From: Actinomycetota bacterium
Lineage (GTDB): Bacteria; Actinomycetota; Humimicrobiia; Humimicrobiales; Humimicrobiaceae
NCBI GenBank assembly: GCA_023488645.1
Contig: JAMDDL010000018.1
Location: 1-36,960, forward strand
Direction of reading: 5' to 3'
DNA: 36,960 nt
The position numbers were made by a program, and so were the translations under genes. Within the stretch, counting starts at the first letter, position 1. Each line of letters starts with the position of its first letter. Positions 1 through 36,960 of the stretch are shown piece after piece. The notes beneath the pieces were generated by a model, which had not been told where the DNA came from, did no database searches, and saw nothing but the letters and a program-made list of their open reading frames with translations.

Positions 1-127
1 TGATCAGCAAGCTGCCTTATTTGGTCAAAAATGCTTTAAAAAAGGTGATATAAAATCCACTTTTGGCACAGGATGTTTTTTGATGATGAATACAGGTAAG
101 GAAAAAATAAACAGTAAAAATAATCTG
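1..127. repeat. Left arm of a perfect 127-bp inverted repeat (partner 517..643). It may extend beyond the window edge.
   Basis: The reverse complement of 1..127 equals 517..643 base for base by manual comparison. Identity stops at 128/516. Confidence 0.9.
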
Positions 128-516
128 CTTACAACAATTTTTTATAAATCAGATGCCGGTGAAATTTACTATGCACTTGAAGGTTCAATTTATAATGCTG
201 GGAGTATATATCAATGGCTTAAAGAAGAAATGAATTTAATAAATGATTATAGCGAAATAGCACTTATCGGCAAAGAAGTAGGTTTCCAAAAGGATTTCTT
301 TATTGTTCCGGCATTTACAGGATTGGGAGCACCTTATTGGGACCCTTATGCTAGAGGTTTAGCGATAGGAATTTCCAGATCTACTGGTAGAAAAGAATTT
401 ATTCGGGCTACATTGGAATCAGTTGCATATAGGACAAGAGATGTAACTATTGCTATGGAGAATGATACCGGCATTAAATTTAACAGCATGAAAATTGACG
501 GAGGTGTTTCTAAAGA
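2..516 (+). pseudogene. glpK: Glycerol kinase internal fragment (roughly the residue 244-415 region), inverted relative to the N-terminal part of the same gene
   Basis: In-frame translation from nt 2 reads DQQAALFGQKCFKKGDIKSTFGTGCFLMMNTGKEKINSKNNLLTTIFYK...FIVPAFTGLGAPYWDPYARG...KIDGGVSKD, the FGGY/glycerol-kinase signature region. Sense is lost at nt 517, where the inverted arm starts. ORF-track entry 80..619 is this fragment plus read-through. Confidence 0.8.
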
Positions 517-643
517 CAGATTATTTTTACTGTTTATTTTTTCCTTACCTGTATTCATCATCAAAAAACATCCTGTGCCAAAAGTGGATTTTATATCACC
601 TTTTTTAAAGCATTTTTGACCAAATAAGGCAGCTTGCTGATCA
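517..643. repeat. Right arm of the perfect 127-bp inverted repeat (partner 1..127)
   Basis: cagattatttttactg...ggcagcttgctgatca is the exact reverse complement of nt 1..127. Confidence 0.9.
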
Positions 644-1374
644 CCCAACAAAGAACATACGGGTATTTCTCTTTTAAAAACTGAATCTTTTTTGGTATAA
701 CCAAATAAAGCATCCCCATAGCTTGCTTTTACATCAGGCAAGATAGATCTTGGTATATTGAAAATACTCAATAAATCATCATCCCATATAAGTGTATTTA
801 TATTAAATAAAAGAGTTCTTGATGCATTTGATACATCCGTTAAATGATTTCCTGTTAATTTAAATATAACCCAACTATCAAGAGTACCGAATGCTAAATT
901 ACTAAAATTGTTTGTACTGGAATTTGTTAAAAGCCATTCAAGTTTAGTAGCAGAAAAATACGGATCTAACATTAATCCGGTCTTAGATCTTATTAAGTCT
1001 TCACCCACTTCTTTTTTTAATTCATCACAACGTTTAGAAGTTCTTCTATCCTGCCACACAATCACGGGAGACAGCGCTTCTCCATTTCTTTTATCCCAGA
1101 TTAATGTAGACTCACGCTGATTACATAACCCAAGAGCTAATATTTTTTCCGAAGTCCCTCCTAATTTATTAATTGTTTCTTTAACTACAAATTCAACAGC
1201 ATTTAATATTTCATTAGCATCTTCTTCAACCCATCCTGATTCAGGATAAATTTGAGAAATCTGCTTAAAAGATTCATAAAAAATTCTTCCGTCAGTATAA
1301 AATAGTATAAACCTGATAGAAGTAGTACCTATATCTATTACCCCTATATAATTGTTATCTTCTTTTTTTTGCAT
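517..1374 (-). pseudogene. glpK: Glycerol kinase N-terminal 286 codons, truncated at the inversion junction
   Basis: MQKKEDNNYIGVIDIGTTSIRFILF...VIVWQDRRT...GDQQAALFGQKCF...NTGKEKINSKNNL is a typical GlpK N-terminal half. After nt 517 the frame continues as nonsense (SLETPPSIFMLL...) into the antisense of the + strand fragment. ORF track 346..1374 therefore overcalls. Confidence 0.85.
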
Positions 1375-1414
1375 AAGTCATCTTTTCCTATAAAATTTTA
1401 AAGATTATAAAAAA

Positions 1415-2560
1415 TTATTCTTCAAAACCGAACTTATATTGCCACAACTTATACTCATCTCTTGTCTCTTTTATAATTTTTTGCATAGCTTCATTTAAAG
1501 GAACTCCTTTATCCTTTCTTTCAAGCCAAGCAAGATATTCCTTTTCTCCTGCAGTATAAATTCTGTTTTGTCCTGGTGCTTTTTTTGAATTTCTAAGCTG
1601 GCGAAGTATTTCTCCTGTGGTTTTTTTAAACTTATCCGGCTCAATAAAGCTGTTTATGTCTATTGCAATAAAGAAATGCCCGAGACGGCTTGGAACCCTG
1701 CTGCCATTTTTATCAACATCAGAAAGGCTTTTAAGAAATAAACCTGCCTGCAGTGCAGAGGATAGTATTTCTACCACTGTGGCATAACCGTAACCTTTAT
1801 ATCCTGCCATTTCCTCACCTATGCCACCAAGCGGGGTAAGCGCACATTCTCCTTTATTCAAGCCTTTAAGAACCTCAGCAGCATTAGTTCTTGTATTTCC
1901 CGTCTGATCAATTACCCAGCCCGGAGGCAATTCTTTTCCTTCCCGTTCATATAGTTCAATTTTGCCTCTTTGAGTAATGGAGGTTGCACAGTCTATAACG
2001 AAAGGAAAGGCTTCATCTGTTGGCATCCCGAATACCAGCGGATTTGTTCCAAGCATATTTTCTACGCCAAATGTTGGAGCTATTGAAGGTCTTGCATTTG
2101 TGCCTGTTATGCCTATCATATTTTCTTTTGCAGCCATAATTGCGTAATATCCTGCAAAACCATAATGAGTGGAATTTCTTACTGTTACCATGCCCAGTCC
2201 ATATTTTTTTGCTTTTTCGATTGCCATTTGCATGGATTTTTGACCTATTACATGACCCATACCATTATGTCCGTCTACAACTGCAGTCGTCGGACCTTCC
2301 CTGATGATTTCAAACTCGGTAACAGGTTTTTGCAATCCCGCATTTATTCTGTCAATATATATAGGTCTGAACCTGCCAACACCATGGCTGTCAATTCCTC
2401 TTTTATCTGCTTCTATTAAAACTTCAGCACATATCCGTGCGTCCTCTTCAGGTACACCTGCTTTAATAAAGACATCAACCATAAATTGCTGCATCTTATC
2501 AAAAGGCTCGTATGCAATATTTGGATTCCCGGCTGTATTGTTTGTATTTTCTTTACCCAT
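1415..2560 (-). CDS. Ldh2-family NAD(P)H-dependent oxidoreductase (malate/L-sulfolactate/ureidoglycolate/2,3-diketogulonate dehydrogenase family)
   Basis: 381 aa. The N-terminal pattern ...VFIKAGVPEEDARICAEVLIEADKRGIDSHGVGRF... and NSTHYGFAGYY are typical of the type-2 malate/L-lactate dehydrogenase family. The substrate cannot be assigned. Confidence 0.8.
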   Translation of the reverse strand: MGKENTNNTAGNPNIAYEPFDKMQQFMVDVFIKAGVPEEDARICAEVLIEADKRGIDSHGVGRFRPIYIDRINAGLQKPVTEFEIIREGPTTAVVDGHNGMGHVIGQKSMQMAIEKAKKYGLGMVTVRNSTHYGFAGYYAIMAAKENMIGITGTNARPSIAPTFGVENMLGTNPLVFGMPTDEAFPFVIDCATSITQRGKIELYEREGKELPPGWVIDQTGNTRTNAAEVLKGLNKGECALTPLGGIGEEMAGYKGYGYATVVEILSSALQAGLFLKSLSDVDKNGSRVPSRLGHFFIAIDINSFIEPDKFKKTTGEILRQLRNSKKAPGQNRIYTAGEKEYLAWLERKDKGVPLNEAMQKIIKETRDEYKLWQYKFGFEE

Positions 2561-2601
2561 TCTGCTCTCCTATTTAATATGAGTATGCAAATATCTTTTG
2601 T

Positions 2602-3450
2602 TTATTTTTTAATAATTTTTCCAAATTCTTGGTAGAGTTTCTTTATATAATTAATAGATTGACCTGTATGAAGATTAAATATTTCATTTTCTGCTGTAAG
2701 AAAGTCTTCTATATGGCTTTCTATTTTAGGTGGTACAAATTCCATTGTAATATAACCTTTGTATTTAATATTAATCAGGGCTTGCAACAATGAACGAAAA
2801 TCTATATGTCCAAACCCTGCTGCTTCACGATTACTGTCAGCAATATGTACATGTATTAATTGGCTGGCAGCTCTTTTTATCTCCTCTGCAATGGACATCT
2901 CTTCAATATTCATATGAAATGAATCAACCATCACACCAACGTTTTCCAAATCCACTTCATTTCGCAGTTTTAGAGATTGACTAATCTTGTTAATAAGATA
3001 AGTTTCATACCTGTTTAGAGCTTCGATAGCAAGCTGCACCCCTAGACCTGCTGCAAATTGTCCAATATTATGGATGCTTTCACATGCAAGCCGCCATTCT
3101 TCATTAAACGGAGCGGTTGGACTTTTTTTCCCCACTGGAGACGGAACAACTATGACAATTTTAGCTCCCAGTTCGCTTGCAAATACAACACAATCTTTTA
3201 CATAGCGTATTGCATTCTCACGTACTGATGGATCTATATTAGAGAGATCTCTATCGAGAGTGTAAATACCACATATGGAAGATGCTTCCAGTCCATGACT
3301 TTTAAGCAAGCTTCTGACAAATTTAACTTTTAAGCTATAGGGCTCACCCACCAATTCAACCCCATCATAGCCAAAGTGAGCAATACGCTCAATGCTCGCC
3401 TCCAACGGCTCCTGGCCGTATATTCCCTCATTTACGCTGTATTTTAACAT
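2602..3450 (-). CDS. Sugar phosphate isomerase/epimerase, xylose-isomerase-like TIM barrel
   Basis: 282 aa. FGYDGVEL, ...VVPSP..., EALNRYETYLIN and HVHIADSNR match the AP_endonuc_2/xylose-isomerase-like barrel pattern of metal-binding E/D/H/E residues. Confidence 0.75.
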   Translation of the reverse strand: MLKYSVNEGIYGQEPLEASIERIAHFGYDGVELVGEPYSLKVKFVRSLLKSHGLEASSICGIYTLDRDLSNIDPSVRENAIRYVKDCVVFASELGAKIVIVVPSPVGKKSPTAPFNEEWRLACESIHNIGQFAAGLGVQLAIEALNRYETYLINKISQSLKLRNEVDLENVGVMVDSFHMNIEEMSIAEEIKRAASQLIHVHIADSNREAAGFGHIDFRSLLQALINIKYKGYITMEFVPPKIESHIEDFLTAENEIFNLHTGQSINYIKKLYQEFGKIIKK

Positions 3451-3503
3451 TAAGTCACCTCTATTCTAATATTGTAATAATCAATTAATTATATTGTCTA
3501 TAA

Positions 3504-4481
3504 CTACTTTTTCTTATTAGCTTCTTCATTAAAAAGACATTTTTTCAAAAACTCTACAGCTTTTTTAAAACCCTCATCAACAGACATGAGAGTATCCTCA
3601 TGTTCGATGCTAAGAACATAATTATACCTAAAAGTTACAAGAGAGCTTATAATAGCCTTCCATTTTTCATATCCCATTCCATACCCTATGGTTCTAAAAA
3701 CCCAGGATCTATTGGAGACATCAGTATATGGCTTTGCATCAAGAACACCATTTAGTGAGGTGTTGTAGGAATCAATATAAACATCCTTCGCATGAACATG
3801 AAAAATTATATTATGTTTACCAAGTGCTCGTATAGCAATAATAGGATCAATACCCTGCCATAGAAGGTGGCTGGGATCAAAGTTAGCTCCTATTGCCGGT
3901 CCGACCGCTTCACGTAATTTCAATAGCGTTTCAGGGTTATAAACCACAAAACCCGGGTGCATTTCAAATGCGATCTTTTTAATGCCATGATTTTCTGCAA
4001 ATTTTACTTCTTCGATCCAATAAGGAATGACCTTATTTTCCCACTGCCACTTCAGTATCTTCGGGAAATCATCTGGCCAAGCACAGGTAACCCAGTTTGG
4101 ATAAATAGCCTTTTCTGAGTCTCCGGGACACCCGGAAAATACACAGATAGTTTCCACACCCAATTTCTCAGCAAGTAGTACCGTTTTTCTCCATATATTG
4201 TGTGAATTATGAGCAAACTTTCGATTCGGGTGTAATGGATTTCCATGACAACTAAATGCACTAATTATTAATCTACGGTCTGATATGGCACGAATAAATC
4301 TTTTTATTTTAATGCCATCTCTAAGCAGCTTATCAGGATTACAATGAGCATTCCCAGAATAATTTCCGGTACCTATCTCAACTGCCTCCAGACCATGCTC
4401 AACTACCCTATCAAGAACTTCTTCGAGGGGTAATTTTTGGAACAATACTGTGAAAATACCTATCTTCAACATAACCTCCAT
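3504..4481 (-). CDS. Sugar phosphate isomerase/epimerase, xylose-isomerase-like TIM barrel (second paralog)
   Basis: 325 aa. GLEAVEIGTG, FEMHPG, HVHAKD and LSIEHED motifs are present. The start is ambiguous: a GGAGG lies inside the first codons (atggaggttatgttg), so ATG 4472 or TTG 4469 may be the real start. Confidence 0.75.
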   Translation of the reverse strand: MEVMLKIGIFTVLFQKLPLEEVLDRVVEHGLEAVEIGTGNYSGNAHCNPDKLLRDGIKIKRFIRAISDRRLIISAFSCHGNPLHPNRKFAHNSHNIWRKTVLLAEKLGVETICVFSGCPGDSEKAIYPNWVTCAWPDDFPKILKWQWENKVIPYWIEEVKFAENHGIKKIAFEMHPGFVVYNPETLLKLREAVGPAIGANFDPSHLLWQGIDPIIAIRALGKHNIIFHVHAKDVYIDSYNTSLNGVLDAKPYTDVSNRSWVFRTIGYGMGYEKWKAIISSLVTFRYNYVLSIEHEDTLMSVDEGFKKAVEFLKKCLFNEEANKKK

Positions 4482-4590
4482 AGTTGTTTAATAAGAAAAT
4501 TTATCCAGTTCAGCTCTATCAACAAAGCCTAATCAGCTTTAAATAAACTCAATAAAAGAAATTTTCACTGATAGCTTTCTGGCTTTTACT

Positions 4591-5625
4591 TCATTGATAA
4601 TCAAATAGTACCTTGACTGCTGTTTCTGGATTTTTATCAATAAATTGATAAGCTTCTTTTGCTTGTGAATATGGAAAACGTCTACTAACCATCGGGTCTG
4701 TAATCAGTTGCCCATTTTCTAATAAACATAAGGCAGTTTTTTCTATCCTTTTCAAGTCCCACATAGGATAACATCGGTGTGGCATACCCCATACTGGCAT
4801 ACTGGAAACCATGGTCACCCTGTTGTGATGCCACTCTGCCCCGAGCTGGAGATTGTGACAGTCTCCTTTAAAATAGCTTGCAGTTACCATTAGCCCTCCT
4901 ACATGAATGCTTCTAATGGCATCCTGTAAAGCTTTATAATCCCCTGAAAGATCAATAGCAACATCTACACCTTTATTATCAGTTAATTTCTTGATTTCAA
5001 GTCCGACATTACACAGGTTAGCATTAAATACTTCATCTGCACCAAACTGACGTGCTAACTCCAAGCGATTTGCAAGCACATCCACTACAAAGACGCATTT
5101 AGCTCCATTCATCCTGGCGATTTGCAATGCTAGTAAACCAATAGCACCGAGCCCAAATATTGCAATTTTATCGCCTACTTTGATCTGAGCATCGTGCACC
5201 GCCTGAAGAGCAAAAATTGTAGGATCAGTAAAAAGAGCTGTCTCCGGCTTCATTCCTTTATCAAGTAAATACAAGTCATCTTCTTTAACTACATTAGTTG
5301 GTCGATGAGGCATACCACCATGCACCCAGTCGCCTATTTTCAATCTTTTAACTGCTGATCCAGTTTCAATTATATCTCCTACTAGCCATGAGCCTAAGTT
5401 CAAAGGATAAAAACTTTTATCCTTTCTTATTCGAAAAATACGTAGCTCAGGATCGAACTCTTTCTCAAGAAATGGAGTAATCCCAGAATATAGCGCCATT
5501 TCAGTCCCATGTTTAATACCACTTACCAATGACCGAACTCGTACTTCGTCTGGTTTTAATGGTGGTTCTATATAATCACGAAATTCGATTGTTTTGGGAG
5601 CAGTTACTAAAAATTCCTTAGGCAT
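4591..5625 (-). CDS. Zinc-type medium-chain (MDR) alcohol/polyol dehydrogenase
   Basis: Has the GroES-like N-terminus and a Rossmann motif, IAIFGLGAIGLLALQIA. I chose the second ATG (MPKEFLV...) because gaaagga lies 5 nt upstream of it. The ORF track begins at 5646, only 3 nt from the upstream stop. Confidence 0.7.
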   Translation of the reverse strand: MPKEFLVTAPKTIEFRDYIEPPLKPDEVRVRSLVSGIKHGTEMALYSGITPFLEKEFDPELRIFRIRKDKSFYPLNLGSWLVGDIIETGSAVKRLKIGDWVHGGMPHRPTNVVKEDDLYLLDKGMKPETALFTDPTIFALQAVHDAQIKVGDKIAIFGLGAIGLLALQIARMNGAKCVFVVDVLANRLELARQFGADEVFNANLCNVGLEIKKLTDNKGVDVAIDLSGDYKALQDAIRSIHVGGLMVTASYFKGDCHNLQLGAEWHHNRVTMVSSMPVWGMPHRCYPMWDLKRIEKTALCLLENGQLITDPMVSRRFPYSQAKEAYQFIDKNPETAVKVLFDYQ

Positions 5626-5648
5626 ATTTATCCTTTCATAATTCATAA

Positions 5649-6473
5649 TTATCCTTTGATTGCGCCGGCAGTCAATCCTCGTATAAACTGCCGTTGAAAA
5701 ATAACAAAAACTATCATCAATGGTAAAGTCGCCATAGTCACACCGGCAGCAACTAAACCATAATTAGTTGTATAACGTCCTGAGAAGAACATTAACCCAA
5801 GAGCAATTGGACGAAGTGATTCATCATTTAAGAACACGAGAGGCATAAGAAAGGCATTCCATGTCCACATAAATTGAAAGACCAGCAAAGTTGATATAGC
5901 AGGTCCTGCGAGAGGTAACATAATCTTGGAAAAAACTTCAAACTCATTACAACCATCTACACGTGCTGCATCTATCAATTCAGACGGCAGGCTTCGGAAA
6001 AAAGCTTGCATAAGAAAGATCCCGAAAGGTAACCCTAGTGTTGTCGCCGGTAATATCATTGCCCAGTATGTACCAAAAAGCTTGAGTGCTCTAACGGTGT
6101 AATATAGGGGGATCATAATAGTTTGGAAAGGAACCATAAGTCCCAGAAGAAAAATATAAAAGAATATCTTCGACCCTACAAATTTAAGCTTGCCAAAAGC
6201 ATACCCTGCCATACAGGATAGGGAAACAACAAAGAAAACCGTGGGTAAGGTTATGATAAAAGTATTACCCAAATACCTATTAAAACGCCCGACTGTCCAA
6301 GCTTTAGCTAAGTTCTCCCAATGAAATACTGTTGGTAACGCAAAGGGGTCTTTGAAAATTTCTGATGATGATTTTAAAGCTGACATCCATATTACAAGAA
6401 TTGGAGCTATTGCAAAGATGGCAAATAAAATAAGGACTATATACTTTAAACTATTTTCAATGAATTTTTTCAT
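5649..6473 (-). CDS. Carbohydrate ABC transporter permease (MalG-like)
   Basis: 274 aa, about 6 TM segments, with EAA-loop-like SLPSELIDAARVDGCNEFEVFSKIMLPLAGPA. Confidence 0.85.
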   Translation of the reverse strand: MKKFIENSLKYIVLILFAIFAIAPILVIWMSALKSSSEIFKDPFALPTVFHWENLAKAWTVGRFNRYLGNTFIITLPTVFFVVSLSCMAGYAFGKLKFVGSKIFFYIFLLGLMVPFQTIMIPLYYTVRALKLFGTYWAMILPATTLGLPFGIFLMQAFFRSLPSELIDAARVDGCNEFEVFSKIMLPLAGPAISTLLVFQFMWTWNAFLMPLVFLNDESLRPIALGLMFFSGRYTTNYGLVAAGVTMATLPLMIVFVIFQRQFIRGLTAGAIKG

Positions 6474-7391
6474 TTACATATCGTTCCTTTCCCTGAACTT
6501 CAGGAAAACGTAAGAAGATGACAAAGAAAGGAATGTCATTACCATACATAAAGCTGATCCATATCCTATCGAATTGAGTTGAAATGATTGTTTGTAAGTA
6601 TAAGTAGCAATCAATTCTGTACTATTAGCAGGACCACCATGAGTCATAATAAAAACAATATCAAAAACATTGAAACCGCCGATCATTGTATACACAACAA
6701 TCATTGTGAGCACATGGTTTAATTGGGGTATAGTTACATGAATAAGTTGTTGCCAAGAGTTTGCACCATCGCATCTAGCAGCATCATGTAACTCAAGATT
6801 CACATTCTGCAAACCTGCCAGTAAAACTACTACACAAAATCCAAAATAACTCCAGATTGCAGCAATTAATACCATATATATAGCAAGGTTGGGATCCCCC
6901 AACCAACCCCGGCTTAAAGAACTAAGGCCAATTATATCTAGAATCCGGTTTAGCATACCAAAGATAGGATTATACATCCAGCCCCAAATAATACCAACAA
7001 TAACTGGTGAAAGTATAACTGGCATAAAATATACAGTACGGAAAAAAGTTCTTCCCTTCGTATTCCCGCCCCATAATAAAACAGCTAATATTAGTCCGAT
7101 AACAATCGGCACAATAGTTCCAATAATCACCCAGATGACATTATGAGACAGTGAAGTCCACATTAGATGGTCTCTAACCATTCTGATGTAATTGTTTAAT
7201 CCTAAGAATTTCTTTTGGGGATCAACACCATTCCAATTAGTCAGACTTAAGTATACTGTACCTGCAAAAGGATAGATAAAAAAAATAGCATATAATAATA
7301 AAGCTGGTGATATAAATAGATACCCTGTCTTATTTAGATAAACCCATTTCTTTATAGAATAAAAATTTGAATTTAAAATTTTTTTTGCCAT
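6474..7391 (-). CDS. Carbohydrate ABC transporter permease (MalF-like)
   Basis: 305 aa, with EAA loop LQNVNLELHDAARCDGANSWQQLIHVTIPQL. It abuts the downstream permease, which suggests translational coupling. Confidence 0.85.
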   Translation of the reverse strand: MAKKILNSNFYSIKKWVYLNKTGYLFISPALLLYAIFFIYPFAGTVYLSLTNWNGVDPQKKFLGLNNYIRMVRDHLMWTSLSHNVIWVIIGTIVPIVIGLILAVLLWGGNTKGRTFFRTVYFMPVILSPVIVGIIWGWMYNPIFGMLNRILDIIGLSSLSRGWLGDPNLAIYMVLIAAIWSYFGFCVVVLLAGLQNVNLELHDAARCDGANSWQQLIHVTIPQLNHVLTMIVVYTMIGGFNVFDIVFIMTHGGPANSTELIATYTYKQSFQLNSIGYGSALCMVMTFLSLSSSYVFLKFRERNDM

Positions 7392-7517
7392 ATTTTCATT
7401 AACTAAGTAATAATTATAAAAAGCTTTTTTAAAGGGTAAGAATAATTAAATTTTTCTCACCCTTTAATATTATTTTTAATATAATAAATAACTAAATAAC
7501 AAAATAACTAACTTTCA

Positions 7518-8870
7518 CTATTTGCCCTTATCAGCTTCCCATGCTGACTGGAGCTCTTTGATTAGCACTTCCGGTGTCTTTTTCCCCAACAGAACTGCCT
7601 GGTATCCATCTGCTTGAGTATTATTAAACTGATCCCCAGCAAGAACATCAATATTATACCCTAATGGTACCCCTGACACAGCATTAACTGCAAATTTCAT
7701 CAATGGCGAAAGATTTAAACCCTCGGTATTAACTATAATAGGTGGGATAATAGACATGTTCTCAAGCCACATTTTAGCATTTTCTTCAGAGAATAAATAA
7801 TCCAAAAATTTAATTGCTTCTACAGGATTAGCAGTTTTTGAGGAAATAAAATATCCTGAACCCAGACCTCCCGGAGGAAGAATTGGTTTCCCTTCTATAG
7901 ACGGGAAAAAGAAAAAGCCGGTTTCAAAATCTTTTGCATTAGCAGTTATCTCACTGATCAGCCATGTGCCTGTCATATGCATTGCAGCCTTACCTGAATA
8001 GAAAACTGCATTCCCATCTTCGTATTTAATTGCAGTTGTATCGCTCAGGAAATAACCAGCCTTATTCATATCAACAAAAAAGATCTGGATTGCTTTAATA
8101 AAGTCGGGATCATTCCAAGTTCCTTCATCAAAGAGTACTCTATCTAATTTTTCTTTGCCTGCAATGTTATTTGCCATAATGCTGAATTGGTGATAAGCAG
8201 GCCATTTGTCTCCGTCAGCAAAAGCAATGGGTGTATAACCGGCTGCCTTAGCCTTATTACATATCTGTGTAAATTCTTCATAAGTCTTTGGTTCTCCAAC
8301 ACCTAATTCATTAAATATTTTTTTGTTGTAATAGACTCCTATAAATTCCACCTCATTGCCGATGCCATAAGTCTTTCCATTAAAAGTAACACGCTCTTTA
8401 GTCCAATTAAAAATGCGGTTATTCCAACCATTATCTTTATAAGCTGTATCAAGTTCAAGCAACAAACCGGCTTTTGCCAGAACACCAGCATACCCGGGAC
8501 CAGTATCATAATACATAATGTCGGGACCCATTCCAGAAGCAAGAGCTGTTTGAAGAACTGGGCGCATATCATCGATTGTTTGAGCCTCCCGAACAATCTC
8601 AATATTGGGGTTTGACTCTTGGAATTTAGAAATCATCTTATCCATACCAGCGCTTTGATTTTCCTCGGTAAATGTATCCCAGATGTGAAGCGTAATTTTC
8701 TTGGCAGATGTTGTGACTGCTACAGTAGTTTCAGCTGCTGTCGTTTCTGTATCTGTTGCCACTTCTTTTACAGTTGTTACCTCTGAAACCCTTGCTTTGC
8801 AACCAATACTCATAAAAGCCAATGATATAATAAAAATCATAATTAATGAAATAACTGTTATTTTTTTCAT
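7518..8870 (-). CDS. Extracellular solute-binding lipoprotein of a carbohydrate ABC transporter
   Basis: Family-1 SBP-like sequence. MKKITVISLIMIFIISLAFMSIGC is a lipoprotein signal with a lipobox Cys, followed by a Thr/Ala/Glu-rich linker. gaggtaagga lies 4 nt upstream of ATG 8870, whereas the ORF track starts at an upstream TTG (8888). Confidence 0.8.
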   Translation of the reverse strand: MKKITVISLIMIFIISLAFMSIGCKARVSEVTTVKEVATDTETTAAETTVAVTTSAKKITLHIWDTFTEENQSAGMDKMISKFQESNPNIEIVREAQTIDDMRPVLQTALASGMGPDIMYYDTGPGYAGVLAKAGLLLELDTAYKDNGWNNRIFNWTKERVTFNGKTYGIGNEVEFIGVYYNKKIFNELGVGEPKTYEEFTQICNKAKAAGYTPIAFADGDKWPAYHQFSIMANNIAGKEKLDRVLFDEGTWNDPDFIKAIQIFFVDMNKAGYFLSDTTAIKYEDGNAVFYSGKAAMHMTGTWLISEITANAKDFETGFFFFPSIEGKPILPPGGLGSGYFISSKTANPVEAIKFLDYLFSEENAKMWLENMSIIPPIIVNTEGLNLSPLMKFAVNAVSGVPLGYNIDVLAGDQFNNTQADGYQAVLLGKKTPEVLIKELQSAWEADKGK

Positions 8871-9055
8871 ATAATCCTTACCTCTCAAATTTAATATTGA
8901 GATATTAAATTTTTATATTATAGGTAAATTTTTAATTATTTTATTTTTTAATATCACCCCCTTTAAAAAATATTAAAATAATTTTTATCTTTACATCACC
9001 TCCTATCGTATTAATAACCGTTTGATTGTAAAACCCTTCAATATACAATAAAATA

Positions 9056-9069
9056 TGTCATCGATGACA
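9056..9069. promoter_or_regulatory. Perfect 14-bp palindrome TGTCATCGATGACA, a candidate LacI-family operator upstream of the transporter/catabolic operon
   Basis: Self-complementary with a central CG, as in LacI/GalR-type operators. An identical copy lies at 10148..10161. This copy is in the 220-bp gap between the lacI-like stop and the SBP start. Confidence 0.6.
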
Positions 9070-9090
9070 CTTCGTATATAAAAAAAATTG

Positions 9091-10122
9091 CTAAAAAGAC
9101 AAAGCACTTGTAGATGCACGCACTTTTAAACGAGTTGCTAAGCTTTCTACTTTTAAAGTACCTGGAAAATCACTTTTTTTAATTGATGCCTCAATTGCAA
9201 TCCTGGCAGCAGTTATACCAATTTCAAACATAGGTTGTTCTACGGTTGTTAATGGTGGAGATAAATATGGAGCATATGTATTATCAAAACCTACTAAAGA
9301 TACGTCTTCCGGTACACGTAAATTATGCTGATATATTGCCTGCAACGCACCAGCAGCCAGAATATCACAGGTTGCAAAGACTGCAGTTATGTCTCCTAGT
9401 TTTAAGAATTGTTCCATGATCCGATAACCATCTTCAAGAGAATAATACTTTCCAAAAGCTAGCCACTCCTCTTTTGGCATAATTCCATTCTTTATCATGG
9501 TATCCCGATATCCTGCAAGACGTTGCTCATCAACTGAAGGACTAGTGAGGAAAGCACGTGGATCACCACCAATAAAGCCTATGCATTGATGCCCCAATCC
9601 AATTAAATGTTCAACTGCTAATGTTGACCCAGTATAGTTGTCTACTATTACGGCGTGCGATTTTACCTCAGTAGGTCGTTCTACCTGCACAACCGGGATT
9701 CCCGCTTCTATTGCTGCATAAACATTTTGTGGTTCAATAGGCGTGGTAAAGATAATTGCATCCACCTGCCTTTGAATAAAAGTTTCCACACCCAATCGTT
9801 CCCGCTTTGGATCTTCAAAATCATTCCAGATTAAGACACTATAACCATTTTTTATAGCTTCGTTTTCTACCCCCAATTCAACTCCAGCAAAGAAAAGATT
9901 AGGAGAAATACTGGTCAGCAAGTGCCCAATAGTTTTTGTTTGGTTTCGACGTAAGCTTTGAGCTAAAGTATTCAAACGATACCCAGTCTTTTCAATCGCT
10001 TCCAAAACTCTTTTGCGTGATTTTTCTGATACAAATCCCTGGCCATGCAAAACTCGAGCAACTGTTGCTGTTGATAAATGGGCTACATTAGCAACATCCT
10101 TCATGGTAAACCTTTTACGCAT
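9091..10122 (-). CDS. LacI-family transcriptional regulator
   Basis: 343 aa. The N-terminal HTH is TMKDVANVAHLSTATVARVLHG, followed by a periplasmic-binding-protein-like sugar-binding core. aaagga lies 7 nt upstream of the ATG. Confidence 0.9.
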   Translation of the reverse strand: MRKRFTMKDVANVAHLSTATVARVLHGQGFVSEKSRKRVLEAIEKTGYRLNTLAQSLRRNQTKTIGHLLTSISPNLFFAGVELGVENEAIKNGYSVLIWNDFEDPKRERLGVETFIQRQVDAIIFTTPIEPQNVYAAIEAGIPVVQVERPTEVKSHAVIVDNYTGSTLAVEHLIGLGHQCIGFIGGDPRAFLTSPSVDEQRLAGYRDTMIKNGIMPKEEWLAFGKYYSLEDGYRIMEQFLKLGDITAVFATCDILAAGALQAIYQHNLRVPEDVSLVGFDNTYAPYLSPPLTTVEQPMFEIGITAARIAIEASIKKSDFPGTLKVESLATRLKVRASTSALSF

Positions 10123-10147
10123 AACTCGTCCTTTAAATAGTAATAAA

Positions 10148-10161
10148 TGTCATCGATGACA
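10148..10161. promoter_or_regulatory. Second copy of TGTCATCGATGACA, a candidate autoregulatory operator 26 nt upstream of the LacI-family start
   Basis: Exact repeat of the palindrome at 9056..9069. Confidence 0.6.
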
Positions 10162-10483
10162 TCGATATTACCATCTTAATTAAAAAAGTCAATACCTATG
10201 CAATAAAAATTATTTTCTTAAAATATATATTTTTATTTATAAATATTGAACAATAAAACATGAATTAATTTATAATAAATACTAAATTAATTTTAAATGA
10301 AAATTGAATTATAACTGATCTTAGATTAAATAAATCCGTAACTTTTCCTATTGTATAAATAATATAAATATATTTTAAAAAGTTAACAAAAATTAGAGTT
10401 AGCTGTAAAAATACTTCTGGAATCTAAAATCTAAAAATTATTGAAAAATATAATTAAATCTTATAGTATTAGATATTCTTTTA

Positions 10484-11707
10484 TTGAATAATAAAATACT
10501 CAAGGTTAAAAAATTGCAAGAAAAAGATAATTTTAAAGACTATATTTCAGAAGTTCCAAACTTTCTTTCAATTTTTCAATGTTCATTTTTTACTTTTTCA
10601 TTAAGTTCCATTTTATTAGATGTAAGCAAATTTATGAATATAAATGTCGGGACTTTAAACCTGGTTTTTACTTTTAACATAATAGGAAATTTTATTGGCA
10701 ACATTACTTCACCTGTTTTAAATAAAAAAATTAAAAGAATTAACCTTATTATATTTTTTTATGTATTGCTTATTGCAGTTACAATCGGTTTGTTTTTATG
10801 TAATTCTTTGAACCTTCTTTGTGTATTTTACTTTTTTGCAGGATATATCGTTGGAACAATATGGGTACAGGCTAATGGCTATATGCAGGAAAGTAGTGCT
10901 ACAAATAAAGAAAAGTTAACTACTATTGGTTATATTTTCTTTCCCGTGGGAGCATTAATGGGTCCTCTTGTTGCTGTTAATATTGTAAAAAATGATATTA
11001 ACTGGAAATATTTATATATAATAATTTTATTCTTTGTTGTTCTAACACTGGTTCTTTACATTTTTATCACAAGAAAAAAAGAATATACGGCCTATTCAGG
11101 GAAAAATGAGAATATACGGTTCAAAGATATCTTTGAAAATAAATCAAAAAATATAGCTTTTATTTTGTTGATAATATTAATGCTTTTTTTCGGAGCAACC
11201 GAAGTTTCTGTCTCTACCTGGAGCCCTACATTTTTAAGAGTTACCCGTTCCTTTCTTATAACAAAAGCAGGCTGGGCAATTTCGACATACTGGCTTGCAG
11301 TTGGAGCTGGCAGACTAATTATAAGCACCATTTCCGGGAAATTAAAAACCGATTACTTATTGCTTGTTCTTTCTTTGGTATCTTTCATAGGTATCGTCTT
11401 ATTTGTATTAGTGCCTTCTTCAATTGTAATTTTTATTGCAATTGCACTTACAGGTATTGGCCTTTCCGGAATTCAGCCTTTAGCAACAACAAAAGGTAGC
11501 AGCATTTTAAATAAAGGTATAGGATTTGCAATTTCCATGCTTTCAGCAACAGCCGCACTGGGAGGATCTATAGGACCCTATATAATAAAATATATTTCAG
11601 TAAAAAGTATGATTTTATCAATGTCTATTGCTATTATTTTTTCTTTAGCAATCATTATTATTCTTTTCATAAATATTGTTATTAATAAGAATAATAACTT
11701 AACTTAA
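10484..11707 (+). CDS. MFS transporter
   Basis: 407 aa, about 12 hydrophobic segments, with a central loop ITRKKEYTAYSGKNENIRFKDIFENKSK. The start codon (TTG in the track) is uncertain. Confidence 0.65.
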   Translation: MNNKILKVKKLQEKDNFKDYISEVPNFLSIFQCSFFTFSLSSILLDVSKFMNINVGTLNLVFTFNIIGNFIGNITSPVLNKKIKRINLIIFFYVLLIAVTIGLFLCNSLNLLCVFYFFAGYIVGTIWVQANGYMQESSATNKEKLTTIGYIFFPVGALMGPLVAVNIVKNDINWKYLYIIILFFVVLTLVLYIFITRKKEYTAYSGKNENIRFKDIFENKSKNIAFILLIILMLFFGATEVSVSTWSPTFLRVTRSFLITKAGWAISTYWLAVGAGRLIISTISGKLKTDYLLLVLSLVSFIGIVLFVLVPSSIVIFIAIALTGIGLSGIQPLATTKGSSILNKGIGFAISMLSATAALGGSIGPYIIKYISVKSMILSMSIAIIFSLAIIIILFINIVINKNNNLT

Positions 11708-11951
11708 TAAAACTTCCCATTAACCTGCAAAAAATTGTAATTGAACATGTTTTTAATTTAGACTTTTATTTTTTTAAAAATCTTTTTATATAAAAAGGTA
11801 ATAACTATAACAGCCCTTAAATTTGTTTGACAAAAAAAGAATTAAAAATTTTAAATATTAAAAATAATATAAAATAAAATCTATATTTAGGTATAAGGGG
11901 CTGCTCATAGTAAAGGGAAAGAGACTTATTATAGAGGTAGAGCAATATAGA

Positions 11952-14258
11952 TTATTTAACATTTTTCCTTTTTTTATGAGCTGTAATTCTTTTTGTTATA
12001 TCAACAATAAGTAAAATAACTAAAAATAACCATGCAGCTTGGGTAAGTGTTCTTGAAATGACATCTTCTTTTGTTGAACCATAATATAAAGTTACGTTTT
12101 CCTGTCTGGGAATTACCATCATAAAAGAAGGTGATATTGCATAAGGCCCATCGGCTCCAATCACTTTCCAGTTGGGGAAATACGATACTTTTATTATATG
12201 CGGGATACCAATTGCTGTAGTCTTAAAAGTTATCTTTTCATTTTCAACATGCTCTTCCAGCACTTCTCCATCAGTTTTAATCGGAACTTTATTAATTTTA
12301 GTAACTTCATCAGAGCTGATTAATTTAAAATTACTTAGTCCTTTTTCGCCCTGATCCCAGATAATAAAAGGCTTATTTATATCATCATACTTAAACCAGG
12401 GTAGAATTGCATCATACCAGTCTTTTGTCTTGATTTTAACAGGTATATTTTTTAAAATTTCAACATATTTATTAGTTGTATTTATTTCATAAAAATTAAA
12501 AACGTCAAATTTTGCCATTAGTCTTGCATCAGGATTTTTATCAAGTTCCTCTATAACTTCAGGCGAGCTTGCAATCATATATCGGATATTCATCATTTTC
12601 ATATTTTCAACACCAAGTTTGACATTAAGTGGCGGGAGCTTTAATCCTGGAATAGCATTACTTGGTCTTTTTGAAAGTAAAGCCTGATTTGTAAAATGGA
12701 AGGGAGCAGTAAAAGCCCCTTCAACAAGCAACCCCTCCATAGTAGCACTTTTTGTCCAATATGGAATAAGTTCAAAAGCTCTTGTTGTCCCAAGTTTTTC
12801 AAGTGCATCATGATTTTGTTCAATCATCCATCTGCCTTCAGGTTTTGATTGAATATAAGCCATCATTAAACTGTAAATATTCCAGTATGGCTTTTTCTCA
12901 TAGCCTGAATAGTTGTATGTCGCCCAGCCTATTGATTTTGGCTGCAAAGGCATTATTATCCCAAACATTCCTAATGTTATTAATGGCACAAATAATAAAG
13001 CTACAATTTTTCTAACAGAAATTTTAAATTTTTGAAGCCATATCATTAAAATTCCAAATAAAACAAATAAAGTATATCCTGCAAGGAACAAATCTATTAT
13101 ATAAATATAAGGAAGCAATCTTGCATTCCAGATTCTACCTCCTGTAGGGATAAAAAATGCAAGATTTAAGATAAGATATGAGATTGTCAGCATTATATTT
13201 CGTCTGTCATCTCTTCTTGAAATAATAATTATATAAATTATTATTCCTATTGCAGCAAGCACAATTGCAACAATCATTTCTTTCGGGAATAAGGACTTAA
13301 AACTTTTCAGATTTTCCCATCCCATATTAGGCGTGTATTTCAGTTTTAGTGCAAAAGGAATACTCCAGAAAGCTGTTAATAAAAACCCGGTTATAAGAAC
13401 AGAAACCATATAAAATATATTTCTGATTTTCCTGTTTTCAACAAGAAGCCATGGCAGCATTATCAAAAGACAAACTGTCGTTAAAACATGGGAAAGTGCA
13501 ATCATCATTAAAATAAAGCAGTTTAAAACAAAAAGCCAGTTAAACTTAGCGCCTCGTTCAAGCGCAAGATGCATTGTTCCAATAAATAAAAAGCCAAGTG
13601 CAAAGCTAAAAGAATAACCAAATTCTCCTGCAAGAGTGCTTAAGAAATTTCCTCCATAAATTGAATAACTTTCAATAAATAAAAATAAAGTAGCTCCAAG
13701 TGCACCAAGCAGAGGATAAGGATATTTAAATCTGAACAGTTTAATCATCCAGTAAGCACATGCAGGTAAAATAAAAGATCCCAGAACAGTAATCACTTTA
13801 AAAGCAATGTTATAAGGAATTATTTTACTTAAAATTGCAACCATAAGATAAGGTACTGGAAAATAAAATTGAATAATAGGCATACCTGCATACCATCCGT
13901 TAGACCACCCCATAACTCTAAAATGAGGAAGCAGGTTATCAATCATAAACTTTATTCCGTAATGATGTGTCCCGGTATCTCCACCTGCAGTAGTAGTAAG
14001 ACTAAAAATCAGCCAGGGTCTGAAAACTACACAAATTGCCAGATAAATTAAGATAAATACAGTTAAAGTTGTAACTTTATTGATATTTATTTTTTTTATA
14101 TGAAGCTTATCTCTTATGAAACTGTTATTTATATACCAGTAATTTTGTTCAAAACCTCCTTCGATTCTTCCCTGTTCATCAATATAAAATTTAAATTTGT
14201 TTATTAAATTGTTAATAGAATTTGAAATAATATTAAAAAATTTTTTAATATGTTCCAT
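11952..14258 (-). CDS. Large polytopic membrane protein with a C-terminal soluble domain and a terminal TM anchor. Possibly a GT-C-like glycosyltransferase or PTPS-related membrane protein family member.
   Basis: 768 aa. There are more than 12 predicted TM segments in residues about 60-440, including a GGDTGTHHY loop after TM1, then about 300 aa that look non-membrane, then a final hydrophobic helix and KRKNVK. The functional call rests on architecture alone. Confidence 0.6.
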   Translation of the reverse strand: MEHIKKFFNIISNSINNLINKFKFYIDEQGRIEGGFEQNYWYINNSFIRDKLHIKKININKVTTLTVFILIYLAICVVFRPWLIFSLTTTAGGDTGTHHYGIKFMIDNLLPHFRVMGWSNGWYAGMPIIQFYFPVPYLMVAILSKIIPYNIAFKVITVLGSFILPACAYWMIKLFRFKYPYPLLGALGATLFLFIESYSIYGGNFLSTLAGEFGYSFSFALGFLFIGTMHLALERGAKFNWLFVLNCFILMMIALSHVLTTVCLLIMLPWLLVENRKIRNIFYMVSVLITGFLLTAFWSIPFALKLKYTPNMGWENLKSFKSLFPKEMIVAIVLAAIGIIIYIIIISRRDDRRNIMLTISYLILNLAFFIPTGGRIWNARLLPYIYIIDLFLAGYTLFVLFGILMIWLQKFKISVRKIVALLFVPLITLGMFGIIMPLQPKSIGWATYNYSGYEKKPYWNIYSLMMAYIQSKPEGRWMIEQNHDALEKLGTTRAFELIPYWTKSATMEGLLVEGAFTAPFHFTNQALLSKRPSNAIPGLKLPPLNVKLGVENMKMMNIRYMIASSPEVIEELDKNPDARLMAKFDVFNFYEINTTNKYVEILKNIPVKIKTKDWYDAILPWFKYDDINKPFIIWDQGEKGLSNFKLISSDEVTKINKVPIKTDGEVLEEHVENEKITFKTTAIGIPHIIKVSYFPNWKVIGADGPYAISPSFMMVIPRQENVTLYYGSTKEDVISRTLTQAAWLFLVILLIVDITKRITAHKKRKNVK

Positions 14259-14608
14259 AAAACTAAATTTCCCGATTTTAAATTTTAAATTTTAATTGGC
14301 TTTTTGGTTTTATTTATAATTTGGTCTTATTTAAGCTTTAATTTTAAATAAAAAAAAATTTTAATTTAATAAATTTAATAAAAAAAATAATTTTTAAAAT
14401 TAAATTGATATTATATATTTAAATTAAAAATTAAAAAATTTTTTTATTTATTTTTTATTATTTTATTTATTTTATTTTTTTTATTAAAATAAGTTAAACT
14501 TACTTTAGATTATCAATTTTACATATTATAATTTATTATAATTTCCATATATCAAAATATTTATATTTAATTTTTTATAAAATAAATTTGCAATTCTGGA
14601 GGTTAGAA

Positions 14609-16150
14609 ATGTCAGCACATCCCAAACCCTCTGAAAAAGATAAAAAAATAATTATTTCAAATAATACAATAGACAACAAAGTAATTTGCGCAATTTGTAA
14701 AAAAGCAATAAATAAAAAGTCTGATATTGAATTTCATCACAAAAAACCACTTACTTTTCAGGATAAATTTAATCCATCTAACTTTATTACTGTTTGCAAA
14801 AAACATCATAAGGAATTAGGTGAATTATCGCTTCTGGAATATAACACAATAAATGAAATGAAAAAATTTTTTGGCGGAAATGATATTAAAAAATTAAATG
14901 ATGTTTTAAAGTTAAAACTTGATAGTGATAATTTCGGGAAAAAAATTGATGCTGAAATTTTAAATGATAAAAACGAAATAAAAATAAAATTTAAAAATAA
15001 TAGCAGCAAGAATAATAATGACGATAATAATGTTAATTTTATAATAACTTACCCTTTATCTACCTGCCCTTCAACAGGTTTTAAATATTTTTATATTGTT
15101 CTTCCTGCAGAGTATATTAACAATGATGAGGAGCTTCAGCCAAGACCGCTGGAATTTGAAAGATTATGGGAATTATACAGGCATCTTCTTACAAATAGCC
15201 AGTTAACTCCATCTGTTTGCAGGCTGACTGAAAATAAAATTCTTTTATTTGATGGCCAGCATAAAGCTGCAGCACAGGTATGGGCAGACAGAAAAGAAAT
15301 AGAGTGTAAGGTTTATATTGAACCAGATATTAAATTTCTTAAAGAAACAAACCTTATAGCACATGATAAATTAAGACAAATGCCTTTCTTTACCTCAGTT
15401 CTTATAAATAAATGGGCAAGTATATTTGCGCAGGAATGGAAAGAATATATGGCTTCAAAAGGGGTTAAATCTGAATCAGGTTTTGTTTCTTTTTTAATAA
15501 GTAAAGGTAAAAAGAGAGCTGAAGCTATTAATATGATTGAAAGCAATATCTTTGACAGTATAATTGAAGACAAAAAAAATTCAATAATAAGATATGTTAG
15601 TGAATTTAGCCCGATTATTAAAAAACCTCTAACCACAAACAGACTTAAAAGTGTAATTTTTAAAAAATTTATTGCAGCTGCTCCTCTTGAAATAGATATT
15701 GAAGAATCAGACAGACTTAGAGAAATAGAGAGGAAAAATGTTATAGAACTATTAAATATGATTACAGAATATACATTAAAAGATAAATGGGATCCTGATA
15801 AAAATGATGAAAATCATAAAATTTCTGAAAGAATTTATCTTTCAGGTTCTTTTAAAGCCTGGACTGGCATATTAAAAGATGCAATAGCAGCAATTCTTGA
15901 ACTTTTTGATGAAAATGAAAGAAAAGAAATTTTTCTCAGGGAAATAAGTGAAGAAAACTGGAAAAATATTGAAAATTGCATTTCAATAATGTCTGAAAGA
16001 AGAGTTTGGCAGGATGATTCTGAAGAAAATTATAACATGCTAAGATTATCAAACGATAATCAGGTCAGAAAATACCTTTCAAGAAGAGGAATAAGTGTAA
16101 ATGAATTACTTAGCAGATCAGGACTTGGTGCAGACAATTTTATTGATTAA
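14609..16150 (+). CDS. HNH endonuclease fused to a DGQHR (DndB/ParB-Srx-like) domain protein
   Basis: GGAGG lies 6 nt upstream of ATG 14609; the track starts at an upstream TTG (14588). The N-terminus CAICKKAINKKSDIEFHHKKPLTFQDKFNPSNFITVCKKHHKEL is a CxxC...HH...N...CxxHH HNH zinc finger. An N/K-rich linker follows. LLFDGQHKAAAQVWADRKEIECKVY matches the DGQHR motif. Confidence 0.8.
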   Translation: MSAHPKPSEKDKKIIISNNTIDNKVICAICKKAINKKSDIEFHHKKPLTFQDKFNPSNFITVCKKHHKELGELSLLEYNTINEMKKFFGGNDIKKLNDVLKLKLDSDNFGKKIDAEILNDKNEIKIKFKNNSSKNNNDDNNVNFIITYPLSTCPSTGFKYFYIVLPAEYINNDEELQPRPLEFERLWELYRHLLTNSQLTPSVCRLTENKILLFDGQHKAAAQVWADRKEIECKVYIEPDIKFLKETNLIAHDKLRQMPFFTSVLINKWASIFAQEWKEYMASKGVKSESGFVSFLISKGKKRAEAINMIESNIFDSIIEDKKNSIIRYVSEFSPIIKKPLTTNRLKSVIFKKFIAAAPLEIDIEESDRLREIERKNVIELLNMITEYTLKDKWDPDKNDENHKISERIYLSGSFKAWTGILKDAIAAILELFDENERKEIFLREISEENWKNIENCISIMSERRVWQDDSEENYNMLRLSNDNQVRKYLSRRGISVNELLSRSGLGADNFID

Positions 16151-16173
16151 AAAAAATTTTATTGATTAAAAAA
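16136..16173. repeat. Perfect tandem duplication (2 x 19 bp, aattttattgattaaaaaa) spanning the stop codon of the HNH-DGQHR gene
   Basis: 16136..16154 equals 16155..16173 by manual comparison. The stop TAA lies at 16148..16150, inside unit 1. Confidence 0.85.
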
Positions 16174-16205
16174 TTATTAAAAAATATTAAAGGATTAAAG
16201 AAAGA

Positions 16206-16895
16206 ATGAAGGTAAAATTAATAAGACATACCCCTGAACCTGAAAAACTTGTTGCAATAGCAGCAAGGCTTTGTTATTCACCTGTAGGTGTTGAAGAACT
16301 TGATAAACAGCTGGATGATGAAGCTGTGCGAAAATTAATCAGATTTGTAATTAATAGTGGTCATTTAAGCACTACTGAGCATGCATATTTTACTTTCGCA
16401 ATTGAGGGTATTTCAAGAGTATTAAGCCATCAACTTGTAAGGCACAGGATTGCTTCCTTTAATCAGCAATCTCAAAGATATGTAAAATTTAAAGGAAATT
16501 ACGAATATATTACCCCTGATTCAATTAAACAAAACGAAAAAATTAACGAGAAATATAAAAATTTTATTGCCGATATACACAAATTTTATGAAGAAATGCT
16601 AAATGAAGGCATAGAAGCGGAAGATGCAAGATATATACTGCCAAATTCAAGTGAAACTAAAATGATTGTTACAATGAATGCAAGAGAACTTTTACATTTC
16701 TTCACAGTCAGATGTTGTAACAGAGCACAAAAAGAAATAAGAGATCTTGCTATAGAAATGCTTAAAAATGTTAAAAAAGTTGCCCCTGTAATTTTTGAAA
16801 ATGCTGGCCCGAATTGCCTTAGAATTCCCTGCCCTGAAGGTAAATTTACTTGCGGAAGACCACCATTAGCAAGTGATTTTGAGCCTGATTTTTAG
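16206..16895 (+). CDS. thyX: FAD-dependent thymidylate synthase
   Basis: 229 aa with the ThyX signature RHRxxSxxxxSxR, present as RHRIASFNQQSQRY. aaagga-type RBS is present upstream. Confidence 0.92.
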   Translation: MKVKLIRHTPEPEKLVAIAARLCYSPVGVEELDKQLDDEAVRKLIRFVINSGHLSTTEHAYFTFAIEGISRVLSHQLVRHRIASFNQQSQRYVKFKGNYEYITPDSIKQNEKINEKYKNFIADIHKFYEEMLNEGIEAEDARYILPNSSETKMIVTMNARELLHFFTVRCCNRAQKEIRDLAIEMLKNVKKVAPVIFENAGPNCLRIPCPEGKFTCGRPPLASDFEPDF

Positions 16896-17131
16896 TCTTT
16901 TTTAGTTTGATATATAAAAAATAAAAAAATATATAGATTTTTTATTTAATATTTTGTGTTATTTTTATATAATTTTTAAAATTATTTTAAAATTTTAAAA
17001 TTAAATAGAAGTCAAATAATAACCTGCCTTAAAAAGAAAATAAATAAAAAAATATAAACAGATATAAACGGGATTATTTTCATTAATACAATTTTAAGTA
17101 TAAAAATATAATAAACATAGAAATATAGGTT

Positions 17132-18754
17132 ATGTATTTTAAATTAATTATTCAAGTTTTAGGTGGTTTAATATTATTTATTTTTGGTATGACTACCTTA
17201 AGCGACAGCCTTCAGAAAGTCGCTTCAAATAAAATTAAATCCATTATTAATATACTTGCAAAAAGGCCTTGGGCTTCAGTTCTTGTTGGTTTATCTACTA
17301 CTATGATTATTCAAAGCAGCAGTGCTACCTCCGTAATGACTGTTGGCTTTGTTAATGCCGGCCTTATGACATTAAAAACAGCTATAGGAATAATTATGGG
17401 GGCAAATATAGGGACTACTATTACAGCGCAAATAGTTTCTTTTAATATTATTGACTTACTTTCTTACCCTTTAATAATTATTGGCTTTATTATGTTTTTT
17501 GCCAGTAAAAGAAGAAGATATAAAAATATAGGCATGTCAATAATTGGACTGGGTTTACTGTTTTTAGGAATGAATTTAATGAAGCAGTCACTTGAACCTT
17601 TAAAAAATAATATTGGTTTTAAAAATTTTCTTTTAATTTTCAGTAAAAATCCATTTCTTGGAATCCTGGCTGGTCTTATCATCACTTCAATACTGCAAAG
17701 TAGTTCTGCAACAATAGGTTTGTTAATTGCTCTTGCATCTCAAGGTTTAATGCCTATAACTTCTGCTGTCCCAATATTGTTTGGTGATAATCTTGGAACT
17801 TGTGCTACCGCACTTATTGCAAGTACGGGAACTACTGTTACAGCAAGAAGAACAGCTTTTGCACATCTTTTATTTAATATATTTGGCACTATATTTTTCC
17901 TTATACTATTATACGGATTTAAACTTGGAAACTGGCTTTTCCCTCATTTGGGAAGCAATATTCCTCATCAGATAGCTAATATGCATACATTATTTAATGT
18001 AACAACTACAATTATATTATTCCCTATAATAGGTTCATTTGAAAAACTTGTGATTAAATTATACCCTGGAAAAGATGTCGTAGAGCATAAAAATGCAATT
18101 TATCTTGATAACAGACTCATTGGAACTCCAGCTATAGCTCTTGATCAGGCTAACAAAGAACTTTTAAGACTTCTTAAGCTTGTAAGAATTATGCTTGAAG
18201 CTTCTTTTGCAAGATTAAAAAATAAAGATACCAATCTTGAAAAAAAAGTTCTTGATAAAGAAGCTGCTGTAGACAGTGTAACTGAAGATATAATAAAATA
18301 CCTTACTCAAGTTTCAAGGCAGTCATTAACATTAACTCTTTCAAATAAACTAACCAGTTTAATGCATGCAGCATATACTGTGGAACGTACAGGCGATCAT
18401 GCAGAAAGCATGCTTTATTTAGTGATTGTAAAGGAAGAAAACAGAATGGTGTTTTCAGATATAGCAGTTGAAGAGCTGGAAAATTTAAATAATAATGTTT
18501 GTAAAATGTTTGATATACTAGTAGAAGGAATGGAAAATAATGATTTTGATATTTTAAAAGAATGTGAAAAAAATGAGATTGAAATCGATAGAATTGTAAA
18601 AGATATGAGGCTAAATCATATAAAAAGACTGCAGAAAGGAATATGCATGCCTCTTTCTGGAGTAGTTTTTTCAGATATTATTTTGCATTTTGAAAGAATT
18701 GGAGATCTTTTATATGACATTTCAAGAAACATGCTGGAAGTGGGTTTTAAATAA
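17132..18754 (+). CDS. Na/Pi cotransporter family protein with C-terminal PhoU-like domains
   Basis: 540 aa. Duplicated QSSSATS/QSSSATIG motifs are typical of NptA-type Na+/phosphate symporters. The C-terminal helical half is PhoU-like. Confidence 0.88.
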   Translation: MYFKLIIQVLGGLILFIFGMTTLSDSLQKVASNKIKSIINILAKRPWASVLVGLSTTMIIQSSSATSVMTVGFVNAGLMTLKTAIGIIMGANIGTTITAQIVSFNIIDLLSYPLIIIGFIMFFASKRRRYKNIGMSIIGLGLLFLGMNLMKQSLEPLKNNIGFKNFLLIFSKNPFLGILAGLIITSILQSSSATIGLLIALASQGLMPITSAVPILFGDNLGTCATALIASTGTTVTARRTAFAHLLFNIFGTIFFLILLYGFKLGNWLFPHLGSNIPHQIANMHTLFNVTTTIILFPIIGSFEKLVIKLYPGKDVVEHKNAIYLDNRLIGTPAIALDQANKELLRLLKLVRIMLEASFARLKNKDTNLEKKVLDKEAAVDSVTEDIIKYLTQVSRQSLTLTLSNKLTSLMHAAYTVERTGDHAESMLYLVIVKEENRMVFSDIAVEELENLNNNVCKMFDILVEGMENNDFDILKECEKNEIEIDRIVKDMRLNHIKRLQKGICMPLSGVVFSDIILHFERIGDLLYDISRNMLEVGFK

Positions 18755-18826
18755 ATATCAGTTTTTGCTTTTATTGGTTTTTGCTTAAATGTTTTTTTAC
18801 TTACATGTACTTGTAGCTTATGTAGC

Positions 18827-19552
18827 TTATCTGCATGCTTTTGAAATAAAATTATCCCTTTTAATTATAGTTAAGATATAATCAACTGCTTCCTGCGGAT
18901 CATTTACCACTTTATAAAGTGTTTTATCTTCAGGGCTGATGGCAGCATGTTTTTTTAGTAAAATCTCATCAATCCAATCGCATAAACCTTCCCAGTATTC
19001 AGTACTATAAAGAACTATCGGGAAATGCTCTATTTTATTTGTTTGAGATAAAGTTAAAGACTCAAAAAGCTCATCAAGAGTACCATAACCTCCTGGAAAA
19101 ATAACATAACCTATTGAATATTTAACAAAAAGCATTTTCCTTACAAAAAAGTAATGAAATTTTAACGAAATATTCTGATATTTATTTGCTTTTTGTTCAA
19201 ACGGAAGTTCGATATTGCAGCCAATTGACAGCCCGCCAGCCTTGTATGCGCCTTTATTGGCTGCTTCCATTATTCCTGGTCCGCCACCTGTTATAATTCC
19301 AAAACCACTTTTTGCAAGAAGGGCTGCAGTCTTCTCTGCTGCTTTGTAATATTCATTATCAGGTGATGTTCTTGCTGATCCGAAGATAGAAATGCAAGGG
19401 CCGACCTTGGCTAAAGCATCAAATCCCTCAACAAATTCACCTTGAATGCGAAAAACTCTCCATGGATCTGTATCAACAAAATCAGATTTTACAGGAACCT
19501 GAGATTTAAATAAATCACGATCTGCATTTTGTCTTATTTCTTTTTTTTTCAT
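18827..19552 (-). CDS. LOG family protein (TIGR00730, nucleotide 5'-monophosphate nucleosidase / cytokinin riboside 5'-monophosphate phosphoribohydrolase-like)
   Basis: 241 aa with GGGPGIMEAANKGA and PGGYGTLDELFE motifs. Confidence 0.88.
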   Translation of the reverse strand: MKKKEIRQNADRDLFKSQVPVKSDFVDTDPWRVFRIQGEFVEGFDALAKVGPCISIFGSARTSPDNEYYKAAEKTAALLAKSGFGIITGGGPGIMEAANKGAYKAGGLSIGCNIELPFEQKANKYQNISLKFHYFFVRKMLFVKYSIGYVIFPGGYGTLDELFESLTLSQTNKIEHFPIVLYSTEYWEGLCDWIDEILLKKHAAISPEDKTLYKVVNDPQEAVDYILTIIKRDNFISKACR

Positions 19553-19705
19553 ATGTCTTATTAATTCTAAATTTTTTAATTATTAATTATTTATTTGATC
19601 TATTTAAAATTTTATTAATTTTTTAATTATTAATCTTAACTTTTTCCTGATTTTATTAAATAAAATTTTTTATTGTTAATTAAAATTTTTCTTATCTATA
19701 TTTAA

Positions 19706-19809
19706 TTAGTTCTTGGTGAATAATTCAATTTTTAGTGGATTATTTGTATAAATTAAGCTTAAAATTTTATCAATTTAGCCTTTTTAGCCAATTATTCACC
19801 AGAAACTAA
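19706..19809. repeat. Imperfect 20-bp inverted repeat (19706..19725 and 19790..19809, 18/20 matching) enclosing 64 bp, in the glnS-downstream / LOG-upstream spacer
   Basis: ttagttcttggtgaataatt versus the reverse complement of aattattcaccagaaactaa. Confidence 0.5.
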
Positions 19810-19920
19810 TTAAAATCATTTAATATCTATCTAAGAATAATTTAACTAAGAATAATTATATTATATTGCACTACATTTAATTATAAACTCTTTATTTTTA
19901 TATTTTTTATTTATAAGGAT

Positions 19921-21612
19921 TTACAAAGTTTTACTTATCTTAGCCCATTCATCTTTTAATGTCACAGTTCTATTAAAAATAATTTTTTCATTTGTAGTAT
20001 CAGTATCTACACAGAAATATCCTAATCTTTCAAACTGATAAACCTCTCCAGGTTTTACTTTTTTTAAATATGGTTCAAGCTTGCAGTTATTTATAACTAC
20101 TAAGGAATTTGGACTAAGATTATCCTTAAAATCCTCACCATCTTTTAACTTAAGAGGATTTTCTTTTATAAAAAGTTTATCATATAACCTTACTTCAGCT
20201 GTTATTGCATGTCTGGCAGAAACCCAGTGTAGTGTTGACTTAACCTTTCGGCCATCAGGCGCATTCCCTCCCTTTGTAGATGGATCATAAACACAATGAA
20301 GTTCCAAAATATTGCCATTTTTATCCTTTATCACATCAACACACTTAATAAAATAAGCATATCTTAAGCGTACTTCCCTTCCCGGAGATAACCTGTAAAA
20401 TTTATTTGGAGGATTTTCCATAAAGTCATCTTGTTCTATATATAAAACTTTTGAAAACGGTATTTTCCTTGTTCCAGCATTTAAATCTTCAGGATTATTT
20501 ATTGCTTCAAGCTCTTCTTGTTTATCATCAGGATAATTATCTATTATTATCTTTAATGGATTTAATACACCCATAACCCTTGCAGCTTTTTTATTTAAAT
20601 CTTCTCTTATAAAATGCTCCAAAAATGCTAAATCTATTGTGCTTTCTGCTTTCGCTAAACCAATTTCCGAACAGAAATTTCGAATTGCTTCAGGGCTGTA
20701 TCCTCTCCTTCGCATCCCTGAAATTGTTGGCATTCGTGGGTCATCCCAGCCATTTACATATTTTTTTTCTACCAGTTCAAGTAACATCCTTTTGCTCATC
20801 ACAGTATATGTAAGATTAAGTCTTGCAAACTCTATTTGCCTTGGGTGGTGAATGCCCAGTTGTTCAATAAACCAGTCATAAAGTGGTCGATGATCCTCAA
20901 ATTCGAGGGTGCATATAGAATGTGTAATATTTTCTATAGAATCTGACTGCCCGTGAGCCCAATCATATGTAGGATATATACACCATTTATTGCCTGTACG
21001 ATGATGCCTTTTATGAAGTATCCTGTACATTATCGGATCACGCATATTAAGGTTTGGCGAAGACATGTCTATTTTTGCTCTAAGAACTCTTGAACCATCT
21101 GGATATTTTCCTTCTTTCATTTCTTTAAACAATCTTAAATTTTCTTCTATTGAACGGTTTCTATACGGGCTTTCTTTACCAGGAGTTGTAAGAGTACCTC
21201 TATATTCTCTTATTTCATCAGCATTTAAGTCACAAACATATGCCTTACCTTTTTTTATTAGTATTAGTGCAAATTCATAAAGCTTTTCAAAATAGTCAGA
21301 AGCATAATATTCTCTATCTCCCCAATCAAACCCCAACCATTTTATATCTTTTTTTATAGATTCAACATACTCAGATTCTTCTTTTACAGGGTTGGTATCA
21401 TCAAACCTTAAATTACATTTACCTCCAAACTCATCAGCCAGCCCGAAATTTAAGCATATAGACTTTGCATGTCCTATATGAAGGTACCCATTAGGTTCAG
21501 GGGGGAATCTTGTGTGAATTTCCTGGTTGCTTCCATTTCTTTCCAGATCTTCCCTTATTATTTCCCTTATAAAATCTGATTTTTCTTTATTATTATCTTT
21601 ATTGTTATCCAT
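19921..21612 (-). CDS. glnS: Glutamine--tRNA ligase
   Basis: 563 aa with class I HIGH (HIGHAKS) and KMSKS-type (VMSKR) motifs. The sequence is GlnRS-like throughout. Confidence 0.93.
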
Positions 21613-21700
21613 AATTTATTCCATAAACAATAAATTATTTTTTAAATTTTAAAATAAATTAACATTTTAGATAAATAAACAATTATTGTCAAAGGAACGT

Positions 21701-21879
21701 TGTCAAGGGGACGTATAATTTGACATAGTGTTAGTACAATCTGGAATCAGTTTACCCCCTATTTAACCTTCTGCATTACTTTCTTAATAATAATCATGAA
21801 TAATCATTATAGAATTATAAGGGAATTTAAATATTATTTATATATTTTAAATCATGTCAAATTATACGTCCCCGTGACA
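21701..21879. mobile_element. MITE-like non-autonomous element, copy 1 (179 bp, 25-bp terminal inverted repeats)
   Basis: The left end tgtcaaggggacgtataatttgaca and right end tgtcaaattatacgtccccgtgaca are reverse complements with 1 mismatch. The interior is roughly 80% identical to 23903..24082. No conserved ORF is present. Partial TIR echoes flank it (tgtcaaaggaacgt on the left, ctgtgaca on the right). Confidence 0.7.
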
Positions 21880-22010
21880 CTGTGACATATTCATAAAATA
21901 TTTGATATTTTTTAAAAATATAATTAAAATTTCTTTAACAAATGAGTTTTATATATAATTTAGCTTAATAAAATTTAAAGCGATGAAGCTCGCTTATAGC
22001 ATTTTAGCTA

Positions 22011-22047
22011 ATAGCTTCTACTTTTTATAGTAGAAGCTATTTTTATT
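22011..22047 (+). terminator. Rho-independent terminator-like hairpin with no obvious upstream gene
   Basis: A 12-bp perfect stem (atagcttctact / agtagaagctat), a 6-nt loop, then ttttatt. It lies in a divergent intergenic region, 32 nt before the 22079 start. Confidence 0.4.
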
Positions 22048-22078
22048 ATTTTAATAAACAGATAAAAATAAGAAATTT

Positions 22079-22570
22079 ATGAAAATATATTGCCCTAACT
22101 GTTTTTATCCAAATGATAGCAGTAAAAATATTTGCGAAAAATGCGGGAAGCTTCTTATCTGGAAAGATGAAAGTTATGAGGATAAGCTTATAAAAGCATT
22201 GTCTCATAAAGACTCCCGAATTGTTTTGAGAGCAGTTGAAATTTTATCAAACTTTAAAAGTTACAAAGTAGAGAAAGCACTTGTAAAAATTATTTTTAAA
22301 ACAAAAGATCCTTATATTCAGTCAGCTGCAATTTCATCTTTAACTGATATCGGTTCACCAGAAACACTTAAAATTCTTAGAAAATTAGCCTTGTCAGGAA
22401 CTTTCCCTGCGAGAATAAAAGCAATAGAAGCATTAGGTAAAAAATCTAATAAAAAATTTGCATTGAATGATATAGATTTACTGGAAAAACTTAAAAATGA
22501 AAAAAGCGAAACAATTAAAGTCAAATCAGAAGAAGCAATATTAAACATAAAAAACAGAAATAAATTATAG
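22079..22570 (+). CDS. Zinc-ribbon plus HEAT-repeat (PBS-lyase-like) protein
   Basis: 163 aa. CPNCFYPNDSSKNICEKCGK is a CxxC...CxxC ribbon. It is followed by HEAT-like repeats (SRIVLRAVEILSNF, DPYIQSAAISSLTDIGSPETL, ARIKAIEALGK). Confidence 0.7.
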   Translation: MKIYCPNCFYPNDSSKNICEKCGKLLIWKDESYEDKLIKALSHKDSRIVLRAVEILSNFKSYKVEKALVKIIFKTKDPYIQSAAISSLTDIGSPETLKILRKLALSGTFPARIKAIEALGKKSNKKFALNDIDLLEKLKNEKSETIKVKSEEAILNIKNRNKL

Positions 22571-22680
22571 CAATGGCTGATAATAATATTTTTAAAAAAA
22601 ATATTGAAAATAATAAATGTATTAGTAAGCTTTTATAAACTTGTTTATGCTAAATGATAATAACAGGAGATGAGATTTAA

Positions 22681-23880
22681 TTGATAACTAAAGAAATTTT
22701 TAAGAAAAAAAATACCTTTGGAATTTCTAAAAATGTTTTTGCAATGGGTTGGGTAAGCTTTTTTAATGACATAGCTTCAGAAATGGTTTATCCTATTGTC
22801 CCAATTTTTTTAACCACTTTTTTAGGTGCATCAGTAGCAATAGTAGGTGTAATTGAAGGCATAGCAGAATCAACAGCTGCATTATTAAAAGTTTTTTCCG
22901 GATGGCTATCTGACAAGTTTCAAAAAAGAATGCCCTTTGTTGTTTCAGGTTACTCTCTCTCTGCAGTTTCAAAATTATTATTGGGATTATCATATACCTG
23001 GCCACTTGTTTTAATTGCCCGATTTTTTGACAGGTTTGGCAAAGGAATAAGAACATCTGCAAGAGATTCCTTGATAACAGAAAGCTGTTCTGCTAATGAA
23101 AGGGGTAAATCATTTGGCTTCCATAGAGCACTTGATACTCTTGGAGCAGTTTTTGGTCCACTTGCAGCGATTTTATTTTTAACAATATTTAAAAATAATT
23201 TAAGATTAACTTTTTATATCGCTTTTATTCCTGCTCTTATTGGAATAATTTTACTTCTTGTTTTTGTTAAGGAAAAAAAGAAAAAAGCATTATGCACCAG
23301 TGATTTAAAATTAAGATGGAGAGATGTTAACCCGTCTTTTAAAATATATCTATTTATTAATATAATTTTTTTTATAGGAAATAGCTCAGATACTTTTTTA
23401 ATTCTTAGAGCTCAAAATTTAGGATTAGCTATTAAAACAACAATTTTTGCTTATGTTCTTTTTAATATTACTTATTCTTTATTTTCTATTCCGGCTGGTA
23501 TAATAGTAGATAAAATAGGTGCAAAAAAAGTAATAATTACTGGGCTTTTTATATTCAGCATTGTTTATTTTTTCTTTGGGTTTATAAATTCCAGCATATT
23601 TATTTGGATACTTTTTCCAATATATGGTATTCATATGGCTTTAACTGAAGGGGTAGGCAAAGCTTATATTTCTTTACTTGTTCCAATTGAAAAATCTGGA
23701 ACTGCTTTTGGCATTTACCAAACTGCTATAGGGATCTGCAGCTTTTTTGCTTCTTTTATTGCAGGGCTCATGTGGAGTTATATAAATGTAAGAGTTCCTT
23801 TTTATTTTGGTAGCATAATGGCATTTATTTCAGCTATTTTATTTATCGGACTGGGTAGAAAAGTAAAAACTATTAAATAA
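22681..23880 (+). CDS. MFS transporter
   Basis: 399 aa, 12 TM-like segments. The N-terminus NVFAMGWVSFFNDIASEMVYPIVPIFL is typical of a widespread uncharacterised MFS subfamily. It has a TTG start with aggag 12 nt upstream. Confidence 0.8.
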   Translation: MITKEIFKKKNTFGISKNVFAMGWVSFFNDIASEMVYPIVPIFLTTFLGASVAIVGVIEGIAESTAALLKVFSGWLSDKFQKRMPFVVSGYSLSAVSKLLLGLSYTWPLVLIARFFDRFGKGIRTSARDSLITESCSANERGKSFGFHRALDTLGAVFGPLAAILFLTIFKNNLRLTFYIAFIPALIGIILLLVFVKEKKKKALCTSDLKLRWRDVNPSFKIYLFINIIFFIGNSSDTFLILRAQNLGLAIKTTIFAYVLFNITYSLFSIPAGIIVDKIGAKKVIITGLFIFSIVYFFFGFINSSIFIWILFPIYGIHMALTEGVGKAYISLLVPIEKSGTAFGIYQTAIGICSFFASFIAGLMWSYINVRVPFYFGSIMAFISAILFIGLGRKVKTIK

Positions 23881-23902
23881 TGATATTTATATTCTCAAAA
23901 AT

Positions 23903-24082
23903 TGTCACGGGGACGTATAATTTGACATAGAGTTAATACAATTTAAAACCAGTTTACCCTCTATTGAACTTTATGCATGACTTTCTTAATAATAATTATA
24001 GATAATCATTATAGAATTATCTGAGCATTTAAACATTTTTTATTATCTGATTTAAATTATCAAATTATACGTCCCCGTGACA
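23903..24082. mobile_element. MITE-like non-autonomous element, copy 2 (180 bp), in the same orientation as copy 1
   Basis: The ends are tgtcacggggacgtataatttgaca and tatcaaattatacgtccccgtgaca. Shared internal blocks include cagtttaccc, actttcttaataataat and ataatcattatagaattat. Confidence 0.7.
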
Positions 24083-24105
24083 TAACGGTTTTGCCAATAG
24101 AATGT

Positions 24106-24375
24106 TTAATATCTTCTATAGTTGCTTCTTGCAGGTCTGTCTTTTTGAGGACGTGCTTCATCCACTCTTAAAGTACGGCCATCGAATGATGAGCCATCTA
24201 AAGCTTCTTTTGCTTTTTGAGCTTCTTCTGAGCTACCCATTTCAATAAATCCGAAACCTTTGTTGCCTATAATATTGACCTGAACAACCTTGCCATAAGA
24301 TGAAAACAACTTTTCAAGTTGTTCATCAGTTGCTGAATAGGAAAAATTTCCTACATACAGTTTGTTACCTTGCAT
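24106..24375 (-). CDS. RRM-type RNA-binding protein
   Basis: 89 aa with RNP-2 (LYVGNF), RNP-1 (KGFGFIEM) and an Arg-rich tail. A strong RBS aaggagg is present. Confidence 0.9.
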   Translation of the reverse strand: MQGNKLYVGNFSYSATDEQLEKLFSSYGKVVQVNIIGNKGFGFIEMGSSEEAQKAKEALDGSSFDGRTLRVDEARPQKDRPARSNYRRY

Positions 24376-24567
24376 TACTGCCTCCTTAAAATATTATTAA
24401 TTCTCTAAGCTTGATAATATTTTTTTCGAGAGGAAGTCGCAAGAAAACGCAGCTCTAATTAAAATATCATTAAACAAAGAAGAAAATAAAGTATATTCCT
24501 ATTAATTACTATTTGTCAAATTATTTTTAAAATTTTTTTTGCTTTAAGATTTTAAGATATTAAATTT

Positions 24568-25113
24568 TTATTTTCTTATATCATATATAAATCCACCGCT
24601 TAATCCTTCAAGCGTATGGCTTGTAACCATTGATTTCGGATCAATTTGCTGGGCTATAAATTTTAATTTTTCCAGATTGCTTTTTTTACAAATAATATTA
24701 AGAACTTTTAAATCCCCATCTTTACCACTGCCAGTATAGCTTGTTACGCCAAACCCGAACTCTCTAAGTTTGTTTTCTATATCACCTTCAGGAAATCTTG
24801 TTATAATATTAACACTAACCATATCTTTTGTTATTTTATTGGAAATAGTCATGCCAATAAAAAGACCTGCTGCAAAACCCATAGCATAAAATAAAATTAT
24901 AAATACATTTATACCATCTTTTACAGCATTTGAAATAACAGTTATAGCTACAGTTATAGCAATAGTTGCCTCAAAAAACCCAATAATGCTTGTTAAGGTT
25001 TTATTTCCCTTTACCATAACAATAGTTCTTACAGTTCCAACAAGAACCTGGAGCATTAGTGCTAAAAAAATTATTAATGACCAGCCTAAAACATGTAAAT
25101 TAAAATTAAACAT
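24568..25113 (-). CDS. UPF0316-family membrane protein (DUF2179-containing)
   Basis: 181 aa with three N-terminal TM segments and a C-terminal small soluble domain. The layout is like YebE/UPF0316 proteins. Confidence 0.7.
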   Translation of the reverse strand: MFNFNLHVLGWSLIIFLALMLQVLVGTVRTIVMVKGNKTLTSIIGFFEATIAITVAITVISNAVKDGINVFIILFYAMGFAAGLFIGMTISNKITKDMVSVNIITRFPEGDIENKLREFGFGVTSYTGSGKDGDLKVLNIICKKSNLEKLKFIAQQIDPKSMVTSHTLEGLSGGFIYDIRK

Positions 25114-25199
25114 ATATTTCCTTTATGTACATATTTTCCAGGTAATCAAATTAAAATTCTATTAATTTAAAAATTTATAAAAAATATTTTATACAAAAT

Positions 25200-26042
25200 C
25201 TATATTTCACCAAAAACAAATTTGTTTATTGCTTCTGCGACACCATCATTATCATTATCGCTAACAACAAAATCAGCAGCATCTTTTAACTTTTTTAAAG
25301 CATTTCCCATAGCAATCCCGATACCTGCAAGGCTAATCATACCAAGATCTCCTTCACTATCCCCGATAGCCATTATGCTGGCAGGATTAACTCCTGTAAT
25401 TTTTAATACATTCCTTAAAGCCCCAAGCTTGCCAGCTCTTTTATTATAGGCAGTAAGAAAATATTCTCCTGCCCTTCTAACTTTTAACTCATCACCAAGT
25501 TCTTCAGCAACTATATTGTTAAAAGGATGTTCTGCAGTAATAGTTATAGTTATAAGTAAGGCCTGGTTTGCAATTCCATTCTTTAAAAGATTATCAGTTT
25601 TGCCTGGAATCTCACCACTATCCCAGACATACTTTAAAAACGGATTATCTTTTTCATAATAAACAAAACTATCTATACAACTTACTGCAACTCCTACTTC
25701 CCATTTACGTGCAAGATTTATAATTTTTTTATAAGAATTTATTGGAATTTTTTTTATATAATTTAAATCTCCGTCAGGATTTACAATAACAGCTCCTGCT
25801 GAAGCTATTTGTGGATCTTTCAAATTTAACTCTTTAATTAACTTTTTTGCCCAATTAACTGTCTTTGCAGTAGTAATTATAATTTTTATTTTATTTTCCA
25901 GGCATCTATTTATTGCATCCTTGTTTCTTTTACTTATTTCTGATTTAGAGTTAAATAAAGTTCCATCTAAATCTATAGCTATCAGTTCTATTTTTTTTAA
26001 TTCTTTTGATTCTTTTGATTTTTCTAAAGAATTTGCTGCCAT
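25200..26042 (-). CDS. Cof-type HAD-IIB phosphatase
   Basis: 280 aa with DLDGTL motif I, a cap domain, and GDSEGD...N motifs near the C-terminus. Confidence 0.85.
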   Translation of the reverse strand: MAANSLEKSKESKELKKIELIAIDLDGTLFNSKSEISKRNKDAINRCLENKIKIIITTAKTVNWAKKLIKELNLKDPQIASAGAVIVNPDGDLNYIKKIPINSYKKIINLARKWEVGVAVSCIDSFVYYEKDNPFLKYVWDSGEIPGKTDNLLKNGIANQALLITITITAEHPFNNIVAEELGDELKVRRAGEYFLTAYNKRAGKLGALRNVLKITGVNPASIMAIGDSEGDLGMISLAGIGIAMGNALKKLKDAADFVVSDNDNDGVAEAINKFVFGEI

Positions 26043-26183
26043 CTATATCTCCAATTTTTTATTTGTTTTTTATTCTTAAAAATATTTCCATTATAATTAA
26101 TAATATAAATATAAGATGAGATTTTTATCGCTATTATGAAAAAGAATAGGGATTTTTTCTATAACCTTGAGAAATAAATTACT

Positions 26184-26900
26184 TTATAAATCCATTCTTA
26201 TACCATAATTTCTTAACCACTTTTTTCTTTCTTTATAATCAGGCAAAATTGACTCTACCATATCCCAAAATTTTTTTGAATGATTTTTATGAACTAAATG
26301 ACTTAATTCATGAACAATTATGTAATCAATAACACAATAAGGCGCCATAACAATTCTCCAATTAAACAATAAATTTCCTTTAAAAGTACAGCTCCCCCAC
26401 CTTTTTTTCTGCTCCTTTATCTTAATTTGTCCAAGTTCAATATTATTAAATTTCGGCTTTATTAATTCAATCCTTTTCAGTATAATTTTTTCAGCTTCTT
26501 TTCTATACCATTTTCCCAAAGCTTTTTTTAAAACAAGTTTTTCTTTTGAGGGAGTAATTATTGACAGTTTTCCATCATTTAGCATAACTTCAGGTCTTTT
26601 AAAATTTTTATTTAATTGTATATGAAGAGAATAATCTCTCCCCAGATACATAAACATTTCTCCATCTGCAAAATTTTTGTTAAAATGATTATAACCTGTC
26701 TCCTGAAAATCAAGCAGTTTTTTAATTATCCACCTGCTTTTAGATTTTACTTTTTCTATAATTGTCTCTTCAGATAACCCTCTTGGAGAAAATACTGATA
26801 TTTTTTCTAAAGGTTCAATTTGAATAGCAAGAGTTTTTCTATTTTTATATTTAACTTCAAATTCAATTATTCTGTCACCGCATTTTGTGGTAAGTTTCAT
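26184..26900 (-). CDS. M48-family / DUF45 (YgjP-like) metal-dependent hydrolase
   Basis: 238 aa with C-terminal HELSHLVHKNHSKKFW (HExxH followed by the conserved aromatic). Confidence 0.85.
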   Translation of the reverse strand: MKLTTKCGDRIIEFEVKYKNRKTLAIQIEPLEKISVFSPRGLSEETIIEKVKSKSRWIIKKLLDFQETGYNHFNKNFADGEMFMYLGRDYSLHIQLNKNFKRPEVMLNDGKLSIITPSKEKLVLKKALGKWYRKEAEKIILKRIELIKPKFNNIELGQIKIKEQKKRWGSCTFKGNLLFNWRIVMAPYCVIDYIIVHELSHLVHKNHSKKFWDMVESILPDYKERKKWLRNYGIRMDL

Positions 26901-27147
26901 GACTTCTTAAATTATATCATTATATTTTTTAATTGTTTTTTAAATTATTGCATAATAAATTTTTGCTGTATTAATAGATACAAAGATAGATTATATAAAA
27001 TTTAAACTAGTTAACAATAAAATTTAAATAAATGGTATAATTTCCGAATAAAACTTGACATATTTTTCGATTGGAAAAATACGGGGAAAATACATAATTA
27101 TCACAAATATTTATCACAAATACTGGCAGACAAATAAGAATAATCAC

Positions 27148-27869
27148 ATTAAAACGGTTTTGCCGTTCTTCGCCGAATAATAATTTCATCCACCCATGAG
27201 TTATCAGATAATTTAAGCATATAAATAATCGTTTTTGCTATATCTTCGGGAGGCATTAAATCAGATTTATTTATATCAGGTCGTGCGCTGTCTATAAGCT
27301 CCGTATCAACTCCTCCAGGGTGTATTAGTGCAACAGAAATCCCATCTTTTTGAACTTCATTTGCCATCGACTTTGAAAGACCAACAACTGCATTCTTGCT
27401 TGCAGAATATATTGCCTGCTGAGGATATCCTTTAAACACAACATTACTGGAAATATTTATTATAAAACCATTTTTTTGCGGGATCATGATTTTTAATGCC
27501 TGCTGACAGCATAAAAAAACTGCTTTAAAATTCACATTCATTATTTTTTCATAATCACTAATATCAAAATCAACAAGATTTCCTCCAATAAATATACCTG
27601 CATTATTAATAAGAATATCTAATTTACCAAATTCTTCTTTTACTTTACTAAATAATTTTAATATATCTTCTTCTCTTGACATATCAGCCGGAACAATAAG
27701 AGATTTGCCATTAAAAGAGTCTATATTTTTTTTCACTTCTATCAATTTCTCTTTTGTTCTTGCTGCAAGAACAACAATTGCGCCTTCCTTTGCCAGCTCA
27801 ATGCTGATAGCTCTTCCAATACCTTTACTTGCACCAGTTACAATTACAGTTTTATTATTTAAATCCATT
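27148..27869. repeat. 722-bp direct repeat, copy A (partner 31291..32012, offset 4143 bp)
   Basis: Manual base-by-base comparison found no mismatch. Identity starts 1 nt outside the stop codon and ends 1 nt outside the start codon. Confidence 0.9.
27149..27868 (-). CDS. Short-chain dehydrogenase/reductase (classical SDR), copy A
   Basis: 239 aa with TGASKGIG, NNAG and YSASK motifs. Identical to the product of 31292..32011. Confidence 0.9.
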   Translation of the reverse strand: MDLNNKTVIVTGASKGIGRAISIELAKEGAIVVLAARTKEKLIEVKKNIDSFNGKSLIVPADMSREEDILKLFSKVKEEFGKLDILINNAGIFIGGNLVDFDISDYEKIMNVNFKAVFLCCQQALKIMIPQKNGFIINISSNVVFKGYPQQAIYSASKNAVVGLSKSMANEVQKDGISVALIHPGGVDTELIDSARPDINKSDLMPPEDIAKTIIYMLKLSDNSWVDEIIIRRRTAKPF

Positions 27870-28123
27870 TTCTACCTTTATTCTTTTTGTTTTTAAATTA
27901 TTTAAATTATTTTAAAATTAATAAAAGTTTGCTAATGTGAATTAAAATTAAAATCAATGTTGCGTATTAATTATAAAATTTAGTTTAAGCTATTATTTTT
28001 AAATATAAAGAATTACTAATCACTTTTTAAATTGATAAATAACAAAAAAGCCTAAGAAAAATCTTTTTAACAAAAACATTTTAAAAATTAAAATAATTGT
28101 AATACAAAAATAAAATAATTATA

Positions 28124-28152
28124 TTGACAAATAAAATAAATTGTATTCTAAT
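28124..28152 (+). promoter_or_regulatory. Candidate sigma70-type promoter of the vapBC pair (-35 TTGACA, 17-nt spacer, -10 TCTAAT)
   Basis: A perfect -35 hexamer at 28124..28129 and a near-consensus -10 at 28147..28152, 27 nt before the ATG. Such matches are frequent in AT-rich DNA. Confidence 0.3.
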
Positions 28153-28178
28153 AAAGTATAGAAAGCAGGTGAATTTAA

Positions 28179-28445
28179 ATGGACAAAATAATTAAAACTT
28201 TAAGATTTCCTAAAAAATTGTTAGATGAAATAAACTCGATTTCTATTAAAAAAAGAATGAATTTCACAAATTTTGTTACAAGTGCAGTTGAAACTTATTT
28301 AAGAGAATTAAGATTTACCGAGGCAATAAATGAGAGTTCTGGAGTTTGGAATTTAGATGATCATCCTGAATTGAAGAATGGTACAGAACAATATATAAGA
28401 AAAATTAGAAAGGGTCGAAATTTAACCCTAAATAGCAAAGATTAG
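28179..28445 (+). CDS. Ribbon-helix-helix (CopG-like) type II antitoxin
   Basis: 88 aa. KTLRFPKKLLDEINSI...FTNFVTSAVETYL is an RHH fold pattern. The C-terminal GVWNLDDHPEL...EQYIRKIRKG tail is typical of antitoxins paired with PIN toxins. It lies 61 nt upstream of the PIN gene. Confidence 0.75.
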   Translation: MDKIIKTLRFPKKLLDEINSISIKKRMNFTNFVTSAVETYLRELRFTEAINESSGVWNLDDHPELKNGTEQYIRKIRKGRNLTLNSKD

Positions 28446-28506
28446 GCAATAAAGTTAGAGTATTAAAAGTTGATTAACTAAAAATAACAGGAGAAATTTT
28501 AAATTT

Positions 28507-28878
28507 ATGGCACTTTTTGATACAGACGTTTTAATAGATCATCTTTTGAATAAAACTGGAGCTACTGAAACAATGCTAAAATTTAAAAATAACAAAAATT
28601 ACTGTAGTGTAATAACAGTGGGTGAAATACTTTTTGGAATGAGAAAAAATGAAGAGGAAAAAACTCTTAAACTTTTAAACAATCTAATAATTATTGATGT
28701 TGATAAAAAAATAGTTTATTCTGCTTATGAAATTAAAAATAATGCCAAAGGATTTAACTTAGAATTATATGACTGTATTATTGCTGCAACAGCTTTAGAA
28801 TATGATTTAATACTTGTTACTAAAAATTATAAACATTATCCTGATAACCGACTTAAACTTTTTATTCCAGAATATTAA
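28507..28878 (+). CDS. vapC: PIN-domain toxin (VapC-like ribonuclease)
   Basis: 123 aa. MALFDTDVLIDHL provides the acidic D5/D7, GEILFG the glutamate, and YDCIIAATALEYDLILVTKNYKHY the distal aspartate context. Confidence 0.8.
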   Translation: MALFDTDVLIDHLLNKTGATETMLKFKNNKNYCSVITVGEILFGMRKNEEEKTLKLLNNLIIIDVDKKIVYSAYEIKNNAKGFNLELYDCIIAATALEYDLILVTKNYKHYPDNRLKLFIPEY

Positions 28879-29161
28879 ATTTATTTATCTCTCTTAATAT
28901 AATAATTTGAGTTAGGTTAAAATAAGATTAAAATTTATTTAAGGTTAATTTTAAAAATTGATTTATTTTATTTGAGACAATATTATTTATATAAAGAGGT
29001 ATATAAGAGAATTTAAATTTATAAGAACTCGCTTCCGGATCCCCCCAAGTATAAAATACAATAACTACCGGGGTCCCTACCCCAGCTAATGATTTTTTGG
29101 CCAAAAAGATTGATTTTTTATAAAAAAACAGGTGCAAGGGATAAAATCAGACAAGAGGTGT

Positions 29162-29388
29162 CTAACAAAAATCTAATTTATGTAAATCTGCAGATATTTT
29201 AAGCCTGTTTTTTGTTTCCTTCATCCTATAGGATGGACCATTCATATTAACCATATAGGACTTTAAGTCAAGTCTATCTATCATGGCTTAAAGTAAATTA
29301 CAGGACCAGTAAAATATTTCATCCCAGCGCTCAAAATGAAAGATTTGTTGTAATTATTGTTGATAATCTTTCCAGCTCTTAGTGACAG
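29162..29388 (-). pseudogene. Degraded remnant of an IS21-family istB (AAA+ helper) C-terminus
   Basis: On the minus strand, ...AGKIINNNYNKSF.. in one frame, FERWDEIF in another, and MIDRLDLKSYMVNMNGPSYRMKETKN in a third together recall the IstB C-terminal pattern ITSN.SF.EW.EIF.D...A.A.IDRL.HH......G.SYR.KE. This is from memory of the family. The remnant is frameshifted, with no Walker motifs and no istA. Confidence 0.5.
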
Positions 29389-29591
29389 GTTAGTAAATAA
29401 TTTAATTAAATCTTAAATAAAAAAGGTTAACTTCTAAGAAATTTTAAGAAATAAATAAGTTTAGATATAAAAGATAATCAAATAGATAACAGGATAAAAA
29501 TTAAATAAAATATAAAAATATTTTATTGATATATTTAATATATTTGTTTGACAGTAGTCATTATAAAAAAAATTAGTAGTTTATTAGTTCT

Positions 29592-29615
29592 TGCTGAATA
29601 ATTCAGCATTTTTTT
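29592..29615 (+). terminator. Terminator-like hairpin plus T7 tract, orphan
   Basis: tgctga-ataat-tcagca followed by ttttttt, 54 nt upstream of ATG 29669, with no intact + strand gene immediately upstream. Confidence 0.35.
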
Positions 29616-29706
29616 AAATTATCTACCTAAAACTAAATAATTAATTAGAATTAAATAATTAAAAATAAATGGGAACAAGAAAAACTTTTCCAGGAAACTT
29701 AAGAAC

Positions 29707-29713
29707 AAAAAAG
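29707..29713 (+). promoter_or_regulatory. A_AAA_AAG heptamer in register with the ATG-29669 frame. Candidate -1 frameshift site, or a homopolymer sequencing error site.
   Basis: The zero-frame codons are AAA (29708-29710) and AAG (29711-29713), preceded by A29707. A -1 slip continues at GAA 29713, in the frame of the deacetylase ORF. Confidence 0.25.
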
Positions 29714-29961
29714 AAAAGAAATATACAAGAAGATATACAACTATAATTTTTTTCTTAATAATAATTACATTATGCATAATTTTTATAACAAAATGTATAT
29801 CAAATAATAAATCTGAATTATCTAAAACTTCTACTACAAATACTTCTGAAGCTATAAACAATACTAAAGAGGCAACAACACAAGATACATCAAATGAAAC
29901 AACAACCAAAAGTACTTTACTTGATACAAAAATAAATTCTAACAATTCAGACATATCAATA

Positions 29962-30573
29962 GTGATTACTAAGGGATTAGTGAATAAAGATAATGATAAA
30001 CAAGTTGCTCTAACATTTGATTCAGGATGGGAATATAAAAATACTGAGGAGTTCTTAAATATTCTTGAAAGTTATAATATAAAAGCAACATTTTTTACTA
30101 GAGGTTTATGGGCTAAAGATCATCCTGAACTTGCAAAAGCAATAGTTAATAATGGGCATGATTTAGAAAACCATTCATTAACTCATGGCCATATGAATTC
30201 AATGACAGATGCAGAAATTGAAAATGAAATTAATACTACAACAGATATAATAAAGGAAATAACAGGATTTACCCCACAGTTATTTAGACCGCCCTATGGT
30301 GAATACGATACCAGGATATTAAAAATTTTAAAAAAGGGTGGATACACTTACACAATTTTATGGACTATAGATAGTTATGACTGGGCACAAGAAATGAATG
30401 GAGTAAAGATAATAAAGGATTACCTTGTCAATAGGGTGCTAAGTAAAGCTTCAAATAATGCAATAATTTTAATGCATATTGGAGGCTATGAAACCGTTAA
30501 CGCACTTCCTGAAATTATTGAAGGCTTAAAATCACAAGAATATGAATTTGTTAAAATAAAAGATATGCTTTAA
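29962..30573 (+). CDS. Polysaccharide deacetylase (NodB homology domain, CE4). The true N-terminus is probably upstream (29669) across a frameshift.
   Basis: VALTFDSGWE, HSLTHGHM and LFRPPYGEY are NodB motifs. The frame is open back to 29659 and encodes a hydrophobic anchor (TTIIFFLIIITLCIIFI) plus an S/T/N-rich linker, but has no ATG/GTG/TTG before GTG 29962. ATG 29669 lies in the neighbouring frame. Confidence 0.8.
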   Translation: MITKGLVNKDNDKQVALTFDSGWEYKNTEEFLNILESYNIKATFFTRGLWAKDHPELAKAIVNNGHDLENHSLTHGHMNSMTDAEIENEINTTTDIIKEITGFTPQLFRPPYGEYDTRILKILKKGGYTYTILWTIDSYDWAQEMNGVKIIKDYLVNRVLSKASNNAIILMHIGGYETVNALPEIIEGLKSQEYEFVKIKDML

Positions 30574-30686
30574 TTTTAACTTATACTTTAATTTGTAATT
30601 TAACTTACCTATGAAAATTTTTGTTAATATCTCTAATAAATTTTATTAATATCGCTAATAAAAATTAGCTTAATAAAATTATGCAA

Positions 30687-31247
30687 TTATTTTGAATAAT
30701 ATAAATCTTTAAGTTTTTTACCCATTGTCCAATATTGATCATTTACATAACAAAGTATATTCATCTTAGAAATTAATGGCTCTTCATCATCCCCAAGAAA
30801 TTTTTCATCAACATGAGTGCTTAAAACTTCTGCAATAAATATCTCATGAGTATTTAATTCCATAGTTTCAGTAACTTTGCATTCTAAACAAATTGGGCAT
30901 TCTTTTATTAAAGAAACATTGATTTTTTCTGCAGGAAACTTTATAAAACCTGTCATTTTAAATTTATCAACCTTATCCCCGTGACTGTATCCACATTTAT
31001 CTATTTGCTCCATAATATCAACTGACGCGATGCAAAGGCCAAATTCTTTATTTTGCTTAATTATTTTGGCTGAATACTTACCCTTGCCAATACTTACATA
31101 TAACATATTCGGCTTATAATCAACAATTCCTACCCAGGAAAGAGGAATTATATTATCAGTAGATAAATCATTTTTATTAGCTCTGCAAGTAGCAAGAGTA
31201 ACTGGTAATGGCAGAACTAAATTTTGTACTTTTTGTAGTAATTTCAT
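30687..31247 (-). CDS. Flavin reductase-like FMN-binding split-barrel protein
   Basis: 186 aa. N.IPLSWVG...P....VSIG near the N-terminus and the overall size fit the Flavin_Reduct family. It starts 44 nt downstream of SDR copy B, suggesting an operon. Confidence 0.6.
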   Translation of the reverse strand: MKLLQKVQNLVLPLPVTLATCRANKNDLSTDNIIPLSWVGIVDYKPNMLYVSIGKGKYSAKIIKQNKEFGLCIASVDIMEQIDKCGYSHGDKVDKFKMTGFIKFPAEKINVSLIKECPICLECKVTETMELNTHEIFIAEVLSTHVDEKFLGDDEEPLISKMNILCYVNDQYWTMGKKLKDLYYSK

Positions 31248-31290
31248 TTTTGCCCCTAAACCTTTCTATTTTGTTTTAAAAAACCTTGTA

Positions 31291-32012
31291 ATTAAAACGG
31301 TTTTGCCGTTCTTCGCCGAATAATAATTTCATCCACCCATGAGTTATCAGATAATTTAAGCATATAAATAATCGTTTTTGCTATATCTTCGGGAGGCATT
31401 AAATCAGATTTATTTATATCAGGTCGTGCGCTGTCTATAAGCTCCGTATCAACTCCTCCAGGGTGTATTAGTGCAACAGAAATCCCATCTTTTTGAACTT
31501 CATTTGCCATCGACTTTGAAAGACCAACAACTGCATTCTTGCTTGCAGAATATATTGCCTGCTGAGGATATCCTTTAAACACAACATTACTGGAAATATT
31601 TATTATAAAACCATTTTTTTGCGGGATCATGATTTTTAATGCCTGCTGACAGCATAAAAAAACTGCTTTAAAATTCACATTCATTATTTTTTCATAATCA
31701 CTAATATCAAAATCAACAAGATTTCCTCCAATAAATATACCTGCATTATTAATAAGAATATCTAATTTACCAAATTCTTCTTTTACTTTACTAAATAATT
31801 TTAATATATCTTCTTCTCTTGACATATCAGCCGGAACAATAAGAGATTTGCCATTAAAAGAGTCTATATTTTTTTTCACTTCTATCAATTTCTCTTTTGT
31901 TCTTGCTGCAAGAACAACAATTGCGCCTTCCTTTGCCAGCTCAATGCTGATAGCTCTTCCAATACCTTTACTTGCACCAGTTACAATTACAGTTTTATTA
32001 TTTAAATCCATT
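31291..32012. repeat. 722-bp direct repeat, copy B (partner 27148..27869)
   Basis: See copy A. The flanks diverge immediately on both sides (c/a at the left edge, t/g at the right edge). Confidence 0.9.
31292..32011 (-). CDS. Short-chain dehydrogenase/reductase (classical SDR), copy B
   Basis: The translation is identical to copy A (27149..27868). Confidence 0.9.
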   Translation of the reverse strand: MDLNNKTVIVTGASKGIGRAISIELAKEGAIVVLAARTKEKLIEVKKNIDSFNGKSLIVPADMSREEDILKLFSKVKEEFGKLDILINNAGIFIGGNLVDFDISDYEKIMNVNFKAVFLCCQQALKIMIPQKNGFIINISSNVVFKGYPQQAIYSASKNAVVGLSKSMANEVQKDGISVALIHPGGVDTELIDSARPDINKSDLMPPEDIAKTIIYMLKLSDNSWVDEIIIRRRTAKPF

Positions 32013-32270
32013 GTTTACTGCGCCTTTATATGATTTTATTTATTTTATAAATATGCTTTCTCCACTTTATTCACATTTATCAGTTTTAAAATCTTTGTGT
32101 TTTTAAAGTCTTTTTAAATGATACTTTTTATTTTAATTTGCTTCAAATATTATTTTTAAGTAATGTCATAAAAAATTAAATGTATTTAAATTAATAATTA
32201 AATGCTAATACGTGCTTATGAAATATCTTATACTGTTTTTTATATTTAATTTTTTAAAAATTATTATTAT

Positions 32271-32726
32271 CTACAAAGAAGATTCTCTTAAAACATATTC
32301 AAAAGTATAACCATTGTCTTGAACTATATTTTTAATTTCTTCTCTTACTTTTTTATAATCAAACTCATAATTATACTTTTTGCCAAATAAAACTGATTGT
32401 TCTTCTATTGAGCCTTCTCTGCCACCACTAATATATTTTGTTTTTTCTACTTTAAATCCAAATCCTGGACTTATATCATCACTGTCATAGCCACCAGATG
32501 ATATGCCAGAGCCTGTTTCTGTTAAAATTTCAAAAAATCTTATTAATTTTTTATCATCATCTATTTTGACTTTGCATTTATACATTAGTTTTTGCCTACT
32601 TAAAAATGCTTTTCTTTCTGCAACTAATGCCTCAAATTTTAATAAATTTGGTTTTTCCTCAATAAATTTTCCAGTAACATTACCATTACTATCAATTTTT
32701 AATATTAATTCTTTCACTGTTGACAT
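32271..32726 (-). CDS. Hypothetical protein, no recognisable family
   Basis: 151-aa ORF with a plausible RBS (aaaggacaaataattatg), a central Gly/Ser/Asp-rich loop TETGSGISSGGYDSDDISPGFGF, and no TM segment. It is isolated by 260- and 470-bp AT-rich spacers. Confidence 0.6.
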   Translation of the reverse strand: MSTVKELILKIDSNGNVTGKFIEEKPNLLKFEALVAERKAFLSRQKLMYKCKVKIDDDKKLIRFFEILTETGSGISSGGYDSDDISPGFGFKVEKTKYISGGREGSIEEQSVLFGKKYNYEFDYKKVREEIKNIVQDNGYTFEYVLRESSL

Positions 32727-33198
32727 AATTATTTGTCCTTTCTTTAAAAAATTTTTTTAATTTATACTACTTTATAGAATTAGAAATATACTGAAAAACA
32801 AATTAAAATTTAAAAACTTTTTAAATTTAATTTAATTTATTTATTATAATGATTATCAGGGCTTAAATTTTTTATTATAAATAAAAATTCTTTTAAAATA
32901 TCTCTTCATAATATAAACTATATTATATAGAAATGATATAAAATAAATATATTTAATTCATAAATATTAACAATTAACAAATAAAACATTAAATAAATAA
33001 TAAAAAATAACAAAAGATAATAAAAAATATAATAAATATCAAATATAAAATATAACATAAAAATAACTCTAAGGAATATTTTTTAACTTTTTCACAATAA
33101 ATTTTCACAATAAAGATACTAATTATAATCTCACAATTATTTTATAAAAATATTTTCAATTAAAAATATAAAAAATATAAATAAAGGGATGGTATTTT

Positions 33199-34089
33199 AT
33201 GGATGTTATTACTAAAACAATAATTATTCTTGCAGCTATCTTATTTTTCTTTTTTCTAATCGGGATAAGAATAGTAAGACCAACTCATCGTGGTTTAATC
33301 GAAACTCTCGGGAAATATACAAAGTTTGCTTTGCCAGGATTTCACTGGATTGTGCCTATTATTCAAAGAATTTATCTTGTAGACATTAGAGAGCAACTTG
33401 TAAATGCAGAGCCTCAAGTAATAATCACAAATGATAATTTAAATGCAACAGTTGATGCACAGGTTTATTTAAAAGTTAAATCTGATGAAGAAAGCGTAAA
33501 AAATTCTATGTATAATGTTACAAATTATCGTCTTCAAGTGGTTAACCTTGCAAGGACTACTTTAAGAAATATTATAGGTACTCTTACTCTTAAATCTGCA
33601 AACAGTGAAAGAGGCAGGATTAATATGGACCTTGACCAAACTCTCAAAGTAGAAACTAAAAACTGGGGTATTGAAATACTTAGAACCGAGCTTAAAGAAA
33701 TTGATCCTCCAAAAGATGTTCAGGAAACCATGAATAAAGTAGTTAAAGCTGAAAATGAAAAAATTGCTGCTATCGATTTTGCAACAGCAGCAGAAACAAA
33801 TGCTGATGGTGTAAAAAGAGCTGAAATAAAAAAAGCAGAGGGAGTCAAGCAAGCAAAAATTCTTGAAGCAGAAGGTGAAGCGCAGGCTATTAAACTTGTA
33901 AATGAAGCTGCTGATAAATATTTCGTTGGGAATGCACAGCTACTTAGAAAATTACAAGCCATGGAAAACGCATTAAGAAATAATGCAAAGATAATTCTTC
34001 CATCAGATAGTGAACTGGTTAATGTAATTGGAGAGATGTCCGGAGTATTGCCATTAAAAAGAGAAATAAAAGAATCAAAAGAACAGTAA
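33199..34089 (+). CDS. SPFH/band 7 (stomatin/prohibitin-like) membrane protein
   Basis: 296 aa with an N-terminal TM anchor, an SPFH core (IVRPTHRGLIETLGKY...DAQVYLKV...LRTELKEIDPP) and an Ala/Glu/Lys-rich coiled-coil tail. Confidence 0.9.
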   Translation: MDVITKTIIILAAILFFFFLIGIRIVRPTHRGLIETLGKYTKFALPGFHWIVPIIQRIYLVDIREQLVNAEPQVIITNDNLNATVDAQVYLKVKSDEESVKNSMYNVTNYRLQVVNLARTTLRNIIGTLTLKSANSERGRINMDLDQTLKVETKNWGIEILRTELKEIDPPKDVQETMNKVVKAENEKIAAIDFATAAETNADGVKRAEIKKAEGVKQAKILEAEGEAQAIKLVNEAADKYFVGNAQLLRKLQAMENALRNNAKIILPSDSELVNVIGEMSGVLPLKREIKESKEQ

Positions 34090-34119
34090 TGGGCAATAAT
34101 TTATAATTAAAAAAAATTC

Positions 34120-35067
34120 TTAAACTAAAAAATGGTCATATCCATGACCATCTAACATTTGTTCTTTACCATCTTTTAGTAATCTTATTCCTTTTTTTTC
34201 TGTAATTTCTCCTACCACAATACCTTTAACCATATCCAAATTTTCTTCAGAAACGGTGTATACTAGTTCAAAATCTTCTCCTCCATACAAAGCAAAATTT
34301 AAAGCGTCGCCTTCACAAGCTTGAGCAGCTTTTTTAGTAATTGGTTTTATTGGAATAGAATCAGCATAAATTATGGCACCTGTATTACTTTGTTCACATA
34401 TTCTAGTGACTTCTGAAGCAAGACCATCTGAAACGTCTATCATTGCATTTATGTATTTTAAAAATGATTTAACTTTATAAAATTTAGCTTCCGGTTCTGT
34501 GTGCTTTCGTTTTACCTCATCAAAATTATTTACATTTTTTAAAAAAAGATTAAGACCTGCAGTACTCGAACCAAGATCACCACTTACTAAAATAATATCT
34601 CCAGGTTTAGCATTTGATCTAAATTTTAAGTTTTGTTTTAATGCCTCACCAATCATACAAATATCTATAATTAATTGATTACCATGCGTTATATTCCCCC
34701 CAATGATTTCAATATTATACTTTGCACAAGTTTCCCGCATACCTTTATAAATATTTTCTATAATTTCTGCGTCAAATATTTTGGGAATAACAAGAGATAC
34801 AAGAAAAAATTTTGGCTCCCCACCCATAGCACCAATATCGGATACATTTACTTCAACAGCCTTTTTACCTATTTGTTGAGGAGTAAAATAATTTAAAGAA
34901 AAATGATCACCTTCAACCATTGTATCTGTAGTAAAAAGCAAATAGTTATTGCCAAATTTTATTACAGCAGCATCATCTCCTATCCCCCTGATTATCTGCC
35001 TGTTAGTTGGTTGTTTTGTAATTCTTTTTATAAGCTCAAATTCTCCACCTATCTTCGCAATATCCAT
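34120..35067 (-). CDS. thiL: Thiamine-monophosphate kinase
   Basis: 315 aa with IGDDAAV, the AIR-synthase-like fold motif DTMVEGDHF, and DVSDGL. Confidence 0.88.
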   Translation of the reverse strand: MDIAKIGGEFELIKRITKQPTNRQIIRGIGDDAAVIKFGNNYLLFTTDTMVEGDHFSLNYFTPQQIGKKAVEVNVSDIGAMGGEPKFFLVSLVIPKIFDAEIIENIYKGMRETCAKYNIEIIGGNITHGNQLIIDICMIGEALKQNLKFRSNAKPGDIILVSGDLGSSTAGLNLFLKNVNNFDEVKRKHTEPEAKFYKVKSFLKYINAMIDVSDGLASEVTRICEQSNTGAIIYADSIPIKPITKKAAQACEGDALNFALYGGEDFELVYTVSEENLDMVKGIVVGEITEKKGIRLLKDGKEQMLDGHGYDHFLV

Positions 35068-35281
35068 TTTTATGCCTTCTATTCCTGATTAATTTTTATA
35101 ATTTTTCTCTACTAATTCTTAAATTTTTATAACTTTTATAATTTCTATAATTCTAATACTAATAATTTTATTAAATTTTCTATTAAATTTTTAATTTGAT
35201 TTGGCAGATCATTTAATAAATCAATTTAATATATGAATTTGATCAATTAATTAGTAATAAAAATAATAAATATATAGTTAA

Positions 35282-36577
35282 TTAATAGCATGCCAAGCTG
35301 TTTTTAAAATATTTTTTTAAAACATCAATAGCACAATACTTACCACACATAGTACATTTATCACTTGTAATTTTACTTTCCTCCCTTATTCTCTTAGCTT
35401 TTTGTGGATCTATAGATAAATTTATTTGCTTCTGCCAGTCAAGATCTTTCCTTGCTTTTGCCATTTCTATATCTTGATTAATTGCCCCCTTAATTCCCTT
35501 AGAAATATCAGCAACATGAGCAGCAATTCTTGTGATTATAACACCTTCTCTCACATCATCTATTGTAGGTAATCTTAAATGCTCTGATGGAGTAAGATAA
35601 CATAAAAAATCAGCACCATAAAATGCTGCAATAGCTCCACCTATCGCAGCTGCAATGTGATCATAACCAGAAGCTATATCAGTAACCAACGGCCCTAACA
35701 CATAAAATGGGGCATTATTACAAATCTTTTTTTCAAGAATTACATTTGCCTCTATTTGACTAAGTGGCATATGCCCCGGCCCTTCAATTATTACCTGCAC
35801 TCCTTCTTTTAATGCTTTTTGTGCAAGTTCTCCCAGTATTATTGTTTCTTGTATTTGACTCCTATCAGTAGCATCGACAATACAGCCTGGTCTTAATCCA
35901 TCTCCGAGGCTTAAAGTAACATCATATTTTTTTGCAATTTTTAATAACCTGTCATAACTCTCGAAAAGAGGATTTTCTTTATTATTATGTAGCATCCAGG
36001 TTGTTAGAAAGGCACCTCCTCTACTAACAATATCTAAAATCCTACCTTGATTTTTTAACCTTTCAACAGACTGCATATTTACTCCACAATGAACAGTCAT
36101 AAAATCTACTCCATCTTCGGCATGTTTTTCTATAACCTCAAAAATTTCTTCTTCATTCATACCAGCAATACCTTTTTTATCGGAAGCTTCTATGGCAGCC
36201 TGATAAACAGGAACCGTTCCAACTGGGATGGTAGAATTTTCTAAAATGGTTCTTCTTATCTTGTCTATATCTCCTCCAGTGCTTAGATCCATAATAGTAT
36301 CTGCTTTTGCATTTATAGCTACTTCTAATTTTTTTAGCTCTTCTTCTAATACTGCATGCTCTGGAGATGTCCCGATATTTGCATTAACTTTAGTCCTTAG
36401 TCCACAACCAATTGCCGAAAAAATATTTAAAGATTTATGTTTTTTATTGTAAGGAATAACAATACTACCATCAGATATATGCTTTCTTATATATTCAGGA
36501 TCATAACCTTCCTGATTAGCTATTATTTTCATCTCTTCTGTAACATTACCAGCTTTTGCTTGCTCTAATAAAGTCAT
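35282..36577 (-). CDS. thiC: Phosphomethylpyrimidine synthase (radical SAM)
   Basis: 431 aa, ThiC-like throughout, with the C-terminal CxxCxxxxC cluster CTMCGKYC. RBS aaaggag is present. Confidence 0.93.
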   Translation of the reverse strand: MTLLEQAKAGNVTEEMKIIANQEGYDPEYIRKHISDGSIVIPYNKKHKSLNIFSAIGCGLRTKVNANIGTSPEHAVLEEELKKLEVAINAKADTIMDLSTGGDIDKIRRTILENSTIPVGTVPVYQAAIEASDKKGIAGMNEEEIFEVIEKHAEDGVDFMTVHCGVNMQSVERLKNQGRILDIVSRGGAFLTTWMLHNNKENPLFESYDRLLKIAKKYDVTLSLGDGLRPGCIVDATDRSQIQETIILGELAQKALKEGVQVIIEGPGHMPLSQIEANVILEKKICNNAPFYVLGPLVTDIASGYDHIAAAIGGAIAAFYGADFLCYLTPSEHLRLPTIDDVREGVIITRIAAHVADISKGIKGAINQDIEMAKARKDLDWQKQINLSIDPQKAKRIREESKITSDKCTMCGKYCAIDVLKKYFKNSLACY

Positions 36578-36848
36578 TTATAATCAATCTCCTTTAAAAA
36601 TATTTGTTTATTTTTTATTTTTTTATCGGTTATCATTATTTTATGCATTAATTTTTCTGATATTATTAAATTATTATTTATTATGAAAATTATCATTAAA
36701 ACAACTCTAATGAGATTAAATAAATTAATTTATAATAAAAAAATAAAGCTTATTTAAATTTGTCTAAGTTAATTTTATTTAATTTAATTTATCCTTAAAA
36801 AATTTTTATATATTATTATCCTATATTCTAATGTGACTTTATTTTATT

Positions 36849-36960
36849 CTAATGTGTATTTATTTGTTCTTTTTTAAAGGACTGAATAATATTTATAAAC
36901 TTTCTACACTCCTTTTCAACATCTGGTTTTGTAATAATTGCAGAAATTATAGCAATAGAT
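36849..36960 (-). CDS. thiE: C-terminal 36 codons of a probable thiamine-phosphate synthase, cut by the window edge
   Basis: The minus-strand frame reads SIAIISAIITKPDVEKECRKFINIIQSFKKEQINTH*. The (G)IAVISAI-type pattern near the ThiE C-terminus and the thiC/thiL neighbourhood support the call. It is too short for certainty. Confidence 0.45.
   Translation of the reverse strand, partial: SIAIISAIITKPDVEKECRKFINIIQSFKKEQINTH

Follow-up and report, generated by a model that had tools for sequence, protein, structure and literature searches.

A gene in a 36,960-nucleotide stretch of Actinomycetota DNA (the window) encodes a protein in which an HNH nuclease domain precedes a ParB/Srx-like module and a helical C-terminus. 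With moderate confidence, we regard this protein as a single-polypeptide, partner-less HNH nuclease that would be gated by NTP and analogous to GmrSD and SspE while standing outside that family, with an immune role as the likeliest one. The mechanism is modelled by analogy on the ParB CTPases and the DUF262-DUF1524 enzymes GmrSD, BrxU, SspE and DndI; we infer that the protein binds NTP, cuts DNA, keeps its nuclease under nucleotide control and serves defence, while its domains, its intact motif residues, the extent of its family, the lack of a partner gene and the genomic surroundings were observed. A classical HNH (His-Me finger) domain would be tethered via a flexible linker to the ParB/Srx-type module, whose QPR and DGQHK loops would bind NTP, and the helical domain that follows would engage DNA. 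NTP binding or hydrolysis, possibly tied to the recognition of a foreign-DNA feature, would then license or restrain cleavage by the HNH domain. The likeliest role of the protein would be an innate defence, type IV-like or nucleotide-gated, that acts on phages or mobile DNA. A fuller version of this reading is put forward only tentatively: the family may be a distinct, partner-less group of immune or genome-surveillance nucleases in which a ParB-type switch, perhaps CTP-driven and clamp-like on DNA and structurally more akin to ParB, Noc and KorB than DUF262 is, licenses an N-terminal Cas9/IscB-type HNH, its C-terminal ~370 aa may form a new branch of the ParB superfamily, and the gene may have been domesticated in one deep Actinomycetota class.

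The gene and its HNH domain

The reading frame given in the original prediction was confirmed as a complete gene for a 513-aa protein (Table 1), with a ribosome-binding site and a conserved start, as the homologs begin at the same MSAHPEP. The A/T-rich stretch of about 350 bp described upstream is indeed present; it separates a 768-aa membrane-protein gene on the minus strand from the HNH/ParB-like gene on the plus strand and is presumed to be the promoter region of the latter. Considering that the window as a whole has a GC content of 30% and its other intergenic regions range from 9% to 29%, the spacer is extreme and not unique, and the GC content of the HNH/ParB-like gene equals that of the neighbouring genes. 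A promoter-like site lies at 14504-14532 in the spacer; such sites are no commoner than in shuffled sequences. At the end of the gene, the 19-bp tandem duplication reported earlier proved to be an exact two-copy repeat, which was also found in an independent assembly (L002) and was absent from a related locus (L011); it is species-specific and leaves the protein unaffected. The downstream neighbour at 55 bp was verified as thyX by its match to PF02511, with no terminator in between. When the entire window was scanned for tRNAs and against Rfam, zero RNA elements were returned.

Table 1. Features of the HNH/ParB-like gene and its product, with positions in the window
Feature	Position	Strand	Basis or remark
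Complete gene, 513 codons + stop	14609..16150	+	ORF list, homolog comparison
GGAGG ribosome-binding site, 7 nt before ATG	14598..14602	+	sequence reading
Divergent intergenic spacer, 350 bp, 9.4% GC	14259..14608	.	
Exact 19-bp x2 tandem duplication, AATTTTATTGATTAAAAAA	16136..16173	+	last four codons + stop
Predicted HNH (beta-beta-alpha-metal) nuclease domain, residues ~20-72	14666..14824	+	profiles, conservation, Foldseek
Connector, residues 73-157, two helices + small beta-hairpins	14825..15079	+	
Asn/Lys-rich insert, predicted disordered, residues ~129-143	14993..15037	+	model, homolog alignment
Predicted ParB/Srx-fold domain, nucleotide-binding type, residues ~158-240	15080..15328	+	Foldseek, hhalign, conservation
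Box I-like motif, N172-D-x3-Q177-P-R179	15122-15145	+	
Box II-like motif, F214-D-G-Q-H-K219	15248-15265	+	
Predicted all-helical C-terminal region, residues 241-513	15329..16147	+	

The HNH domain carries the motifs C27-A-I-C30, E-F-H43-H44-K-K-P47, N-P-S-N58 and C63-K-K-H66-H67, in which C27, C30, C63 and H66 are the predicted zinc ligands, and H44 (general base), N58 and H67 (metal ligand) the predicted catalytic set. The earlier claim of an intact HNH was borne out, because the window protein keeps this full set, with none of the catalytic residues degenerate. The Pfam HNH profile (PF01844) matched it at an E value of 0.017 and 15.7 bits, under the curated cutoff of 21.4 bits, and the PHROGs HNH profile at 4.4e-6 over residues 24-86. 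Among 74 diverse family members, 71 matched PF01844 (best E 1.3e-11), H44 was present in 72, N58 in all 74, and N or H at position 67 in 73. In the AF2 model, the HNH part consists of strands 24-26, 40-44 and 59-63 and helix 64-70 at a pLDDT of ~90, and Foldseek matched this part to Cas9-HNH and Gme HNH. The window protein is a classical HNH by profile, residues and predicted fold, with DNA cleavage as its predicted activity. When the protein was searched against PADLOC-DB v2.0.0, only generic HNH-level matches were obtained (PtuB, Cas9 and REase models), all within the N-terminal ~70 residues. The domain is less uniform in other parts of the family: 30 of the 37 members of the near subfamily lack the second zinc cysteine (C30), H44 and H67 are replaced in one subclade, and versions without the HNH occur. 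These losses suggest that the HNH may be dispensable for the conserved function.

The ParB/Srx-like module and the helical C-terminus

The AlphaFold model of the 513-aa protein had a pLDDT of 83. The Asn/Lys-rich linker that had been noticed between the two halves of the protein is predicted to be disordered, as its pLDDT falls below 50 at residues 133-141 and its length varies among the homologs. For the C-terminal module, Foldseek was run on the PDB with the full model and again with the C-terminal one, and the matches were only ParB, Noc, KorB, PadC, Srx and SbnI, with a probability of ~1.0; structure matches in BFVD were likewise ParB/Srx proteins, two of them DndB-annotated viral proteins. 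The ParB-like character originally proposed for this part of the protein was thereby upheld, and residues ~158-240 are firmly predicted from the model to adopt the ParB/Srx fold. The motif quoted in the original prediction, LLFDGQHKAAAQ (L212 to Q223), is present in the window protein and contains the Box II-like sequence. When the family was aligned by hhalign with B. subtilis ParB, whose sequence was confirmed against 6sdk, Q177-P-R179 fell over Q37-P-R39 and G216-Q-H-K219 over G77-E-R-R80, so that both motifs lay in exact register with the two ParB boxes (I and II) and at equal spacing, at weak statistics (E 0.08). D173, QPR, R205, FDGQHK and K234 are near-invariant in the family.

In the all-helical region that follows, E289, R371, E374 and W467 are invariant family-wide. 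The structural alignments with ParB extended over 230-256 columns, and the helical region sits where the DNA-binding domain of ParB follows the N-domain; judging from the model, it is probably a DNA-binding domain. Profile searches of the window protein against Pfam, NCBIfam and PADLOC yielded only sub-threshold HNH matches, and for the C-terminal ~370 aa no significant match was found in Pfam, NCBIfam, PHROGs or PADLOC. When the PDB was searched by sequence, with the protein as well as with two family profiles, the only matches were noise-level ones to IscB-HNH and coiled-coil artefacts, and a deep HMMER search with the C-terminal profile remained inside the family (390 clusters) and showed no bridge to DndB, DUF262 or ParBc among the best 150 matches listed. 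Conservation is much higher in the C-terminal module than in the HNH, with identities of 52-70% among Actinomycetota, Chloroflexota and one archaeal member, and purifying selection on it is, as read from the sequences, very strong.

Distribution, genomic context and competing explanations

The window protein had been called an orphan, which holds for a partner gene and not for relatives. At least 460 close homologs were found, the family forms 390 clusters at 50% identity, and its members come from ~370 of 185,579 species genomes (~0.2%), which represent many phyla of bacteria and several orders of archaea. The HNH-then-ParB-like architecture is kept in nearly all of the ~390 clusters. Plasmids and phages gave zero family matches, and a relative was carried by 3 of 2.9 million viral contigs. 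Apparent tandem copies at two loci (L043 and L085) turned out to be one gene broken by frame breaks, and these split genes, which may be pseudogenes or long-read indel errors, were left out of the evidence.

The Pfam scan of 10 kb on either side of the window gene found no dnd, ssp, dpd, brx or methyltransferase gene, in agreement with the earlier statement that no modification-system partner lies nearby. Across 64 loci, clustering of the ORFs within 6 kb on either side by BLAST and phmmer comparison of adjacent same-strand ORFs revealed no conserved partner, and the recurring neighbours reflected clade-local synteny only. A downstream run of ~200-235-aa ORFs was considered as a shared partner and rejected, the proteins being unrelated to each other. 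At loci outside the Actinomycetota, the gene is often found amid restriction-modification (R-M), CRISPR, toxin-antitoxin and integrase genes. Individual contexts include a type III CRISPR system with HEPN/MNT, AbiV, a type III R-M system with UvrD and a recombinase, and integrases with methylases and Mrr; further neighbours are HsdM, HsdR, N6 methylases, a SNF2 helicase and DUF1156 methylase pair, DUF6079, ImmA, MmeI, an AAA_23 ATPase and a methylase of the Eco57I-like kind. By raw count, a sample drawn with less bias had only 3 defence-type genes among 10 large neighbours. Across bacteria and archaea, the family thus behaves as a horizontally spread accessory gene that often resides in restriction or defence islands, which makes innate immunity its likeliest role. 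The stand-alone defence nuclease of the original prediction is accordingly the best-supported function with regard to the defence and mobile contexts of other phyla, although in the window's own lineage the gene lies in no defence island.

In that lineage, the gene is located among housekeeping genes in conserved synteny, its divergence is in step with that of GlnRS, the Na/Pi transporter and the membrane protein, and it is vertically and stably inherited on the chromosome within the window's Actinomycetota clade. Such behaviour is atypical of a fast-turnover defence gene, and it favours a somewhat unlikely alternative, a non-immune housekeeping or domesticated DNA-transaction enzyme of Humimicrobiia-like Actinomycetota, in which a ParB-like switch or clamp would position an HNH nickase for repair, the processing of recombination intermediates, or chromosome or nucleoid handling. 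The GC content shared with the neighbours, the purifying selection that bears very strongly on the C-terminal module and the nearest structures, which are ParB, Noc and KorB and not the immune DUF262 enzymes, point in the same direction. The phylum-hopping presence in only ~0.2% of species genomes and the variable, R-M, CRISPR or integrase-rich contexts that dominate in other phyla argue against such an enzyme, as does the lack of any link to a repair or partition operon, since parA, smc and rec genes are not recurrent near the gene. We consider it quite unlikely that the catalytic part of the protein is the ParB/Srx-like module (as an NTPase, an Osa-like or RK2 ParB-like nickase, or through another nucleotide-dependent activity) and that the HNH is an accessory DNA-binding or structural zinc module decaying in some lineages. 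This arrangement would suit the far better conservation of the C-terminal module, the four family-wide invariant residues of the helical region, which lie outside the canonical NTP loops, and the loss of C30 in most near relatives together with the altered H44 and H67 and the HNH-less versions; ParB/Srx proteins with intrinsic nuclease activity are also reported, as cited in PMC12839542. It is difficult to reconcile with HNH catalytic residues that are near-invariant family-wide (72-74 of 74) and with an HNH-first architecture retained in nearly all clusters.

The remaining two explanations are much less probable. The proposal of a free-standing, selfish homing-type HNH endonuclease, aimed at or riding with a thymidylate synthase gene, arose from the neighbouring thyX. 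The gap before thyX is free of a terminator, and a ThyA gene does lie within ~2 kb of the family member in 7 distinct related Actinomycetota loci, also in those whose other flanks differ. When all loci were searched by tblastn, the other ~80 had no thy gene near the family member, and linkage to thymidylate synthase was rejected as a family feature; even the closest relative (L011, 79% identity) has no thyX at the site. Among the loci searched, the thymidylate synthase neighbourhood is limited to one Actinomycetota clade. As descent in this clade is vertical, at host-gene rates, as carriage by phages, plasmids and viral contigs is essentially nil, as there is no intron or intein context, and as a 370-aa ParB-like module is not among the known DNA-binding modules of homing endonucleases, the homing proposal is highly improbable. 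Equally slight is the chance that the protein serves a phosphorothioation or 7-deazaguanine system, parted from its cluster, as a regulator like DndB or as an accessory ATPase. Its DGQH motif and the two DndB-annotated viral proteins among the BFVD matches would fit, as would the weak matches of 3 of 74 members to TIGR03187 (DGQHR; best E 0.0075), among which the window protein is not included. The DndB profile PF14072, on the other hand, was matched by none of the 112 members scanned (38 + 74), dnd, ssp and dpd genes are absent within 10 kb of the window gene, no dnd-type cluster recurs among the 64 loci, and a conserved catalytic HNH is foreign to DndB.

If the preferred reading of a stand-alone, NTP-gated nuclease is right, the family would offer a compact new immune effector, a potential scaffold for a programmable nickase, and a clean system in which a ParB-type switch controls a covalently attached nuclease. 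The pairing of a ParB/Srx-fold NTPase with a His-Me nuclease, as in GmrSD, BrxU, SspE and DndI, is a well-established way in which foreign or modified DNA is sensed, and ParB-type CTP switches are now turning up well outside chromosome segregation. The window family unites both functions in other domain versions and in the opposite order, its sensor module lies outside all the profile libraries searched, and its carriers are bacterial and archaeal species by the hundred, most of them uncultured. The stable vertical descent in one Actinomycetota class would then exemplify how such a gene is kept over the long term or domesticated.

Comparison with known systems

Immune enzymes that combine a ParB-fold NTPase with a His-Me nuclease have precedent (PMC11662687, PMC4619093, PMC12065111). 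GmrSD, BrxU, SspE and DndI resemble the window family in that one polypeptide holds both a His-Me nuclease and an NTPase-type sensor of ParB/Srx fold, whose phosphate loop is DGQxR-like, and they are frequent in defence islands; GmrSD and BrxU are likewise single-gene effectors. The reversed domain order announced by the original prediction was substantiated, since the nuclease comes first in the window family, unlike in GmrSD, SspE and DndI. The description as a permuted GmrSD did not survive the comparison: the nuclease is a zinc-knuckle HNH (PF01844, Cas9/IscB/PtuB-like) and not DUF1524, the ParB-like domain has DGQHK instead of DGQQR, neither DUF262 (Pfam and PADLOC) nor DUF1524 was matched, and BrxU-type and SspE-type structures were absent from the top Foldseek matches.

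The best structural matches of the window protein are the chromosomal ParB, Noc and KorB clamps, with which it shares QPR (Box I), G-x-x-basic (Box II), the equal spacing of the two and a helical domain after the N-domain. Sequence likeness to these clamps is marginal, as the hhalign E value shows; GQHK stands in place of the GERR of ParB, and Box III (ENLQR) is not kept family-wide. In contrast to ParB, Noc and KorB, the window family lacks a ParA partner, a parS context and any match to a C-terminal dimerisation domain, and it carries a nuclease.

With DndB and the DGQHR proteins, the window family shares a DGQH core within the ParB/Srx superfamily. The DGQHR/DndB family is marked by a near-invariant DGQHR pentapeptide, a QR pair and FxxxN (PMC4619093). 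In the window family, DGQH is invariant and the fifth residue is K in 72 of 74 members and R in 1, so the match to DGQHR claimed earlier holds for the core and not for the fifth residue; QPR replaces the adjacent QR pair, and a conserved FxxxN was not seen in the family sequence alignments. DUF6551 (PF20188) was weakly matched by 6 of 74 members (best E 8e-5), the window protein not being one of them. Given the scarce TIGR03187 matches, the unmatched PF14072 and DGQHK in place of DGQHR, the assignment to the DndB branch is weak, and the fused HNH and the missing dnd context further distinguish the window family from DndB.

Fusions of a ParB-CTPase fold with an HNH have been flagged as novel and uncharacterised (bioRxiv 10.1101/2025.10.10.680097) in a survey that used Pfam-detectable ParB-fold domains. 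As the ParB-like domain of the window family is invisible to Pfam, the family is probably a lineage that this survey does not list, separate from its fusions.

The gene and its HNH domain

The predicted ORF was confirmed as a real gene of 513 aa, with an ATG start, GGAGG 7 nt upstream of it and homologs beginning with the same MSAHPEP as the window protein. Its GC content (28%) is the same as that of its neighbours, in a window of 30% GC. The A/T-rich 5ʹ spacer was also confirmed; at 350 bp and 9.4% GC it is extreme, not unique, as the remaining intergenic regions have 9–29% GC. As the original prediction stated, no dnd, ssp, dpd, brx or methylase genes were found within 10 kb on either side, and thyX (PF02511) lies 55 bp downstream; no terminator-like site was found in this gap. 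Scans for RNA families and tRNAs across the whole window gave none. The 19-bp exact duplication lies over the stop codon and copies the last four codons and the stop (AAT TTT ATT GAT TAA AAAA); seen in two independent assemblies of the species and not in a 79%-identical relative, it probably arose by recent slippage, without coding effect. Divergent from the gene is a polytopic membrane protein with no Pfam match, which is kept at 67–84% identity in five related loci.

Coordinates of features in the window and in other loci carrying family members
Locus	Feature	Position	Strand
Window	Membrane protein, 768 aa	11952–14258	−
Window	A/T-rich spacer	14259–14608	
Window	Family gene	14609–16150	+
Window	19-bp duplication (x2)	16136–16173	
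Window	thyX	16206–16895	
L007	'ThyA'	11047–11880	
L028	HNH-less member	2137–3579	
L042	Family gene with helicase and methylase	11457–17572	
L043	Split family gene	9977–11467	
L051	HNH-less member	10001–11062	
L085	Split family gene	9935–11440	

All predicted HNH motifs were found in the window protein (C27-A-I-C30; E-F-H43-H44-K-K-P47; N-P-S-N58; C63-K-K-H66-H67). Alone, this protein matched Pfam HNH below threshold (E 0.017) and PHROGs HNH families to E 4.4e-6 (residues 24–86). Among 74 diverse members, 71 matched PF01844 (best E 1.3e-11) and many matched the HNH models of IscB, Cas9 and PtuB; the broad-family consensus, CxxC...DHxxP...GG.T...NL...HxxCNxxK, is that of a textbook HNH. The window protein has the complete conserved set, in keeping with the claim of an intact HNH (C27 in 74/74, C30 in 64/74, H44 in 72/74, N58 in 74/74 and N/H67 in 73/74 members). 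The beta-beta-alpha element had a pLDDT of ~90 in the AF2 model, and Foldseek matched it to Cas9-HNH and Gme HNH. From sequence profiles and modelling, the N-terminal domain is a predicted HNH nuclease.

Of the 37 members of the window protein's own subfamily, 30 have D, N or G in place of C30. One of its subclades (P0099, P0104, P0109, P0117, P0118 and P0119, e.g. at L010, L030 and L032) has N, F, L or Y at position 44 and K at position 67 instead of His, with the CxxC knuckle retained and the C-terminal module still highly conserved; its HNH may be inactivated or re-wired. Two loci carry HNH-less members, with an in-frame stop 21–33 codons upstream of the C-terminal module and no HNH remnant found within 1.5 kb.

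The C-terminal module

Residues ~142–513 are far better conserved than the HNH, with 52–70% identity over the module among 15 members from Actinomycetota, Chloroflexota and one archaeon. No significant match over the module was found in any member with Pfam, NCBIfam, PHROGs or PADLOC. Weak matches were to DUF6551 (6/74 members, best E 8e-5) and TIGR03187 DGQHR (3/74, best E 0.0075), and PF14072 (DndB) and DUF262 gave zero matches among the members scanned. The predicted structures reached pLDDT 83 for the full protein and 79 for the module alone. Against the PDB, Foldseek returned solely ParB/Srx-superfamily entries at probability ~1.0, namely ParB of M. xanthus, B. subtilis and C. crescentus bound to CDP or CTP-gamma-S, and Noc, KorB, PadC, sulfiredoxin, SbnI and a SerK-like protein. 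The ParB alignments covered 230–256 columns and therefore reach into the helical region; no BrxU-, SspE- or GmrSD-type structures were among the best 50 matches. A viral structure library likewise gave ParB/Srx proteins, two of them, at ranks 4–5, annotated as DNA-sulfur-modification-associated.

Profile alignment to B. subtilis ParB (sequence 100% identical to 6sdk) gave an exact register with weak statistics (E 0.08), pairing Q177-P-R179 with Box I Q37-P-R39 and G216-Q-H-K219-A-A-A-Q with Box II G77-E-R-R80-F-R-A-A. Near-invariant positions family-wide were D173, Q177-P-R179, R205, F214-D-G-Q-H-K219, K234, S/T288-E289, R371, E374 and W467. Structure prediction settles the fold of the module as ParB/Srx, and we hold the two domain assignments (HNH and ParB/Srx) with high confidence. 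The quoted motif was found as L-L-F-D215-G-Q-H-K219-A-A-A-Q; Foldseek and the conserved motifs bear out a ParB/Srx-like domain with a DGQH loop, but its placement in the DndB branch is a weak lead only, the motif being DGQHK and not DGQHR.

Family spread and genomic context

As regards relatives, 'orphan' was the wrong term: a homolog search yielded full-length relatives, at least 460 in number and about 490–510 aa long. Exhaustive HMMER searching of 1.84 billion proteins with the C-terminal module gave 390 clusters at 50% identity (267 at E ≤ 1e-10); among the matches listed, the proteins are nearly throughout ~500 aa long and the module begins at residue ~130–160. The gene occurs in about 370 of 185,579 species-representative genomes, including bacteria (Actinomycetota, Chloroflexota, Acidobacteriota, Bacillota, Bacteroidota/Ignavibacteria, Planctomycetota, Proteobacteria and Saccharibacteria) and archaea (Methanothrix, Methanosarcinales and Thermoplasmatota), and the closest relatives of the window gene are labelled Humimicrobiaceae or Humimicrobiales (Actinomycetota). 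No match was found in 72,556 plasmids or 50,697 phage genomes, and among 2.9 million viral contigs the family was seen on just 3. The family is real, large and unannotated. Distant members P0161 (631 aa), P0185 (728 aa) and P0205 (578 aa) have an extra N-terminal extension of 60–220 residues before the HNH. At L043 and L085 the gene is broken into two or three successive ORFs, which are either pseudogenes or indel errors of long-read MAG assemblies.

ORF clustering (±6 kb, 64 loci) revealed no neighbour conserved family-wide, and phmmer no hidden partner among the immediately adjacent ORFs. Outside Actinomycetota the neighbours were virtually all locus-unique, many of defence or mobile-element type: type III CRISPR and HEPN/MNT pairs in Methermicoccus; HEPN_AbiV; HsdM, HsdR, N6 methylases, a SNF2/NOV_C helicase and DUF1156 methylase pair, DUF6079 ATPase and ImmA/IrrE; MmeI, an Eco57I-like methylase and AAA_23/AAA_15 ATPase; type III R-M with DUF429, UvrD and a recombinase; and three integrases, several methylases, Mrr_cat and NYN. 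The defence association is not universal: where sampling was less selective, just 3 of the 10 large neighbours (raw count) were of defence type, and UvrC, RF3 and PAS/GAF sensors were among the others. At L042, in a Bacillota MAG, there is an overlap of a few bases between the family gene and the start of a SNF2 helicase with NOV_C (DUF3883-like), and a DUF1156 methylase comes next; the arrangement may be that of a helicase-methylase defence module in one operon with the family gene.

Synteny around the gene is recognisable at about 20 loci of related Actinomycetota, with the 768-aa membrane protein, Na/Pi cotransporter, LDcluster4, GlnRS, PGI and others in the region. Its identity was 79% between loci L001 and L011 (neighbours 84–89%), 60% between L001 and L008 (68–72%) and 84% between L008 and L018 (86–93%). 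Its divergence thus follows that of its neighbours. In the window's clade the gene has long been resident and vertically inherited, and it is not a recent island insertion. Its surroundings in the window's own genome are not of defence type.

A homing endonuclease lodged beside thyX had also been proposed. Thymidylate synthase genes were neighbours within the window's clade alone, as ThyA at 7 distinct loci and, in the window, as ThyX, which is not homologous to it. None was near the gene at the other ~80 loci, and L011, the closest relative (79% identical), has neither thyX nor thyA at the corresponding site; the homing reading is therefore not supported. The window thyX, which codes for the flavin-dependent enzyme, sits at essentially the position of ThyA in related Actinomycetota, the order being X-thyX-NaPi in the window versus X-NaPi-thyA in L008, L017 and L018; at L007, L015, L019, L020 and L026 the order is gene, thyA. 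The pattern suggests that thymidylate synthase was displaced in situ by a non-orthologous enzyme. The 'ThyA' of L007 and its orthologs match PF00303 with an atypical N-terminus (LSPEEIITFSSGDIPVLKVEG...) and are either true thymidylate synthases or pyrimidine hydroxymethylase-type paralogs.

Proposed function and known systems

In ParB CTPases, the Box I and Box II loops bind nucleotide. The linker is flexible, and a conserved helical domain stands in place of ParB's DNA-binding domain. By analogy, the C-terminal module would bind NTP and DNA and, so bound, gate HNH cleavage, and the whole protein would be a stand-alone immune nuclease, modification-dependent or nucleotide-state-dependent; such gating could thus let a solitary nuclease spare its host. 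We judge the chances of this mechanism and role together to be even. The patchy spread, the frequent defence-island contexts and the lack of a partner gene argue for a stand-alone defence nuclease, whereas the context in the window's own genome argues against it. The main rival, in which the protein serves DNA transactions of Humimicrobiia as a domesticated or housekeeping enzyme, seems unlikely. It is rather improbable that the main enzymatic activity lies in the ParB-like module, with the HNH as an accessory, as might be suggested by the stronger conservation of the module, the HNH erosion in the subclade and the HNH-less versions.

The family is a good candidate for experimental testing and is so far one among many predicted single-gene nucleases. 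A 2025 preprint (bioRxiv 10.1101/2025.10.10.680097) lists ParB-CTPase-fold::HNH fusions as novel and uncharacterised; the family is probably outside that set, because Pfam does not detect its ParB-like domain. The His-Me nuclease of DUF262-DUF1524 enzymes is controlled through NTP binding or hydrolysis in their DGQQR domain, which also senses DNA marks (PMC11662687, PMC4619093, PMC12065111). The window protein had been put forward as a domain-permuted GmrSD/SspE-like candidate; DUF262, DGQQR, DUF1524 and the domain order were each checked, and none agreed with those enzymes. The proposed way of working is like that of GmrSD, BrxU, SspE and DndI, although the family is not a member of that group, and the closest structures to its sensor module are those of ParB, Noc and KorB.
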